Source of the DNA: an uncultured delta proteobacterium | GTDB taxonomy: Bacteria > Desulfobacterota > Binatia > Binatales > Binataceae | NCBI GenBank assembly: GCA_963842085.1 | Contig: CAWJET010000001.1 | Location: 160,001 to 224,000, forward strand | Reading direction: 5' to 3' | DNA: 64,000 nucleotides | Program-made: the position numbers and the translations under genes | The notes under the pieces: generated by a model | What the model was told of the DNA's origin: nothing | The model's input: only the letters and a program-made list of their open reading frames with translations | The model's database searches: none | In this document: positions 1-64,000 of the stretch, in pieces | How positions within the stretch are numbered: position 1 is the stretch's first letter | Layout: each line of letters begins with the position of its first letter

Positions 1-853
1 AATCGAAGCCGAAGGCCTCGCCGCCGCATTCCTCTATCCCACCATGAGCCTTTTGTGGGAAACCGAGACCGAAGACCCCGAACTCGCGCAAGCATGCACG
101 CGCGCCTACAACCGGTACATCGTGGACTTCTGCTCTGGGAGCGGCGGCAAGCTGATCCCGATCGCGCACCTGTCGCTCGGCGATCCGGCCGCGGCCGCAG
201 TCGAGCTCGAACGCGCGGTCAAGGCGGGATGCAAGGGCGGATGGGTCGCGCAATTCGTGATGACGCGCAAGCCGCATGCGCATCCCGATCACGACGTGCT
301 GTTCGCCAAGGCGCAGGAGCTGGACGTGCCGATCGGGATTCATCCGTCGCTCGAGCCGGTGTGGGCGGCGCCGGGTCGTTACGACCGCGAGTTCATGCGC
401 GGGAATTATTACTTCCTGAACATCGTCGCGGCCGACGCGATTCGTCATGCGTTCACCAGCTTCTTCCAGTACGGCACCTTCGACAAATTCCCGAAGATGC
501 GGCTGGTGCTGCTGGAAGCGGGCGCGGGATGGATCGACTACTGGCTGGGCCGCCTCGACGCGGTCTATGCGAGCGCGATGGGCCGCACGGTGCCGCTCAA
601 GGAGAAGCCGAGCTTCTACTTCAATCGCAACTGCTGGATCTCGGCGGACCCCGACGAGCGCTCGCTGCCCGCGATGGTCGAGCTGTGCGGCGCCGACAAA
701 TTTTTCTGGGCGTCGGATTTTCCGCATCCCGATCACGTCGGCAACTACATCGAGGAAGTCGAGGAGCTGGCGCACAAGCTGCCGGCGGCCGCACGCTCAA
801 AGGTGATGGGCGAGAACGTGATGAAGGTGTACAAGTGCGCGCTGCCGGATTGA
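1..853 (+). CDS. Amidohydrolase family protein (amidohydrolase_2-like), 5' end outside window
   Basis: Frame open from the window start. Motifs IGIHP, LLEAGAGW and WASDFPHPD are typical of the family. Confidence 0.85.
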   Translation, partial: IEAEGLAAAFLYPTMSLLWETETEDPELAQACTRAYNRYIVDFCSGSGGKLIPIAHLSLGDPAAAAVELERAVKAGCKGGWVAQFVMTRKPHAHPDHDVLFAKAQELDVPIGIHPSLEPVWAAPGRYDREFMRGNYYFLNIVAADAIRHAFTSFFQYGTFDKFPKMRLVLLEAGAGWIDYWLGRLDAVYASAMGRTVPLKEKPSFYFNRNCWISADPDERSLPAMVELCGADKFFWASDFPHPDHVGNYIEEVEELAHKLPAAARSKVMGENVMKVYKCALPD

Positions 854-900
854 ACTCATAGCCGCTGCTTGATGGCGGCGCTGCCTGTGGAGCGGCAGGT

Positions 901-1353
901 GTGAAACGAGTGCTCATCATTGCAGCGATCGTGGTCGGCGTCTGCGTCGCTTACGTCCTCGCACACCTGGCCTTGATCGAAGTTGGGCGAGAGGTCGTAG
1001 TCGTTTATGAGCCGACTCCAACTGGAGCGGTCCGCAAGGCGCGGCTCTGGATCGTCGACGAAGGACCCTATTCCTGGATTCACCCGGGCAATGCCAACGC
1101 TCGGTGGTGGATTCAGCACATGGACGCGAACCCGATGGTCGAGGTCTATCGACACGGCGAAACCCACCGGTACCGCGCGACACCTGACCCAAACGCGCAC
1201 GCGAGGGTCCATCAGCTACTGCGCGAGAAATACGGCGTGGCCGATAGGTGGGTTCGTTTCCTCGCAGGCACCGACACTCAGGCGGGTCTTCTCACCGGCG
1301 AAAAGTGCAAGACGGTCCCGATCCGACTCGAACGCGTAGCTGATGCGCCGTAG
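901..1353 (+). CDS. Membrane-anchored split-barrel protein, deazaflavin-dependent nitroreductase-like
   Basis: N-terminal hydrophobic helix, then RKARLWIVD, WWIQHMDANPMVEV and LLREKYG. Confidence 0.55.
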   Translation: MKRVLIIAAIVVGVCVAYVLAHLALIEVGREVVVVYEPTPTGAVRKARLWIVDEGPYSWIHPGNANARWWIQHMDANPMVEVYRHGETHRYRATPDPNAHARVHQLLREKYGVADRWVRFLAGTDTQAGLLTGEKCKTVPIRLERVADAP

Positions 1354-1479
1354 GAACTATATTGGGCGCTGTAGCGACGTCGAGACGCTGCGGCGGAGCG
1401 CGCTTAGCTTTCCCGGTGTCGAGGAAGGGACCTCGTACGGCACCGCGGGCCTTCGTCATTCGCTGGTCAGGTTGGCCGC

Positions 1480-2478
1480 CTAGCTCACGGTCCAGGTGTC
1501 GCCCCGGCTCAGCAGCGTCTTCAGGTCGCCGGCGCCCTGCTTCGCCTTCGCGTCCGCGAGCTGCTTGTTGACTGCGGCGTCGTAGGTCGGCCGCGACGTC
1601 GCGTAGAACACGCCCACCGGAGTCGGCAGCGGCGGCTCGAAGTTGCCGAGCATGAACGCCAGCGAGAGGTTGGTCTCGTCGTGCACGACGAGGTCCTTCT
1701 CCGTGACGCTCGCGCCGAGGTGCACCGCTTCGGGGCGCATGCCGTTTATCCTGATTCCCATGTCGCGATTCTTGCCGAAGACGAGCGGTTTGCCGTGCTC
1801 GAGAACGAGCTGATGCTCCGCCTTGAGCGCTTTGTCGCTGACGTCGTTGAACGCGCCGTCGTTGAAGATGTTGCAGTTCTGCAGAATCTCGACGAACGAC
1901 GAGCCGCGATGCGCATGCGCGCGCTTGAGCATCTCGCCGAGATGCTTCTGCTCGACGTCGATGGTGCGCGCGACGAAAGTCGCATGCGTGCCGAGCGCCA
2001 CCGTGATCGGATTGAACGGAAAATCAACCGAACCGGCCGGTGTGGACTTGGTGATCTTGCCCACCTCTGAAGTCGGCGAGTACTGGCCCTTGGTGAGTCC
2101 GTAGATTCGATTGTTGAAGAGCAGAATCTTCATGTCGACGTTGCGCCGGAGCACGTGGATCAGGTGATTGCCGCCGATCGACAACCCGTCGCCGTCGCCC
2201 GTGACGACCCACACGTCTAGATCGGGCCGCGAAATCTTGAGCCCCGTCGCGAATGCGGGCGCGCGGCCATGAATCGTGTGGAAGCCGTACGTGTTCATGT
2301 AATACGGAAACCGGCTCGAGCATCCGATCCCCGAGATGAAGACCGTGTTTTCGGGCGCGATGCCGAACTCGGGCATCGTCTTTTGCACGGCGGCCAGAAT
2401 CGCGTAGTCACCGCATCCGGGGCACCAGCGCACTTCCTGGTCGGAGACGAAATCCTTGCGGCTAAGCACAGTTGCCAT
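1480..2478 (-). CDS. korB: 2-oxoacid:ferredoxin oxidoreductase subunit beta
   Basis: WCPGCGD, SGIGCSSR and the GDGDGLSIGGNH TPP-binding motif. Confidence 0.93.
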   Translation of the reverse strand: MATVLSRKDFVSDQEVRWCPGCGDYAILAAVQKTMPEFGIAPENTVFISGIGCSSRFPYYMNTYGFHTIHGRAPAFATGLKISRPDLDVWVVTGDGDGLSIGGNHLIHVLRRNVDMKILLFNNRIYGLTKGQYSPTSEVGKITKSTPAGSVDFPFNPITVALGTHATFVARTIDVEQKHLGEMLKRAHAHRGSSFVEILQNCNIFNDGAFNDVSDKALKAEHQLVLEHGKPLVFGKNRDMGIRINGMRPEAVHLGASVTEKDLVVHDETNLSLAFMLGNFEPPLPTPVGVFYATSRPTYDAAVNKQLADAKAKQGAGDLKTLLSRGDTWTVS

Positions 2479-2484
2479 TTTCGA

Positions 2485-4380
2485 TCAGCCCTCCAGGGCC
2501 CGGTTGATGCGATTTTCGATCTCGCTGACTTTGAACGGACGGCCCTGGATCTTGTTGAACCCGAAGGCGTCGATCAGGTAATCGGCGCGCACCAGCTTGA
2601 GCAGTTGTCCCATGTTCATTTCGGCGATCATCACCTGCTTGAAACGCTTGAGCGTCTCGCCCAGGTCGCGCGGGAGCGGATTCAGATAGCGCAGATGCAC
2701 GTGCGAAACCTTCTTGCCGTTTTCGCGCACGCGCTTGACGGCCTCGCGAATCGAGCCGTAGGTCGAACCCCATCCGAGCACGACCAGGTCGCCGCCGGCG
2801 GCATCGCCGAAGACTTCGGTCGGCGGAATCTCGCGCGCGATGCCCGCAATCTTGCGCGCCCGCGTCCGCACCATCAGCTCGTTGTTGGCCGGCGAGTAGC
2901 TCACGTTGCCGGTCAGGTTCTCGCTCGACAGTCCGCCGACGCGATGTTCGAGACCCTTGGTGCCCGGTATCGCCCACGGCCGCGACAGCGTTTCCGCGTC
3001 GCGGCTATAGGGCATGAAGCCTTCCGGATTGGTCGCGAACTCAACCTTGATCGGCGCCAGCTTGTCCGCATCGGGCAGCAGCCACGGCTCCGCGCCGTTG
3101 GCCAACTGGCCGTCGGTCAGCAGGATAACCGGCGTCATGTACTTGACGGCGATTCGCACCGCTTCGTACGCGCAATCGAAGCAGTCCGCCGGCGTAGACG
3201 CCGCGATAATCGGAATCGGCGACTCGCCATGCCGTCCGTACATCGACTGCAGCAAATCGGCCTGTTCGGGCTTGGTCGGCATTCCGGTGGACGGTCCCGC
3301 GCGCTGAATGTCGGTGATCACTAACGGCAGCTCGACCTTTACCGCGAGCCCAACCGCCTCGGCCTTCAGGTTCATGCCGGGGCCCGAAGTCGTGGTGATT
3401 GCGATGGCTCCGCCGAAAGACGCGCCGATTGCGGCGCACACGCCGGCTATCTCATCCTCGGCCTGGAAGGTGTAAACCGGGAAATTCTTGTAACTCGAGA
3501 GTTCGTGCAGTACATCGCTGGCGGGCGTGATCGGATACGAGCCCAGGAACAGCGGACGTCCCGCCTTTACGGCAGCCGCCACGAATCCCAGCGCAGTCGC
3601 GCTATTGCCCGTAATATTGCGATACAGCCCCGGCGCGATTCGCGCCGCCGGCACTTCGTACGAGCTCGTGAACATTTCGGTGGTCTCGCCGTAGTTGTAC
3701 CCGGCCTTCAGCACGCGAATGTTCGCCTCGAGTATCTCGGGCGTTTTCTTGAAACGGCTCTCGAGGTACGAAAGCGTGCTCTCGATCGGCCGCTGATACA
3801 GCCACGACAGCATCCCCAGCACGAACATGTTGCGGCATCGGAATACCGCGCGATTGTTCAAACCCATCCCGTGCACGGCCAGCGACGTAAGCTTGGTCAC
3901 GTCGACTTCGAGCACCTGGAATTTGTCCAGCGAATGGTCGGTCAACGGGTTGCCCTTGTAACCGGCGCGCTTGATGTTGGCTTCGGTGAACGCCTCGCGA
4001 TCCACGATTATGACGGCGTTGGGCGGGACATCATCGATGTTCGCGCGGAGCGCCGCGGGATTCATTGCCACCAGCACGTTGGGCTCGTCGCCGGCGGTGA
4101 AGATCTCGTTGCTTGAAAAATTCAGCTGAAATCCGCTGACCCCGGCCAGGGTTCCCTGCGGCGCGCGGATTTCAGCGGGAAAGTCGGGCAATGTTGCGAT
4201 ATCGTTCCCGGCCAGCGCCGATTCGGCCGTGAACTGCATCCCCGTCAACTGCATCCCGTCGCCCGAGTCGCCAGCGAACCGGATAACGATGTGATCGCGC
4301 TTCAGATGCGGCTTGAGCGCGGACGCGGCGGAAGCGTGCGACTCGGCGGCTTGCCCAGCCGCCTCAGGTGGTACAGCCAT
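2485..4380 (-). CDS. korA: 2-oxoacid:acceptor oxidoreductase subunit alpha
   Basis: AGDSGDGMQLTG, YPITPASD, QAEDEIAG and QRAGPSTGMPTK. Sits 6 nt upstream of the beta subunit. Confidence 0.93.
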   Translation of the reverse strand: MAVPPEAAGQAAESHASAASALKPHLKRDHIVIRFAGDSGDGMQLTGMQFTAESALAGNDIATLPDFPAEIRAPQGTLAGVSGFQLNFSSNEIFTAGDEPNVLVAMNPAALRANIDDVPPNAVIIVDREAFTEANIKRAGYKGNPLTDHSLDKFQVLEVDVTKLTSLAVHGMGLNNRAVFRCRNMFVLGMLSWLYQRPIESTLSYLESRFKKTPEILEANIRVLKAGYNYGETTEMFTSSYEVPAARIAPGLYRNITGNSATALGFVAAAVKAGRPLFLGSYPITPASDVLHELSSYKNFPVYTFQAEDEIAGVCAAIGASFGGAIAITTTSGPGMNLKAEAVGLAVKVELPLVITDIQRAGPSTGMPTKPEQADLLQSMYGRHGESPIPIIAASTPADCFDCAYEAVRIAVKYMTPVILLTDGQLANGAEPWLLPDADKLAPIKVEFATNPEGFMPYSRDAETLSRPWAIPGTKGLEHRVGGLSSENLTGNVSYSPANNELMVRTRARKIAGIAREIPPTEVFGDAAGGDLVVLGWGSTYGSIREAVKRVRENGKKVSHVHLRYLNPLPRDLGETLKRFKQVMIAEMNMGQLLKLVRADYLIDAFGFNKIQGRPFKVSEIENRINRALEG

Positions 4381-4521
4381 CTCAGTCCAATCTCCTTGTG
4401 GTTAGAGCCTGATCGAAAAGCTACTCCGATAACTCGAAGCCCTGCAAATACTCGAACACGCGGACTTGAAGCATAGCTAATCTAACCGAGCCATTAAAGG
4501 GCCGCCTTTTCGAGCATCGGA

Positions 4522-6860
<2,339 letters not shown>

Positions 6861-6904
6861 TTACCGAACAAGGAACCGGTGGGCTAGGAGCTTGGACCTT
6901 AGTG

Positions 6905-6961
6905 CTGTCATTCTGAAGCTGTCTCTTGCGCGGAGCGCCGAGATACAGCGGTAGAATCCCG
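6905..6961 (+). repeat. Repeat family A, left flank of GIY-YIG gene (CTGTCATTCTGAAG-variable stem-CGGTAGAATCCCG)
   Basis: The 14-nt and 13-nt arms are identical to the reverse complement of 7279-7333. The internal segment is self-complementary. Confidence 0.85.
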
Positions 6962-6972
6962 GTGCTGTTCTC

Positions 6973-7260
6973 TCACTCCTCCTCGCTTAAGTCCTTCCAC
7001 TGAGGATTCATCGATTCGATCAATTCGATCTTTCTCGAACGGAGCATGATCTTGATCTGCTTCTCGCGCGCGATCGCTTCGTTGATATCGCCGAACTCTT
7101 TGTAGTAGGCGAGACGCGTCACCTTGTAACGGGCGGTGAAGGAGCCAGGCTTCTTTTCCTTGTGTTCGAAGACGCGGCGTTCGAGGTTGTTGGTCACCCC
7201 TGCGTACAGAGTACGAGAGGGACTGCTCATGATGTACACGTAATAGGTTCGATCGCCCAT
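6973..7260 (-). CDS. Stand-alone GIY-YIG nuclease family protein (95 aa)
   Basis: YYVYIM...LYAGVTNNLERRVFEH...AIAREKQIK...NPQWKDL. ATG 7260 chosen because the longer start at 7296 lies inside the repeat. Confidence 0.9.
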   Translation of the reverse strand: MGDRTYYVYIMSSPSRTLYAGVTNNLERRVFEHKEKKPGSFTARYKVTRLAYYKEFGDINEAIAREKQIKIMLRSRKIELIESMNPQWKDLSEEE

Positions 7261-7278
7261 ATTGTAGCAGTCAAAGAT

Positions 7279-7333
7279 CGGGATTCTACCGGTCAAGTCA
7301 GCGCGAGCGCTTGCTTGACCTTCAGAATGACAG
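7279..7333 (-). repeat. Repeat family A, right flank of GIY-YIG gene (inverted)
   Basis: Reverse complement reads CTGTCATTCTGAAG-gtcaagcaagcgctcgcgctgacttgac-CGGTAGAATCCCG. Confidence 0.85.
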
Positions 7334-7381
7334 ACTCAGAGACGAATGACAGACGTCCAACCGAGACGCTGCTGCCAAGCC

Positions 7382-8083
7382 CTAACGGCGCGGGTAGCCC
7401 ATCGCGTCGAGAAAGTCGTCGAGCGTCGGAAATCGCATGTACATGTTGTGACGCTTCTGCTCGCCGATCGTCGTGCTCGATTCCGACGAGTACGCGTGCC
7501 CCGGATACACCACCGTCGCGTCATCGAGATTGCGCAACGTGTCGTTCAGGCTGTGATACATCGCCTCGGGATCCGAGCCGGGCAGGTCAACGCGCCCGCA
7601 CGAGTTCACGAACAGCGTGTCGCCGGAAATCAGGTTGCCCTCGACCAGGAAGCATTGCGAGCCCGGCGTATGCCCGGGCGTGTGGAGGAACTTCACTTGA
7701 AGCTCGCCGACGCGCACCGTGTCGCCCGCATCGACCTTGACCAGGTCGGAGTCCGCCAATCCCGCGACCTGCTTCACCCCTTCGGCCTCATGCTTGTTCA
7801 CGTAGACTTTGGCCTTCACATGTTCGAGCATCTTGGCGGCGCCCTCGATATTCTGGCCCATCATGCGCCCGCCGAGGTGATCGGGGTGGTAGTGCGTCAG
7901 CAAAATTTTGTCGATCTGGTAGCCCTCCGACTCCGCGAATTTTCGGATCGCCTCGACGTCCCACGCGGGGTCGACGACCGCCAGCTTGTGCGTTGCCGGA
8001 TCGCCGATCAGGTACACGAAATTCGCCATCGGGCCGAGCTGCGCCTGTCGCAGATAAATTTTCCTTTCACTGGTATCAGCCAT
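7382..8083 (-). CDS. MBL-fold metallo-hydrolase (glyoxalase II / persulfide dioxygenase-like)
   Basis: THYHPDH, HTPGHTPGS, SGDTLF, GRVDLPG and YPGH. Confidence 0.85.
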   Translation of the reverse strand: MADTSERKIYLRQAQLGPMANFVYLIGDPATHKLAVVDPAWDVEAIRKFAESEGYQIDKILLTHYHPDHLGGRMMGQNIEGAAKMLEHVKAKVYVNKHEAEGVKQVAGLADSDLVKVDAGDTVRVGELQVKFLHTPGHTPGSQCFLVEGNLISGDTLFVNSCGRVDLPGSDPEAMYHSLNDTLRNLDDATVVYPGHAYSSESSTTIGEQKRHNMYMRFPTLDDFLDAMGYPRR

Positions 8084-8099
8084 CGCCAGGTTTCTCCGC

Positions 8100-8756
8100 T
8101 CAGGATTTCGCGCCGCGACCCGCCTTGCTCTTTGCTGCGCGGGCGGTCTTCTCTTCCTCTTCGATCCGCAGCGCCCGGTCCCACAGAAATTCGGGCTCGC
8201 CGAGCCGCTTCGCGACCCATCGCGACTGCACGAACAGATGATCGCTCAGCCGGTTTACATAGATGATGAGATTGTCGTTGACGTCCTCCTCGCGCTTCAG
8301 GCGCCAGCACACGCGCTCCGCACGCCGGCAGACCGTGCGCGCCTGATGCAGGAACGCGTTGAGCACGCCGCCGCCGGGCAAGGTGAAGGACTTCAGCGGC
8401 TCGAGCTCCTTCTCCATCGCGTCCATCTCGGCTTCGAGCTTCTTGATCTCGCCGGCGCCCATCTTGTGCATCTGCGGATATTCGCCGTCGGGCGGCGTCG
8501 CGAGCTGACTGCCCACGTCGAACAACTCGTTCTGTATCCGCCGCAACGTCTCCGAATAGGCTTCGAAGCCGGCACCGAGCCCGTCGCGGCAATCCGGCAG
8601 GTAGGTGCGAACGATTCCGACGATCGAATTCAGCTCGTCGATCGTGCCGTAGGCCTCCAGCCGCGCGCTCTCCTTGGGCACGCGCTGGCCGCCGACCAGG
8701 GCAGTATTGCCCTTGTCTCCAGTGCGCGTATAGATGCGGGTCAGGCGTATCGCCAT
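8100..8756 (-). CDS. PduO-type ATP:cob(I)alamin adenosyltransferase
   Basis: RIYTRTGDKG, AYGTIDELNS, ARTVCRRAER and YVNRLSDHLF. ATG overlaps the rhodanese stop (TGATG). Confidence 0.92.
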   Translation of the reverse strand: MAIRLTRIYTRTGDKGNTALVGGQRVPKESARLEAYGTIDELNSIVGIVRTYLPDCRDGLGAGFEAYSETLRRIQNELFDVGSQLATPPDGEYPQMHKMGAGEIKKLEAEMDAMEKELEPLKSFTLPGGGVLNAFLHQARTVCRRAERVCWRLKREEDVNDNLIIYVNRLSDHLFVQSRWVAKRLGEPEFLWDRALRIEEEEKTARAAKSKAGRGAKS

Positions 8757-9196
8757 CACACCCCCGCCTTGGCTTTCTGCGCCGCGTAGGCGGCGTCGCC
8801 GAGGTCGGTAGTCACCGGCAGTCCCGCGTCCTTCCATCCCGCGACGATTACCTTGCCCGACGCGTCGCGCTGGCCGCCAAAGCCGCTGACCACGTTGGTC
8901 AGGTCGGTGAATCCCGCCTCTTCGAGCATGTCGCACGCGCGCTGCGAACGTACGCCCGCCATGCATCCGACGACGAGCTTCCTGCCTTTTGGAATTACCT
9001 TTTCGGCAACCTCGACAAAGTCGAGATTCAACTGCATCTGTCCCGGACCCTTCGCCACCATCACCGGGATATTGATCGCGCCGGCTGGGTGTCCGGCTGC
9101 AAATTCTCCTTCGGTGCGCACGTCGAGGTAGAGCGCGTCGGGATTCTGCTTGAGCGTTTCGTATGCTTCGGGTGGTACTTGTTGTTTTATCGCCAT
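8756..9196 (-). CDS. Rhodanese-like domain protein
   Basis: LDVRTEGEFAAGHPAGAINIP and active-site loop CMAGVRS. Confidence 0.88.
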   Translation of the reverse strand: MAIKQQVPPEAYETLKQNPDALYLDVRTEGEFAAGHPAGAINIPVMVAKGPGQMQLNLDFVEVAEKVIPKGRKLVVGCMAGVRSQRACDMLEEAGFTDLTNVVSGFGGQRDASGKVIVAGWKDAGLPVTTDLGDAAYAAQKAKAGV

Positions 9197-9241
9197 CGCA
9201 AAGTCTTCCTCCGTTGTAGCTGTCGAGACTCTATCAGATCT

Positions 9242-9754
9242 CTACGGCCTGGGATTTCCTACGCGCTCATAATGCACCATCTCGGCCCGCGGTTTGAGCG
9301 GCCGCGCTTGCGGTGGATTCTGCGGGTCGCTGTAACCGAACGGCAAAATCGTGAAAATCGCCCATCCTTCCTTGACGCCGAGCAGCGCCCCAATCTTCGC
9401 GCCGTCAAAGTTGCCGACCCAGCACGTGCCGAGGCCTTCCGCCCACGCGGCGTTCGCCATGTTCTGCACCGACTGCGCGCAATCGACGTCGGCCCAGCGC
9501 GCGTTGGCGACGTCCTTGAGCACCACGATCGCCGACGGCGCCTGCGCCACGAAGCGGCCGGTCGAGCACAGCGCGCCAATCTCCTTCAACCTGTCGCGAT
9601 TTTGAATCACGACGAACTGCCACGGCTGCAGGTTGCGCGCGCTCATCGCATGACGCCCGGCCTCGACGATCTTCGAGAGTTTTTCGCGCTCGACCGGTTG
9701 GTCCGCAAACGCGCGCTGCACGCGGCGGGAAAGAATCGCTTCAAGAGCGTCCAT
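9242..9754 (-). CDS. Nitroreductase family protein
   Basis: AILSRRVQRAF, SARNLQPWQFVV and GLGTCWVG. Confidence 0.88.
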   Translation of the reverse strand: MDALEAILSRRVQRAFADQPVEREKLSKIVEAGRHAMSARNLQPWQFVVIQNRDRLKEIGALCSTGRFVAQAPSAIVVLKDVANARWADVDCAQSVQNMANAAWAEGLGTCWVGNFDGAKIGALLGVKEGWAIFTILPFGYSDPQNPPQARPLKPRAEMVHYERVGNPRP

Positions 9755-10095
9755 CGATGGCGCCTCCGTCTGAAATTTCGTTCGTCAAGCAGACAGGAAA
9801 ACTTCTAGTATCAAGCGGCCGCCGAATCCAGTTCGATTCGCCGGGCTGGCCGTACAACATATTCCGCGTACGGTGTCTGCACCTCCTGCAACTCTCCAGG
9901 CAGGAGGCGGACCCACGAATTGTGTCTGTTGAGTGTCTGAGCCGAGCAAACCCGAACGCATGCGAGGGCCCCTCTATTCGGGAAACCCTCGCTCTTTCCG
10001 ATCCGATACGATACGAACCGTCGCCGTTAGAGCCCCCTGACCACCTCAGCAATCCGGTGCCTTCGATCTGGAGGGGGAGCGCATGAAGTGATCCG

Positions 10096-10383
10096 TCAGC
10101 CGCGCTTGTATATCGAAAATTCCTGCTCGAGTTTCGCGATCCGCTCCTGGATCGATGGCAGGCGCTGCACGCCGAGGAAGAACTGTACCAGTTCGTCGTG
10201 GCCGGCCTGGCCGCCCGGGCTCATCACCTCGACCAACTCTTCAATCAGGCTCGGGAACTTTTCACTCGGGATGTAGTAGTTGGCCCATCCGAAGTTGCAA
10301 TGGCGATGCAGAATTTTCGCGATCGTCTTTTCCAGAAGCTCGCGCCGGCCGCCTGCGTGCTGTTGTTGGTTTTCGTTGTTCAA
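10096..10383 (-). CDS. Hypothetical protein (95 aa)
   Basis: TTG start preceded by AGGAG, GC-typical codons, same strand as its neighbours. Confidence 0.6.
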   Translation of the reverse strand: MNNENQQQHAGGRRELLEKTIAKILHRHCNFGWANYYIPSEKFPSLIEELVEVMSPGGQAGHDELVQFFLGVQRLPSIQERIAKLEQEFSIYKRG

Positions 10384-10415
10384 TGAATGCTCTCCTGGTA
10401 CTGGTGTTGCCGCGG

Positions 10416-11307
10416 TCAAGCGCCCTTCTTCACCGGCGCGGGCGGCGGATCGCCGGCCCACAAAATCTTGTGGTAGTCGAACCGCATGTTCTCGATGATA
10501 TTGAATTTGATTATCTCGAAATAGGGCGAGAGATCGAAATCGCGCGGCGTGACCAGCGTCGGCGAGACCATCCTGAGTGCGCCGAATTGCAGCGCGCCGG
10601 TCGCCGCCTTCGAGCCTATCGACCACAGCTTGCGCTTCGGTACCGGCAGCGTCTCGGGCGGCAACTGCTCGTAGCTCGGCACGATCGGAAACTTCACGCG
10701 ATGAAACGACGACGCGATCACGCTCGAACATATCACGCGCGTCGGCTCGCCGCTGCCGAACTGCAGCGCCTGGCGGCGAAACCGCGCGGGCACCAGGCTC
10801 ACCGGCAGGAAGTAGCGCGCCAGATCGATCACGTTGCGCAGGTCGTAGGTATCGCCGACGCTGCCAATCGCCTCGTCCAGCACCTCGGCCAGGTCGGCCG
10901 TCGACAGGTTGAACGCCCGGCATAGGCGAATGTTGAAATCGCGATATTTGGCGAGCGGCGAGAGCACGACGCCCGTCTCGATGGTCGCCTCGACCACCAG
11001 AAAGTCCGCCTCCTCGCCGTATTGCGCGACCAGCGACGCCTTCAGCTCAGGATTGCGCCGAATCGGAGACGTACAACGCCGAGTGTGACCACGAGCTTTG
11101 CGTCAGGTACTTGATGCATTCGCTGACGCGCTCGTTTCCTTCCACCAAAATCACATCGCCTTTGCGGATGTGACGCTTGAGCGCGGCAATGTCGTTGGGG
11201 ATGTGGAGCGCGTAGCTCTTGAGCGGCTTGGTGAGCAGACCGACGGCCCAATCGCTTATCCAGTCCAGCAACCGAGAAAAGATCCCCGATTTTCTGCGCC
11301 GAGCCAT
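10416..11307 (-). pseudogene. YiiX/YebB-like permuted NlpC/P60 cysteine hydrolase, frameshifted near 11068
   Basis: N-half (GDVILVEG...SSWSHSALYV) and C-half (PIRRNPELK...VEA...YDL...ICSSVIA...VTPRDF) are in different frames. Confidence 0.75.
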
Positions 11308-11409
11308 CCAAGCCTCGCAAAATCCGCGATTGTGGCAAGCCGCGGACCTGCTCTGAATGAATATAAGAACCCCCAGCACCGCGAAACAAGGACGCGTCGA
11401 AGCTCGGGT

Positions 11410-12465
11410 TCAGGTCTTAAACTGGCCCACGATCGCGTAAAACGGCACGTTCAGCGTCGCCTGGTCCGGGTCGTCGGTCTTTATCGTCAAATTCCCACGC
11501 AGTTGCCCATCGGGCGTGCCATGCCTCAGCGTGACGGTCACCTTGTATTCCCGGCCCGGCGTGACCGGTTCTGCCACCGCACCGACGGCCGGGCTGCTGC
11601 TCGCCACCTCGAGCACCTTTACCGGATGCGGCCCCTGGTTGCTCAGCTTGAAAATTCTAACGATGTCCTGGCCGTGCGGAACGATACCGAACGAAACCTG
11701 CGCGGGATCGACATTCAAGTCGCCCGTCACCGTTCCGAAGACATCAACCTGCAGCGGCACGCGATTGGTGGTGACCTTGATGGTGTCGTCGAACGGTCCC
11801 ACCGGCATCGTCTTCAGCAGCGAGACTTTCAGCAGCGCGCCCGGCTTGCCGTCGGGGCGCTTCTCCTGCACCACTTTGATCGAGGAATTCGAGTTGCTCA
11901 GCGGACCGACCGAGAACGGCCCGGGCACCGGGTAGAGATCGTTGATCAACACCTCCCTGGTGTCTTCGGTCCCCTTCTTCACGTTGCCGAACGAGACTTC
12001 GCTCGGCTGCGCCTGGACCTGCTGCTTGATGATCCCCTGCATCGTCATCGCGACTTGCGGGTTGTCGGGATCGTTGGTGAAGGCGGTGATCGTGCGGACC
12101 TGGTGCCCCTTCTGGAAGTGGGTGTCGAACGCGACGTCGATATCGCTCGTATCGCCCGGCGCCACATGCATCTTCGTCGGACTTCCCGTGGTGCATCCGC
12201 ATGAAGTCTTCACGCCGCGAATATCAAGGTAGCCCTGGCCGGTGTTCTTGATCGTGAAGGTGTGCTTGACCATCGTGCCTTCAAGCGCGGTGCCGAAATC
12301 GTAGAGCGGGTTTGTAACCGCCGCCTTCGGCTCGTGCCCTGGAGGCGCGCTGTTGCCGCCGGGAATCAGCGGGTTCATGCTGTCCTGCGCGACCGCCGGC
12401 ACGCACATCAGCAACCCGAAGATCAGTGCAAGAAACGATAGTTTGATTATTTTCAGGTTGGTCAT
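11410..12465 (-). CDS. Secreted DUF1573 / Ig-like repeat protein
   Basis: Signal peptide, YDFG...HTFTIKNTG...SCGCT, and two further SFG-starting beta-sandwich repeats. Confidence 0.8.
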   Translation of the reverse strand: MTNLKIIKLSFLALIFGLLMCVPAVAQDSMNPLIPGGNSAPPGHEPKAAVTNPLYDFGTALEGTMVKHTFTIKNTGQGYLDIRGVKTSCGCTTGSPTKMHVAPGDTSDIDVAFDTHFQKGHQVRTITAFTNDPDNPQVAMTMQGIIKQQVQAQPSEVSFGNVKKGTEDTREVLINDLYPVPGPFSVGPLSNSNSSIKVVQEKRPDGKPGALLKVSLLKTMPVGPFDDTIKVTTNRVPLQVDVFGTVTGDLNVDPAQVSFGIVPHGQDIVRIFKLSNQGPHPVKVLEVASSSPAVGAVAEPVTPGREYKVTVTLRHGTPDGQLRGNLTIKTDDPDQATLNVPFYAIVGQFKT

Positions 12466-12533
12466 AAGACTCGGCGTTGAGGCTAACCCGCCTCGCCACC
12501 CAACTATATCAAGCATGGCGCGGAACGTTGCGG

Positions 12534-13919
<1,386 letters not shown>

Positions 13920-13938
13920 CGGCGAGCGCTCCGCCCTG

Positions 13939-14436
13939 TCAGATCACTTCGATGATCATCAAGGGTTGACCGTACTCTATCGGATTTCCGTTCTCCGCGA
14001 GGACCCTTACCACCCGCCCCGCTGCCGGCGATTCGATCTCGTTCATCATCTTCATCGCCTCGATAATGCACAGCGGCTGCCCCTTGCGCACCGACGAGCC
14101 CTCTTCCACGAACGGCGCCGCGTCCGGCGATGCGGCCCGGTAAAACGTGCCCACCATCGGGCTCTCGATCAATTTCTGATTCGGCGCCAGGTCGACTTTG
14201 CCGGCCGCCTTCGATCCTTCCTCCGCCGTCGCCTCCACGTGCCGCGTCGCCATCTTGATCGGCGAGGCCGCGCGGGCCGCGATGTGCGCCTCCGCGCCGG
14301 CCTCGGTCTCGTCCATCGACGCGCGACCGCCGCCGCGCACCAGCCGCACCTTGCCTTTCTTGTCTTCGATCTCGAGTTCAACCAGCCCGTAGTCGCGCAT
14401 CAGGACCAGCAGGGCTTTCAGTTCGCGTACTTCCAT
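13939..14436 (-). CDS. accB: Biotin carboxyl carrier protein
   Basis: SPMVGTFY and the EAMKMMNEI biotinylation motif. GGAG upstream of ATG 14436. Confidence 0.93.
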
Positions 14437-14501
14437 CTGCTCTCCGTGTCTTGCCGAGAGGGCGGCCCGCCTGCGCGCTTGCTCGTTGCCCGCCATGGCG
14501 A

Positions 14502-15041
14502 TCACCCGCTCCGTCGGCGCGACTCCTCGGCCATCGTGCGCGCCGCTCTGAGAGCCAGGCTGTAACTCTCGGCGCCAAATCCCATGATTCGGCCGTGCGC
14601 GATATCCGCAATCGTCGAATGATGCCTGAACGGCTCACGCCGATACACGTTGGACAGATGCACCTCGATCACCGGAATATTCACGGCCGCTATCGCGTCG
14701 CGAATCGCAACGCTGGTGTGGGTGTATGCGCCAGGGTTGATCAATAACACGTCGCACTTGCCGCGCGCTTGCTGAATCCGATCGACAATGCCGCCCTCGC
14801 TGTTCGACTGAAACGTCTCGACCTTCATTTCCAGCTCGCGTCCCAGTTGCTTGAGTTCCGTGTTGATGTCAGCCAGCCGGGTCCGGCCGTAAACCTCGGG
14901 CTCGCGTTCGCCGAGCAAATTCAGGTTGGGGCCATGGACTACGAGCACGGCAATTGGCCGGTTCGCGCCTCTCTCGGCGGCTTCGCCAGCCTTTTGCCGG
15001 GCCTTAGCCCTCATCGCCATCCCAAACCCCGCTCCTCGCAC
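14502..15041 (-). CDS. aroQ: Type II 3-dehydroquinate dehydratase
   Basis: [26 protein letters not shown] and EVHLSN. Exact start uncertain. Confidence 0.93.
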
Positions 15042-15099
15042 TCATTGAACCGCACCCTCAGAGCGACTGCAAGCGCGGGCATCGGATGCTGTCCACCGG

Positions 15100-15999
15100 T
15101 CAGTCATCACTCGAGTCATCGTCGCGCGATTTGAGCGCATCCTGGTACACTTCGCGACGGCCCATCCCCGTAAGCCGCGCTACGACCGCGCTCGCCTGCT
15201 TCAGCCCAAGGCCAGCCTCACGCAGGACGTCGAGCGCTTCGCGCACGTCAATCGTGACCACCCCTGCGTCGGCGCCTCCGCTCTTCGCATCCTGCGGCGA
15301 ACCCGCAACGACGATCACGATCTCTCCCAGCGCGGGCGTCGCACGAAACCGCCGTTCCAGCTCGCCCAGCGTCCCGCGAATCGTCCGCTCGAAAGTCTTG
15401 GTGATTTCGCAGACAACCGCCGCGTCCCGCGATTCTCCGAATGCGGTCGCCATCGCGCCCAGCGTATCCGCGAGCCTGCGCGCCGCCTCGTAGAACACCA
15501 TCGTGCGCGGCTCGCGACGCAGTTCATCGAGCGCGCTGCGCCGCGCCGCGTCGCGCGCCGGGATAAATCCCTCGAACATGAACCTGTCGGTCGGGATTCC
15601 GGCAATCGAAAGCGCCGCGACTGCGGCCGACGCTCCCGGCACCGCCATTACGGGCACATTGGCCTCCAACGCCGCGCGCACCAGCCGAAAGCCGGGATCG
15701 GAAATCGCCGGCGTACCCGCATCGGTGACGAGCGCGATTTTTTCGCCCGCCTTCAGCCTCGCGATCAGTTCCGGCACGCGCCGCTCCTCGTTATGCGCGA
15801 AATGGCTGACCGTCGGCGTGCCGATCTGATGGCGCGCGAGCATCTGCCCGGTCCGCCGCGTGTCCTCGCAAGCAATCAGGCTGACTTCGCTGAGCGTGCG
15901 GATTGCCCGCGACGAAATGTCGTCGGGATTGCCGATTGGTGTCGCGACTACATACAAAATGCCGCCGGCCGCGGTTTGTCTATTGGTTCGAGCGGACAT
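15100..15999 (-). CDS. rsmI: 16S rRNA (cytidine-2'-O)-methyltransferase
   Basis: LYVVATPIGN, ACEDTR and DAGTPAISDPG. Confidence 0.93.
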   Translation of the reverse strand: MSARTNRQTAAGGILYVVATPIGNPDDISSRAIRTLSEVSLIACEDTRRTGQMLARHQIGTPTVSHFAHNEERRVPELIARLKAGEKIALVTDAGTPAISDPGFRLVRAALEANVPVMAVPGASAAVAALSIAGIPTDRFMFEGFIPARDAARRSALDELRREPRTMVFYEAARRLADTLGAMATAFGESRDAAVVCEITKTFERTIRGTLGELERRFRATPALGEIVIVVAGSPQDAKSGGADAGVVTIDVREALDVLREAGLGLKQASAVVARLTGMGRREVYQDALKSRDDDSSDD

Positions 16000-16037
16000 T
16001 ACAATTCAAATGACTATTCGCCCCCGGAGCAATCAGC

Positions 16038-16901
16038 GTGGCCGCAGGCAAAGCTACTCTCCTCATCTCATGCATCGACCGCCCCGGCATCATAGCCCGG
16101 GTCGCCACCCACTTGTTCACGCTCGGCTGCAATATTATCACCTCCGACCAGTACTCCGACGACGAGGACGGCCACTTCTTCTGGCGCATCCACTTCGAAA
16201 GCTCGCGCCGCCCCATTAGCGAGCTGTCCAAGGATCTCGACGCATCGATGCCGTCGCTGCTGCCGTGGGAACGCCTGAAGTGGGCTCTGTTCGACGCCGC
16301 CAAGCGTGACCGCATTGTCATCATGGTCTCGCGCCTGCCGCACTGCATGATGGATCTGTTGAGCCGCCATCATGTCGGTGAGCTCGACGGCGACGTGGTC
16401 GGCGTCGTCAGCAACCATCCCGACCTCGAACCGCTTGCGCGCCCGTTCGAGGTTCCGTTCACCGTGATTCCGGTCCTGACAGAGCGCAAGGCCGAAGCCG
16501 AAGCCGTACTCGTAAAGCATCTCACCGAGCTGCGCGCCGACACCGTCGTCCTCGCGCGCTACATGCAGGTGCTGTCGGGCGATTTTCTCCGCGCGTGGAG
16601 CAAGCCGATCGTCAACATTCACCACAGCTTCCTGCCCGCATTCGCCGGCCAGCGGCCGCACAAGCAAGCACACGACCGCGGCGTGAAACTAATCGGTGCA
16701 ACCGCGCATTACGTGACCGAGGACCTCGACGCCGGGCCGATAATTGGCCAAGCCACCGCCCCGATGACCCATCGCGACACCGTCGCCGACCTCGCCCGCA
16801 AGGGCAAGGATCTCGAAGTGACGGTGTTAGCCAAGGCCCTGCGCGCCCACCTGAAAAAGCAGGTGCTACTACACCACAACCGCACGATCGTCTTCGAGTA
16901 A
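16038..16901 (+). CDS. purU: Formyltetrahydrofolate deformylase
   Basis: N-terminal ACT domain, LARYMQVLS, NIHHSFLPAF and GATAHYVT. Confidence 0.95.
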   Translation: MAAGKATLLISCIDRPGIIARVATHLFTLGCNIITSDQYSDDEDGHFFWRIHFESSRRPISELSKDLDASMPSLLPWERLKWALFDAAKRDRIVIMVSRLPHCMMDLLSRHHVGELDGDVVGVVSNHPDLEPLARPFEVPFTVIPVLTERKAEAEAVLVKHLTELRADTVVLARYMQVLSGDFLRAWSKPIVNIHHSFLPAFAGQRPHKQAHDRGVKLIGATAHYVTEDLDAGPIIGQATAPMTHRDTVADLARKGKDLEVTVLAKALRAHLKKQVLLHHNRTIVFE

Positions 16902-16915
16902 ACACAGCCTCTATA

Positions 16916-16987
16916 TGTCATTCTGAGTGTAGACTGCCGCAGCAAAGAATCCCGGATCCGGGTTCCTTCGCTACGCTCAGGATGACA
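16916..16987. repeat. Repeat family A, inverted doublet between convergent purU and nuoN
   Basis: TGTCATTCTGAG...AGAATCCCGG-AT-CCGGGTTCCT...CTCAGGATGACA. Confidence 0.8.
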
Positions 16988-17004
16988 CAAAAAGCCGGAA
17001 CTGA

Positions 17005-18492
17005 TTACGTCGGGCCGGTAAAGAAACTCAACGACCGGTTCGCGAACGAGATAATCGGCGACCAGTACAGCCCGAACACGATCGTGGCGCAGGCCAGCAC
17101 TCCCATCAGCCCGTAATTCCATCCATCGAAGCGCACCGTGCCTTCGTCGCCGCGCGGCTGCTCGAAGAACATCATCCGAATCGGTTTCAAGTAATAATAC
17201 AAAGACACTACTGAATTGAGTATTCCAACAATAGCCAGTATGTAGAACTGCCCGCGAATCACCGCCGCAAACAAGTAGAATTTTCCTATGAAACCGACGG
17301 TCAACGGAATACCAGTCAACGAAAAAAGAAATATAGTCAGCGCGACCGCCGGCACGATTCCACCGCGCCACGCCAGCCCGCGATATGCCTCGACGTCCTC
17401 GCGCCCGGTCGAGTTCGCCACGATCATCACGACCAGGAAAGCGCCCGCATCCATTACGTAGTAGGCAAACAGGTAGAACAGCATCGCGCGAATCCCGTCA
17501 TTCGACAGCACCACGAATCCCATCAGCGCGTATCCTGCCTGCGCGATACTCGAGTACGCCAGCAGCCGCTTCATGTTGGTCTGCTGCAGCGCGGCAAGGT
17601 TGCCGAGCGTCATCGTGATGATGCAAACGAATAGGAGCAGTTGCGGCCAATCGACGCCCGTCAGCGCCACCCAGCTCCCGCCCGCCGCCAGATGCGAAAT
17701 CGCCGGAAAGAAAAAGCGCGTCAGCAGCGCAAAGCCGGCCGCCTTCGACCCGATCGCGAGAAACGTCGTGATCGGAATCGGCGCGCCCGTGTATACGTCG
17801 GGCGCCCACATGTGAAACGGCACCGACGCCACCTTGTAGCCCATCCCAGTCAAGATCAGCACCAGCGCGATAAACACCGCGAGCACCGGCAGATGCGCGG
17901 GCGTCGAGAGCGCTTTATTGATCAGGCTGAAGTCGAGCGAGCCGGTGATTCCGAAAATCCAGCTCATGCCGTAGATCATCGTGCCCGACGCGACGCCGCC
18001 GTAAATCAGGTACTTCAGCGCGGCTTCGAGCGAGCGCCGGTTATGCCGCAGAAAACCCGTCAGGATGTACGACGTCAGGCTGACGAACTCCAGCGCCAGG
18101 TATGCCATCAGCAGGTTCGCCGACTCCGCCATCAGAAACATCGCAAACGTGCTCGCCAGCAATATCGCGTAGTATTCGCCCTGGTCGCAGTTCTTCACTT
18201 CCTCCGAGCCGATCGACATCCAGATAGCCACCACCGCGGCCAGCGCGATCAGCGCACGGAAGTAAATCGCGAACGAATCGAACACCAGCATCCGATGGAA
18301 CAGCCACGCACCAGACGAGTCCGGCTCCAGCCCAATCGCCACCAGCGACGCCGCAGCCACTATCAGAGCCAGCGCGCCGAGTCGCGACTTGTCGCTCACC
18401 GCCAGGTCGATGATCACGATCGCCAGGACTCCGCCGACCAGGATCATCTCCGGGACGAAATGCCCCAGGCTCGCGAGGTTTCCGAGATCCAT
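17005..18492 (-). CDS. nuoN: NADH-quinone oxidoreductase subunit N
   Basis: EAALKYLIYG, YKVASVPFHMWAPDVY and KRLLAYSSI. Confidence 0.95.
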   Translation of the reverse strand: MDLGNLASLGHFVPEMILVGGVLAIVIIDLAVSDKSRLGALALIVAAASLVAIGLEPDSSGAWLFHRMLVFDSFAIYFRALIALAAVVAIWMSIGSEEVKNCDQGEYYAILLASTFAMFLMAESANLLMAYLALEFVSLTSYILTGFLRHNRRSLEAALKYLIYGGVASGTMIYGMSWIFGITGSLDFSLINKALSTPAHLPVLAVFIALVLILTGMGYKVASVPFHMWAPDVYTGAPIPITTFLAIGSKAAGFALLTRFFFPAISHLAAGGSWVALTGVDWPQLLLFVCIITMTLGNLAALQQTNMKRLLAYSSIAQAGYALMGFVVLSNDGIRAMLFYLFAYYVMDAGAFLVVMIVANSTGREDVEAYRGLAWRGGIVPAVALTIFLFSLTGIPLTVGFIGKFYLFAAVIRGQFYILAIVGILNSVVSLYYYLKPIRMMFFEQPRGDEGTVRFDGWNYGLMGVLACATIVFGLYWSPIISFANRSLSFFTGPT

Positions 18493-18509
18493 CTAATTCC
18501 TGCTGCGTC

Positions 18510-20009
18510 TCAGCGAACCATCGCGACCGCTGCGCCCGAAGTCGAAAGCACAACCTGGTTAAGATGAACCAGCGAGGTGTTGAGCAATCCCAGAATCGCG
18601 TGCGGATAAACTCCGAGTATCAGCACGATCACGCCCAGCGGCACCAGCGTGAACGCCTCACGAAACGACAGATCGGAGAAGCCTTTGTACTTCTCATTCA
18701 ACGGTCCAAGGTAGATTCGCTGGAAGGTCCACAGCAGGTAGCCCGCCGTCAGAATCGCCGTCGCGGCGCCGAATGCGACCATCAGCGGATGCGTCTGCCA
18801 TGCGCCGATCAGCACCAGCACTTCCGAAATAAATGCCGACATCCCCGGCAGTCCCATGCCCGCGAAAAACGCGAAGCCTGTCATCGCTGTGTATATCGGC
18901 ATCTGTTGAGCCAGGCCCCCGAAACCGTTTATCTCGCGATGGTGCGCACGATCGTAAATCACGCCGACCAAAATAAAGAGCATCGCGGTGATAGTCCCGT
19001 GATTGAACATCTGCAGCACTGCGCCGTTGATCCCCGCCGCCGTGAACGCCGCCAGCCCGAGCATCACGTAACCCATGTGGCTAATCGACGAATACGCAAT
19101 CAGCTTCTTATAGTCAGTCTGCGCCATCGCGCACATCGCGCCGTATACTATGTTGATAGTGCCGATCACTCCAAGGAACAGCCACGCAAGCTGGTAGCTG
19201 GCGGCCGGCAGTACCGCAAAATTGACGCGCAGAATACCGTAAGTGCCCATTTTCAGCAGCACACCCGCAAGAATCACCGAAATCGCCGTCGGCGCCTCGA
19301 CGTGCGCGTCGGGCAACCAGGTATGGAACGGGAACGCCGGAATCTTGATTGCGAACCCGATAAACAGCGCGATCCATACTATTCGTTGAAACCCGATTGA
19401 GTAATGACTCGAATTCGCGGCCAGCTCGGTCAAGTCAAACGTAGGAGTCGCGCCGTAGTAATATAGTCCGAGCATCGCCAGCAGAATTAGTACGGAACCG
19501 AGCAGTGTGTAGAGAAAGAATTTGATCGCCGCGTACTCGCGCCGCGGCCCGCCCCAGATGCCGATTAGAAAATACATCGGCAGCAGCATCACTTCCCAGA
19601 AAATATAGAACAGGAAGAAATCGAGCGACACGAACACGCCCATCATTCCCGTGTCGAGCATCAGCAGCATCGCGTAGTAGCCCTTTTCCGCCCGATTTAT
19701 GCCGAAACTCGCGAACACCGAGATAAACATGATCAACGCCGTCAACAGCACCATCGAGATGCTGATCCCGTCCACGCCGATTAAGTAGCTAATGTGGTAC
19801 GAGGGCATCCACGACGCTTTCTCGGCGAACTGCACGGCGCTGGTCGTCGTGTCGAAGTTCTCGTACAGGTAAAGCGCGATCAGCAGTTGCGGTATCGTCG
19901 CCAGCGCCGCGATCCACTTGAATGCGGGCTTCATCGAGTCGGGCAGCGCCAGTATCAGCACCGTCCCGGCGATCGGAACAAAGGTTATCAGCGTAAGCGC
20001 GTGACTCAT
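18510..20009 (-). CDS. nuoM: NADH-quinone oxidoreductase subunit M
   Basis: FWEVMLLPMYFLIGIWG and PFHTWLPDAHVEAPT. Confidence 0.95.
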   Translation of the reverse strand: MSHALTLITFVPIAGTVLILALPDSMKPAFKWIAALATIPQLLIALYLYENFDTTTSAVQFAEKASWMPSYHISYLIGVDGISISMVLLTALIMFISVFASFGINRAEKGYYAMLLMLDTGMMGVFVSLDFFLFYIFWEVMLLPMYFLIGIWGGPRREYAAIKFFLYTLLGSVLILLAMLGLYYYGATPTFDLTELAANSSHYSIGFQRIVWIALFIGFAIKIPAFPFHTWLPDAHVEAPTAISVILAGVLLKMGTYGILRVNFAVLPAASYQLAWLFLGVIGTINIVYGAMCAMAQTDYKKLIAYSSISHMGYVMLGLAAFTAAGINGAVLQMFNHGTITAMLFILVGVIYDRAHHREINGFGGLAQQMPIYTAMTGFAFFAGMGLPGMSAFISEVLVLIGAWQTHPLMVAFGAATAILTAGYLLWTFQRIYLGPLNEKYKGFSDLSFREAFTLVPLGVIVLILGVYPHAILGLLNTSLVHLNQVVLSTSGAAVAMVR

Positions 20010-20061
20010 TTCAGTTTCGCTCTTTCCCGTTTGGCTTGAATTGGCGCCGCCGCCGAATCCG

Positions 20062-22137
20062 TCATGCCCTTGCGACCGCGCGCGCCAGCAGTATCAGCAT
20101 CACCGCGGCCAGGATCCCGTACAGGTATCCATTGATCGAGCCGGTCTGCAGCCGCCGCAGTCTGCCGCCCACGTTGTACGTCACGTTCGAGACTAAGTTC
20201 ACCAGCCAATCGACTACGTAATGATCGAATAGTCCCGACAGCCAGGACAGGAATACTATGACGCGCGCCGCGAGATTAACTACTCCGTCAATTATATTCG
20301 AGTCAAACCACGCCGACGCGCGCGTCGCGAATAGGTACGGCTGCACAACTACTCGGTCGTAGAATTCATCGACGTAGTATTTGTTCAATACCCATTCGTA
20401 CGGTACTCCATCGAACATCTGGCTAAAGCGCACCGGATCTATCTTCTCCTGCCGATACATCAGATCCGCCACCAGCCATCCGATTACTACCATCGTGAAA
20501 GTGATGAATCCGATTGCTGCTTCGGTCGAATGACTATGTATTCCCGCCTCGGTTATCCGCCGCGTCACCTCCGAGTTGAATACGGGATCGAGAAAGGTCT
20601 CGAACGGTTTGAACGTCGCGATGAACTCCGGGATCTTCACGAGCCCGCCGACTACGGACAGCGCGCCCAGCACGATCAGCACGTACGCCATCGACGGCGG
20701 CGATTCGTGCAGATGATGCTCCTGGTCATGGGTGCCGCGGAATTCGCCGAAGAACGTCATGTACACCTGCCGGAACATGTAGAAAACCGTGATCCCGGCG
20801 CCGATCAGCAACATCGCCCACACCACCGTGTGGCCGTGCGAGAACGCCTGCCAGATGATCTCGTCCTTCGACATAAATCCGGCGAACGGCGGCACGCCCG
20901 AGATCGCCAGCGTCGCCGCCATGAACGTGAGAAACGTGATCGGCATCTTGTGCCGCAGAGCGCCCATCTTGCGCATGTCCTGCTCGCCGCCCATCGCGTG
21001 AATCACCGACCCGCTCCCCAGGAACAGGCACGCCTTGAAGAACGCATGCGTCATCAAGTGGAACACGCCCGCCGCGTATGCGCCCACGCCCACCGCCGCG
21101 AACATGTATCCGAGTTGGCTCACCGTCGAGTAGGCGAGCACTTTCTTGATGTCGTTTTGCGCGACACCGATCGTCGCTGCGAACAGCGCGGTCAGCCCGC
21201 CCACCAGCGCGATCACGCCCATCGTAAACGGCGACATCGAAAATAAAAAATTCAGCCGCGCCACCATGTACACGCCCGCCGTCACCATCGTCGCCGCATG
21301 GATCAGCGCGCTCACGGGCGTCGGTCCTGCCATCGCGTCCGGCAGCCACACGTACAGCGGAATCTGCGCCGACTTGCCCGTCGCTCCGATGAACATCAGC
21401 AACGTGACGAACCCCACCAGTGTGTGCGTCGAATTGTAGCCCGCGAAATTTATCGGCACGCCGGTGAGCAATGGCGCGTACTTGCCAACCTCGCGTATCA
21501 CCAGAGTCGGATGCCCGAGTGCCTGCAATCCCGCGAACAAACTGTACAGCGCGATCACGAAGGCCAGGTCGCCGACACGGTTCACGATGAATGCCTTGTT
21601 GCCCGCCGTCGTGTTCGCCGTCACCTTGTACCAGAACCCGATCAGCGCGAACGAGCACAGGCCCACGCCTTCCCAGCCGACGAACATCAGCAGCAGGTTG
21701 TCGCCTAGCACCAGCACCAGCATTGCGAACGTGAACAGGTTGAGCCATCCGAAAAATCGCCAGTAGCCGTCGTCATCGTGCATGTAGCCGATCGAGTAAA
21801 TGTGGATCAGCCCGCCGACGCCCGTGACTATCAGCGTCATCACCATCGACAGCGGATCGAGCCAGAACGCGATGTCGAGATTCAGTCCGCCGACGTCGAA
21901 CCACTTCCAGAGGTCGTCGAGCATGAAGCGGCTGCCCGGCGGCAGTGTCAGCATTCCGAGAAACGCTCGCACCGCCAGGATGAACGCCGCGATCACGACG
22001 CCGCATCCCACCATGCTCACCGCGCGCTTGCCAAACGTCTTCTGCAGCCACGCGCCACCGAGAAAATTGATCGCCGCACCGATCAGCGGAAGCACCACGA
22101 TCAATCGGATGAACGTAACCGGAATCGGATGGTCCAT
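20062..22137 (-). CDS. nuoL: NADH-quinone oxidoreductase subunit L
   Basis: GWEGVG and GKSAQIPLYVWLPDAMAGPTPVSALIHAATMV. Confidence 0.95.
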   Translation of the reverse strand: MDHPIPVTFIRLIVVLPLIGAAINFLGGAWLQKTFGKRAVSMVGCGVVIAAFILAVRAFLGMLTLPPGSRFMLDDLWKWFDVGGLNLDIAFWLDPLSMVMTLIVTGVGGLIHIYSIGYMHDDDGYWRFFGWLNLFTFAMLVLVLGDNLLLMFVGWEGVGLCSFALIGFWYKVTANTTAGNKAFIVNRVGDLAFVIALYSLFAGLQALGHPTLVIREVGKYAPLLTGVPINFAGYNSTHTLVGFVTLLMFIGATGKSAQIPLYVWLPDAMAGPTPVSALIHAATMVTAGVYMVARLNFLFSMSPFTMGVIALVGGLTALFAATIGVAQNDIKKVLAYSTVSQLGYMFAAVGVGAYAAGVFHLMTHAFFKACLFLGSGSVIHAMGGEQDMRKMGALRHKMPITFLTFMAATLAISGVPPFAGFMSKDEIIWQAFSHGHTVVWAMLLIGAGITVFYMFRQVYMTFFGEFRGTHDQEHHLHESPPSMAYVLIVLGALSVVGGLVKIPEFIATFKPFETFLDPVFNSEVTRRITEAGIHSHSTEAAIGFITFTMVVIGWLVADLMYRQEKIDPVRFSQMFDGVPYEWVLNKYYVDEFYDRVVVQPYLFATRASAWFDSNIIDGVVNLAARVIVFLSWLSGLFDHYVVDWLVNLVSNVTYNVGGRLRRLQTGSINGYLYGILAAVMLILLARAVARA

Positions 22138-22144
22138 CGCTCAG

Positions 22145-22459
22145 CTATCCACGCAGCGTCTCGGTCGCATCGACGTCGATCGTCTTGAAGTTCTGATAAA
22201 TCGCCAGCACCACGGCCAATCCGATCACCGCCTCCGCCGCCGCCAGCATGATCACGAAAATCGCAAAAATCTGCCCGTCGTATTTGCCTCCGCCGTAAAA
22301 CGCGAACGCAAGGTAGTTGATATTGGCGGAGTTGAGGATCAGCTCGACGCCCATCAGGATTCCAATCGCGTTGCGCCGCGTCAGAACCGTGAACAGCCCG
22401 AGCGAAAATACGATCAGGCTAAGCACCAGGAAGTGGTTCAGCGTTATTCCCCCGCCCAT
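22145..22459 (-). CDS. nuoK: NADH-quinone oxidoreductase subunit K
   Basis: RRNAIGILMGVELILN and AAAEAVIGLA. Confidence 0.93.
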   Translation of the reverse strand: MGGGITLNHFLVLSLIVFSLGLFTVLTRRNAIGILMGVELILNSANINYLAFAFYGGGKYDGQIFAIFVIMLAAAEAVIGLAVVLAIYQNFKTIDVDATETLRG

Positions 22460-22477
22460 CCCGATTCTCCCGCTCCC

Positions 22478-22975
22478 CTATTCCCTCGCCTCATGACGCG
22501 AGATCACAATCGCGCCGATTAGCGCCGCCAACAGCACCAGCGACGCGACTTCGAACGGCAGCACGTAGTCGCCCAGGAACGCGTTGCCGATCGCGTAGGT
22601 CGTCGGCGCGGGCGTGACCGCCGCCGCCTGATGCCAGTGCGTCCGCATCACCGCGTACAGCATCACGAGCGCGGCGATTCCAACTGTGAAGAGCGCCGGT
22701 CCCGTTCCCACCGCGCGATTCGACACGGTCACGTCTCCGATTCCCGCCGTCAGCATCACCGCGAAGATAGTCAGTACCAATATTCCACCGACGTAAACGA
22801 GCAGCTGCACCATCGCGACAAAGTCCGCCGCCAGCAAAATGTAAATACCCACAACGCCCATGAATGCGCCGAGCAGCGCGAATGTCGAATAAACTATATT
22901 GCGCGAGAACGCCACCAGCATCGCCGACCCCACCGTCAGCGCCGCCAGCGCATAGAATATTACCTGTGCGAGCAT
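22478..22975 (-). CDS. nuoJ: NADH-quinone oxidoreductase subunit J
   Basis: QLLVYVGGILVL and YVLPFEVASLVLL. Confidence 0.93.
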   Translation of the reverse strand: MLAQVIFYALAALTVGSAMLVAFSRNIVYSTFALLGAFMGVVGIYILLAADFVAMVQLLVYVGGILVLTIFAVMLTAGIGDVTVSNRAVGTGPALFTVGIAALVMLYAVMRTHWHQAAAVTPAPTTYAIGNAFLGDYVLPFEVASLVLLAALIGAIVISRHEARE

Positions 22976-23012
22976 CGGTTCGCCCTTCCCCGATTCGTGC
23001 TGGCCGCGCGCG

Positions 23013-23579
23013 CTACGCCGGCTCTTCTTCGGCCGGCTTCTCGCCGCCAGGTTGCGCCCATTGATCGAGGTAGGTCATGCCGCGATTCAGAATCGGCGCG
23101 ATTCCCGGATCGGTCTCCGGCCCTTTCTTGGGCTTGTACGCGACCACCGGGTCCTTGACGAAGCGGCGAATCAAACTCTCCAGCGAATAGTCAGCGCCCT
23201 CGAACTCCGTCGTATGATGGATCGAGCCGGTCGGGCACGGCTCGCTGCAAAGCCCGCAGTACATGCACTTTGCGATGTCGATGTCGAACTGCGACAGCAG
23301 CAGCTGCCGAGTCTGCGGATCCTTGTCGGCCACGATCACGATACAATCGATCGGGCACGCGCGCTCGCACGCCAGGCATCCCGTGCAGATTTCGAGATCC
23401 ACTTCCAGGATTCCGCGGTAGCGGAACGGCAGCGTGTCCTGCACGCGCACCGGCATCCTGTCCGGATATTGCACGGTGTACGGCTTGCGCATGAAATGCG
23501 AGGCGGTTACCGCCATGCCCTCGAATATAGTCGAGACCGCGTCCTTTATATTGGTTACGTATTCCGAAACCGCGCCCAT
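23013..23579 (-). CDS. nuoI: NADH-quinone oxidoreductase subunit I
   Basis: TVQYP and two CxxCxxCxxxCP 4Fe-4S motifs. Confidence 0.92.
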   Translation of the reverse strand: MGAVSEYVTNIKDAVSTIFEGMAVTASHFMRKPYTVQYPDRMPVRVQDTLPFRYRGILEVDLEICTGCLACERACPIDCIVIVADKDPQTRQLLLSQFDIDIAKCMYCGLCSEPCPTGSIHHTTEFEGADYSLESLIRRFVKDPVVAYKPKKGPETDPGIAPILNRGMTYLDQWAQPGGEKPAEEEPA

Positions 23580-23588
23580 CAATAGCCT

Positions 23589-24779
23589 CTATATAGTCGG
23601 ATTGAAGTAAACTTCCATCCGTGAACGCTTGAGATAGTATATAACCCGCTGAATAAATATCGCCGCCAGCGCGAGCGCGCCGGCGAACATGATATAGCCC
23701 ATCGCGGTGTTGCCATCGGGCCAAATAGCTACCCAGACCGCGGTTCCGATCATATCCACAAATGAAATCGGCACGAAGTATTTCCAGCAAAGTGTCATTA
23801 GCTGATCGATACGCACTCGCGGCAGCGTCGCGCGTATCCACATCGACACGAATACCAGGAATAGTACTTTGAGGTTGAACGTGATCAGCTGGAGTATATT
23901 CATCACGACTACATTGTTAGTGATGTGCGGGAACTGCCACCCGCCGAGGAACAGGGTTGTGATTATCGCGCCGATGATGAACAGATTTCCCCATTCCGCC
24001 ATGAAGAAGAACAGGTAGCGCATCCCGCTATACTCAGTCGCGAAACCCGCCACCAGTTCCGACTCGGCTTCGGGCAAATCGAACGGCGTGCGGTTACCCT
24101 CGGCCAGCGCCGAGATATAAAGGATGTTGGCGGCGACGAACGTGAACGGATTCGCGAACAAAAACCAATGCTGCGGCGCCCAGCCCTGCGCGCGGATGAT
24201 TCCCTGCATCGACAGCGTGCCCGCCATCAGCACGACCGGGAAAATCGAAAGCCCCGCCGGTATTTCGTAACTGACTATTTGCGCCGCCGACCGGATTCCG
24301 CCGATCAGCGACCACTTGTCGTTCGACGCCCACCCCGCCATCAGCACGCCAACCACCGTGAGCGCCGTCACCGACGTCATATAGAGGATGCCCACGTTCA
24401 GGTCTGCCAGTATCAGCGACGACGAGAACGGCATCACCGCCCACGGCAACGTGAACGCCAGCATCACCAGGTACGGTGCCATCTTGAACAGCGGCGAGTC
24501 GGATTCGTCGGGGATGATGTCTTCCTTGCAGACGTGTTTGACGCCATCGGCCAGCCACTGCAGGAAGCCCTGCGGCCCGACGCGGTTTGGACCGACGCGC
24601 GACTGGATTCGCGCCCACACCCGCCGCTCGGCCCAGCTCACGATTCCCGCAAACGGAAACGCGACGCCAAGGAACACCACCGCGCTCATCACGAACACAA
24701 CGATTGCGGCAACCAGGCTCGGCGAAGGGTTCTTGCCGAAGGCGCCCGACGCGATCAGGTTTTGTACCAGCGTCTCCAT
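23589..24779 (-). CDS. nuoH: NADH-quinone oxidoreductase subunit H
   Basis: [19 protein letters not shown] and [14 protein letters not shown]. Confidence 0.95.
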
Positions 24780-24785
24780 CGAGGA

Positions 24786-25904
24786 TTAGCGATCGATCTC
24801 CGGCGCGATCACGTCGAGGCTCGCGATCAACGTAACCAGGTCCGCGATCATCAAGCCCGCGCTGAGTTTCTGAATGATGCCCATTGCGGCGAACGATCCC
24901 GTGCGGACGTGCACCCGCCATGGATAGCCGGTGCCGTCGCTCACGACGTACCATCCCATGTCGCCGCGTCCGCTCTCGAGCCGAATCTGGCATTCGCCTG
25001 CGGGCGGCTTGAAATTGCGCGCCACTTTCGCGAGCACCGGCCCAGCGGGAATCTTCTGCAGCGCCTGTCGCAGTATCTTCGACGATTCCGCCATCTCGCG
25101 AATCCGCACCACGTAGCGATCCATCGAGTCGCCAAGCTTGCCCCAATGGCCGTCGCCAACCGGCACGTCGAACTCGAACTCGGGATACACCGAATACGGG
25201 ATGTCCTTGCGGATGTCCCACTTGATTCCGCACGCGCGCAGGTTGGGCCCGACCAGGTTGTAATTGATCGCTTCCGCGGGCGTGATCACGCCGACGTTCG
25301 CCAGCCGCTCGACGTAGATTTTGTTCCACGAGATGAGCGCGTTGTATTCCTCGAGGATCGGATCGAAATGGTCGAGGTACGCGAGCGCCTTCTCGCGCCA
25401 TCCCGGCGGCAGATCCCACGCCACGCCGCCGATTCGCATGTAGTTGAACGTGAGCCGCGCGCCGCACAGCTCCTCGATCAAATCGTTGATCATCTCGCGC
25501 TCGCGAATCGCATGCGTGAACGGCGTCACCGCGCCGATATCCATCGCCATCGCGCCGACCGACAGCAGATGCGACGCGATTCGATTAAACTCCGCCGCGA
25601 TCACCCTGCAGTACTCGCCACGATGCGGCACTTCGATTCCCGCGAGCTTTTCGCAGGCCATGCCCCAGCCCTGGTTGGTGAACATCGCACACACGTAATC
25701 GACGCGATCGGTGTATGGCATGAAGCCGTGGTAGCCGACCTTCTCCGCGATCTTCTCGATCGAGCGATGCAGGTAGCCGACGTCCGGGATCGCCTCACGC
25801 ATCACCTCGCCGTCGGCCCGCACGATAAACCGCAGCACCCCGTGCGTCGACGGATGCTGCGGGCCCATGTTGAGCGTCATTTCTTCGGTGTGCAGCGTGC
25901 TCAT
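24786..25904 (-). CDS. nuoD: NADH-quinone oxidoreductase subunit D
   Basis: [23 protein letters not shown] and C-terminal EIDR. No NiFe-binding CxxC pairs. Confidence 0.95.
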
Positions 25905-26410
25905 TTCTTTTTCGTGTCGAGCCGGATTATCGGGCTCTCTCTAACTGTTGAGATTCCGTGGTATTCGGCCGGCTCGACAAAATCCTTGCGCAGCGGATGA
26001 CCGATCCAGTCCTCCGGCATCAGGATTCGCCGCATGTCGCTATGCCCCTCGAAGTTCACGCCAAGCAGGTCGAAAACTTCACGCTCCATCCAGTTCGCCG
26101 ACTTCCACACGCCCTCGAGCGTCGCCACGCTGGGGTTCTCGCGCGGCAGCTTAACCTTCAACACCGCACCGTGCCGATGCTTGTACGAGAACAGGTGATA
26201 GACCACCTCGACGCGATCCTTGTAGTCGACGCCGCTCTCGTTGGACAGGCAGTCCATCGCCAGCTCGGGATCCTCGTTCATGAATTTCCCGATCTCGACG
26301 ATCGCCTTCGGATCAATCACCGCAACCGGATCCGGCTTCTTTTCGGAGATTTCCAGAATTCGATCACCGAACTGGTTTTTCACCCGCTCGAGTATTTGCA
26401 GCGACTCCAT
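25901..26410 (-). CDS. nuoC: NADH-quinone oxidoreductase subunit C
   Basis: [13 protein letters not shown] and GHPLRKDF. Confidence 0.95.
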
Positions 26411-26414
26411 CTAC

Positions 26415-26927
26415 TCAGGCAGCCGCGACCTGCTTGCCATTGCCATTGGGCGAGCGCACCAGCCAGCGCTCGGTCATTATCTTCTCCTGCAATTTGAGCA
26501 GGCCTTCGGTCAGCGCCTCGGGACGCGGCGGGCAGCCGGGCACGTACACATCGACCGGCAGGATCTTGTCGACGCCGTCGCAAACCGAGTAGGCGAGCTG
26601 GAACAGTCCGCCGCAGCTCGCGCACGAACCCATCGAGATGACGTATCTCGGGTCGGGCATCTGATCGTAGAGCAGCCGCGTCCTGAGCGCCATTTTCAGC
26701 GTCAGCGTGCCCGCGACGATCATCAGGTCCGACTGGCGCGCCGACGCGCGCGGCGTCGCGCCGAAACGATCGATGTCCGCACGCGGGCCGCCGGTATGCA
26801 TCAGCTCGATCGCGCAGCAAGCCAGGCCGAACAGCATGTACCAGATGCTCGATTTGCGCATCCAGTTCAGCAGTTCGTCTGTCTTGGTGGTCAAAACGTA
26901 ATCGGGAAGCGTGTTCAACAAGGGCAT
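26415..26927 (-). CDS. nuoB: NADH-quinone oxidoreductase subunit B
   Basis: [14 protein letters not shown] and [10 protein letters not shown]. Confidence 0.95.
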
Positions 26928-26937
26928 AAGACCTACC

Positions 26938-27330
26938 TCAATCTTCGACCGGTACCTTCTTGATCCATTCCAGGTCGTGCTTGACCCAGACGTAAACCAG
27001 GCCGACGAACAGGATTAGCAGGAACAGCAAAATTTCGCTGAGCGCGTAAAGGCCGTGTCCCGAGCGCACCCAGTGCAGGTAAACGGCGGCTATCGGATAA
27101 ACGAACGCGACTTCGACCTCGAACACCACGAAAATCAGCGCGATCAGGTAGAAGCGGACGTTGAAATTGATCCACGCGCGGCCGGTCGGCGGCTCGCCGC
27201 ATTCGTAGGGAATCAGCTTTCGATCGTACGGATTTTGCGGCGCCAGTAGCTTCTGCAGCCCGAACATCAGCGCCACGAAACCGACCCCGATGATGGTAAG
27301 CGCCAGCGGCACGCCGAAGTTGAGGTACAT
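26938..27330 (-). CDS. nuoA: NADH-quinone oxidoreductase subunit A
   Basis: PYECGE and [14 protein letters not shown]. Confidence 0.93.
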
Positions 27331-27344
27331 TGGATGTTACCGAG

Positions 27345-27430
27345 TCCTCATTAATTGGACTGGACTAAGCTGTCAAGAAGGATCGCTTCACCTGTGATTG
27401 ATTTTGCTTAAGTAATTCTTAATTCAAACC
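27345..27430 (-). promoter_or_regulatory. Probable nuo promoter region
   Basis: Minus-strand TTGACA (27376-27371), AT-rich upstream tract and a weak -10-like ATTAAT/TAATGA. Confidence 0.4.
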
Positions 27431-27485
27431 TGCGCGCTGCGCTACGGAGACTGACTATTTCGGCGACGCAAGCGCAGCGATTGCG

Positions 27486-28028
27486 TTACCTTCGAGTCTC
27501 GCTGCTGCTGTGCATACCTACGGCGGTGTCCAGGCGTCTACGGATTTCGCGAACCATGTTCTCATCAAGCCACGCGCCGTGGTCCTTCGGACAGGCCATC
27601 CCGGCCAGCCCCACTGCGCCCGGCGAGATCGCCGCTCTGGCGGCAAGCCTGGCACCGCAATCGGGACAGTCGATCTCTTTGCGATATTCGTGACGCAGCT
27701 CTCCAACGGTCTCTGGGATTTTACCGAAAGCCTTTTCGTCCGGGGAACCGTGGTGAAGGGCCGCCGCATTCTCCAAGCGCTCGCGAATCTGCTCGAGCGC
27801 CTCCTTGTCAGCCCACGCGCCGTGATGCTCTGGACAAGCCAATCCTCCCACGCCGATTGGCACCCTGGCATCGAGTTTGGAACCGCAATGCGGGCATTTG
27901 ACTCCCTTGGCGTCCTTCAGGCGCAGCCTTTCGATTATTTCTGCATCGTGCTGTCGTGCCCACTGATTCTCGCGGCCCATCTCAGCGTTGTGGAGCGTGT
28001 CGCCGAGACGGTCTTTTTCGTCGCCCAT
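27486..28028 (-). CDS. Zinc-ribbon (zf-TFIIB-like) protein with two ribbons and a charged N-terminal helix
   Basis: CPHC...CPEHHGAW and CPDC...CPKDHGAW. N-terminus is paralogous to 28068-28364. Confidence 0.75.
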   Translation of the reverse strand: MGDEKDRLGDTLHNAEMGRENQWARQHDAEIIERLRLKDAKGVKCPHCGSKLDARVPIGVGGLACPEHHGAWADKEALEQIRERLENAAALHHGSPDEKAFGKIPETVGELRHEYRKEIDCPDCGARLAARAAISPGAVGLAGMACPKDHGAWLDENMVREIRRRLDTAVGMHSSSETRR

Positions 28029-28067
28029 ATTTCGCCCTCCAGGATGAAGTCTACCGGCGTTGATTGG

Positions 28068-28364
28068 TCATCGCACACCGGTCCGGTGGATCGGGCCGCC
28101 AGGCATTTTTTTTTGCTCCTTCAGCACCGCCTTCAACGTCGCCGCGTCGAGCCACGCGCCATGTCCGGCCGGGCACGCATGCATCTGCACGCCGGCCTCG
28201 GTTCTCGCTACCAGTAATTCCTTGCAATGCGGACACGACGTCTGGCTCACGCGTTTGCGCATCTTCTCCAGCAGCTCAACGTCGCGCTGTCGCGCCCACT
28301 GATCTTCGCGCGCCTTCTCGACGTCGTGGAGCTTGCTGCCCAACCGGTCTTTCTCATCCGCCAT
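28068..28364 (-). CDS. Zinc-ribbon (zf-TFIIB-like) protein with a charged N-terminal helix
   Basis: EKAREDQWARQRDVELL followed by CPHC...CPAGHGAWLD. Confidence 0.78.
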   Translation of the reverse strand: MADEKDRLGSKLHDVEKAREDQWARQRDVELLEKMRKRVSQTSCPHCKELLVARTEAGVQMHACPAGHGAWLDAATLKAVLKEQKKMPGGPIHRTGVR

Positions 28365-28373
28365 AGTCGCGCC

Positions 28374-28712
28374 TCAAGTCATCTCCTTGATCAGCTTGCC
28401 GCTGCGCGCTTTCTCGACCGTCGCCTCGAATTTCGACCCGAGATCGACGCCCATCTCCTTGGCCCGCTTCTTCGCCCAAAGTCCGACGTTGCGCGAATCG
28501 CGATAGAACGAATCGTCGCGCGGTTTGGACGCGTCGAAACTCGCAAGCCGCGAGGCCTCGCTCTCGACCACCGCGAACGACGACATTACGCGCCGCAGCC
28601 GCGCCGACCCGCATTCGGGACACTCGCGACGCTCGCGGCGTCGCGATGAACCCATCACCACGTGCGAGCTGACGAGCCCGCATCGCGAGCATTCGTACTC
28701 GAAAATCGGCAT
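28374..28712 (-). CDS. FmdB-family zinc-ribbon protein
   Basis: MPIFEYECSRCG...CPECGSARLRRVMSSF. Confidence 0.85.
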   Translation of the reverse strand: MPIFEYECSRCGLVSSHVVMGSSRRRERRECPECGSARLRRVMSSFAVVESEASRLASFDASKPRDDSFYRDSRNVGLWAKKRAKEMGVDLGSKFEATVEKARSGKLIKEMT

Positions 28713-28756
28713 CGGATCTAAAGAATATCCTGACGGGAGACCGCCCGCAAATCAGC

Positions 28757-29041
28757 TTAATGGTGGGCGGTTTCAGCAGGATTTTCGTCAGCGTCGACCT
28801 CCGGCGGCGACACGGGACGCCAGCTCTCGCGCACGTCGAGCACGGGACCCGCCAACGGGTTGCCGACGAGTAGCAGAAGTCCGACCGCACCGACCGCCAC
28901 CCCGCATCCAAGCCACCAAATCGAGCGGTATTCGACGCCAAGCGCAAGCATCGCAAGCGCCCACATAGGGATGATGAGCGAGACGACGAAGCGCATCAGC
29001 GCACTCATCGCATGCTCAGCCTGTTCAGCGCGGTCGGCCAT
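28757..29041 (-). CDS. Small membrane protein
   Basis: Two hydrophobic segments, GAGG upstream of the ATG, in line with its neighbours. Confidence 0.6.
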   Translation of the reverse strand: MADRAEQAEHAMSALMRFVVSLIIPMWALAMLALGVEYRSIWWLGCGVAVGAVGLLLLVGNPLAGPVLDVRESWRPVSPPEVDADENPAETAHH

Positions 29042-29049
29042 CGATTCCT

Positions 29050-30741
29050 CTATTTAGCGGCTGCGGGCGAAATTTCAAATAGCGCCGGCGGCCCGCCGCC
29101 ACCGATCAAGTTGGACTTCGCAACGAGCTTGAGCCGCGAGCGATACTCGGGAGTCATAGCGTCCAGCTCGCGCGGCGTCGCAAGCAGATATCCGCACTTA
29201 GGATTTTTGAGATCGGGCACCGCGGCGCCATAGTAGTACGATAGCTCGTAGTTGATGCCACTCGGAATGCATAGCTGATTGCCTTTGACGTGGTCGGCAA
29301 CAATCGGAACGAAGCTCTTCAGGCTGCGTGCGTAAGCCAGTCCAGGTCGCAACCTCGTCGTCCATAGCAGGCTTTGGGAAAGACCGAGCAGGCCGAACGC
29401 CACGCCAACCAGGATCGCGCGCCGCCGCAGTACGCCGAATATCGCGACAGCGTCCAGTGCCAAGTAGCAGAGCGCGAACAGGGTCAATAAAGCGCCCATC
29501 GTTTGAAAAAAAACCGTGTAGTAGGCTTCGTCGCTCGATTGGAGTTTCATCTGCGTGGCGAAGCGCGGAAGGAAAAAAAGAAAAGCGAGAATGGCAACTG
29601 AGCTGAACGCAAACACCACGACGAGCGGGTCGCGTAACTTTGATGCGGCGCCGCGTACATCCAGCTTGAACACCGACGCGCAGAGGATCGCGATTCCCGG
29701 AAGCGCGGGCAAGATGTAATCGTCGCGCTTGACGCTGGCGATCGAGAAAAACAGCAACACCGCGAGCGACATGCTGATTTGGTAAACCACCGGGCGACGT
29801 TTCTCCGCAGCGATCTCGCCAGTGTAGAAGGCGAGCGCGGCCGGCAGTATCAGGAGCGTCATCGGGAATGCGCCGCCCAGAAGACGCGCAGCGATAAAAT
29901 AGAAGGGGCGGTGGCTCTCGCCTGTGCCGCCGAGTTTGGCCGGCATGAAGTGTCCGAAATTCTCGGCGAGGATGATCCTCAAGATTTTGTGCCCGCCGAC
30001 GATCGCCGCCGGTACGTACCAGACCGCGCCGATCGCGACCGCAATCGCGACGACCTGCCACGGCCATCGCTGACGGAGTAACGCCATTGGATTGCGGCGC
30101 TCGATCAGCAGGTAGATCAACGCGGCGAGCGCGCACAGCACCATCGCAATCGGGCCCTTGGTCAAAACCCCCAATCCGAGTATCACGCCCACGAATATTT
30201 TCCTGCGCGAAGAGGCAGGTGACGCCGTCGCGTCTTCGAGTAGCGGAAAGATCGCCGCGTACGCGGCGAACAGCAGAAACGTCAGCAGCATATCGGTCAG
30301 CGCTTCGGTCGCGCGCGACGCAAATCCGTACGTGCCGAGCATTAACAGAAACGCCAGCCATCCTTCGGATGCGCCGACGTTGGCAGCCGTCCACGCGAGC
30401 ACGCTCACCGCGAGCGCCGTGCCTGCCACCACAGACACTGCGCGCGCGCGAAGCTCGTCGACGGTGCCTCCGGTCGTCTCGGCGACGACCGCTGACAGCC
30501 AATAGAACAGCGGCGGTTTGCGATCTGTATAGCCGTACGCGTCATGCGGTATCAGCCAGTGACCGTCGCGCACGATGCTCTGAATCCACTCGGCCGATTG
30601 CGGCTCCGCGTCCTTCTGAAACGGCGCGCTGATTCCCTGCACGAGAACGACAAACGCGAACAACGAAGCGATCGCGAGCATCGCGGGTGGCAGCACGGCG
30701 CCCCCACTTTTCGGCGCGGAAGTGGGACGCTCGGGAGTCAC
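29050..30741 (-). CDS. ArnT/GT39-like polytopic glycosyltransferase
   Basis: KPPLFYW, LTKGPIA, PFYF and KRDDYILPALP. GTG start overlaps the upstream stop. Confidence 0.85.
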   Translation of the reverse strand: MTPERPTSAPKSGGAVLPPAMLAIASLFAFVVLVQGISAPFQKDAEPQSAEWIQSIVRDGHWLIPHDAYGYTDRKPPLFYWLSAVVAETTGGTVDELRARAVSVVAGTALAVSVLAWTAANVGASEGWLAFLLMLGTYGFASRATEALTDMLLTFLLFAAYAAIFPLLEDATASPASSRRKIFVGVILGLGVLTKGPIAMVLCALAALIYLLIERRNPMALLRQRWPWQVVAIAVAIGAVWYVPAAIVGGHKILRIILAENFGHFMPAKLGGTGESHRPFYFIAARLLGGAFPMTLLILPAALAFYTGEIAAEKRRPVVYQISMSLAVLLFFSIASVKRDDYILPALPGIAILCASVFKLDVRGAASKLRDPLVVVFAFSSVAILAFLFFLPRFATQMKLQSSDEAYYTVFFQTMGALLTLFALCYLALDAVAIFGVLRRRAILVGVAFGLLGLSQSLLWTTRLRPGLAYARSLKSFVPIVADHVKGNQLCIPSGINYELSYYYGAAVPDLKNPKCGYLLATPRELDAMTPEYRSRLKLVAKSNLIGGGGPPALFEISPAAAK

Positions 30742-31751
30742 GGATGGCGGGCCGTCGCGATCGGCTCGAGCCACAGAAGTTGCACTCCGCCGGCGGGATC
30801 GTACCGCGCCACCTGCATCGAGGCGGCGTTGTGCGCATAACCAATTCTGCCGCGCCGGTCGACGAGCACAATTCCGGCCTCGGCGCCCGTCGCGTCGATC
30901 ATTTCGGCAATCGCCTCGCGCGCGACGGCCCGGGGCGAGCCGTCGGCGAGCGCCAGTACCGCCTCGCGGCACAGCGCGGTCAGGATGATCGCCTCGCCGT
31001 GCCCGGTCGCCGAGGCTGCGCCGAATGCGTGCGCGAAAGTGCCGGCGCCAATCAGCGCGGAATCGCCGATGCGTCCAAACAGTTTGCCCGGCACGCCCCC
31101 GGTCGAGGTCGCGGCCGCGATCGCACCGTGCACATCGACGGCGACCGCGCCGACGGTGCCATGTCCCATCGTTGCGCGTGCAGCTGCTTCAGCTTCGAGC
31201 ATCCCGATCTGCTGCTTTCGCGCCCGCCATCGTTCGCGAGCACGCTCTGTAACCATTTCCTGGGGCCGCACGAGGCGGATGCCGACTCTGCGCGCGAAGC
31301 TTTCCGCGCCTGCGCCGGCCATCAGGATGTGCGGCGAATGTTCCATCACGGCGCGCGCGAGCATGATTGGATTTCGCACGCGGCTTACCACGGCAACCGC
31401 ACCGGCCGAGACGGTGTAGTCAGCTTCGTCAGAATGAGCGGAGTGGTCTGAGCGCTTGCCTCGTGAAAAATGCGGGACGGGCTCCGCCAACATCACGGAC
31501 GCATCCATTTCGACGTTGCCTTCGGAGTTGAGCAACGAGCCGTAGCCGGCGTTGAAGAACGGATGATCCTCGAGGGCCACGACCGTCGCGACCACTGCGT
31601 CGAGCGCGCTGCCGTTAGCGCGAAGAATGCCCGCGCCGAGGCGCACCGCAGCCATCATCGCGCGGCGCCGCTCAGGGCGTTCGGCGCCGGGCCCCGCGTT
31701 ACCGGCGCCGCCGTGCGCGACGAGCGCGGGACGATTGCGCGCGCGAGCCAT
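30738..31751 (-). CDS. iaaA: Isoaspartyl peptidase / L-asparaginase (Ntn hydrolase)
   Basis: HGGAG, FNAGYGS, EMDASVM, GTVGAVA, ATSTGG and GRIGDS. Confidence 0.88.
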   Translation of the reverse strand: MARARNRPALVAHGGAGNAGPGAERPERRRAMMAAVRLGAGILRANGSALDAVVATVVALEDHPFFNAGYGSLLNSEGNVEMDASVMLAEPVPHFSRGKRSDHSAHSDEADYTVSAGAVAVVSRVRNPIMLARAVMEHSPHILMAGAGAESFARRVGIRLVRPQEMVTERARERWRARKQQIGMLEAEAAARATMGHGTVGAVAVDVHGAIAAATSTGGVPGKLFGRIGDSALIGAGTFAHAFGAASATGHGEAIILTALCREAVLALADGSPRAVAREAIAEMIDATGAEAGIVLVDRRGRIGYAHNAASMQVARYDPAGGVQLLWLEPIATARHP

Positions 31752-31752
31752 C

Positions 31753-32550
31753 TCAGGGTCCGGGCCGCCGGCCCCAGATAAACAGCCGCTTGAAGTCGAA
31801 CGTCATCGGCCCGGAAGTGCCGTAGGCCGCGTTCAGCCGAGCCGTCAACTGGGCAAGGAATTCGTCGTGACGATTTTTTGGAAGCGCGTCGAGGAAGGGC
31901 CGCAGGCCGGTCGAGCGGTACCATTGAACGACGTCGGCAGGCCGATCCATCGGATGATGAAACATCAGGTGATAGCAGTCGATTCGATCGTAGCCGAGCT
32001 GCGCGAGCAGCGCGGCGTAAAACCCCGGCGGCTCCTCGTGGAACGCGCGATCGCGCCCGCCCAGCATCGTGTTCCATGGCGCCTCGCGCGCGAGCTGTCC
32101 GATTTTCATCTTCGCCGTCTCGGTCTCGTTGGCGGGCATCTGCACCACGATCGTTCCGCCGGGACGGAGCGCGTCGAAGCATGCGGCGAAGAGAGCGCGC
32201 TGGTCGGGAATCCATTGAAAGGTGGCGTTCGAGAAAATCAGCGTGTAGGCGCGGTCGGCGCGAAAGTCGGGCACGTTGAGCAACTCGAATGAGACGCGAC
32301 GCTTGAGCTCGGCGGGCTCGCCGTCGAGCAGCTTGCGCGCGGCCTCGATCATCGCGGGCGAGCCGTCGACGCCCAGCACAGTTCCGCGCCGGCTGCGGCG
32401 CGCCAGTTCGAGCGTGTTTTCTCCGGAGCCGCACCCCAGATCGATGATCTTTTCGTCACCGCTGAGTTCCAGCCGCGACAGAATGTGCCCGACGGGTTCC
32501 GCCCGGTAGCGGCGAAAGCGGTTGTAGAGTTCGGGATCCCAATCGGACAT
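31753..32550 (-). CDS. tam: Trans-aconitate 2-methyltransferase-like SAM methyltransferase
   Basis: WDPELY, DLGCGSG, FSNATFQW, STGLRPFL and FKRLF. Confidence 0.8.
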   Translation of the reverse strand: MSDWDPELYNRFRRYRAEPVGHILSRLELSGDEKIIDLGCGSGENTLELARRSRRGTVLGVDGSPAMIEAARKLLDGEPAELKRRVSFELLNVPDFRADRAYTLIFSNATFQWIPDQRALFAACFDALRPGGTIVVQMPANETETAKMKIGQLAREAPWNTMLGGRDRAFHEEPPGFYAALLAQLGYDRIDCYHLMFHHPMDRPADVVQWYRSTGLRPFLDALPKNRHDEFLAQLTARLNAAYGTSGPMTFDFKRLFIWGRRPGP

Positions 32551-32644
32551 GAGCGTCGCCTTCCTGTGACGCAGCATAAGTGGCGAATGATCTGCTCACA
32601 AGCGCGCTTGCGGCGGCGTGCGCAATCGTGCACAAGCATAGCGG

Positions 32645-33658
32645 ATGACTGAGCCTACGGAATCTCAGCCGGCAACGCCGAAGCGCAAGCCGCGGCGCAT
32701 CTTTAGCATCGGCGCTATCCTGCTGGGCGTCCCGATCGTTCTCTGGATCGGAGCAGCCTTGTTCGTCGCGCGATCATTGATGTACCCGGACTTTCTCCGG
32801 CGCGGCGGACAAGACGTTTTCGGACAGCATGTCCCGGCGTTCCAGCGGGGCTCGATAACCGATATCAGCGCCGCTCTCGGCGGCGTCGAGCCGGAGCGAT
32901 TGGATTGCGGCGTGGTCGAAGAGGACGGCATCCGCCATCATCAGGTCAGCGTGGTCGGATGGTACTTCCCGGGCCATCGGCGTGAAGTGGTGGTGATTCT
33001 GCCGGGGGCGGGAGCGCCGGAAACCGCGATGATTCCGTACGTCAAGTTCCTGCTGGACGCCGGCTACACCGTGGTCGCGACCTACAGCGTCAACAATCCG
33101 AGCTACGGAATCAACTGGGGAATGCTGAAACGCAAATTCGCCCTGGCGACCGCGCGCACGCTCAAAGATGACGGCTTCGACAAAATCGCCGTGCTTGGAA
33201 TAGCTGAAGGCGCCGCCGGCGCGATCATGGCGCAGGCCGAACAGCCGGTCTTCACCGCGATCGTCGCCGACAGTTCCTACGCGAACCTCGAGCAACTGTT
33301 CATGCGCAGCCCGTCGATGTCGCGGCTCAATCCCGCGTTCGTCAGCACCATAATGTGGGAAGCTCAGCTGTGGTTCGGCCGCCCGCTGGACAAGATCTCG
33401 CCGGCGACCGACGCGGGCAAGCTCGGCGGTTGCTTGCTGCTCATCATTCAGAATCGCGACGACCAGGTAACTCCCCTTGCGGACGGCAAGGCGATTCTCG
33501 ACGCGGCCGGCTTCAACGCGCAGATGTGGACGGTGCCGTCCGGCGGTCACGGCGACGCGATCTACGAGGATCCCAAGGGCTACGCGGCGCGCGTCGTCAA
33601 ATTTCTCGACGCGAGCTTTGAGATTGCAACGCCCGCAGCCAAGCCGAACGGTCATTGA
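32645..33658 (+). CDS. Membrane-anchored alpha/beta hydrolase-fold protein (nucleophile Ser absent)
   Basis: N-terminal transmembrane helix, VGWYFP, elbow GIAEGA, VADSSY, DDQVTP and GGHG. Confidence 0.8.
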   Translation: MTEPTESQPATPKRKPRRIFSIGAILLGVPIVLWIGAALFVARSLMYPDFLRRGGQDVFGQHVPAFQRGSITDISAALGGVEPERLDCGVVEEDGIRHHQVSVVGWYFPGHRREVVVILPGAGAPETAMIPYVKFLLDAGYTVVATYSVNNPSYGINWGMLKRKFALATARTLKDDGFDKIAVLGIAEGAAGAIMAQAEQPVFTAIVADSSYANLEQLFMRSPSMSRLNPAFVSTIMWEAQLWFGRPLDKISPATDAGKLGGCLLLIIQNRDDQVTPLADGKAILDAAGFNAQMWTVPSGGHGDAIYEDPKGYAARVVKFLDASFEIATPAAKPNGH

Positions 33659-33681
33659 CGGCGGGCGCCCGGATACTTCAC

Positions 33682-34575
33682 CTACATTCGCGGCTGGTTC
33701 AGATCCACCAGCAGCGTGCTCTTGAGCCGCTCGAACAGTTCGTCGATGTTCCACGGGCCGTTGTTGTACAGAATCCTGTCGGCCCTGATGTGCCGATAGC
33801 GCATGATGCGGTAGCCCGACGCGCCGAAGCATTGCCCGGTGACGTTCGCGGCGTCGTCGCTGGCGAGGAACACGACGATCGGCGCGACGTTGGCCGGATC
33901 GCGCGGGGTGCCCTCGACTTTGTCCGACTGCGGGATTCCGCTTGCGCCGGGCATCCTGCCCGCGGGAATCGTGTCGGTCATGCGCGTCGACGCGCCCGGC
34001 ATGATCGCATTAACCGTGATCCCGTACTTCTGCAGCGAGTTCGCGCTCGAGTACGTCAGGCCCAGGATTCCCGCCTTGGCCGCTGCGTAGTTCGGCTGGC
34101 CGGGACTGCCGAGCGCCGAGTTTGACGAGAAGTTGATGATCCTGCCGTACTTGCGCTCGCGCATGTGCGCCGACGCCGGACGAATCGTGCAGTAGTGCCC
34201 CTTCAGGTGCACGCGGATCACGTCGTCCCATTCCTGCTCGGACATGTTGAAGATCATGCGGTCGCGCAGGATGCCGGCGACGTTAACCAGGATGTCGAGC
34301 TTGCCGAATTCCTTGATCGCCTGGTTGACCAGGCCTTCGCCGCCTGCGACGGTGGCGATATCCATGTGATTGGATACGGCGTTGCCGCCCGCGCCTTTGA
34401 TTTCTTTGACTACGTCGTCGGCGGGCGATTGAGTTTCCTTCTGGCCCGCGACCGTGACGCCAAGATCGTTGACTACTACTGCGCATCCCTGCGCGGCGAA
34501 TGCCCTCGCGATGCCGCGGCCGATGCCGCGACCGCCGCCGGTGATGGCGGCTACTTTTCCGTCGAGCTTGCCCAT
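33682..34575 (-). CDS. SDR family oxidoreductase
   Basis: TGGGRGIG, VAGILRD and YAAAK. Confidence 0.9.
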   Translation of the reverse strand: MGKLDGKVAAITGGGRGIGRGIARAFAAQGCAVVVNDLGVTVAGQKETQSPADDVVKEIKGAGGNAVSNHMDIATVAGGEGLVNQAIKEFGKLDILVNVAGILRDRMIFNMSEQEWDDVIRVHLKGHYCTIRPASAHMRERKYGRIINFSSNSALGSPGQPNYAAAKAGILGLTYSSANSLQKYGITVNAIMPGASTRMTDTIPAGRMPGASGIPQSDKVEGTPRDPANVAPIVVFLASDDAANVTGQCFGASGYRIMRYRHIRADRILYNNGPWNIDELFERLKSTLLVDLNQPRM

Positions 34576-34716
34576 CGCTCAATTCTCCCTTGCGGCATAA
34601 TGCCGGAATCCAAACGCGGCCAGCGTTTTGGTTCGTGTAATAGTGCGCTTATACCGCAAAACCCGGCGAACGGAACAGACGCGCCAACACCGGCGTCACG
34701 AGCATCGCCGGCGCGC

Positions 34717-35787
34717 TCACTTGTGCTCGTTGTGCTCGCTGTAGGGATTGGAGAAGACGAATTCCCTGGCCTCGCCCGAGGTCCTGAGACGGCCAACCTT
34801 GCCGTTGGGCTCGGTGAACCAAAGGCTGCCGTCGGGACCGGCCGTGATGAAAGTCGCCATCGAATTTTGAGGCATCGGGAAGGCCGTGAACTCTCCCTTC
34901 GGAGTCACGCGATAGATCAGGTGCGCGCGAATCACCGTGACCCAGAGATTTTTGTCGCCACCCGCCGCAATTCCGAGCGGCACCCCGTCCGTGGGCAACG
35001 CGTACTCCGTGATGTAGCCTCCGGGCGTGATGCTGGCAATCTTGTTGGCCTGCGGCTGGGTGAACCAGACGTTGCCGTCGGGTCCGAGCGCCATCATCGC
35101 GGGGCGGCTGTCTGGCGCCAGGATTGCGAATTCCTTGACGTTGCCGGAGAGCGTGACGCGCGCGATGCGGTTCGCCTTGTCCTCGGCGAACCACAGGTTG
35201 CCGTCGCTGCCGCCGACTATTTCGGCGGGACCTGCGCCGTTGGGCAGCTCGATCTCGGTCAGCGTGCCCGTTGTGCTGAGCCGCCCGATGCGATTGCCCG
35301 AATGCTCCGTGAACCAGATATTACCGTCGGGGCCCGAAGTGATTCCCGCCGGTCCGCTGTCCGAGTGAGGCAGTTTGACGTACGCGATTTTGCCGTCGGG
35401 TGCGACCCGGCCGATCCGGTTGCCGGGCGGATCGGTGAACCATACTGCGCCGTCGGGACCGGCGGTTATTCGTTCGGCGAATCCGTCGGGATCGATCTGA
35501 AAGCGCTTGGTGGCGCCGTACGGGGTCATCCTGCCGATGCCGTCGCCCTGGTACTCGGTAAACCACAGGTTGCCGTCGAGACCCGCCGTGATTGCGTACG
35601 GCGCATGCGTGCCGATCGGAGCGCCGGTGGGGGTTGGCTTCGCGCTCGGAACGGCAGCGGCTTCGCGCCCGGGCTGCGCAGGCGCGGGCTGCTGCGTCGA
35701 GCATCCCTGCACGGTCGCGAGCGCGGCGACGAAAATTGCGCCAACAGTTGCGCAGGCCAGCGCGCGGCTGAGCGAGCGATGGCTCAA
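34717..35787 (-). CDS. Vgb (virginiamycin B lyase)-like beta-propeller, probable lipoprotein
   Basis: Seven GPDG-N-(L/I/V)WFT-type repeats. Signal peptide ending VQGC and a Pro/Ala linker. Confidence 0.8.
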   Translation of the reverse strand: MSHRSLSRALACATVGAIFVAALATVQGCSTQQPAPAQPGREAAAVPSAKPTPTGAPIGTHAPYAITAGLDGNLWFTEYQGDGIGRMTPYGATKRFQIDPDGFAERITAGPDGAVWFTDPPGNRIGRVAPDGKIAYVKLPHSDSGPAGITSGPDGNIWFTEHSGNRIGRLSTTGTLTEIELPNGAGPAEIVGGSDGNLWFAEDKANRIARVTLSGNVKEFAILAPDSRPAMMALGPDGNVWFTQPQANKIASITPGGYITEYALPTDGVPLGIAAGGDKNLWVTVIRAHLIYRVTPKGEFTAFPMPQNSMATFITAGPDGSLWFTEPNGKVGRLRTSGEAREFVFSNPYSEHNEHK

Positions 35788-36941
35788 TTGACGATCCGAT
35801 TGGCTCTCAGCTCGGAAATCTCGCCGGCGCCGAATCCAAACTCGCCGAGAATTTCGTCGGTGTGTTGCCCCAGGTCGGGCGCGTGACGCCACAACTCGGG
35901 CTCGGTGCGCGAGAATCGCGCGGGCGACCGTACGGCGCGCACGCGCCCGGCCCGCGGATGCTCGTATTCGAAGAACGTCTCATTCGCGACGAACTGCGGA
36001 TCGTTCCAGATCGAGTCGTAGTCGTTGACCGGTCCGCATGGCACGTCGGCGGCTTCGATCCGCTCGAGCCAGTAAGCCGAAGGTTGCGTCGGGAACAGGG
36101 TGATCAGGCTCTTGATCGAACGCTTCACTCGGTCCGGCCGCGGCTCGTCGCCCTCGAACCATTCCGGATGCCCGACCGCCTCGAGAATCGCCGTCCAATG
36201 CTTGTCGGTAAGCGGCGCAATCGTGATGAAGCCGTCGGCCGTCTGAAACGGCTCGAGCGTGTTCATCGACGGCGCGACTCCGGCGTCGTGCGGAAGATAC
36301 GTGTGCCGCGATGCGGTGTCAGGCATCAGGTAGTAGGCGACGGCGTCGATCATCGCGATCTTGAGATGCTGTCCTTTGCCGCTGCGCTGCGCCTCGGTCA
36401 GCGCCGCGAGGATCGAGATCGCCGCCGTCATCGCCGTGACCTTGTCGCCGAGAATATTCTTGACCGCGCGTGGCCGCCCCTGTGTGCGCTGCGAGGTCAT
36501 CACGCCCGCCATCCCCTGGATAATCGGATCGTACGCGGGCTTGTTGACCGACGGCCCCGAAAAACCGTAGCCGGCGATCGAGCAGTAAACGATCTTCGGA
36601 TTGCGCGCCGCGACCGCGTCGTAGCCGACGCCCAGCCGATCGACCACGCCGGGACGCACGTTTTGCACCACGACGTCCGCGCGCTCGGCCATCTTGAGAA
36701 ACACCTCCGCGGCGCCGGACTGCTTGAGATCAAGCATCATCGCGCGCTTGTTGCGATTCCAGTTGAGGATGCCTACCGGCACGCCGCCGCGCACCTGGCC
36801 GGTGACGTTGCGCGACACGTCGCCTTCAGGCGGCTCGATTTTTATTACGTCGGCGCCGAGGTCACCGAGCATCATGGTGCAGAACGGACCCGACACCACC
36901 ATGCTCAAATCGAGTACGCGGATTCCTTCCAGTGGTCCCAT
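35784..36941 (-). CDS. CaiB/BaiF family III CoA transferase
   Basis: PLEGIRVLDL, LGADVIKIEPP, NRNKR and PAYDPIIQ. GGAGG RBS. Confidence 0.9.
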   Translation of the reverse strand: MGPLEGIRVLDLSMVVSGPFCTMMLGDLGADVIKIEPPEGDVSRNVTGQVRGGVPVGILNWNRNKRAMMLDLKQSGAAEVFLKMAERADVVVQNVRPGVVDRLGVGYDAVAARNPKIVYCSIAGYGFSGPSVNKPAYDPIIQGMAGVMTSQRTQGRPRAVKNILGDKVTAMTAAISILAALTEAQRSGKGQHLKIAMIDAVAYYLMPDTASRHTYLPHDAGVAPSMNTLEPFQTADGFITIAPLTDKHWTAILEAVGHPEWFEGDEPRPDRVKRSIKSLITLFPTQPSAYWLERIEAADVPCGPVNDYDSIWNDPQFVANETFFEYEHPRAGRVRAVRSPARFSRTEPELWRHAPDLGQHTDEILGEFGFGAGEISELRANRIVN

Positions 36942-37105
36942 CGCTGCCTCCGGGAAACATGCTCCCTGAGTACTGCCGATCAGAAGTAGCAGCCAGTGAT
37001 GCTTATAGTTCAACCCCCATCCACCCCACAACTTGAGAGTCTGATCCCTCGCCCGTTATTTTCACGGGATGGTAAGATTCGCTACGCTCAGTAAGACACG
37101 CAAAG

Positions 37106-37214
37106 AAGTTCTAACCGGGACGAAGTCTCGCATCTTTATCTCACCGGGTGCAGGGGTCACCCCTGCCGAAGGAAACGTGAAACCCACCGCGGGTTTCACA
37201 TGCGATAAAGTTCT
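37106..37214. repeat. Repeat family B copy 1 (three-hairpin element, about 110 nt)
   Basis: Near-identical to 48733-48845, including a 34-nt exact core at 37141-37174. Confidence 0.85.
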
Positions 37215-37226
37215 CCGCGCTAAAAT

Positions 37227-38792
37227 TCACGTGAACCGTCCGCTGCGTATCGCGATTTCGCGCAGCTTGGCGACGCGCGACTGTATCGCGCGGCTGCGGC
37301 GCATCCGTTCCAGCGTCAGCGGGAGCCGATAGGTCCAGTTCGAGTCGTTGGTCGTTCCGGGCCGATTTATCCGCGCACTCCATCCAAACAAATCCTGGAT
37401 CGGAATTATCACCAGCTGCGACGGCGCCGCGTACAGCACAGCCAGGATCGCGTCGCGGGCCGCCTCCTCGAGCATGCGGCGCGGATTCACCTTGCCTTCG
37501 AGACCGAGTTCGCGCACGAATTTCTCGCGCTCCGCAATCGGCTGCTCGCGCCACCACACGGCCAGAGGTTCGGTGTCATGCGTCCCCGTGGTCGCGAGCG
37601 AAAGCTCGGGATAGGTCGCCGGACTGAGAAATGGCTCGTCGGCGCGTCCCCAGTCGCGCTCCCATTGCATTACCTTGTATCCCGGCACGCCCAGCCGCGT
37701 GAGAGACGCACGCACCCACGGCGGCACGGTGCCCAGGTCTTCGGCGATCAGTTCCGTAGCGCCCGCCTCCTGCTTGATCGTGCGGATCGCTTCTTCACCC
37801 TGCAGCCGCTGATCGTTTTCGTCCAGCGGCGTGAAAGTTCCGGGTGCGTCCGGGTCGGAACCGAAATTGAAAGTTCGATACAACCCAACCACGTGATCGA
37901 TTCGAAGCAAGTCATAGAGCGAACTGGCGTGACGCGCACGCGCTCGCAGCAGCTTGAATCCAGCCGCGCGCATCTGGTTCCAGTTCGGCAGCGGCAGGCC
38001 CCATCGCTGTCCCTTGGGATTGAAACCGTCGGGCGGCGCGCCCACCGTGCGCGTCAGATCGAACTCGTCCTGGTTGGCCCACACCTCGGCGCTGTCCCGG
38101 CACGGCGAGAACGCGAGGTCTCCGCCGATGAATGCGCCGTGCGACGCCGCATGCGCGCGCATCTCTGACCACTGCCGATGCGCGACGAACTGCCAATAGC
38201 CGTACATCTCGATCGGGTCGGCCAGCTCGCGGCGCGCGAGCATCAGCGCTGCGGGATCGCGATGCACAATTTCCGCCGGCCACGTCTCCCAGCTCGTCCG
38301 GTTTAAGCGCTCCTTCAGCGCGCGGAACAAAGTGTAGTCGTGGATCCAGTACGAGTTGGCCTCGATGAACGCGTCGAGTTGCGCGCCTTCATCGCGTCCG
38401 CCGCGCGCTCGTGCCGCCCGGTACGCGCGCTCGAGCAATGCGAATTTTTCTCTCCGTATAATCGCACGCGGAACAACGCGCGCTCTCCCGACCGCCGCGC
38501 GCGCACGCGCCTGCAGAACCCGCCCGACTCCCGGCAACCCGCCGATCGAGATGTACATCGGATCGATCGCCATCACGCTCATCGCGCTGTACGGGCTGAG
38601 ACCGTCGGGCCCGGTCTCGTCCAACGGCAGCAACTGGATCGCGCGATGACCCATCGACAGCGCGAAATCGATCATCGGCGCGAGGTCCAGTATCTCCCCG
38701 CGTCCGAGACTGTAGCGCGTGCGGATCGAGAACAGCGGAATCAGGATTCCCGCGGACCGCGTCAGCATCGGGGCACTATCAGCGGTCCGCAC
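37227..38792 (-). CDS. malQ: 4-alpha-glucanotransferase (GH77)
   Basis: QLLPL, SPYS, GAPPD, GQRWGLP, LRIDHVVG, AEDLG and GTHDT. Confidence 0.92.
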   Translation of the reverse strand: MRTADSAPMLTRSAGILIPLFSIRTRYSLGRGEILDLAPMIDFALSMGHRAIQLLPLDETGPDGLSPYSAMSVMAIDPMYISIGGLPGVGRVLQARARAAVGRARVVPRAIIRREKFALLERAYRAARARGGRDEGAQLDAFIEANSYWIHDYTLFRALKERLNRTSWETWPAEIVHRDPAALMLARRELADPIEMYGYWQFVAHRQWSEMRAHAASHGAFIGGDLAFSPCRDSAEVWANQDEFDLTRTVGAPPDGFNPKGQRWGLPLPNWNQMRAAGFKLLRARARHASSLYDLLRIDHVVGLYRTFNFGSDPDAPGTFTPLDENDQRLQGEEAIRTIKQEAGATELIAEDLGTVPPWVRASLTRLGVPGYKVMQWERDWGRADEPFLSPATYPELSLATTGTHDTEPLAVWWREQPIAEREKFVRELGLEGKVNPRRMLEEAARDAILAVLYAAPSQLVIIPIQDLFGWSARINRPGTTNDSNWTYRLPLTLERMRRSRAIQSRVAKLREIAIRSGRFT

Positions 38793-38802
38793 TCGACGGA
38801 GT

Positions 38803-39561
38803 TCAAATCACATAGCCGCCGTTGGGGCTGAGCACCTGGCCGACCATGAATTTCGAATCATCGCAGGCCAGGAATAGCGCCGCCGCCGCGATATCGCTCG
38901 GCTGACCGAACCGCCCCATCGGCGTGATCGCTTCGATCTGCTTCCGCATCTCGCCCTCGATGATCGAGGTCATCGGCGTTTCGATAAATCCCGGCGCGAT
39001 GCAGTTGACCAGAATCCCCATCGTCACCACTTCGCGCGCAACCGATTTGGTGAACGAGATTATCCCGCCCTTCGCCGCGCAGTAGTCCGAGGCAAATGCC
39101 AGCCCCGTGGTGCCCGCGATCGAGCCCATATTGATGATGCGTCCCGACTGCTTGGGGATCATCACCTTGAGCGCCTCGCGCGTGCAGTAAAACGTCGCGT
39201 CGAGATGCGTCGCCAGCATCTTGTGCCAGTCCTCGTCGGTCTTCTGATGAGTCGGGACCACCTCGCTCGCGTCGCGAGTCCGTCCTATCCCCGCGTTATT
39301 GATCATGATGTCGATAGTCCCGAATGCGGCGATGAAGTCCGCGAACATCCTGGCCACGGCCGCGCTGCTCGACACGTCCGCGACCAACGGCCGCGCCATC
39401 CCGCCCGCCCGCTCGATTTCTGTCACGACGTTCTGCGCCGACTCGGGCCTGATGTCGTTGACGCCGATCTTCGCGCCCTCGCGCGCGAACGTCAGTCCCA
39501 TCTCGCGCCCGAGCCCCGAGCCGCCGCCGGTGATCAGTACAACTTTGTCCTTGAGTTTCAT
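38803..39561 (-). CDS. SDR family oxidoreductase (FabG-like)
   Basis: TGGGSGLG, NNAG, YCAAK and PGFIET. Confidence 0.9.
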   Translation of the reverse strand: MKLKDKVVLITGGGSGLGREMGLTFAREGAKIGVNDIRPESAQNVVTEIERAGGMARPLVADVSSSAAVARMFADFIAAFGTIDIMINNAGIGRTRDASEVVPTHQKTDEDWHKMLATHLDATFYCTREALKVMIPKQSGRIINMGSIAGTTGLAFASDYCAAKGGIISFTKSVAREVVTMGILVNCIAPGFIETPMTSIIEGEMRKQIEAITPMGRFGQPSDIAAAALFLACDDSKFMVGQVLSPNGGYVI

Positions 39562-39568
39562 CGACGCC

Positions 39569-39907
39569 CTACTTCTTGCCTTCCTTGAGTTGCCGCTTCC
39601 AGTCCAGTCGCCGCGCCTCGGCGCCGGCCGCCTCCGCTTCCGGCACCATGCCCTTCTTCTGGTAAAACATGCTGAGGTTGGTGTGCGCCAGGATGTCCTC
39701 CGGCTCCTGCGCGATATATTTTTTCGTCAGCTCGATCGCCGCGTCGAGATCCCCCTTCGCCTGGTAGCACATCGTCATCCCGTGGATCGCATCGACGTAC
39801 TTCGGATCGATCTCGAGCGCCCGTTTGTACAACTCGATCGCTTCGTCGAACTTGTCGTCGGCGTATGCGTCGATCGCCTCGTCGTACAGCTCTTCCTTAT
39901 CCGGCAT
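39569..39907 (-). CDS. TPR-repeat protein
   Basis: AIELYKRALEIDPKY and AHTNLSMFY. Confidence 0.8.
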   Translation of the reverse strand: MPDKEELYDEAIDAYADDKFDEAIELYKRALEIDPKYVDAIHGMTMCYQAKGDLDAAIELTKKYIAQEPEDILAHTNLSMFYQKKGMVPEAEAAGAEARRLDWKRQLKEGKK

Positions 39908-39985
39908 ATCGGACCTCCGGTGAATGCGCGCCGCGGGATCGCGATTTCGCGCACACCCATCCTCTTATATACTAGACTCTGCGCT

Positions 39986-40303
39986 ATGGAGAATTCGCCC
40001 GCACCGACCGAGGCCGACGTTTACGAAGTGCTGCGCGAGTGCTACGACCCCGAGATTCCCGTCAATCTCGTCGACCTCGGACTAATCTACGGCGTGCAGA
40101 TCGACAACCGCGTCGTCAACGTCACGATGACGCTGACCGCGCCCGGCTGCCAGATGGGCATGATGATCACGCAGGAAATCCAGGACAAGCTGCTCGGCAT
40201 CCCAGGATGCGCCGACGCGTGCGTCGAGATCGTGTGGGACCCGCCATGGACGCCGCACATGATGACCGACGCAGCAAAAAAGCAACTCAACATCGACGAC
40301 TAG
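39986..40303 (+). CDS. DUF59 / SufT-like Fe-S cluster assembly protein
   Basis: DPEIPVNLVDLGLIY, MTLTAPGC and WDPPWTP. Confidence 0.88.
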   Translation: MENSPAPTEADVYEVLRECYDPEIPVNLVDLGLIYGVQIDNRVVNVTMTLTAPGCQMGMMITQEIQDKLLGIPGCADACVEIVWDPPWTPHMMTDAAKKQLNIDD

Positions 40304-40320
40304 CGCCGCACGTTCCGTCC

Positions 40321-40399
40321 CCTCTCCCTGCAAGGGAGAGGATCGAAGGTGAGGGTCATTATTCAGCGCGCGATTTTTTTCGCGCGCGATTCAAGATTC
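40321..40399. repeat. Repeat family C copy 1 (CCTCTCCC-TGCAA-GGGAGAGG...GGTGAGGG)
   Basis: Aligns over about 78 nt with 47555-47631. Confidence 0.8.
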
Positions 40400-40423
40400 T
40401 GCCTCTCCCTTTCCGGCGCCCAA

Positions 40424-42037
40424 TCAATCCGGATCGATCAACACGCCCGGATTGAGAATCGCGCGCGGATCGAGCGCCCGCTTCGCCGCTTTCAGCGCCA
40501 GCGCGAATCCGTCGGGACGCTGGCGGTCGTACCACGGCCGATGGTAGCGGCCGACCGCGTGGTGATGCGTGATCGTGCCGCCGAGCGCGATCAGCCGGTC
40601 TGACACCGCCGCCTTTATCTCGTCCCATTGCTCGATCTCGGTGCCGCGTTTGCCCGGCGCCAGCACTGTGTAGTACGGCGCGGGCCCGTCTGGATAAACG
40701 TGCGTGAATCGGCACGTGACCGTGCCCTTGCCGCACACCCGCGCGATCGCGTCGCGCGCACACTCCATCATATTGCGATGAAAGTCCGGAAAGCGCTCCC
40801 ACGTGATCGACGTCTCGAACGTGTCGCTCACCATCCCCATCGCGGCCACCGTGTCCATCAGGTACGGCGCGTTCAGAAACGCGTTGCGCCACGCGCCCGC
40901 CGATCCTTCGTGCGTTGCCTCGGCGTCGGTGCGAGTCTTCGCCGCGTCCGCCGGAATTTTCCCGCCGTGATCGGCGCAGCATTCAAGCGCGCGTTTCATC
41001 CACGGTTCCAGCGGATGGTCCGCGGACTCGAACGCCAGCACCAGCACCGCCTCCTCGCCGTTGCCGGCGCCGGAATTGAACGCCTCGCCTTCGTCGAGCA
41101 CGCGGCAGTTCGCGGGATAGAGCCCCGCCTGCGAAATCCGGCGCACCGCCTCCGCCGCTTTGATCATGCTCGGAAACGGCACTGATGCGCCCGCGCGAAA
41201 CGTCGGCCGATCCTGCAGCCGCATCCACGCCTCGGTGATGATGCCGAGAATCCCCTCCGAGCCGATGAACATCCGGTCCGGGCTTGGACCCGCGCCCGAG
41301 CCGGGCAGGCGCCGCGACTCGACGATTCCGGCCGGCGTCACTACGCGCAGCGATTCGACGAAGTCGTCGATATGCGTGTACAGCGTCGCGAAATGCCCGC
41401 CCGACCGCGTCGCGATCCATCCGCCGAGGGTAGAGAATTCGAACGATTGGGGAAAATGCCGAATGGTCAAGCCATGCGGCTTCAACTGCGCATCGAGCGC
41501 GGGACCATACACCCCGGCCTGGATCCGCGCCGCGCGCGAGACCTTGTCGACCTCGACCACTTTGTCCAGATGCATCAGATCGATCGACACCGCGCCGCGA
41601 TAGCGGTCGCCTTCCGGCGGCTCGACGCCGCCGACCACGCTCGAGCCGCCGCCGTATGGCACCGCCGCAATCTGCGCGCCGTCGCACCATTCGAGGACGC
41701 GAACCAGTTCTTTCTCATCGCGCGGAAACGCGACGACGTCGATCGGATTCGGATAGTAGCGCCGGAACGCCCGCCTGATATCGCGCGATCCCTTGCCGTA
41801 GGTATGCCCCGCGCGCTCGTGCGCGCTGGTCGAGCAAACCGCTTCGAGCGCCGACGGCGGCTTCACCCGCGGCGCGCGCAGATTCAGCTCGCTTTCCTTT
41901 GGCGCCGGCATGAGCTCGAGCGGCCCGAGTCCGAATCGCTTGGCCATTCGCTCAGCCATGTGCTTTTGCTGTTCCGGCGTCGGCCCCTGGTCCTCGTAGC
42001 CCCATCCCCAGAACTTTCGCTTGCGATTCTCGGCCAT
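40424..42037 (-). CDS. FAD-binding oxidoreductase (alkyl-DHAP synthase-like, VAO/PCMH family)
   Basis: FWGWG, PYGGGSSVVGG, HFPQSFEFSTLGGW, GSEG, THHHAVG and LNPG. Confidence 0.85.
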   Translation of the reverse strand: MAENRKRKFWGWGYEDQGPTPEQQKHMAERMAKRFGLGPLELMPAPKESELNLRAPRVKPPSALEAVCSTSAHERAGHTYGKGSRDIRRAFRRYYPNPIDVVAFPRDEKELVRVLEWCDGAQIAAVPYGGGSSVVGGVEPPEGDRYRGAVSIDLMHLDKVVEVDKVSRAARIQAGVYGPALDAQLKPHGLTIRHFPQSFEFSTLGGWIATRSGGHFATLYTHIDDFVESLRVVTPAGIVESRRLPGSGAGPSPDRMFIGSEGILGIITEAWMRLQDRPTFRAGASVPFPSMIKAAEAVRRISQAGLYPANCRVLDEGEAFNSGAGNGEEAVLVLAFESADHPLEPWMKRALECCADHGGKIPADAAKTRTDAEATHEGSAGAWRNAFLNAPYLMDTVAAMGMVSDTFETSITWERFPDFHRNMMECARDAIARVCGKGTVTCRFTHVYPDGPAPYYTVLAPGKRGTEIEQWDEIKAAVSDRLIALGGTITHHHAVGRYHRPWYDRQRPDGFALALKAAKRALDPRAILNPGVLIDPD

Positions 42038-42191
42038 CGGATTCGTCCTCGCGCTACTCGACGTTTTGCCTGACTGCGGCGATTTTGCGCCCGCCGCGCC
42101 CGCCAGGGCAAACAGTGAAACACCGATCATCGCTTGCGCGTAAACTGGCGGCGTCGTATCAGTCGAATTGTTCGTCGAGAGGAGATGCATC

Positions 42192-43079
42192 ATGGCCGGC
42201 AACGACATGAAAATTTCCGCCGCGGATCCGCATCCGCGCAAAAAACTCGAGCTCATCAACACCTGGATTTCCTACGCCGACACCGGCGCCGGCGATCCGA
42301 TCGTTTTTCTCCACGGCAATCCGACCTCGTCGTACCTGTGGCGCAACATCATTCCGCACCTCGCCCCGCGCGCGCGATGCGTCGCGCCTGACCTCATCGG
42401 GATGGGCGCATCGGGCCCGTCCGCCACCGGCGCCTATCGCTTCGCCGACCATTCAATGCACCTCGACGCGTTCTTCGAGGGCCTCAATCTCAAGCACAAC
42501 GTCACGCTGGTCGTGCACGACTGGGGCTCCGCGCTCGGCTTTCACTGGGCCGCGCGGCATCCCGAGGCCGTCAAGGGCATCGCCTACATGGAAGCGATCG
42601 TCAGGCCGCTGCAATGGTCGGAATGGTCGAAGCCGGCCGTCGAAATCTTCAAGGCGCTTCGCAGTCCGGCCGGCGACGACATGATTCTGAACAAAAATAT
42701 TTTCGTCGAGCGCATCCTGCCCGGCAGCATCATTCGCAAGCTTGGCGACGACGAAATGAACGTGTATCGAAAGCCTTACTTGCAGCCCGGCGAGTCGCGC
42801 CGACCGACGCTCACCTGGCCGCGCGAAATTCCTCTGGACGGCGAGCCCGCGGATGTCGTCGCAATCGTCAGCAGCTATTCGAAGTGGCTTGAAAAGAGCG
42901 CGACGCCGAAGTTGTTCGTCAACGCCGACCCCGGCGCCATTCTGACCGGCGCGCAGCGCGAGTACTGCCGGACTTGGCCCAATCAGCGCGAGGTGACGGT
43001 CAACGGCGTCCATTTCATCCAGGAAGACTCGCCGCACGAGAGCGGCCGCGCGCTCGCCGACTGGTACAAATCGCTCTGA
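42192..43079 (+). CDS. Haloalkane dehalogenase
   Basis: FLHGNPTSSYLWRN, HDWG, WPREIP and HFIQEDSP. Confidence 0.9.
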   Translation: MAGNDMKISAADPHPRKKLELINTWISYADTGAGDPIVFLHGNPTSSYLWRNIIPHLAPRARCVAPDLIGMGASGPSATGAYRFADHSMHLDAFFEGLNLKHNVTLVVHDWGSALGFHWAARHPEAVKGIAYMEAIVRPLQWSEWSKPAVEIFKALRSPAGDDMILNKNIFVERILPGSIIRKLGDDEMNVYRKPYLQPGESRRPTLTWPREIPLDGEPADVVAIVSSYSKWLEKSATPKLFVNADPGAILTGAQREYCRTWPNQREVTVNGVHFIQEDSPHESGRALADWYKSL

Positions 43080-43106
43080 AAAACAGCCGGAGTCGGCACT
43101 GGCCAT

Positions 43107-43862
43107 TCAGGCTTTCGGCTGCAATGCTTTTTTGGCGCGGCGAAGAACTCTGCGAGTCAGCCTCCGCACCCGCGTCGCAGGCCCGACAGATCGGGCACCG
43201 GCCACCGACATGTAGACCCATTCGGACTCAAGCCCCCGCGGGACCTCCTCGCAGTCCGCCAACGCCGGATTGGCGGCGGTTGCCTCGGGCGATGCGAACA
43301 GAACCATATTTTGACGATACCACCAGGCCACACGCCGGTCGTCGCGAAGTTTCGGCCGGAGTGGATCAAGCATTCTGAATCCGAACTCTTCAAAAATTTT
43401 CCGCCAGTGGGACAACGGCTGGCAGTTGATGTGTCCCCCCCGCCCTTCCCCCTGGCCGGGAGGCGCCGCGGAGAACAGCACTTGCGGCGCCGCCAAGGTA
43501 AGCTGGCGCACCAAGTGCCGCGAATTGCGCGCCGGGAGATGTTCGGCAACCTCGAGGCAGACGGCTAAATCGAAGCGACCCGCTGGAATCTCGAACTCGC
43601 CGCTCAGATCGGTGGGACGAAAGCAATCGGCCGGAAACAGCAGCGTCGATGGCTTGAGATAGTCGCCGTCGAGTCCGACGATTTTCTCTATCCCCTGCGC
43701 CTTGAATTCGCTCAGCCACGCGCCGCGGCCGCAACCGACGTCCACCACACTCGCCGGATGAGTCAGCGCTGCCACCATCGGCACGACGACTCGAGCGGAA
43801 TCGCGCACGCGATCGCACTCATACATTTCTTCGGCGTAGTAGTTTTCCAGGCTTTTGCGCAT
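43107..43862 (-). CDS. Class I SAM-dependent methyltransferase
   Basis: VDVGCGRG, CLEVAEHL and SAAPPGQG...HIN. Confidence 0.85.
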   Translation of the reverse strand: MRKSLENYYAEEMYECDRVRDSARVVVPMVAALTHPASVVDVGCGRGAWLSEFKAQGIEKIVGLDGDYLKPSTLLFPADCFRPTDLSGEFEIPAGRFDLAVCLEVAEHLPARNSRHLVRQLTLAAPQVLFSAAPPGQGEGRGGHINCQPLSHWRKIFEEFGFRMLDPLRPKLRDDRRVAWWYRQNMVLFASPEATAANPALADCEEVPRGLESEWVYMSVAGARSVGPATRVRRLTRRVLRRAKKALQPKA

Positions 43863-43948
43863 CGGATTCCGACCGTAATCTGTCTTGTACGTCGTCAGAA
43901 CCTTTTGGACAAGTCAGCATGGATTTAAGACCGATCGTTCACAGGCAC

Positions 43949-44003
43949 TTGACACTCATCGGCCCCCAATGTATTTAACTTGTAGGTTATTTAACTGAAT
44001 GGT
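43949..44003 (+). promoter_or_regulatory. Sigma70-type promoter with tandem ArsR-type operator
   Basis: TTGACA-17 nt-TATTTA. TATTTAACT is repeated at 43972 and 43988, each copy followed by a partly palindromic GGTT, and overlaps the arsR start. Confidence 0.65.
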
Positions 44004-44379
44004 TCAGCAGCCCACATCGTCCGAACATCTCAACGCGACCTTCGCCGCCCTCGCCGACCCCACCCGCCGCGCGATCCTCGCCCGCCTCGCCTCGGGTGAG
44101 ACCTCCGTGTCCGAGCTGGCCGAGCCCTTCGAGATGAGCATGCCCGCCATCTCCAAGCACCTCAAGGTGCTGCAGCGCGCCGGTTTGATCGAGCGCGGCC
44201 GCGAGGCGCAATGGCGCCCGTGCCGGCTCGCCGCGGCTCCCCTCAAGGATGCGTCGGATTGGCTCGAGCGTTATCGCCGTTTCTGGGAGGAGAGCTTAGA
44301 TCGCCTCGAGGATTATCTGCACGAGTTGCAAAAGCGCGAACTGAAACAGAAAGAAACGAAAAACGGCCGCAAAAAATAG
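43999..44379 (+). CDS. ArsR/SmtB family transcriptional regulator
   Basis: FAALADPTRRAIL and ISKHLKVLQRAGLI. Confidence 0.92.
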   Translation: MVQQPTSSEHLNATFAALADPTRRAILARLASGETSVSELAEPFEMSMPAISKHLKVLQRAGLIERGREAQWRPCRLAAAPLKDASDWLERYRRFWEESLDRLEDYLHELQKRELKQKETKNGRKK

Positions 44380-44388
44380 GAGAAAATC

Positions 44389-44802
44389 ATGCAACTCAAT
44401 CCCTATCTGAACTTCAACGGAAATTGCGCCGCCGCGTTCAAGTTCTACGAAAAGTTCCTCGGCGGCAAAATCGGCATGATCATGACGTTCGGCGAATCAC
44501 CGATGGCGGACCAGGTGCCGGCGGCACATCGCGACAAGGTCATGCACGCGCGCATCACCATCGGCGACCAGGTATTGATGGGCTCCGACGCTCCGCCCGA
44601 TCGCTACGAGCCGATGAAAGGTTTCTCTGTGTCTCTGGGCGTCGATACTGCCACCGAGGCCGAAAAAATCTTCAAAGCGCTGTCGGAGAAAGGCTCCGTG
44701 TCGATGCCGATACAGAAGACTTTCTGGGCCGAGCGCTTCGGCGCGCTGGTCGATCAATTCGGCACGCCCTGGATGATCAACTTCGAGGGAGCAGCGCAAT
44801 GA
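44389..44802 (+). CDS. VOC / PhnB-like protein
   Basis: LNPYLNFNGNC, VMHA, TFWA and DQFGTPWMIN. Confidence 0.88.
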   Translation: MQLNPYLNFNGNCAAAFKFYEKFLGGKIGMIMTFGESPMADQVPAAHRDKVMHARITIGDQVLMGSDAPPDRYEPMKGFSVSLGVDTATEAEKIFKALSEKGSVSMPIQKTFWAERFGALVDQFGTPWMINFEGAAQ

Positions 44803-45248
44803 CCGCCGCCGCCGAAGTAAGGACCGGCGATCGCGAGCTCACCATCACGCGCATCTTCGACGCGCCCCGCGCGCTCGTCTTCAACGCGTGGACTGAGCCC
44901 AAACACCTGATGCGCTGGTTCGCGCCCAACAACTTCACCGTGCCTGCCTGCGAGATGGATTTCCGCGCCGGCGGCAAGTTCCGCCTGTGCATGCGCGGCT
45001 TCGGCCAGGACCATTGGATGAACGGCGTCTTTCGCGAAATCGTCGAGCCTGAGCGGATCGTCTGGGCCGGCATGTTGGATAACGACACCAACGAAGTGCT
45101 CACCACGGTGACCTTCGCCGACCTTGGCGGCAAGACCAGGCTCACCGTGCATCAGACGTTCTCCATCGAAACCGACTCGACGCGCGGCGCGCGCCAGGGA
45201 TGGACCGAAACTTTGGAGCATCTCGCCGAGTTTCTCGCAACAGCCTGA
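44799..45248 (+). CDS. SRPBCC (AHSA1-like) protein
   Basis: ITRIFDAPRALVFNAWTEP. ATGA overlap with the upstream gene. Confidence 0.88.
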   Translation: MTAAAEVRTGDRELTITRIFDAPRALVFNAWTEPKHLMRWFAPNNFTVPACEMDFRAGGKFRLCMRGFGQDHWMNGVFREIVEPERIVWAGMLDNDTNEVLTTVTFADLGGKTRLTVHQTFSIETDSTRGARQGWTETLEHLAEFLATA

Positions 45249-45265
45249 CTACAGGGAGAAAAGCC

Positions 45266-45742
45266 ATGGGAGCAGCAAGTAATCTCGTCACCGAGCCTGC
45301 CGATCGCGTCCTCGTCATCACGCGCATCTTCGACGCGCCGCCAACCCTCGTCTTCAAGGCCTGGACCGAGCCCGAACACATGGCGCGCTGGTGGGGTCCG
45401 CGAGGCTTCACCAGCACGGTCCTCAAAAATGAACTGCGTCCGGGCGGCGCTTATCGAATCCACATGCGCGGCCCCGACAACGACGATCACTGGACGCAGG
45501 GCGTCTATCGCGAGGTCGTCCCGCCGGAGCGCCTCGTCATGGTCGGGAGCTGGGCGGATGCCGACGGCAATCCCACGCGCCCCGAAACGACGCTGACGCT
45601 GCTGTTCGAGGATGTCGGCGGCAAGACCAAACTCACATTGCACAATGCGGTCTTCGAGTCCGTCACGGCGCGCGACATGCACAACAGCGGATGGAGCAGC
45701 TCGCTTGACTGCCTCGCGGAGTACCTGGCGACCGCCAGATAG
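45266..45742 (+). CDS. SRPBCC (AHSA1-like) protein
   Basis: ITRIFDAPPTLVFKAWTEP. Paralog of the previous gene. Confidence 0.88.
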   Translation: MGAASNLVTEPADRVLVITRIFDAPPTLVFKAWTEPEHMARWWGPRGFTSTVLKNELRPGGAYRIHMRGPDNDDHWTQGVYREVVPPERLVMVGSWADADGNPTRPETTLTLLFEDVGGKTKLTLHNAVFESVTARDMHNSGWSSSLDCLAEYLATAR

Positions 45743-45768
45743 AGACGATACTTCTTCCGGAGGTGATT

Positions 45769-46893
45769 ATGGAACGCGCCAAATCAATCACGCCACAAAG
45801 CGGCGACCTGCTGGTGATCGTCGGGACCGTCAAGGGGGCGTTCATCTTCCGCAGCGATCGCAGCCGCCGCGAGTTCACAATCGCGGGACCCTACTTCAAA
45901 GGTCAGGCGGTTTACTCTACCGCCTATCTTCCGGATAAAAAGGCGCCGCGTATCCTGGTTGGAAACTGGAGTATGCATTGGGGCGCGCTCGTTAGCTGGT
46001 CCGACGATTTCGGCGCGAGCTGGCACGAACCGGAAGACGGCAACGTGAAGTTCCCGGCCGGCAGCGGTCTCTCGCTGAACGCGGTGTGGGCGCTCGAAGC
46101 CGCGCCGCTAATCGGCTCCGATGTGGTGTTCGCGGGCACCGATCCGGCGGCGCTTTATCGCTCCGACGATCGCGGCGAGACGTTTCATCCCGTCGAGTCG
46201 CTGCTCAACCATCCCGAGCGTCCGTACTGGATGCCAGGCGCCGGCGGTCTCTGCCTGCATACGATTCTGCCCGACCCCCGCGATCCGAAGCGCGTGATCG
46301 TCGGCATCTCGTCGGCCGGCGTTTATCGTACCGACGACGGCGGCGAGTCATGGACGCGCCGCAACCAGGGCGTGCGGATGGAAGGCGGGCCCCCGCACGC
46401 GCCGCATTTCGGTCCGCAATGCGCGCACAAGTTGCGTTTCGACGCCAAGAATCCCGCACGCATCTACCTGCAGAATCATCCCGGCGTTTACCGCAGCGAC
46501 GACGGCGGCGATTCGTGGATCGATATCCACGAGGGACTGCCGTCGGAGTTCGGCTTTCCGCTGGTCGCTCATCCGAGCCGCGCCGATACCGCGTATCTCA
46601 TTCCGCTCGAGTCCGACCAGTTTCGCGCCCCGATCGACGGCGCGATCAAGGTCTGGCGCACGCGCGACGCCGGCGCGTCATGGGAACCGCTCGGCAACGG
46701 ACTCCCACAGCACGACGCGTACTTCTCGGTGCTGCGCGACGCGTTCACGTCAGACAGCCTCAAGCCCGCGGGGCTGTACTTCGGCACGCGCGGCGGTCAA
46801 CTGTTCGCGTCGCGTGACGAGGGCGAAAGCTGGAATTCAATCGCCGATTGGCTGCCCGCGGTGCTGTGCGTCAGAGCCGTGGAGGTCGCCTGA
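45769..46893 (+). CDS. BNR/Asp-box beta-propeller protein
   Basis: Repeated S/T-D-D-G-G-x-S/T-W Asp boxes. Confidence 0.85.
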   Translation: MERAKSITPQSGDLLVIVGTVKGAFIFRSDRSRREFTIAGPYFKGQAVYSTAYLPDKKAPRILVGNWSMHWGALVSWSDDFGASWHEPEDGNVKFPAGSGLSLNAVWALEAAPLIGSDVVFAGTDPAALYRSDDRGETFHPVESLLNHPERPYWMPGAGGLCLHTILPDPRDPKRVIVGISSAGVYRTDDGGESWTRRNQGVRMEGGPPHAPHFGPQCAHKLRFDAKNPARIYLQNHPGVYRSDDGGDSWIDIHEGLPSEFGFPLVAHPSRADTAYLIPLESDQFRAPIDGAIKVWRTRDAGASWEPLGNGLPQHDAYFSVLRDAFTSDSLKPAGLYFGTRGGQLFASRDEGESWNSIADWLPAVLCVRAVEVA

Positions 46894-46901
46894 GTGCCGC
46901 G

Positions 46902-47186
46902 ATGCGTTTGCATCTGCCATCCGCTCTGCGCCGATGGGCCGGCGATAACGAGATCGTCGAGCTGCGGCTGCCGCTCGACGTGCGCATGTCGATCAGCGAG
47001 GCATTCGTGATGCTCGGCCGCGACTACCCCGCAATCCGCCAGCGCGTGCTCGACGATCAGAACAACATCCGCCGCCACGTCAACGTCTTCGTCGACGGCG
47101 AGAACGTGCGCTTCATGCAAGGCGCCGCAACCCAGGTTTCCGATGAATCCGAAGTGTGGATTTACCCTGCGCTCTCGGGTGGGTGA
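46902..47186 (+). CDS. MoaD/ThiS ubiquitin-like protein
   Basis: HVNVFVDGE and C-terminal PALSGG. Confidence 0.88.
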   Translation: MRLHLPSALRRWAGDNEIVELRLPLDVRMSISEAFVMLGRDYPAIRQRVLDDQNNIRRHVNVFVDGENVRFMQGAATQVSDESEVWIYPALSGG

Positions 47187-47268
47187 TTTGTCGATTTTGG
47201 GATCGGACGAACGACTATATGGCAGGACGATAAAAATTTTCGGACGTTGAAATAGCGAGGACGGACTA

Positions 47269-47517
47269 ATGCGAATCAGCAAGCATCACTTGGGTGTCGG
47301 CTTCGAGGTGTGGAACTCTCAACAGAGCTGGTTCTGGTTTGTCGAGAACACGAACCGCAACGGCATGATTGGCGCAGCCGCCAGCGAGTCCGACGCCATC
47401 CGCGACGCCCAGTCATCGATCGAAGAGCTTTCCAATTCGAATGTCCGGCCCGGCTGGGAGGGTGCGCTCGGAAAGCTCGCGCGGTATCTCGCTTCGGTCT
47501 GCGACACCGCCGCGTGA
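47269..47517 (+). CDS. Hypothetical protein (82 aa)
   Basis: GAGG/GGA upstream of the ATG, clean ORF. Confidence 0.55.
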   Translation: MRISKHHLGVGFEVWNSQQSWFWFVENTNRNGMIGAAASESDAIRDAQSSIEELSNSNVRPGWEGALGKLARYLASVCDTAA

Positions 47518-47554
47518 CTACCAGTCCGAAGGAGAGCTTTGCGTAATTCTGTCT

Positions 47555-47631
47555 CCTCTCCCTGCAAGGGAGAGGATGAAGGTGAGGGTCCTGATACAGC
47601 GCGCGAGTTTTTCGTGCGCGATTCAGGATTC
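47555..47631. repeat. Repeat family C copy 2
   Basis: CCTCTCCCTGCAAGGGAGAGGAT identical to copy 1, with a similar tail. Confidence 0.8.
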
Positions 47632-47654
47632 CGCTCTTGCTAGGGGGGTTTGAA

Positions 47655-48542
47655 ATGCAGAGTCCGCAGGAGTACTACCGAGGCGCTGGTCCCATGACCG
47701 CTCTGGGAGCGCACGCGGACGAATTCCGCGCGCTGGCCCGCGACCTCGCATCGCTATGCGATGTCGTCCAAGGCGTGCTGATTCATCGCGACATCGCGCC
47801 CTGGCTGTACGGTCTCAAGTTGTCCGAAGCGCAGCGCGACGACGCGCACATCCGCCCGCTCGCGCAGATGCTGTCGCGCATTCACGCGCTCGACGCGCGC
47901 CCGCTCAGAGTCCCCCGCGATTTCGCCCAACGGATGCCCTGCGTCTGTCGTCATTTCTCGCTGATGCTCTGTTCTGTCCTGCGCGAACAGGGAACTCCCG
48001 CGCGCACGCGATGCGGTTTCGGCGCATACTTCACGCCGGGCAAGTTCGAAGACCATTGGGTATGCGAGTACTGGAACGCCGCCGAGTCGCGATGGATATT
48101 GGTGGACGCGCAGCTCGACGCGATTCAGCGCAAAGCATTGAAGGTCGATTTCAACCCGCTCGACGTGCCGCGCAACCGCTTCATCATCGCCGGCGACGCG
48201 TGGCAGCAATGCCGCTCCGGCCGCGCCGACGCAAGTCGTTTCGGCCTGTCCTATATCAATGAGAGCGGCTTGTGGTTCATCGCCGGCAACGTGCTCCGCG
48301 ACCTCGCCTCGCTCAACCGGATGGAAATGCTCCCGTGGGACGTCTGGGGCTTGATGGAGATGAATGACGCCGCGCTAACCGACGAGAAAAAAACGCTGCT
48401 CGATCGCGTCGCAGCACTCACGCTCGCCGGCGACGACGCGTTCTCCGAAGTCCGCGCAATCTACGAGTCCGAGGTTGGCCTGCGCGTGCCGCCGGTCGTC
48501 TTCAACGCGCTGCGCAACGCGCAGGAGAAGATCGCGAGCTAG
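47655..48542 (+). CDS. Transglutaminase-like domain protein
   Basis: CRHFS, RCGFGAYF, DHWVCEYW and VDAQ (Cys-His-Asp triad). Confidence 0.85.
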   Translation: MQSPQEYYRGAGPMTALGAHADEFRALARDLASLCDVVQGVLIHRDIAPWLYGLKLSEAQRDDAHIRPLAQMLSRIHALDARPLRVPRDFAQRMPCVCRHFSLMLCSVLREQGTPARTRCGFGAYFTPGKFEDHWVCEYWNAAESRWILVDAQLDAIQRKALKVDFNPLDVPRNRFIIAGDAWQQCRSGRADASRFGLSYINESGLWFIAGNVLRDLASLNRMEMLPWDVWGLMEMNDAALTDEKKTLLDRVAALTLAGDDAFSEVRAIYESEVGLRVPPVVFNALRNAQEKIAS

Positions 48543-48576
48543 GATTCACTTGGTCGTTTGGTCAAGACGACTTGTT

Positions 48577-48610
48577 TGTCATTCAGAGCCGCTGCGGCGG
48601 AGAATCCCGG
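48577..48610 (+). repeat. Repeat family A solo copy
   Basis: TGTCATTCAGAG-ccgctgcgg-CGGAGAATCCCGG. Confidence 0.75.
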
Positions 48611-48732
48611 ACCGTCTGTTTTCCGATCGAACTCCGCTCTCAACTTCATAGCGGCCTTCGACTGTAGCTTTATCCGCCTCGCTATCTTAGCCGACTGCGG
48701 CTCATGCCACAGCGCCCTGCCTTTCCCTTAAC

Positions 48733-48845
48733 AAGTTCTAACAGGGACGAAAGTCCCGCATCTTCTCTTGTCACCGGGTGCAGGGGTCACCCCTGCCGAA
48801 GGAAGCGTGAAACCCACCGCGCGGGTTTCACATTCAATTAAGTTC
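48733..48845. repeat. Repeat family B copy 2
   Basis: Matches 37106-37214. Confidence 0.85.
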
Positions 48846-48895
48846 CTCCGCTAGCGCGGCGGCGTTGCCCGAGGCCTGGCACTATCCTCCCTGCC

Positions 48896-50407
48896 TCACC
48901 TGCCACCCACGGCGGGTGCCGGCGCTGCAGGACGCGACGGCTTCGGCATGTGGATGTATAGCTTGTCGTTGGATGGACGCCCGTCGCTGTGCATCGACGG
49001 CGGGCGCATCGCGTACTTCACTTCGCGCGCGTGCTCGGCGAACTGCCGGTCCGGATTGTACACGCTGTTGAACTTCCACAGCATCTTGAGAAAGTTGGTC
49101 TGCCCCCGAAGCGCGAGCTTGCCCGCGATCGACGCCACCGACTTCAGCGCCGCAAACCCAAGATGCTTGCGGTTGAGCACGTCCTGCGTCTTCACCAGCT
49201 CCTGGTAGAATTGCAGCAGCGGCAGTTTGGTCGGCAGCACCGCATGCTGGATGTCGTACAGCCGGTAGTCGAGCGTCGTCAGCTTGCGCGATTCCGTGAA
49301 CCACAGCTCCGTGCCGGGATACGGCGTCGCCACCGTCAGGTGAACGATCTCCGGGATGCTGATCGCCCATTCGCGGATCACCTCGAACCGCTTCTCGTCC
49401 CACGACGGGTCCGCGATCAGGTTGATCGCAACCGTCAGTCCGATCTCGCGCGCGACTTCGAGCGCCTTGAAGTTGACGCCCATCGACGAGCGCTTGCGAT
49501 GCAGCTTCAGTCCTTCCTCGTCGATCGCTTCAAGCCCCAGGAACATGTACTCCATGCCGAGCTTGCGCCAGTAGCGGAACACTTCCGGGTTGCGGCACAG
49601 CACGTCGGCACGAGTCTCGAGATAGTACTGCTTTTTGATTTTGCGCTTTTCGATTTCGTGACCGATCGCAAACCCGTGCTCGGGATGGATAAACGCGACG
49701 TCATCGACGATGAAGACGTTGGGCTCCCTGATCGACAGCATGTCTTTGGCGGCGGCTTCCGGCGTCGATTTGCGGTAGCTGCGGCCGTAGAACGTCCACG
49801 CGCTGCAGAACGAGCAATCCCACGGGCAGCCGCGCGTGAACTCGATCGACGCGCACGGATCGAGCACGCCGATAAAATACTTGTTGCGCCGGCGCCCGAG
49901 ATCGCGCGCCGGAAAAAACTTGTCGAGATCGTCCAGCATCACCGGCGTCGGGCCCGACCCTTGCGTGGTCAGCACGCCCGGAACTTTGCCGATTGAGCCG
50001 GTGCCGATCGCGTCGAGCAGCATCGGCGTCGCGGTCTCACCCTCGCCGCGGATGACCGCGTCGATCGCGCCATCCGCATGCTCCAGGATTTCGTCCGCGA
50101 CGAACGAGCCGCTATGCCCGCCGGTGAAGACGAAGCAATCCTTCATCAGCCGCTTCACGTCTTTGGCGAGATCGATCACCTCGGGCACGTTGGCGAGGTA
50201 GTTGAGCGAGAAGCCCACCGCATTCGGGCGGAAGCTTTCGAGCTCGGCGAACAGATCGCGATGCTTGAAAATCTGCAGGTCGATGATTCTCACGTCGTGG
50301 CCGGCCGCGCGCGTCGCCGCCGCCACCCGCTCCATCCCCAGCGGTTCGAGCCGCAAATAAATCTCGCTGTACATAAGCGGACTCGGATGTACAAATAGGA
50401 CCCGCAT
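48896..50407 (-). CDS. hpnR: Hopanoid C-3 methylase (B12-binding radical SAM)
   Basis: MRVLFVHPSPLMYSEIYLRLEPLG, RGCPWDCSFCSAW and YDIQHAVLPT. GGAGG RBS before ATG 50407. Confidence 0.85.
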   Translation of the reverse strand: MRVLFVHPSPLMYSEIYLRLEPLGMERVAAATRAAGHDVRIIDLQIFKHRDLFAELESFRPNAVGFSLNYLANVPEVIDLAKDVKRLMKDCFVFTGGHSGSFVADEILEHADGAIDAVIRGEGETATPMLLDAIGTGSIGKVPGVLTTQGSGPTPVMLDDLDKFFPARDLGRRRNKYFIGVLDPCASIEFTRGCPWDCSFCSAWTFYGRSYRKSTPEAAAKDMLSIREPNVFIVDDVAFIHPEHGFAIGHEIEKRKIKKQYYLETRADVLCRNPEVFRYWRKLGMEYMFLGLEAIDEEGLKLHRKRSSMGVNFKALEVAREIGLTVAINLIADPSWDEKRFEVIREWAISIPEIVHLTVATPYPGTELWFTESRKLTTLDYRLYDIQHAVLPTKLPLLQFYQELVKTQDVLNRKHLGFAALKSVASIAGKLALRGQTNFLKMLWKFNSVYNPDRQFAEHAREVKYAMRPPSMHSDGRPSNDKLYIHMPKPSRPAAPAPAVGGR

Positions 50408-50858
50408 AGATTCCCTCCGGCGCCGCATCTTTCGGGCGTGCGACAGCGGCACCTTCCAGTTACTTCGCTAATCTTCGGCAAATCTCCGCCTGACCAATCG
50501 GCCAGCGGGATTCCCAGCATCCTAATATGCCAGCCGACTCGATGAAATAGCAGGCCAAAAACCCCCGCTATGCTATTAACCGACATCACCAAGGTCCCTG
50601 GCAATGGCTCGGCTACGCCGCGTCTCCACCACGCGGCTCTACGGCCGGCGCAAAATGCGTCCGGAGGATAGTCCGACATTCCGGTCCAGGTATTAGGATC
50701 GCATGGCCAACGTGCGCGCGTTCGCTGCCGCGGCGCTGGATCTGGGTTCCGCGCGACTGCTTACCCGCCTCGCCCGCTTTGTTGCGGGAGAGGCCGTGCC
50801 GGCCCTCTGCGGGCTGCCTTATCGATACGTCAGGGTTTAAATTTGGAGTAGCGACCCC

Positions 50859-51017
50859 TCAGCGACACATCCCATCGCTCTGAAGCTGCGTCCCATCCGG
50901 GCACGAAGTGGTGGTCGTCGTCGTGGTCTGCTGCGTGGTCTGTGGGGGAGATTCGAAATCGAAGCAGCCAGCCAGCAACGTCGCCGCGAGAATCAACACG
51001 ACAAGCTTTCCAATCAT
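50859..51017 (-). CDS. Small lipoprotein (52 aa), not in the ORF track
   Basis: MIGKLVVLILAATLLAG-C lipobox, Thr-rich linker, then CPDGTQLQSDGMC. Confidence 0.7.
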   Translation of the reverse strand: MIGKLVVLILAATLLAGCFDFESPPQTTQQTTTTTTTSCPDGTQLQSDGMCR

Positions 51018-51104
51018 GATCGTTTACCCCGTCCGCAATAGTTCACCACCCGTCGGTTAAAGGTCAAGGCGGTTTTTAGTGTTGGTAGCATTGAACGCGT
51101 CGAG

Positions 51105-51188
51105 TTAAGAGGAGAGGGCCGCCGGTCGAAACCGGCGGCCCTCTCTCTTACCGGAGCCACATGGACACTTGTCCTTTGGATTCGGCAT
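51105..51188 (-). CDS. Micro-ORF (27 aa) with SEC-C-like CPCGSGK
   Basis: GAGGAGG RBS. Translation MPNPKDKCPCGSGKREGRRFRPAALSS. Confidence 0.5.
   Translation of the reverse strand: MPNPKDKCPCGSGKREGRRFRPAALSS
51112..51145. terminator. Strong GC hairpin GAGAGGGCCGCCGG-tcgaaa-CCGGCGGCCCTCTC
   Basis: Perfect 14-bp stem with only a weak U-tract. Confidence 0.55.
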
Positions 51189-51193
51189 TTCGT

Positions 51194-51298
51194 TTACCTC
51201 CTCAATCCTTGGCATTGTGTCCCATAAACTTGCTTAACTTGGTCGCCGCACCCGAACGCGATTTGTCCTTCGAGCCCGACACCGTTCAGTCTTCGCAT
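51194..51298 (-). CDS. Micro-ORF (34 aa)
   Basis: GGAGG RBS. Translation MRRLNGVGLEGQIAFGCGDQVKQVYGTQCQGLRR. Its 3' end contains the RBS of the next micro-ORF. Confidence 0.4.
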   Translation of the reverse strand: MRRLNGVGLEGQIAFGCGDQVKQVYGTQCQGLRR

Positions 51299-51349
51299 CG
51301 TTGACCTCCGATGCACAACTCATTTGCACTAACGAAGTGGATGCAGCGT

Positions 51350-51400
51350 TCTTCAGGGAACATCGAATTCGGTCTTCAGGGAACATCGAATTCAGTCTTC
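51350..51400. repeat. 23-nt tandem repeat (TCTTCAGGGAACATCGAATTCRG, about 2.2 units)
   Basis: Units start at 51350, 51373 and 51396 (partial). Confidence 0.8.
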
Positions 51401-51453
51401 CTGAGCTGAGAGCGGTTTGGAAATAAAACGGAAATCCGGGATTAATGGTCCTG

Positions 51454-51627
51454 ATGGCCACGAACGACGCGCCTCAGCCGGGAAGGTACTTCTTCATCGC
51501 TGTCATTTTTGTTGCGGTGCTGATCGATGCCGTCCTGATTGCGCACGTGCGCGCAAATTTCATTCATGACCACGGCTACGACATCCGCCCGCGACCCCCA
51601 GCGGTGGCAAAGCCCGCCCCGCCCTGA
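51454..51627 (+). CDS. Small single-pass membrane protein
   Basis: One hydrophobic helix and a Pro-rich tail. Confidence 0.5.
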   Translation: MATNDAPQPGRYFFIAVIFVAVLIDAVLIAHVRANFIHDHGYDIRPRPPAVAKPAPP

Positions 51628-51722
51628 CGCCGCGCGCGCCTCAATTCGGCCTTGACACGCGAGCGCGCGCGCCGGAGTTTTGGCTCTAAGCTCGCAACTC
51701 CAAAAGACCATTCGGAGAAATC

Positions 51723-52736
51723 ATGCAGTACTCAAAACTTGGCAAGACCGGAATCACCGTCTCGCGCATCTGCCTCGGATGCATGAGCTACGGCGACAAG
51801 AAATGGCGCGACTGGGTGCTGACGATGGACGAGGCGCGCGATCACTTCGCCGCCGCCGTCGAGTCGGGCATCAACTTCTTCGACACGGCCAACGTCTATT
51901 CAGTCGGCGCGAGTGAGGAGGTCACCGGACGATGGCTCGGCGAGATGGCGAAGCGCGATGAGATCGTCGTCGCGAGCAAGGTGCACGGCCCGATGGCGTC
52001 GGGTCTCAATCGCGCGGGCCTCAGCCGCAAAAATATCCTCGAAGCGTGCGACGCGTCGCTGCGCCGCCTCAAGATGGATTTCATCGACCTCTACCAAATC
52101 CATCGATGGGACTACACGACGCCGATCGAGGAAACGCTCGAGGCGCTCGACTCGCTGGTGCGCGCGGGCAAGGTGCGCTACCTCGGTGCGAGCTCGATGG
52201 CCGCGTGGCAATTCGCCAAGGCGCTCGCGCTCCAGAAAGAAAACGGATGGCATCGGTTCATCTCGATGCAAAACCATTACAACCTCGTCTATCGCGAGGA
52301 GGAGCGCGAGATGAATCCGCTCTGCATCGACAACGGCGTCGGGCTGATTCCATGGAGCCCGCTCGCGCGCGGGTTCCTGGCGGGCAATCGCGACAAGGGC
52401 GGCAGCGGTCCGACCGCGCGCGCCAAGACCGACGACTTCGCCAAGAACATGTACTTCCGCGAATACGACTTCGAGGTGCTGAGCGTCGTCGAGCAGATCG
52501 CCAAAGAGCGCGCCGTCACGCCGTCGCAGATCGCGTGCGCGTGGATCCTGCAGGCGCCGGGCGTCACCGCACCGATCATCGGCGCAACCAAGCTCGCGCA
52601 TCTCAAGGAGGCAATCGCAGCGGTCGATGTGAAGCTCACCGCGGACGAAGTCGCGGCGCTCGAGAAGCCGTACCGGCCGCATCCGATTCTCGGCCACGAA
52701 CAGCCACGGCCGGCGCGGATGATCGCGGCCCGCTGA
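51723..52736 (+). CDS. Aldo/keto reductase
   Basis: CLGCMSYG, FDTANVYS, DLYQIHRWD, QNHYNL and WSPLARG. Confidence 0.92.
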   Translation: MQYSKLGKTGITVSRICLGCMSYGDKKWRDWVLTMDEARDHFAAAVESGINFFDTANVYSVGASEEVTGRWLGEMAKRDEIVVASKVHGPMASGLNRAGLSRKNILEACDASLRRLKMDFIDLYQIHRWDYTTPIEETLEALDSLVRAGKVRYLGASSMAAWQFAKALALQKENGWHRFISMQNHYNLVYREEEREMNPLCIDNGVGLIPWSPLARGFLAGNRDKGGSGPTARAKTDDFAKNMYFREYDFEVLSVVEQIAKERAVTPSQIACAWILQAPGVTAPIIGATKLAHLKEAIAAVDVKLTADEVAALEKPYRPHPILGHEQPRPARMIAAR

Positions 52737-52812
52737 GCGCGCGAGAACCTCAAGTAACGCTTTAAGGTCCAAGGTTTTGGCGTGTTCGCCGTTCTTTCTC
52801 CTGAACTCTTGA

Positions 52813-52828
52813 TGTTCCACGTGAAACG
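52813..52828. promoter_or_regulatory. parS site (TGTTCCACGTGAAACG)
   Basis: 14/16 match to the TGTTTCACGTGAAACA consensus. Confidence 0.75.
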
Positions 52829-52878
52829 TTTTGCGGCAAAACTCGTTGATCGCCTTATGTTATTGCCGATTGCCACAA

Positions 52879-52894
52879 CGTTTCACGTGAAACA
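52879..52894. promoter_or_regulatory. parS site (CGTTTCACGTGAAACA)
   Basis: 15/16 match to the consensus. Confidence 0.85.
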
Positions 52895-52933
52895 CTGAAA
52901 CGCGTCTGCGGGCGTCGAAAATGGAGACGTGAA

Positions 52934-53347
52934 ATGGAAATCAACGGCGTCGCGCACGTGATGCTCACGGTCAGCAATTTCGAGGCGTGCTTTCCATTCT
53001 ACGAAAAGCTGCTCACCTATCTCGGACTCAAGCCTGTGATTCGCAGCGAGCAGACGCTGTACTGCGTGGGCGGCAGGACTGCGGTGGGAATAGTCAGATG
53101 CGATGACGCGCATCGCTCGGAGAAATTCCAGCAGCGGCGCGTCGGGCTGCATCACGTGTGCCTGCGCGCGCGCGAGCGGGGCGACGTCGATGAGATCTAT
53201 GGCTTCCTCAAAACGATCGGCGCCAAGATCGTGCATCCGCCGGAAGACGGCGCGTGGGCGCCGGGATACTACTCGGTGCTGTTCGAGGATCCCGACGGCA
53301 TCCGCCTCGAGGTCAATCACGTGCCGGGCAAGGGATTGCTGGCGTGA
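52934..53347 (+). CDS. VOC / glyoxalase family protein
   Basis: HVMLTVSN, GLHHVCLRA and FEDPDGIRLE. Confidence 0.88.
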   Translation: MEINGVAHVMLTVSNFEACFPFYEKLLTYLGLKPVIRSEQTLYCVGGRTAVGIVRCDDAHRSEKFQQRRVGLHHVCLRARERGDVDEIYGFLKTIGAKIVHPPEDGAWAPGYYSVLFEDPDGIRLEVNHVPGKGLLA

Positions 53348-53401
53348 TTTCGAAGACAAAGCTGGGCAGCTTAAGGGATAGCGGTTGAAGCACGCGGGGA
53401 G

Positions 53402-53440
53402 CCGGGATTCTTCGCTCCGCAGACTCCGCTCTGAATGACA
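53402..53440 (-). repeat. Repeat family A solo copy
   Basis: Reverse complement TGTCATTCAGAGCGGAGTCTGCGGAGCGAAGAATCCCGG, between convergent genes. Confidence 0.78.
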
Positions 53441-53450
53441 CAAGGAGGGA

Positions 53451-54161
53451 TCAGGAGCGGTCGAGCTTTGCGCGAAGGCGCGTTGCGAGGTCGGGGGCGG
53501 AGGTTTCGTGTTTGAAATATACGAAGATTTCTTCGGCGCCGCGCGCGAGGCGATCGAAATTCTTCACCCATTCATTGAGACCCGCGTCGTCGTAGGTTTC
53601 TTTGCGCAGGCGGACGTAGACGTAGGGCGCGGTTCGTTCCAGCGGCGAGGCGAGCTTTTCCGTTTCCGCGATACACAGCGCCGCACCGTTGTCGGCCAGC
53701 GCGTTCATCACCGACTGGTCGAACCAGCTTCGATTTCGGAATTCGAACGCGGCGCGAATCCTGCCCTTCAGAATCGCGAGGAAATCATTCAGCAGCGGAA
53801 GATCGATCTTCAAGTCGGGCGGAAGCTGGAACAGCGCGGGCGCGAGCCGCTCGCCCATGACCGAGGCGCGCTCGATGAACGTGTCGGTGGTTTCTTTGAC
53901 GTCGCGCAGCCTGGCGAAATGCGTGATGCGCTGCGGAGCCTTGAGCGCGAAGCGAAAAGTCGCAGGCGTGCGCGCGGCCCATCCTTCCAGCATCGCGGAC
54001 TTCGGCATCGCGCGGAAGGTGTAGTTGATCTCGACCGTCGGCATCCGCTCGGCGTAGTACTCGAGCATCCTGGCGCCGGGAAGTTTCTCCGGATAGAAAC
54101 CGCCGAGCCATTCCTTATACGAAAAGCCCGACGTACCGATCAGGATTTTCGCCTTGGCCAT
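53451..54161 (-). CDS. DUF72 domain protein
   Basis: IGTSGFSYKEW, VEINYTF, KAPQRITH, QLPP and FEFR. Confidence 0.9.
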   Translation of the reverse strand: MAKAKILIGTSGFSYKEWLGGFYPEKLPGARMLEYYAERMPTVEINYTFRAMPKSAMLEGWAARTPATFRFALKAPQRITHFARLRDVKETTDTFIERASVMGERLAPALFQLPPDLKIDLPLLNDFLAILKGRIRAAFEFRNRSWFDQSVMNALADNGAALCIAETEKLASPLERTAPYVYVRLRKETYDDAGLNEWVKNFDRLARGAEEIFVYFKHETSAPDLATRLRAKLDRS

Positions 54162-54193
54162 CGCAATTGCGCGGACGCCCGATGTCCCGTACT

Positions 54194-56761
54194 TCAACCC
54201 TTGAGCGTTGCCCGCAGAGTGTTGCCCTCGCGTTTCCGGAAGCCGACTGCGACGCCGAGACGCTCGAGGTGCTGATCGATTATCTTGCCGCCCAGCCGCA
54301 CGCGATGCTCGGCGAAGAACTTCTTGACCTCGTCCTCGCGATCGAGCAGCGCGACGACAGCCTCGCACATTCGTGGCAGCGCGTTGTCGGGGTATTTTTG
54401 AATCATCTCGTCCCAGTGCGCGCGCGCAAAGTCCCACGCTTCGTAGCGGCAGGCGGGGTTAAGCAGCAGCGAATGCATCAGGTACGGCGAATTCTGCGTC
54501 CGCACCTGGCCGTCGAGCGTCATCTCCATGGTTTTTTTCAGGAGATCGCGATCGCGGAAATTCGCGAGCGCGAACAGGAAGCGCTGCTCTTCCTGCGGCG
54601 TGCGCGGCGCTTTGAATTTGCGCTTGAACTCCTCGTAGCGCGCGGCGTCGCCCGAGTGCGCGAGGATGCTCACCAGCGCCGGTATCAGGTCGCGATCGGC
54701 GGAATCGGGATTGTCCTCGAAGCGCGAATACAGATCGCGCGCGCGCTTCTGGACTTCGGGATCGTCGCCGAGCGTGCCGAGTGCGCCAATCAGCGTGCCG
54801 CGCAACTGGCGCGTTAGCTCGCTCTCGCCGGGCTTTGGCTCCCAGCCGAGACGGGCGGCGGCGGGACCGACGATCTCGCGCACCGTAGCCGCGAGCGCGA
54901 ACCGGTCCGCGTCGGACGCAATCATGTCGAGGTATGCGAATGCGCCAATCAACGCGCGCCACACATTGATGTCGGTCTCGTCGGTAAATAACCGCGCCAT
55001 CTTGAGGAACTCGCTTAGCGGGCCGAGTCCAGCGACGGTCGCCGCCCAGGTATCGCTGACCAGTCCGAAACGTTCGATCGCGTGCAGCGCGCCGAGATTT
55101 TTTGTGAGCGACGCGAGCAGCGCAGGCGCGTAGTGCACGCGATAGAAGCCGTGGCCGCCCTCGTTGAGCAGCGCCCACTCGAGCTTGCCCGGGAGATCGA
55201 CGGTCGTCTCGCGAGCAGTGAGCAGCACCTTGTGCGTCGAGACGCCTTTATCGGTCTTCGCCCGAACCATCACGGGCACATGCCAAAGCTGATCGTTGTC
55301 CTCGACCAGATAGAAGAAGCGGCGCTGCGAGAGCTTGAGCCCGCGGCCGTCAGCCGACTGCGCCGCGTCGATGATCGGAAAACCGGGCTGGAAGATCCAC
55401 GAGTCCATCATCTTGCGCACGGGCTCGCGCGACGCCGCCTCGAGCGCGTCCCACAGGTCGCTGGTCTCGGTGTTGTTGAACTGATGCTGCTTCAGGTAGA
55501 GGCGGATGCCGTCGCGAAAAATGTCGGCGCTCAAAAACTGCTCGAGCATCCGCAGCACCGCGGCGCCCTTCTCGTAGGTCAGGATGTCGAACATCGCGCG
55601 GCAGTCTTCGGGACTGCGCACCGTGTATTCGATCGGGCGCGTGCTGCGCAGCCCATCGATCGCCATCGCAGCCGCGCGCGAGACGCTGAAACTCTCCCAT
55701 CGCTTCCATTCGGGCTTCCACGCATCGACCGCCAGCATTTCCATGAAGGTGGCGAACGCCTCGTTGAGCCAGATTCCGTTCCACCATCGCATAGTGACGA
55801 GATCGCCGAACCACATGTGCGCGTTCTCGTGCGAGACCACGTCGGCGACGCGCTCGAGCTCGGCGCGCGACGCCGATTTTTCGTCGGCGAGCAGCGCGGT
55901 CTCGCGAAACGTGATCGCGCCGAGGTTTTCCATCGCACCCGACGCGAAATCGGGAATCGCGATCAGGTCGAGCTTGTCACCGGGGTACTTGAGACCGTAG
56001 TAGTCGGCGAAATATTTGAGCGAGAACGCGCCGATCTGCCTGGCCCAGGTTGTCAGCGACTCTTTGCCGGGGACGTGGACGATTCTGAGCGGCGTCCCCG
56101 CATCGACCGGCGCCGTGGCGTCGAACTCGCCGACGATGAACGCGACCAGGTAGGTGGACATCGCGATCGTCTCCTTGAAGACGACCTCCTTCTTTCCGCC
56201 GGCCAGCTTTCGCTCGGCTTCCTGCCCGCCGTTCGAAATGGCCGCAAGGTGCTCCTCGACGACCAGCGTCACTTTGTAACTGGCCTTGAGCTCGGGCTCG
56301 TCCCAGCACGGAAACGCGCGGCGCGCGTCGGTGGATTCGAACTGCGTCGTCGCGGCGACGTGGGTCTTGCCGGCAGCGTCCTGATACTGGCTGCGATAAA
56401 AGCCGTGCAGCTTGTCATTCAGGATTCCGCGAAACGCAATCTTCAGCGTCCATTCGCCCGGCGAAAGTTTCTCGGCGAAGCGGAGATGCCCGCGTTCCTT
56501 GGCCGGCTCCAGCTCAGCCTTTGCGGCGAGAGATTTTCCGCCGCGTTCCGCGCTCACCTTGTCGATTTCCAGCTCGAGCGCGTTCAGCACGACATCGTCA
56601 GTCGCCTGGTTGATGACGACGGCGATATTCACTTCGCCTTGAAACGTGAACGCCTTGAGATCCGGCGTCAGGCGAAGGTCGTAGCGCCTGGGTGTGACGG
56701 TTTTCGGCAGGCGATAGTCCTGCGTGGTATCGGCGAGGGGAGTTCCATCCTGATCGCGCAT
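54194..56761 (-). CDS. pepN: M1 family aminopeptidase (PepN / puromycin-sensitive-like)
   Basis: GAMEN, HENAHMWFG...NEAFA, YEKG and an ERAP1-like C-terminus. Confidence 0.92.
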   Translation of the reverse strand: MRDQDGTPLADTTQDYRLPKTVTPRRYDLRLTPDLKAFTFQGEVNIAVVINQATDDVVLNALELEIDKVSAERGGKSLAAKAELEPAKERGHLRFAEKLSPGEWTLKIAFRGILNDKLHGFYRSQYQDAAGKTHVAATTQFESTDARRAFPCWDEPELKASYKVTLVVEEHLAAISNGGQEAERKLAGGKKEVVFKETIAMSTYLVAFIVGEFDATAPVDAGTPLRIVHVPGKESLTTWARQIGAFSLKYFADYYGLKYPGDKLDLIAIPDFASGAMENLGAITFRETALLADEKSASRAELERVADVVSHENAHMWFGDLVTMRWWNGIWLNEAFATFMEMLAVDAWKPEWKRWESFSVSRAAAMAIDGLRSTRPIEYTVRSPEDCRAMFDILTYEKGAAVLRMLEQFLSADIFRDGIRLYLKQHQFNNTETSDLWDALEAASREPVRKMMDSWIFQPGFPIIDAAQSADGRGLKLSQRRFFYLVEDNDQLWHVPVMVRAKTDKGVSTHKVLLTARETTVDLPGKLEWALLNEGGHGFYRVHYAPALLASLTKNLGALHAIERFGLVSDTWAATVAGLGPLSEFLKMARLFTDETDINVWRALIGAFAYLDMIASDADRFALAATVREIVGPAAARLGWEPKPGESELTRQLRGTLIGALGTLGDDPEVQKRARDLYSRFEDNPDSADRDLIPALVSILAHSGDAARYEEFKRKFKAPRTPQEEQRFLFALANFRDRDLLKKTMEMTLDGQVRTQNSPYLMHSLLLNPACRYEAWDFARAHWDEMIQKYPDNALPRMCEAVVALLDREDEVKKFFAEHRVRLGGKIIDQHLERLGVAVGFRKREGNTLRATLKG

Positions 56762-56813
56762 CGGTCTCTATTCCTTATAATACATGCGTCGAGTTCGAGT
56801 CGTGGAAACTAGC

Positions 56814-56831
56814 GCGGGGCGCGCGCCCCGC
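56814..56831. other. 18-bp perfect GC palindrome GCGGGGCGCGCGCCCCGC
   Basis: Self-complementary, intergenic between the GNAT gene and pepN. Possible terminator or stabiliser. Confidence 0.4.
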
Positions 56832-56872
56832 AATCGCCAGCCTAGTTCAAACCGGGTCGGTGCGCGAGCAAT

Positions 56873-57388
56873 TTATTCGCCGGCGAGCCGCAGCGGGCGC
56901 TCCATCCACACCACGTCCCAGTAGCGGCCGAGCTTGCGGCCGCATTCGCTGAAGACGCCGACGTCGGCGAAGCCGAACTTGCGATGCAGCCTGATCGACG
57001 CCTGGTTGGGAAGCGTGATCCCGGCCAGCAGCCGATTGATGTCCTCATTCTTGAGCGCGTCGAACAACGCCCGATACAGCATCGCCCCGATTCCGCGCCC
57101 AGTCGCATCATGCGCGCAGTAGACGGACGTCTCGGTGCTCGTGTCGTATGCTGCCTTGTCGCGAAACGGCCCGGTGCAGGCATAGCCGACGACCCGGCCG
57201 GCGTCTTCGGCGACGAACATGCGATGGCGCTTGATGCCGGCATGTTCATCGAACCATCGCGCGCGCTGCTCAACCGTCATCGGCTCGAGGTCGAACGTGA
57301 TGGGCGTGTTGACGATGTAGTAGTTGTAGATTTCCGTCAGGCGCGGCAGGTCGCCGCGCACCGCAGGCCGAATCTTTACCTCCGCCAT
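56873..57388 (-). CDS. GNAT N-acetyltransferase (phosphinothricin acetyltransferase-like)
   Basis: IYNYYIVNTPITFD, GRGIGAMLY and NQASIRLHRKFGF. Confidence 0.88.
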   Translation of the reverse strand: MAEVKIRPAVRGDLPRLTEIYNYYIVNTPITFDLEPMTVEQRARWFDEHAGIKRHRMFVAEDAGRVVGYACTGPFRDKAAYDTSTETSVYCAHDATGRGIGAMLYRALFDALKNEDINRLLAGITLPNQASIRLHRKFGFADVGVFSECGRKLGRYWDVVWMERPLRLAGE

Positions 57389-57452
57389 GAAGCCGGTCTC
57401 CTGGTGAGAAGGTTTCGCTAGAGTCACAGGCAACGCCGGATGCAGAGTTGAA

Positions 57453-58313
57453 TCAAGCGGCCAGTCTGCTCTTCGCAAGATCGGCGAAGGTGATCAGTTC
57501 GATTCCATTTCGAACGAGCGCGTCGCGCACCCGCGGGCTGGTGAGAATCTCGACTTCGAGTTGCGCCTCGGCGGCGGGCGGGACTCCGCCGATGTCGGCC
57601 GCCGGATGGAAATAGAGTTCAGTCGTGCCGTCGCGGATTCGGTCGAGCACGCCCACGACGTAGTCCTCGCTCAAATGTCCGCTCTGATGAAGTCCGAACA
57701 GCGCGTCGGTCGAGGCGAGGCCGCGGGCTGCCATCAGGCGGGCGGTTCGGCGTGACAGGGTGCGAAAAATGATCGACTCGACGAGCTTGCGCGGCGCGTG
57801 GTCGCGGCGCAGCCGGAGCGTCGTCATCACGCGCTCGCGCGGGAGCCGGATAAACGGCACTTTGTATTCGACGGCGAGGTCAACCAGAATATCGGCGAAC
57901 AACGGATGGACGTGGAAATTCAAGTGGCCGTCGATATGATTGAGGCAGCCGACGAGCTCGAGATGCCGCTCGACTTGCGCCCGCAATTCGTCGGTCATCG
58001 CGGCGCGCATCGAGCGGTCGAAGAAATAGCGCATGCCGGCGGCGACCGGATTGTCGATGAACTCGCCGGACGCTCCCACTGCGGCGCCGAGCCGCGCGGC
58101 GTCGAGCAGACTGCGTCCGCGGCAGACGACGACGTGCAGGCCAACGTCGAGGTCGGGAATTTCGCGCGCGCTTTCGGCCGCGGCGCGCGCGGCGGGCTCC
58201 GCGACCATCAGGCTCGCGCTGCGCAAGATGCCGTCGCGACGCGCCCGCACGACGCCGGCGTTGACCTCGGGCGACAAGCCGAAATCGTCGGCGTTAACGA
58301 TCAGGCGCTTCAA
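57453..58313 (-). CDS. hpnK: HpnK/ChbG (YdjC) deacetylase, hopanoid-associated
   Basis: IVNADDFG, VGLH, HIDGHLNFHVHP and ELYFHP, next to hpn genes. Confidence 0.82.
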   Translation of the reverse strand: MKRLIVNADDFGLSPEVNAGVVRARRDGILRSASLMVAEPAARAAAESAREIPDLDVGLHVVVCRGRSLLDAARLGAAVGASGEFIDNPVAAGMRYFFDRSMRAAMTDELRAQVERHLELVGCLNHIDGHLNFHVHPLFADILVDLAVEYKVPFIRLPRERVMTTLRLRRDHAPRKLVESIIFRTLSRRTARLMAARGLASTDALFGLHQSGHLSEDYVVGVLDRIRDGTTELYFHPAADIGGVPPAAEAQLEVEILTSPRVRDALVRNGIELITFADLAKSRLAA

Positions 58314-58413
58314 ACTGCGGCACCGCGACAAGCGAAAAACACCGGGACGATTTTGCTAGCATCGCACGGTTCGCTCAAGCGTCCGCTGCGACCTCCGAAA
58401 TGAGAACGCGCGA

Positions 58414-59217
58414 ATGATTCTGCTCTTTTACGCCTTCGCGCGCGAGATCGCGCCTTTCAAGCGGCGCCTGCGCAATCGCGCTCCGCTCGCTCTCGACGGC
58501 TTGCATGGCTTCCGCGCGGAGATCGGCGGCAAGGAGTTCGCGGTGGTTGGCCACGGAATCGGGCACAAACGCGCAACCGATACCGCGCGCCGGGCGCTCG
58601 ATCTGATCCCCGGGGCGGAGCTCGTAATCGGGACCGGCGTCGCCGGCGCGCTTTCGAGCGGATTGAAGCCGGGCGACCTCGTCCTCTCGGACCGCGTACT
58701 GATCATTCATGCCGACGGCCGGATGGCAGAACACGTGACCGCGATGGGCGACGCGCACCTGCGTGCGGTCGGCCGCTCGCTTGCGCGCGCGGGTCTCGCG
58801 TACTCGACTGGCGCAATTTTGACTTCGCATCGCGTACTCGCTACCGGCGCCGAGAAACGGCGCGCCAAGGAAAGCACCGGTGCGATCGCCGTTGACATGG
58901 AAACCGCCGCGATCGCCGCAGAAGCCGGCGTGCGCGGTCTCCCGTTCCTGGCGATTCGGGCCGTGCTCGACGAAGTTGACGACGAAGTAGTGGGGGCGGC
59001 ATTGGCCGACGAGGCCGGCAACGTACGGCCGCTCGCGGCGACGTCCTACCTGCTGCGGAATCCGGCGACGATGCTCAAGCTGCCGCGGATGATTCGAAAC
59101 CTCTCGCGCGCAACCGCCGCGATCGCCGACGCGCTGACGGCTATCGCGCACGAGGGTCAAGTTCCTGCTGCTACGAAGCGCGCTCTCGCGTCGGCGCCGC
59201 GAAAGCGCCCGCGCTGA
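58414..59217 (+). CDS. hpnG: Nucleoside phosphorylase-fold protein, HpnG-like
   Basis: GVAGAL, AVDMETAA and IRAVLD, in hopanoid context. Confidence 0.7.
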   Translation: MILLFYAFAREIAPFKRRLRNRAPLALDGLHGFRAEIGGKEFAVVGHGIGHKRATDTARRALDLIPGAELVIGTGVAGALSSGLKPGDLVLSDRVLIIHADGRMAEHVTAMGDAHLRAVGRSLARAGLAYSTGAILTSHRVLATGAEKRRAKESTGAIAVDMETAAIAAEAGVRGLPFLAIRAVLDEVDDEVVGAALADEAGNVRPLAATSYLLRNPATMLKLPRMIRNLSRATAAIADALTAIAHEGQVPAATKRALASAPRKRPR

Positions 59218-59968
59218 AGCCGCCGTCAATCGGCACGGCGACGCCGGTGATGAACCCCGCCTCGTCCGACGCGAGGAACGCCGCCAGCGCGCCCACCTCT
59301 TCCGGTTTGCCGTTGCGCCCGAGCGGATGCATGTCACCGGTGCGCTCCCAAACCAGCCGGGACGCGCCGGCTGGAACCGTGTTGCAATTCTCGGCGATCG
59401 GCGTTTCGATCACGCCGGGGCAGATCGACACGCATCGAATCTGGTGGCGCGCGAAGTCGAGCGCGATTCCCTTCGACATGATCACGACACCGCCCTTGGC
59501 CGCCTGGTAGGCGCCAAGATTGGGCACGCCCTCGATGCCGGCGCCGCTGGCGGTGTTAATGATCACGCCGCCGCCCTGCTTGATCATTTGCGGGATCGCG
59601 TACTTGCAGCCGAAGAACACGCCCTTCAGGCAAACATCGACGACCCAGTCCCATTCCTCCTCGCTCGTGTCCACCACGTTTTTCGGCACGAAGACGCCGG
59701 CGTTGTTGAACAGGATGTCGAGCCGGCCGAACGCGCGGATCGTTTCGTTGACCATGCGTTCGACTTCGGCGCCGATGCGCACGTCCACCGACACGGATTT
59801 CGCGATGCCGCCGGCTTTTTCGATCTCGGCCGCCGTATTGCTCGCCGACCCGGAGCGCACATCGGCGACCATCACCTTCGCGCCTTCATGCGCGAACCGA
59901 ATCGCGCTCGCGCGGCCGATTCCCGAACCCCCGCCCGTGATCAATGCAACTTTGTCCTTGAGCAGCAT
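59171..59968 (-). CDS. SDR family oxidoreductase
   Basis: TGGGSGIG, FNNAG and YQAAK. GGAGG RBS. Confidence 0.9.
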   Translation of the reverse strand: MLLKDKVALITGGGSGIGRASAIRFAHEGAKVMVADVRSGSASNTAAEIEKAGGIAKSVSVDVRIGAEVERMVNETIRAFGRLDILFNNAGVFVPKNVVDTSEEEWDWVVDVCLKGVFFGCKYAIPQMIKQGGGVIINTASGAGIEGVPNLGAYQAAKGGVVIMSKGIALDFARHQIRCVSICPGVIETPIAENCNTVPAGASRLVWERTGDMHPLGRNGKPEEVGALAAFLASDEAGFITGVAVPIDGGFSAGAFAAPTRERAS

Positions 59969-60046
59969 GCTGGTCACCTCCGCCGGCTTCGTCGTGGCTC
60001 GACGACCGACGCTTGCCACAGTTGGCGAGAATTTGGAAGCGTGGCG

Positions 60047-60946
60047 CTACGCGGTGGCGCGGCGCGGCGCCCGACCGTGCGCGCTCGCCGGCTTCCAGAC
60101 GGGAAGAGCGCGTTCATAGGGAAAGTCCGCGAGATGGCGCTCGACCGCCGCGTCGTCACCCCGGGATTCGCGGCGGGTCAGAATATGAATCGCCAGGACG
60201 GTGAACGGCAAGTAGATAAAGACGGCAGCCCATCCAATATTCGCCGCATCGATTCGGAACAGCATCGTGATTCCGAAGATCACTATCCCCGCGTAGAGCG
60301 CCGGACCGAGGAGCGCGCGCGAGGGCATCGCGGGAATCGAGCCGGCCGGTTTCGCCGAGCCGCGATTGAGCGTCGCGTCGAGCCACTGGAAAATCGCAAT
60401 CGTGATCGCGGCGACGAAATACCATCCAAGATAGTTGCTGATCGGCACGCCGAAGTGCGGCCCCGGCGGGTCGTACCAGAAAATTTTGCCGAGGAACCAT
60501 CGGTCGCCGAGCACGCTCAACGGATCGACGACCATATCCACCATCACCATGAACAGCGCCGCCGTCAGCCACACCCGCGGTGCGCGGCGAATCTCCCAAG
60601 TGTCGAGAATCCGGAAGTCAGCGCCACGCCGATAGAGCGGCGAACTGAGCAGCAGCGCCACCGTGTAGCTGGCGAAAGCGAGGAACGTGAACGACAGCGA
60701 ATCGATGAACGGAACGCCGAATACCCAGAGCTCACGCCCACGCGTCGCGTCAATGTAATGATACAGCCCAAACGGGAATCCGTTGTGGACCGACGACCAC
60801 TCGCACGCGAGCGACACGGCGTAGGTCAGCACCGTGAACAGCAGCGTCGTGCGCAGGCCGAAGTTTACAATCGCGATGAACAGAAAACTCGCCAGGAAGA
60901 TGAAAACGTACGGGCGCAGGGCGATCGTGGACAGCAGCAGATGCAT
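60047..60946 (-). CDS. CruF-like (DUF422) carotenoid biosynthesis membrane protein
   Basis: GFPFGLYHY, GVP, DMVVDP and FGVPISNYLGW. Confidence 0.8.
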   Translation of the reverse strand: MHLLLSTIALRPYVFIFLASFLFIAIVNFGLRTTLLFTVLTYAVSLACEWSSVHNGFPFGLYHYIDATRGRELWVFGVPFIDSLSFTFLAFASYTVALLLSSPLYRRGADFRILDTWEIRRAPRVWLTAALFMVMVDMVVDPLSVLGDRWFLGKIFWYDPPGPHFGVPISNYLGWYFVAAITIAIFQWLDATLNRGSAKPAGSIPAMPSRALLGPALYAGIVIFGITMLFRIDAANIGWAAVFIYLPFTVLAIHILTRRESRGDDAAVERHLADFPYERALPVWKPASAHGRAPRRATA

Positions 60947-60954
60947 CGCTTTGC

Positions 60955-61959
60955 CTACGCGGCGCTCTTCGCCGTCCCTCTGGATCTGAAAAATTCTATC
61001 GCCGCCGCGATCGCGCCGTCGATCGGCCCGGGCGAATAGCCCAGCTCAGCGCGCGCCTTTGAGGAGTCGAAGAACATCCGCTTTCGCGCCATCCGCACCT
61101 CGGTCAAGCTGGCCCGCGGCGCCCGGCGCGTAACGGTGCGCGCAAACGCTTCCGCGCCCAGCGCGTAGCCGAGCGCGACGGCGTACGGAATTCTCATCGT
61201 CGGCGCACGCAGCCCGGAGATCGCCGCGAGCCGTCCGAGAAATTCCTTGAGCGTGAGATTTTCGCCGCCGAGAATGTATTTCTCGCCAACTCTACCGCGC
61301 TCGGCCGCCAGCAGATGGCCGTGTGCGACACTTTCGACGTCGACGATATTGAGCCCCGTCTCCACGTACGCCGGCATCCGCCGATTCAAAAAGTCCACGA
61401 TGATTCGGCCGGTGGGAGTCGGCTTGAAGTCGAACGCGCCAATCGGCGTCGATGGATTCACGATCACAACCGGTGCGCCCGCGCGCGCGGCTTCCAGCGC
61501 GGCCTGCTCCGCCATGAACTTCGATCGCTTGTAATGACCCGGCATGTCGGCGAGCGACGACGGCGTATCCTCGCGCCCCACACCACCGTGTGGAATCCCC
61601 AGCGCCCCCACGGTGCTGGTGTAAACGATTCGTGCAACACCCGCGGCAGCGGCTGCCCGGATCACATACTGCGTGCCCGCGACGTTGGTCGCATACATCG
61701 GCGCCGCGTCCGTCAGCCACAGCCGGTAGTCGGCGGCGACGTGATAAACCTCGTTGCATCCCGTCACCGCGCGAGCGACCGAATCGAAGTATCTAAGATC
61801 GCCGCGCACAATCTCAACCGGCAGACCTACGAGCGCACTCAAATCCGCATTCTCGCGCGCCAGCACTCGAACACGATCGCCGCGTGCAATGAGCGCGCGC
61901 ACGACGTGGCATCCCACGAATCCGTTGCCGCCTGTTACCAGCGCTAACTTGGTAGTCAT
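60955..61959 (-). CDS. hpnA: Hopanoid-associated sugar epimerase
   Basis: HVAADYRLW, YKRSK and NPSTPIG..DFKPTPTG. Confidence 0.9.
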   Translation of the reverse strand: MTTKLALVTGGNGFVGCHVVRALIARGDRVRVLARENADLSALVGLPVEIVRGDLRYFDSVARAVTGCNEVYHVAADYRLWLTDAAPMYATNVAGTQYVIRAAAAAGVARIVYTSTVGALGIPHGGVGREDTPSSLADMPGHYKRSKFMAEQAALEAARAGAPVVIVNPSTPIGAFDFKPTPTGRIIVDFLNRRMPAYVETGLNIVDVESVAHGHLLAAERGRVGEKYILGGENLTLKEFLGRLAAISGLRAPTMRIPYAVALGYALGAEAFARTVTRRAPRASLTEVRMARKRMFFDSSKARAELGYSPGPIDGAIAAAIEFFRSRGTAKSAA

Positions 61960-61974
61960 TCGATTAGTCAGTAG

Positions 61975-63339
61975 CTATTCGCCCGGCCGCGCGACGACGG
62001 CCGCCGCCGCGGCTCGTCCCGAAATTACCGCGCTCTCAATCGTCGCCGGCAGATCTGTTTGTATCCAGTCGCCTGCCAGGAAGAAGTTCGCGATCGGCGT
62101 TTTCGCGGTCGGGCGCAGTTCGTGCGATCGAAGGTCGGGCGCCATCGTGGCGTTCTTCTCCTTGAGCACCAGCGACTTCAGCACTTTGGCTGCGCGCGAT
62201 GCTGGAATCATCGCGTGCAGATCGTCGAGCACGATATCGAGGATTTCCTGGTTACTGCGGTCGACCAGTTTGCGCGCGCCGCTGATGACGAAGCTCAAGT
62301 AACCCGGATGCGACTCGCCGCGTTGCGCGAAGATCTGACGTTTGTTGAATAGCCACTGGGTAGTAGTGCCGATAAACCCAATGAATGGTGAATTAGTCAC
62401 TTCCCGATCAAACCATACATGAACACAGATGATTGGCGAGCTCGAAAGACCGGTGAAGCGCGAGAAAAACGGAGCGGCGACCGCGCTTTCAGGCAGGAAC
62501 CGGAGAAGCTGAGGCGCGGGGACGGCGCTGATGAAGTCGGACGCCTCGATTCGTCGCCCGTCGCGCAGCCGCACGCTGGTGACATGGCCACGCGGGCCAA
62601 GCTCCAGCATCTCGACAACCGAATGCAAAACCACTTGCCCGCCGGCGCGCTCGATCAGCCGCTTCGCGCCCGTGCAGTACAAGTCGCTCAGCCCGACGCG
62701 TGAATAAACGAAGGCCGAATCGCTGCGGCGCGAAAAAAATGCGCGCTTGAGAACCTCGGCCAATAGCTGCGCCGACGACGAATCCGGCTCGTCGTTCAGC
62801 GTCGCGATCGACAGCGGGTACCAGAAGCACCGGCGCGCGCGCTCCGATTGCCGCAGCCGATCCATAAGTTGCGCGACAGTGAGACGACGCAGTTCACCGC
62901 CGCCTGACCGCCTCATCGCAAGCATGCGCAGTCCGCCGCGCATAACGCCGATCCGCTCCGCGACACCAAGATGCCGATAGCCAAGCAAAGCAGCCGTCAT
63001 GTGCAAAGGTCCGGGCAGCCGCGCCGTTTTCAGGATCGCGCTCTGTCCGGGTCCCGCGAGCATTTCGATTTCCAAATCCTCGCGAAAAACCAACTGGCCG
63101 TAGGCGCCGATTCGCTTGAGGAAGTCGAGCGTCTCGCCGTAACAACCCATCAGGACATGCTGTCCATTGTCTACGAAATCGCCGGTCTCCGGGTCGGCGA
63201 ACGAATACGCACGCCCGCCGAGCGCGGGTTTCCCTTCAAGCACCGCGACCCGCACGCCGCATTCCGCGAGCGCCACCGCCGCGCTCAGTCCGGCGAACCC
63301 GGCACCGATGACGACCGCGTCTTTCTTCTCCCATGGCAT
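61975..63339 (-). CDS. hpnE: Hydroxysqualene dehydroxylase
   Basis: GAGFAGL, GGRAYS, DNGQHVLMG and LPATIESAVISG. TAATG overlap with hpnD. Confidence 0.9.
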   Translation of the reverse strand: MPWEKKDAVVIGAGFAGLSAAVALAECGVRVAVLEGKPALGGRAYSFADPETGDFVDNGQHVLMGCYGETLDFLKRIGAYGQLVFREDLEIEMLAGPGQSAILKTARLPGPLHMTAALLGYRHLGVAERIGVMRGGLRMLAMRRSGGGELRRLTVAQLMDRLRQSERARRCFWYPLSIATLNDEPDSSSAQLLAEVLKRAFFSRRSDSAFVYSRVGLSDLYCTGAKRLIERAGGQVVLHSVVEMLELGPRGHVTSVRLRDGRRIEASDFISAVPAPQLLRFLPESAVAAPFFSRFTGLSSSPIICVHVWFDREVTNSPFIGFIGTTTQWLFNKRQIFAQRGESHPGYLSFVISGARKLVDRSNQEILDIVLDDLHAMIPASRAAKVLKSLVLKEKNATMAPDLRSHELRPTAKTPIANFFLAGDWIQTDLPATIESAVISGRAAAAAVVARPGE

Positions 63340-64000
63340 TATCCGCGCAGCGCGCTGAAGCGCCCCTCCGCCCACGCGCGGCCGACCAGGTAGAGCTTGT
63401 GCGGCGCAGACAGGCTTTGGCGGCGGTCAAGCACGCGATAGTTTGACTTGATGATTCGTCCGAGCAATGCGGCGTAGATCAGCCGCATCGCTTCCGCCGT
63501 CAGCAGCGTCGCGCGATCTTCGGCCGCGAGTTCGCTCTGCGCCAGCGCGTAGAGTTCCCGCGCGCGCCGCGCCTCGAAGTCCATCAGGCTGACGAAGTTG
63601 GGCGAGTACACGCCGCGGAGAATTTCCTCCTCGCTCACGTTGAATCGAGCGAGGTCTTCCAGCGGAAGATAAATCCGCCCGCGCTCAGCGTCCTCGCGCA
63701 CGTCGCGCAAAATGTTGGTCAATTGAAGCGCCAGGCCGAGGTTCTCCGCATACAGTTTGGCCGACGGATTGCGGTAGCCGAATATCTCGATGCAGATGAG
63801 GCCCAGCGCCGACGCGACGCGATAACAGTACGGCCGCAGCTCTGCCCAGGTTTGATAGCGCTTGCGCGAGAGATCCATCTCGACGCCGTTGATTATTTCC
63901 TCGAACAGCTCGCGCGGGATTTTAAAGCGCCGCGCACTGTCGGCGAGCGCGCGTGACAACGCGCGCGTCGGCGTGCCCGCATACACGCGGTCAAGTTCCT
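63339..64000 (-). CDS. hpnD: Presqualene diphosphate synthase (squalene/phytoene synthase family), 5' end outside window
   Basis: YCYRVAS and ALQLTNILRDVREDAERGRIYLP, directly upstream of hpnE. Confidence 0.85.
   Translation of the reverse strand, partial: ELDRVYAGTPTRALSRALADSARRFKIPRELFEEIINGVEMDLSRKRYQTWAELRPYCYRVASALGLICIEIFGYRNPSAKLYAENLGLALQLTNILRDVREDAERGRIYLPLEDLARFNVSEEEILRGVYSPNFVSLMDFEARRARELYALAQSELAAEDRATLLTAEAMRLIYAALLGRIIKSNYRVLDRRQSLSAPHKLYLVGRAWAEGRFSALRG

Follow-up and report, generated by a model that had tools for sequence, protein, structure and literature searches.

The 64,000-nucleotide stretch of DNA analysed here (the window) carries a 95-residue nuclease of the GIY-YIG type that most probably belongs to the Ssn family. 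The elements bracketing its gene, and the solo and doublet copies elsewhere in the window, are likely to be its cognate hairpin repeats, which by analogy with tested homologues would be cut as single-stranded DNA. We give this reading a probability of roughly 0.8. The Ssn family (SsnA-like; CDD cd10448, GIY-YIG_unchar_3) and its hairpin repeats, named Ssn-related motifs, were described by Chenal et al. (Nat Commun 2025;16:2388; PMC11893778). The nuclease-repeat cassette is a real but essentially known system in a new lineage, explained by a family published in 2025, and is not a discovery. An earlier note on this DNA had implied that the linkage of nuclease and repeats was new, which does not hold because both the linkage and the analogy with REP/RAYT and IS200/IS605 (insertion-sequence) systems are already in print in the published text (PMC11893778). 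Beyond that paper, literature searches yielded no other relevant publication on the linkage.

The biochemistry of the family frames much of what follows. Four Ssn homologues have been tested; each bound its hairpin as single-stranded DNA and cut it a few nucleotides upstream, and they were inactive on double-stranded DNA and RNA (PMC11893778). The GTC 5' of the stem is critical for cleavage and the C 3' of the stem for binding, and mutation of Y6, Y17 or E64 in SsnA abolishes cleavage (PMC11893778).

The nuclease and its relation to SsnA

The open reading frame lies on the minus strand, from an ATG at 7260 to a stop codon at 6973–6975, and is the single copy of the nuclease gene within the 64 kb. 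Its product matches Pfam GIY-YIG (PF01541, E 1.4e-13, residues 6–76), the sole family above the Pfam cut-off; the other match, T5orf172, falls below its cut-off, and an NCBIfam search of the protein matched no family. In a pairwise BLASTP comparison, the protein is 44% identical over 85 aa (E 6e-23) to a homologue from Neisseria gonorrhoeae (record L082), whose gene has flanking NTS repeats, and a tblastn search of a plasmid collection recovers a Neisseria homologue at E 1e-13. Homology to SsnA was examined through the N. gonorrhoeae homologue in place of the N. meningitidis protein itself, and on this basis the protein lies within the E value of 1e-10 below which the paper accepts homology (PMC11893778).

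The protein keeps the catalytic Tyr, Tyr and Glu: Y9, Y19 and E66 align with the three SsnA residues named above, and are invariant in an alignment of 30 homologues. The AlphaFold2 model (pLDDT 87.5) has a fold that matches GIY-YIG structures, with UPF0213 BH0048 and Slx1 as the top PDB matches. Among named homologues, those of Candidatus Binatus and Binataceae are the nearest. In overall build the protein resembles the described Ssn enzymes, which are single GIY-YIG domains of about 94 aa (95 aa here) although GIY-YIG enzymes are typically modular, as the Introduction of that paper points out (PMC11893778).

A GIY-YIG domain encoded by a small intergenic gene, in a position that looks selfish, could also suggest a classical free-standing homing endonuclease, site-specific on double-stranded DNA and with the repeats as incidental neighbours. 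Homing endonucleases of the I-TevI type share the catalytic domain, but act on double-stranded DNA and have a distinct DNA-binding domain as well, whereas the window protein is a bare domain of 95 aa without such an addition. Furthermore, the repeats are conserved around homologues far above chance, and the tested homologues left double-stranded DNA uncut (PMC11893778). We regard this explanation as extremely improbable.

Hairpin units in the window

The features are collected in Table 1. The earlier note had placed the 95-aa gene 11 and 18 nt from two inverted elements of 57 and 55 nt, and these coordinates are confirmed: 11 nt separate the left element from the stop codon and 18 nt separate the start codon from the right element. 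On the gene's strand, the right unit (7279–7333) consists of a GTC tag, a 5-bp ATTCT/AGAAT stem around a longer private hairpin, and then a C. The left unit (6905–6961) has the same arms and a different inner hairpin, and both units read GTC, ATTCT ... AGAAT, C. The 14-nt outer arms (6905–6918 and 7320–7333) and the 13-nt inner arms (6949–6961 and 7279–7291) are each 100% complementary. Counted from GTCAT to ATC, the units are 50–52 nt long, and their private inner hairpins are long.

Both interiors fold. ATTCT pairs with AGAAT to close the stem in every one of the four centroids and in three of the four minimum-energy structures. The right unit forms the outer stem and a GGTCAAG/CTTGACC stem, and in the centroid fold of the left unit the ATTCT/AGAAT arms are paired around a GCTGT/ACAGC stem. 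Arm alignment and folding thus bear out the earlier description of identical outer arms around interiors that differ in sequence yet fold, with the folding energy of the two units being weak evidence on its own (z -1.6 to -2.3; equalled by 4 to 15 of 200 shuffles).

Table 1. The putative Ssn cassette and related repeat copies in the window
Feature	Position	Strand	Basis
Probable ssn-family gene, 95-aa single-domain GIY-YIG nuclease (P0001)	6973..7260, including stop codon	-	translation, Pfam
Upstream hairpin unit (read on the gene's strand)	7279..7333, 55 nt	-	arms, strict unit 7282-7331, fold
Downstream hairpin unit, inverted orientation	6905..6961, 57 nt	+	arms, strict unit 6907-6958, fold
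Extra partial 5'-arm copy, 19 nt outside the upstream unit	7344..7354	-	direct repeat of 7325-7335, 11/11 identical
Doublet, two inverted units without gene, 5' arms outward	16916..16987		arm search, fold
Degenerate unit	37065..37098	-	direct reading; missed by arm pattern searches
Solo unit, one outer-stem mismatch (ATTCA versus AGAAT), intergenic	48577..48610	+	arm searches
Solo unit, same stem mismatch as the 48577 copy, just past the end of a minus-strand ORF	53402..53440	-	arm searches

All of the related gene-less copies reported earlier, including the degenerate one, were found again. The doublet has the arrangement of the cassette minus the gene. It lies between convergent ORFs ending at 16901 and 17005, and folds into one long hairpin of -17.5 kcal/mol (z -4.9), with none of 200 shuffles folding as well. 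The 12-mer TGTCATTCWGAR, allowing at most one mismatch, occurs seven times in the window against 0.52 expected, and none of 100 shuffles reaches seven; its occurrence at 56413, in apparent coding sequence, is probably due to chance. The inner arm alone, with up to two mismatches, is found nine times against 4.8 expected, which is not significant (2 of 100 shuffles reach nine).

The units would fall within the 5' and 3' untranslated regions of the gene, and solo copies are placed like terminators, between convergent genes; the elements could therefore conceivably be RNA structures (terminators, stabilisers or a regulatory leader) that are unrelated to the substrate of the enzyme. The searches argue against this. 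Rfam gives no match at the gathering score in the window, a lone chance-level match to a human lncRNA model in 6850–7400 (E 7.5), and two tRNAs and nothing else in 13 homologue loci. A promoter and terminator scan of 6800–7450 found no promoter-like site and no terminator-like site overlapping the units, the one terminator-like site being inside the gene and on the wrong strand. Among homologues, moreover, units are seen facing either way with respect to the gene, and SsnA does not interact with RNA while binding its DNA hairpin with a Kd of 4.5 nM (PMC11893778). An RNA role of this kind is therefore very unlikely, and we return to the units as probable DNA substrates of an Ssn enzyme.

Repeats around homologous genes

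The repeats were followed in a set of 81 genes, made up of the best 80 of 594 confirmed matches and the window gene; because these are the best-scoring matches, the 80 loci are not a random sample of the family. The genes span about 20 phyla at 50–76% identity. When the two 200-nt flanks are compared, the top-scoring inverted repeat reaches at least 11 in 53 of the 81, as against 15 of 405 control positions taken from these loci. Strict units, 447 in total, are 30-fold denser within 300 nt of the gene (4.97 per kb) than elsewhere (0.167 per kb). A unit of the same family lies within 150 nt of the gene in 70 of the 81 genes (the best 80 of 594 plus the window), on both sides in 54, and 11 genes have no strict unit at this distance. 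The pairing of nuclease and repeat is general across these homologues, and the check suggested earlier, whether their flanks carry cognate repeats, comes out in its favour.

The architecture itself is more variable than the window alone would suggest. The inward-facing bracket of the window type is seen in 28 of the 81 genes, and seven genes lie between complete doublets. Tandem runs of copies of the 5' arm alone adjoin complete units. The same cassette architecture is present in Planktothrix agardhii, N. gonorrhoeae and Sinorhizobium meliloti, and the last of these has, next to a full cassette, an internally deleted copy consisting of a unit, the 3' end of the gene and a unit.

The degenerate search sequence of Chenal et al. 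was built from 29 mostly proteobacterial genomes (PMC11893778), and is a search aid rather than a definition of the Ssn family. It has no match in the window (0.32 expected in shuffles) and accounts for 5 of 441 strict units across the 80 loci, while it finds eight in the Neisseria locus. A large class of cognate repeats is missed by the published sequence, which goes beyond the text and readable supplements of the paper (PMC11893778). This class is common in Acidobacteriota, Chloroflexota, Cyanobacteriota and the Binatia-like lineage of the window, and among the best 80 of 594 matches it is dominant outside Proteobacteria. Because the published sequence misses it, repeat numbers obtained in that way may make the association look weaker in those phyla than it is.

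The minimal unit is built from a 5-bp stem, a tandem pair of G/A mismatches, and a 3-nt loop closed by a 2-bp stem. In 107 units of this minimal 25-nt kind, co-variation links position 11 with position 17 (G..C or A..T). The window shares with the described motifs the bracketing of the gene by hairpins with GTC 5' and C 3' of the stem, and the dispersal of solo copies between genes, but differs in lineage, in belonging to the wider class with the 5-bp stem and tandem G/A mismatches, and in unit length, the tested NTS being 28 nt (PMC11893778). Long private insertions are accommodated at the apex of the hairpin, which suggests that recognition by the enzyme is limited to the stem base and the sequence flanking it; such limited reading would matter for the use of these enzymes as tools on single-stranded DNA. 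That the 95-aa protein binds and cuts its longer units as the homologues do theirs is what we infer by analogy, and binding across the long inner insertion is an assumption, given the difference in length from the tested 28-nt repeat.

Repeat variants and the protein tree

Four variants of the 5' arm (CCT, TGC, TCT and TCC) are accompanied by their own complementary 3' arm in 45–67% of cases and by the partner of another variant in 1–2%. On the protein tree, with the same 66 rows, the repeat variants require 29 changes (shuffled mean 40.4) and the phyla 35 (shuffled mean 40.7), in a tree that is poorly resolved (1 of 78 inner branches strongly supported) and with phylum labels that derive from metagenome bins. 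Of 15 genes with the TGC variant, 14 fall in one protein group that covers at least seven phyla, and one metagenome bin has two divergent genes, each with its own flanking variant. Across phyla, the protein tree is followed more closely by the repeat variants than by taxonomy, which is the co-variation of repeats and protein that the earlier note had suggested looking for. This fits co-evolution of enzyme and motif, which was expected but left open in the published text (PMC11893778). Together with the tolerance of apical insertions, this tracking is a modest addition to the text and readable supplements of the paper (PMC11893778).

A separate idea concerned the 5' arm. The sequence TCTGA in this arm was considered as a recognition site of the Hpy188I type, TCNGA. 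It was rejected because the CCT and TGC repeat variants lack the site.

Predicted action of the nuclease

By analogy with the four tested enzymes, the protein would bind the hairpin in single-stranded DNA, as during replication, repair, transformation or conjugation. Recognition would be confined to one strand and involve the stem together with the GTC that immediately precedes it and the C that immediately follows it, and that strand would then be hydrolysed a few nucleotides 5' of the motif. Transferred from the Neisseria substrate, the predicted cuts lie close to 6901/6902 (plus strand) and 7336/7337 (minus strand), in both cases just outside the end of the cassette. The earlier proposal that the nuclease recognises or nicks these structured repeats, in an architecture like that of REP/RAYT systems, agrees with the repeats around homologues seen here and, by analogy, with the four homologues assayed (PMC11893778).

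What such cutting would achieve for the cassette or its host is less certain. The earlier note further suggested that the nuclease may drive the spread of the hairpins, or that the cassette may itself move. The cassette of unit, gene and unit could be a selfish mobile element, with solo and doublet hairpins as its non-autonomous derivatives or targets, in which the nuclease nicks single strands at the element ends and host repair, recombination or replication does the copying. This is compatible with the Ssn mechanism, adding a role without contradicting it, and was raised as a hypothesis in the Discussion of Chenal et al. (PMC11893778). Several observations point in this direction: the gene-less doublet with the geometry of the cassette, the breadth of the family across phyla, the behaviour of the repeat variants (above all the TGC group) relative to phylum labels, the internally deleted S. 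meliloti copy, and the many database homologues on contigs of 1–2 kb, which are common for repeated DNA. In addition, neither ligA nor the MBL-fold gene is found near the homologue in any of the 80 loci (the best-scoring of 594 matches), and there is therefore no shared neighbourhood.

Other observations speak against mobility. A hydrolytic GIY-YIG enzyme without covalent intermediate cannot join strands by itself, Pfam finds no transposase domain in the protein, and inspection by eye showed no target-site duplication or direct repeat outside the units of the window cassette. The inverted bracket and the placement between doublets are confined to a minority of the genes, as counted above, and a second match occurs in 2 of 81 sources; the window has one copy in 64 kb. 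Two related genomes keep a cassette at one and the same chromosomal site, which suggests residence over hopping. A candidate empty site in Planktothrix was rejected, since the comparison shows segment replacement: in the plasmids compared, a hypothetical gene and a PIN-domain gene take the place of the nuclease-bearing segment beside the same repeat array. The weak support of the protein tree and the reliance of the phylum labels on metagenome bins also count on this side. On balance we consider the mobile element a tentative reading that is rather unlikely to be correct.

A more specific version, in which the Ssn cassette and its hairpins propagate themselves without a transposase, is unlikely. 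Here the hydrolytic single-strand nuclease would nick the outer edges of the hairpins, leaving it to host replication or repair to copy the cassette, doublets or parts of units. If true, it would explain the cross-phylum clades in which protein and repeat variant travel together, and the deleted S. meliloti cassette and tandem runs of 5' arms as well.

Alternatively, the nuclease may serve the host by restricting single-stranded DNA, cutting hairpin-bearing strands and modulating recombination around repeat-flanked genes, as proposed for Neisseria meningitidis. In that species the enzyme lowers the integration of transforming DNA that carries the repeats, and deletion of ssnA raises transformation with repeat-bearing DNA about 5-fold, an effect that is gone when the repeats are mutated (PMC11893778). 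The nuclease gene of a Planktothrix plasmid lies between a gene for an MmeI-type enzyme and drmA of a DISARM system, but such a defence-island context, found in 1 of 84 loci, is anecdotal. In the window, the gene is next to ligA and an MBL-fold gene, neither of them a defence gene, and PADLOC returned nothing significant (best E 0.0092, with no stretch passing). A host-serving role in the window's lineage is possible, though we would not expect it on present evidence.

Comparison with other systems

The resemblance to REP/RAYT and IS200/IS605 systems lies in one small enzyme gene with inverted hairpin flanks, in solo and doublet copies, in a short conserved tag 5' of the hairpin, and in the single-stranded DNA substrate, which is predicted for the window protein by analogy. 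The tag is GTC in the window and GTAG in REP. The enzymes of those systems are HUH Y1 tyrosine enzymes that form a covalent intermediate and rejoin strands, whereas that of the window is a hydrolytic GIY-YIG nuclease; with Pfam giving GIY-YIG and the sub-cut-off T5orf172 only, and no HUH Y1 transposase, the cassette is not itself a REP/RAYT system.

Among solved structures, the best matches are UPF0213 proteins (sequence E 2.6e-5; fold E 2.7e-4, TM 0.61), represented by BH0048 (PDB 1zg2) and EF2693 (PDB 1ywl), which have the same fold and size as the window protein but are much less similar to it than the Neisseria Ssn homologue is. Slx1, whose GIY-YIG core works on branched or hairpin DNA, matches the model in fold with a TM of 0.45–0.55 and an E value of 0.01 or weaker. 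It differs from the window protein in possessing an additional zinc-finger domain and in its dependence on Slx4.

The nuclease gene and its flanking units

The GIY-YIG gene bracketed by inverted structured repeats that the earlier note described is borne out in every detail, with the open reading frame, arms, folds and gene-less copies exactly as it had them. The gene sits in a 530-nt gap between ligA and a gene of the MBL fold, and residues 6–76 of its product form a GIY-YIG catalytic domain (Pfam, E 1.4e-13); the Pfam score of the same protein for T5orf172 falls under that model's cut-off. The arms of the two flanking units are perfectly inverted over their outer 14 nt and inner 13 nt, and the interiors, unlike each other, each make a stem of their own when folded as single-stranded DNA. 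Pairing of the ATTCT/AGAAT arms closes the structure in all four centroid folds and three of the four minimum-energy folds; relative to shuffled sequences, the folding energies are better by only 1.6 to 2.3 standard deviations.

The complete gene-less copies in the window are located between gene ends. The 12-mer of the 5' arm, with at most one mismatch, occurs seven times in the window against 0.52 expected, and the inner arm alone is not enriched within these 64 kb. The two solo units carry an identical single mismatch in the outer stem, while pairing is perfect in the units that flank the gene.

Features of the nuclease locus, its repeat units and related loci (L numbers denote homologue loci; positions without one refer to the window)
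Feature	Position	Strand	Remark
GIY-YIG nuclease ORF, 95 aa	ATG at 7260, stop 6973-6975	minus	translation
ligA	4812-6851	minus	neighbour of nuclease gene
MBL-fold gene	7382-8083	minus	neighbour of nuclease gene
Downstream hairpin unit, 57 nt	6905-6961		11 nt from stop codon
Upstream hairpin unit, 55 nt	7279-7333		18 nt from start codon
Gene-less copy, two inverted units	16916-16987		one long hairpin, z -4.9
Gene-less solo unit	48577-48610		one stem mismatch (ATTCA opposite AGAAT)
Gene-less solo unit	53402-53440		one stem mismatch (ATTCA opposite AGAAT)
Gene-less degenerate copy	37065-37098
5'-arm-only tandem runs	7344-7354; L059 9655-9930; L058; L045; L036; L081 2716-2762 and 3357-3403
ORFs ending inside downstream unit	L008, L009, L026, L038, L039, L044, L072, L005
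Unit doublets inside MmeI/PglX-type CDS	L081 1266-1445; L084 459-650 and 2106-2246; L085 991-1110		Planktothrix agardhii plasmids

Repeats beside homologous genes

The protein family is very large, with 7995 of 8000 candidates scored at E ≤0.001; Candidatus Binatus and Binataceae supply the top named homologues, and contigs of 1–2 kb carry many of the matches. A scan of genome contigs, built on an alignment of 30 homologues, gave 602 pattern matches, 594 of them confirmed. The best 80 of these 594 loci, each retained together with as much as 10 kb of flanking sequence in either direction, are top matches rather than a random sample of the family, and their record titles name about 20 phyla. 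In a plasmid collection, 36 records match by tblastn.

The 5' arm of the window has 537 matches in the best 80 loci, clustered beside the nuclease gene. When the 200-nt upstream and downstream flanks of 81 genes (the 80 loci and the window) were compared for their best gapless inverted repeat, a score of at least 11 was reached by 53 of the 81; among 405 positions drawn at random from these loci, 15 reached it. Strict units, in which GTCAT, three free bases, a second arm exactly complementary to the AT-plus-three stem and a C follow one another within a 75-nt span, number 447 in 1.31 Mb, at 4.97/kb within 300 nt of the gene and 0.167/kb elsewhere. The cognate repeats that the earlier note proposed looking for beside homologues are present: a strict unit lies within 150 nt of 70 of the 81 genes, and on both sides of 54. 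The bracket faces inward, as in the window, in 28 cases; both units run in the gene's direction in 14, face outward in 7 and run against the gene in 5. A further 16 genes have a unit on a single side, and 11 lack one.

The commonest unit length is 25 nt (107 units, 35 loci). Such a unit starts with a nearly invariant T followed by GTC, and has an outer stem of 5 bp (AT and three variable bases), GA opposite GA above it, an inner stem of 2 bp whose outer pair co-varies as G..C or A..T, and an apex with one free base between G and A. Motifs of this sort, G/A mismatches in tandem within a pyrimidine-GA-purine context and mini-hairpins closed by such a 3-nt loop, have unusual stability in DNA. Both flanking units of the window retain the GTC tag, outer stem and trailing C, with long private hairpins in place of the small apex; the same replacement is seen in the window's nearest relative (L001). 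Across genomes there are at least six complementary arm variants. The arms CCT, TGC, TCT and TCC, named by their three variable stem bases, have their own complementary partner in 45–67% and that of another common variant in 1–2%, a contrast that arises partly because one genome usually holds one variant. In eight of the 81 genes the open reading frame enters the downstream inverted unit by 24 nt and terminates at the TGA within the unit's final ...GAATGAC, so that the repeat supplies the last codons and the stop.

Probable membership of the Ssn family

The earlier interpretation, a REP/RAYT-like system with a different enzyme, is largely right but not new, since such a system, including its REP/RAYT-like architecture, was described in 2025 (Chenal et al., Nat Commun 2025;16:2388, PMC11893778); our literature search on GIY-YIG genes with such repeats found no other relevant paper. 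According to the accessible text of that study, SsnA of Neisseria meningitidis (94 aa, CDD cd10448) binds the 28-nt NTS, a repeat containing dRS3, as ssDNA only and cuts a few nucleotides upstream, being inactive on the reverse strand, dsDNA and RNA. Cutting is abolished by Y6A, Y17A and E64A; binding depends most on the C that follows the palindrome and cutting most on the three bases preceding it, and activity is lost when the stem sequence is altered with the hairpin retained. Three more Ssn homologues cut their own motifs, and regions around homologues contain at least one motif in 71% of cases and motifs on both sides in 42%. When ssnA is deleted, DNA that carries the repeats transforms about 5-fold more efficiently. 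The NTS-ssnA-NTS architecture is called identical to that of insertion sequences and compared with IS200/IS605, REPs and BIMEs, its domestication being proposed as a hypothesis (PMC11893778).

The window protein is 44% identical over 85 aa to the homologue of Neisseria gonorrhoeae (E 6e-23), which in a chromosome-sized record is flanked by dRS3-type units; the window protein scores much lower against UPF0213 proteins of solved structure (E 2.6e-5). Its residues Y9, Y19 and E66 are the counterparts of the three residues essential in SsnA and are invariant in the alignment of 30 homologues, and its AlphaFold2 model (pLDDT 87.5) resembles BH0048, Slx1 and the N-terminal domain of UvrC. The window locus is a probable new Ssn member from a new lineage, and neither the class nor the length of its repeat units is covered by the published search motif. 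That degenerate sequence, built from 29 mostly proteobacterial genomes (PMC11893778), has no match in the window, matches 5 of 441 strict units in the best 80 loci and has 8 matches in the Neisseria locus, a mismatch that we take as a limit of the search aid and not as a reason to leave the window locus out of the family.

On the best-supported reading, the window gene encodes an Ssn enzyme and the hairpins are its probable cognate targets. A 75-nt substrate of SsnA releases a 20-nt labelled fragment, which with the published oligonucleotide sequence puts the cut 5 nt upstream of GTCAT, counted from its G (PMC11893778). Transferred to the window, this position would predict a plus-strand cut at about 6901/6902 and a minus-strand cut at about 7336/7337, each at the outer border of a unit; cut position differs among Ssn homologues (PMC11893778).

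Tandem runs of the 5' arm alone, on the same strand and spaced by 19–26 nt, stand beside complete units, and same-strand arm pairs 15–35 nt apart occur in 15 of the 81 sources. Such runs are on the enzyme's expected cutting side and might have been left by successive rounds of cutting and repair.

Possible co-evolution or mobility

The window's neighbours, ligA and the MBL-fold gene, are common to none of the best 80 loci, which favours mobility or co-transfer of the cassette of gene and hairpin units. Repeat variants also co-vary with the protein tree: although only 1 of its 78 inner branches is strongly supported, variant labels require 29 changes where shuffling gives a mean of 43.2, and none of the 200 shuffles needs as few. 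When variant and phylum labels are compared over one set of 66 rows, the former need 29 changes (shuffled mean 40.4) and the latter 35 (shuffled mean 40.7). Genes with the TGC variant fall into one tree group in 14 of 15 cases, spanning at least seven phyla, and two divergent paralogues in one metagenome bin (L020 and L026, 68% DNA identity over the gene) each have their own variant, CCT or TCC.

Other loci argue against frequent movement. L016 (4180-5000) and L039 (9650-10740) share flanking genes of 78–85% DNA identity and both hold a cassette at that site. Identity between the two nucleases is only 58%, and the repeat arrays differ; L039 has three tandem repeats upstream and five downstream, with one unit in each. 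On two related Planktothrix plasmids a hypothetical gene and a PIN-domain gene take the place of the nuclease segment, with the same repeat array adjoining. Taken together, these observations are consistent with gene and repeat being co-transferred or co-evolving; none of them demonstrates that the nuclease mobilises anything.

On P. agardhii plasmid p1, a gene annotated 'GIY-YIG nuclease family protein' lies inside arrays of units, between an MmeI-type (type IIL restriction-modification) gene and drmA of a DISARM system (L081 3019-3303). Unit doublets also occur within annotated coding sequences of MmeI/PglX-type enzymes on P. agardhii plasmids. In Sinorhizobium meliloti the nuclease gene lies between gltA and lpxB in an inverted bracket like that of the window. 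An internally deleted cassette, consisting of a unit, the last ~30 codons and an inverted unit, adjoins the full one there (L083 2660-2820), and a spacer of ~125 nt is duplicated as well.

Follow-up and report, generated by a model that had tools for sequence, protein, structure and literature searches.

A conserved N-terminal helix with likeness to mitochondrial IF1 in a Binataceae zinc-ribbon family encoded near nuoA

What do two small zinc-ribbon proteins encoded directly ahead of the complex I genes do in a Binataceae bacterium, and does the resemblance of their N-terminal helices to the F1-ATPase inhibitor IF1 exceed chance? The pair, here named ZR1 and ZR2, lies in the window, the whole 64,000-nucleotide stretch of DNA that we analysed, and the original prediction held that its products may be bacterial ATP synthase inhibitors or respiratory regulators. 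Transcription proceeds in the order glycosyltransferase, 94-aa membrane protein, FmdB, ZR1, ZR2, nuoA, nuoB, nuoC and nuoD, with the following features:

29050–30972, minus strand: PMT_2-type (ArnT-like) glycosyltransferase, syntenic (PF13231, 43.7 bits; start codon uncertain)
28757–29041, minus strand: predicted membrane protein, 94 aa, syntenic
28374–28712, minus strand: FmdB-family zinc-ribbon gene (PF09723 and TIGR02605 above cut-offs)
28068–28364, minus strand: ZR1, 98 aa, with the helix module at the N terminus, a single PF13453 ribbon and a short helix at the C terminus
28245–28364, minus strand: ZR1 residues 1–40, conserved IF1-like helix module
28152–28235, minus strand: ZR1 zinc ribbon, C44 to W71, with His at the putative fourth ligand position
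27486–28028, minus strand: ZR2, a 180-aa paralog, helix module and two ribbons
27909–28028, minus strand: ZR2 residues 1–40, helix module, 52% identical to the ZR1 module
27813–27896, minus strand: ZR2 ribbon 1, C45 to W72 (alignment of 17 sequences)
27570–27668, minus strand: ZR2 ribbon 2, C121 to W153 (ORF and alignment of 17 sequences)
27348–27376, minus strand: promoter-like element before nuoA (TTGACA, 17 nt, TAATGA)
26938–27330, minus strand: nuoA, first gene of the complex I cluster (PF00507, 109 bits)
26415–26927, minus strand: nuoB
25901–26410, minus strand: nuoC
24786–25904, minus strand: nuoD

The ORFs bear out the layout that had been described. Two paralogs begin with M(G/A)DEKDRLG and contain the quoted helix strings at residues 16–36; ZR1 has one ribbon and ZR2 two; an FmdB zinc-ribbon gene precedes them (PF09723, 44.2 bits against a cut-off of 34.4; TIGR02605, 46.8 against 31.3); every gene of the stretch shares the minus-strand orientation of nuo; and the pair lies directly upstream of nuoA, across a gap of 155 bp after ZR2. 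FmdB and ZR1 are 9 bp apart, and the stop codon of FmdB falls within the GAGG ribosome-binding string of ZR1. Of 190 candidate homologs of ZR1, a search confirmed 186 at E≤1e-3, most of them 85–86 aa long. The records of relatives are labelled Candidatus Binatus or Binataceae. ZR1 and ZR2 are 45–49% identical to one another, and GGAG/GAGG Shine–Dalgarno strings, read by eye, precede both. Because of these homologs, the identity between the paralogs and the Shine–Dalgarno strings, the two ORFs are not chance ones: ZR1 and ZR2 are real, conserved genes. Plus-strand antisense ORFs over the pair (for example 27510–28217) are GC-rich frame artefacts, rejected because the conserved products are those of the minus strand. 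Profile scans assigned the 94-aa membrane protein to no family at threshold, the PADLOC defence models gave no match for four proteins, and Rfam gave none at E≤0.1 across window positions 26000–30000.

ZR1 and ZR2 are best explained as small cytoplasmic two-part proteins, in which an N-terminal module of about 40 residues is followed by one or two PF13453-type ribbons. An alignment of 55 family sequences shows R7, G9, K11, D14, E16, A18, E20, Q22, W23, A24, R25, D28 and R36 to be invariant, placing 13 of the 19 invariant positions of the ZR1 alignment within the N-terminal 36 residues; the helix module is more conserved than the ribbon. Across these 55 sequences conservation of the module spans all helix faces with no heptad stripe, and the helix is rich in acidic residues that are roughly balanced by basic ones. 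The module is predicted to form one long exposed helix: the AF2 model of ZR1 (pLDDT 69) has a helix at residues 3–40, strands at 52–63 and a helix at 74–85, and that of ZR2 (pLDDT 60.8) has a helix at 3–40, a ribbon, a helix at 75–94, a second ribbon and a helix at 156–177, with a low-confidence linker between helix 75–94 and the second ribbon. The window genome contains a third paralog, of the two-ribbon form (G000:C1, about 3.2206–3.2211 Mb), which adjoins a gene judged by eye to be of glycogen-debranching type and is not near nuo or atp.

The ribbon of ZR1 (C44-P-H-C47 ... C64-P-A-G-H68-G-A-W71) scores 29.7 bits against the PF13453 cut-off of 22, and ZR2 scores 15.8 bits, below that cut-off. 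Canonical relatives, such as that at locus L185, retain the four-Cys ligand set (CPxC ... CPxC, then G-x-W); the present family is without the fourth Cys. Position 68 is H in 43, D in 10 and E in 2 of 55 family members, and position 67 is G in 44, D in 9 and N in 2. For ZR2, 17 aligned sequences, mainly from two-ribbon relatives, have C45, P46, C48, C65, P66, G70, A71 and W72 invariant in the first ribbon. Judged from these alignments the ribbon is a PF13453 variant in which His, Asp or Glu takes the place of Cys as the putative fourth zinc ligand. The description of the proteins as 'metal- or redox-responsive' has this candidate Cys3-His/Asp/Glu site as its only basis and is speculation. A similar ribbon occurs in ZifS (TTHA0897, Thermus thermophilus, PDB 8yoz), matched by the family profile at E=9.3e-7 (8yoz_A) and the top Foldseek match to the ZR1 model (rmsd 1.5 over 45 columns), in a search with this model of pLDDT 69 that returned nothing at E≤0.001. 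ZifS differs in that its ribbon begins at residue 5, without the N-terminal module in the aligned stretch, and in having Cys where ZR1 has Gly67-His68; the literature searched yielded no paper on the function of ZifS/TTHA0897.

The helix is a portable module that occurs before PF13453 ribbons, before USP domains or alone. A profile of residues 1–42 (A2; 42 positions, 24 sequences taken from the window and from retrieved loci) matched 191 proteins at E≤1e-3 among 1.84e9 representatives, 49 of them at E≤1e-10. Pfam matches at E≤0.01 in the best 150 of these 191 comprised PF13453 in 34, IATP in 28 and Usp in 17, so that within this set IATP is the only recurring family besides the USP and zinc-ribbon families; many of the remaining best-150 proteins are short or frameshifted metagenome fragments. 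Longer module proteins (152–2000 aa) carry PF00582 in 98 of 120 listed, by hand count, and a direct scan confirmed nine module–USP fusions, none of them present in the window genome. These fusions share the N-terminal module, mostly with an IF1-like YF pair, and have a nucleotide-binding USP domain (PF00582) in place of the ribbon; some other module proteins consist of the helix and a low-complexity tail only. The aromatic pair is YF in 83 of 116 relatives and WA in 27, and the WA form of Binataceae is therefore a minority. ESM Atlas returned only the family's own Binatota PF13453 clusters for whole ZR1 and no usable match for residues 1–42. The ribbon family is itself known and annotated; the literature searched describes no IF1-like module in bacteria.

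Similarity of the module to IF1 at profile level, as had been predicted, was found consistently and in register, yet below family thresholds. ZR1 scores 14.6 bits (E=0.046) against Pfam IATP (PF04568), for which the cut-off is 25. Within the family 18 of 24 sequences match IATP at E≤10, the best at 0.0038 and all below the cut-off, and the best bacterial module protein among 40 proteins scanned singly reaches 22.7 bits against 25. The Binataceae-only module profile A2 also retrieves, at E=1.5e-6, a fungal protein (P0237, source name Gonapodya) that passes Pfam IATP with 37.5 bits against 25; a homolog search with P0237 returned only 2 proteins. We built a broader module profile, A4, from 35 mostly short sequences that we chose from earlier matches, a choice that may bias it. 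Against the PDB at E≤10, A4 gave 20 matches: 14 IF1 chains (including bovine 2v7q_J at 0.017, yeast 3zia_J at 0.1 and Euglena 6tdu at 0.042), 'PSK', two chains of plant complex I P2 and three unrelated proteins, such that 17 of the 20 are IF1 chains or likely IF1-like proteins. The top match, 7dtl_A 'PSK' (E=0.0011), is presumably an insect IF1-family peptide. Alignment of A4 with P0237 by hhalign gave a probability of 81.9 and E=1.1e-5. With the A4 HMM, two fungal IATP proteins scored 23.4 and 24.6 bits; composition fails to explain this IF1 match, because none of 2000 shuffles of each protein reached the real score (shuffle maxima, 4.0 and 8.0 bits). The Binataceae-only full-length profile A1 found no IF1 chain in the PDB at E≤10, only the 8yoz ribbon being significant, and every match between the bacterial module and IF1, whether to Pfam IATP or to PDB chains, is below cut-off or individually non-significant. 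Short charged helices can resemble each other by chance, as had been cautioned; the shuffles, P0237 and the A4 matches in the PDB take the likeness beyond chance, but not above family thresholds. On these comparisons we regard the likeness of the module to IF1 as real at profile level, specific and in register.

Every comparison gave one and the same register, with ZR1 residue n-10 opposite IF1 residue n, and ZR1 core residues 15–37 align with the bovine IF1 inhibitory helix 25–47. The module shares with IF1 the pattern E-x-A-x-E-[DE]-x-[YW]-[FA]-x-x-R-x-x-E-x-L-x-x-[LM]-[RK], in the register of bovine residues 26–46. Passages of Bason 2011 (PMC3041923) name F22, A28, E30, Y33, F34, Q41, L42 and L45 as IF1 residues that contribute binding energy, place E30 in a salt bridge with R408 of beta-DP and report that Y33W binds better. 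The corresponding ZR1 residues are L12, A18, E20, W23, A24, L31, L32 and M35. Five of the eight residues named in those passages are accordingly kept or conservatively replaced (A28=A18, E30=E20, Y33=W23, L42=L32 and L45=M35); at the three that differ (F22=L12, F34=A24 and Q41=L31), one is a hydrophobic swap and two are changed. Charged residues are kept as well (E26=E16, E31=D21, R35=R25, R37=R27 and E40=E30), IF1 R25 corresponds to V15, and the FG motif of the module lies 4 residues farther from the aromatic residue than that of IF1. The beta subunit of the window organism has V-S-R-A-R after an EELSADD string; we take this to be the equivalent of the bovine V404/S405/R408 pocket, in a stretch that is widely conserved anyway. 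IF1 and the module proteins both place the helix first and a regulatory part after it. They differ in that IF1 is eukaryotic and imported into mitochondria, whereas the module proteins are bacterial and without a presequence, the module beginning at residue 1; in that the module has an additional, strongly conserved M-x-DEKDR[LF]G start; and in that a zinc ribbon or USP domain replaces the His-rich coiled coil of IF1.

Our tentative reading, possible but short of an even chance, is that the module docks on F1 or inhibits it as an IF1-like peptide, coupled to a zinc-ribbon or USP regulatory domain. It would act as the IF1 helix does, as a peptide that folds upon binding, and the helix would wedge into the catalytic alpha/beta interface of F1 and block ATP hydrolysis. 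For the ribbon, and for the USP domain that relatives have instead, the proposed role is that of a handle, dimeriser or sensor that may gate release of the helix. We infer from sequence that the catalytic interface of F1 is the most specific candidate partner. Against this reading, the epsilon subunit of the window organism is full length (140 aa), and a classical inhibitor is therefore already present. In its favour, IF1 and zeta likewise have an inhibitory helix at the N terminus and a regulatory domain behind it. Zeta (DUF1476), of alpha-proteobacterial ATP synthase, is alike in concept only: according to passages of PMC9317440 it has an inhibitory helix ahead of a globular nucleotide-sensing domain and is encoded outside atp operons. 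Zeta occurs in other taxa, however, and the similarity to it that the prediction had raised alongside IF1 was absent: profiles A1 and A4 found no zeta chain among PDB matches at E≤10, and DUF1476 does not appear among the Pfam matches listed.

It is unlikely, though of wider reach, that the module proteins are widespread, unrecognised bacterial inhibitors of IF1 type, each a portable helix with an interchangeable sensor, and that mitochondrial IF1 descends from such a module. The sensors would be either a nucleotide-binding USP domain or a ribbon whose Cys3-His/Asp site is labile, and IF1 would be a bacterial descendant rather than a eukaryotic invention. Passages of PMC9317440 treat IF1 as mitochondrial, and no ribbon or USP family of IF1-like type from bacteria is described in the literature searched.

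Gene neighbourhoods had been expected to link the family to bioenergetic genes, an expectation that largely failed. We sampled 160 loci (80 of 104 confirmed genome matches and 80 of 447 confirmed metagenome matches), which represent the closest relatives only and are not mutually independent. FmdB is the most constant neighbour, lying at most 300 bp upstream of ZR1 in 116 of the 132 loci with enough upstream DNA. Where at least 3.5 kb of downstream DNA was available (98 loci), nuoA lies within 1 kb in 70, at 1–3 kb in 9 and is absent in 19. The 94 loci with both flanks divide into 76 with FmdB and nuo, 11 with FmdB only, none with nuo only and 7 with neither, so that nuoA adjacency is lost in 18 of 94 and never occurs without FmdB; nuo linkage is also lost in G174, a genome of the same family. 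Genes for ATP synthase are near in 2 of the 160 loci (L119 and L121, probably one lineage), where they form an N-ATPase-type operon that converges on the ribbon gene, and the atp clusters of the window genome (C1, 2.223–2.229 Mb; C2, 1.527–1.534 Mb) lie far from the window. Across the phylum the module is present in 12 of 201 genomes, 6 of 6 from the class of the window and 6 of 195 others. The others encode a shorter form, in which A-K-E-D-Q-Y-F is kept and the ribbon has four Cys; in 8 such genomes, outside the Binataceae synteny group, nuo adjacency is absent, no nuo or atp family turned up among 61 roughly called ORFs nearby, and tblastn with the nuo and atp proteins of the window found none near the module genes. 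Linkage to nuo is confined to part of one family, nuoA adjacency is best explained as inherited synteny rather than as part of the mechanism, and gene context is a weak argument for a bioenergetic role.

Constancy of FmdB rather than nuo favours another explanation, which we consider doubtful: the likeness to IF1 would reflect convergence, a common type of charged amphipathic helix serving as an oligomerisation element or docking on some other conserved machine. The same doubt covers its more particular forms, in which the dock would be the ribosome, RNA polymerase or a stress-response partner, or in which the Binataceae proteins and the FmdB ribbon protein would act together in a regulatory role. 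The FmdB association also takes another form, in which an FmdB-like gene follows the ribbon gene (L123, L124, L127 and L145); the USP fusions would suit a general stress role; the wider family lies in unrelated gene contexts; and the bacterial matches to IF1 are without exception sub-threshold. Yet the shuffles exclude mere composition, the PDB matches are almost only IF1-type proteins and not coiled coils generally, conservation of all helix faces is unlike that of a simple coiled coil, and none of the tools suggested another partner.

Binding or regulation of complex I, with the helix as an accessory subunit or assembly factor in the manner of plant P2, is improbable. It would fit the position of the genes, directly upstream of nuoA or within 1–3 kb of it in most of the loci with at least 3.5 kb of downstream DNA, and profile A4 matches the plant P2 chains 6x89_P2 (E=0.037) and 7a23_n (E=0.19). 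P2 is At2g27730, a respiratory-chain protein placed in the membrane arm in passages of PMC3671202. As an observation in its own right, a motif whose profile also matches plant complex I P2 need not imply binding to F1. The P2 match is weak, and P2 is a eukaryotic structural subunit, unlike the bacterial module proteins. In three runs, contigs from RNA libraries of relatives span FmdB and ZR1, and one contig (run X3, record 22), in favour of this role, joins FmdB/ZR1 to the 5′ end of nuoA. The metatranscriptome runs hold only 5–7% of sampled words, the contigs come mostly from relatives, and such contigs cannot show single transcripts, transcript ends or levels; a two-gene contig is no proof of one transcript, and RNA libraries can contain DNA. 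Against a role in complex I, the adjacency is found only in loci of Binataceae-type synteny and never without FmdB, and paralogs elsewhere and the wider family have no nuo neighbours. Moreover, nuoA has a promoter-like element of its own downstream of the ZR genes, whose TTGACAG string is conserved in 10 of the 12 Binataceae intergenic sequences aligned; because of this conserved TTGACA element in the gap before nuoA, nuo probably has its own promoter. A consensus promoter scan did not report the element, the last base of its second hexamer not being T.

That the proteins are zinc-finger regulators that bind nucleic acid, perhaps controlling the neighbouring nuo promoter, is highly improbable, since the membership of ZR1 in PF13453, the source names 'transcription factor zinc-finger' and 'Zn-finger nucleic acid-binding protein', weakly scoring Foldseek matches to RNA polymerase subunit ribbons and a short, conserved inverted repeat ahead of the nuo promoter-like element (on its upstream side) are offset by the automatic origin of those names, a charge-balanced, acidic-rich helix unlike a DNA-binding one, the lack of any match to helix-turn-helix or other DNA-binding families in profile scans, and Foldseek E values all above 0.01 for a model of pLDDT 69.

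Returning to the reading in which the module docks onto F1, these proteins, if they do inhibit it, would be a new bacterial regulator of ATP hydrolysis, would tie control of ATP synthase to zinc, redox or nucleotide sensing, and would provide a concrete, testable candidate for the origin of IF1. Without inhibition of F1, the module remains a conserved, portable N-terminal element common to ribbon and USP proteins.

The stop codon of the FmdB gene overlaps GGAGATGACTTGAGG, the ribosome-binding string of ZR1, which is the first of the two zinc-ribbon paralogs upstream of nuoA (minus strand, window 28365-28373); this overlap suggests that the two ribbon genes are translationally coupled. Further members of the ZR family lie at other loci, one of them in the window's own genome (G000, contigs C1 and C2) and two in short form (loci L189 and L190):

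G000:C1 about 3220570-3221101 (L002:1231-1767), minus strand: third ZR paralog, two-ribbon form, 178 aa
L189:5967-8049 and L190:5913-8056: short family form, flanked by oligopeptide ABC ATPase and LOG/lysine-decarboxylase-like genes

The third paralog has no FmdB, nuo or atp gene beside it at locus L002, and its neighbours are a glycogen-debranching-type gene (judged by eye) and a large repeat protein. The short form retains the core of the IF1-like N-terminal module without the DEKDR start, together with a four-Cys ribbon, and the gene order ABC ATPase, short form, LOG-like gene recurs in two genomes that belong to a single family.

The module core, R-E-[ED]-x-W-F-x-x-x-D-x-E-L-I, occurs in two copies in each of P0180 and P0221, proteins of about 110-120 aa for which we found no Pfam matches, and two copies are likewise present in the fungal IATP proteins P0237 and P0271. 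Three matched proteins, each a single representative, join the module to other domains: a ribosomal S7 part in P0244, a universal stress protein (USP) and a molybdopterin-oxidoreductase Fe4S4 domain in P0249, and a TRAM domain in P0261. Instead of genuine fusions, all three may be chimeras created by misassembly or a frameshift.

The window's genome carries two atp clusters:

G000:C1 2223220-2229381: ordinary F1Fo operon
G000:C2 1527472-1534069: second atp cluster, only beta, alpha and gamma identified

Judged from ORF sizes, beta apparently comes first in the second cluster and alpha and gamma last, an order that we take to be of the N-ATPase type. An N-ATPase-type operon lies tail to tail with a ZR1 homolog (59% identity) on two metagenome contigs (L119:8001-15926 and L121:2293-4938), and in L119 the far end of this operon carries a USP-like gene.

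Two conserved elements occupy the gap before nuoA:

window 27348-27376, minus strand: promoter-like element, TTGACAG, 17-nt spacer, TAAT-type hexamer
window about 27405-27425, minus strand: short inverted repeat, TTAAG, 5 nt, CTTAA

The repeat sits about 30 nt upstream of the TTGACAG element. Both are retained across divergent Binataceae and may be where a regulator of the nuo operon binds.
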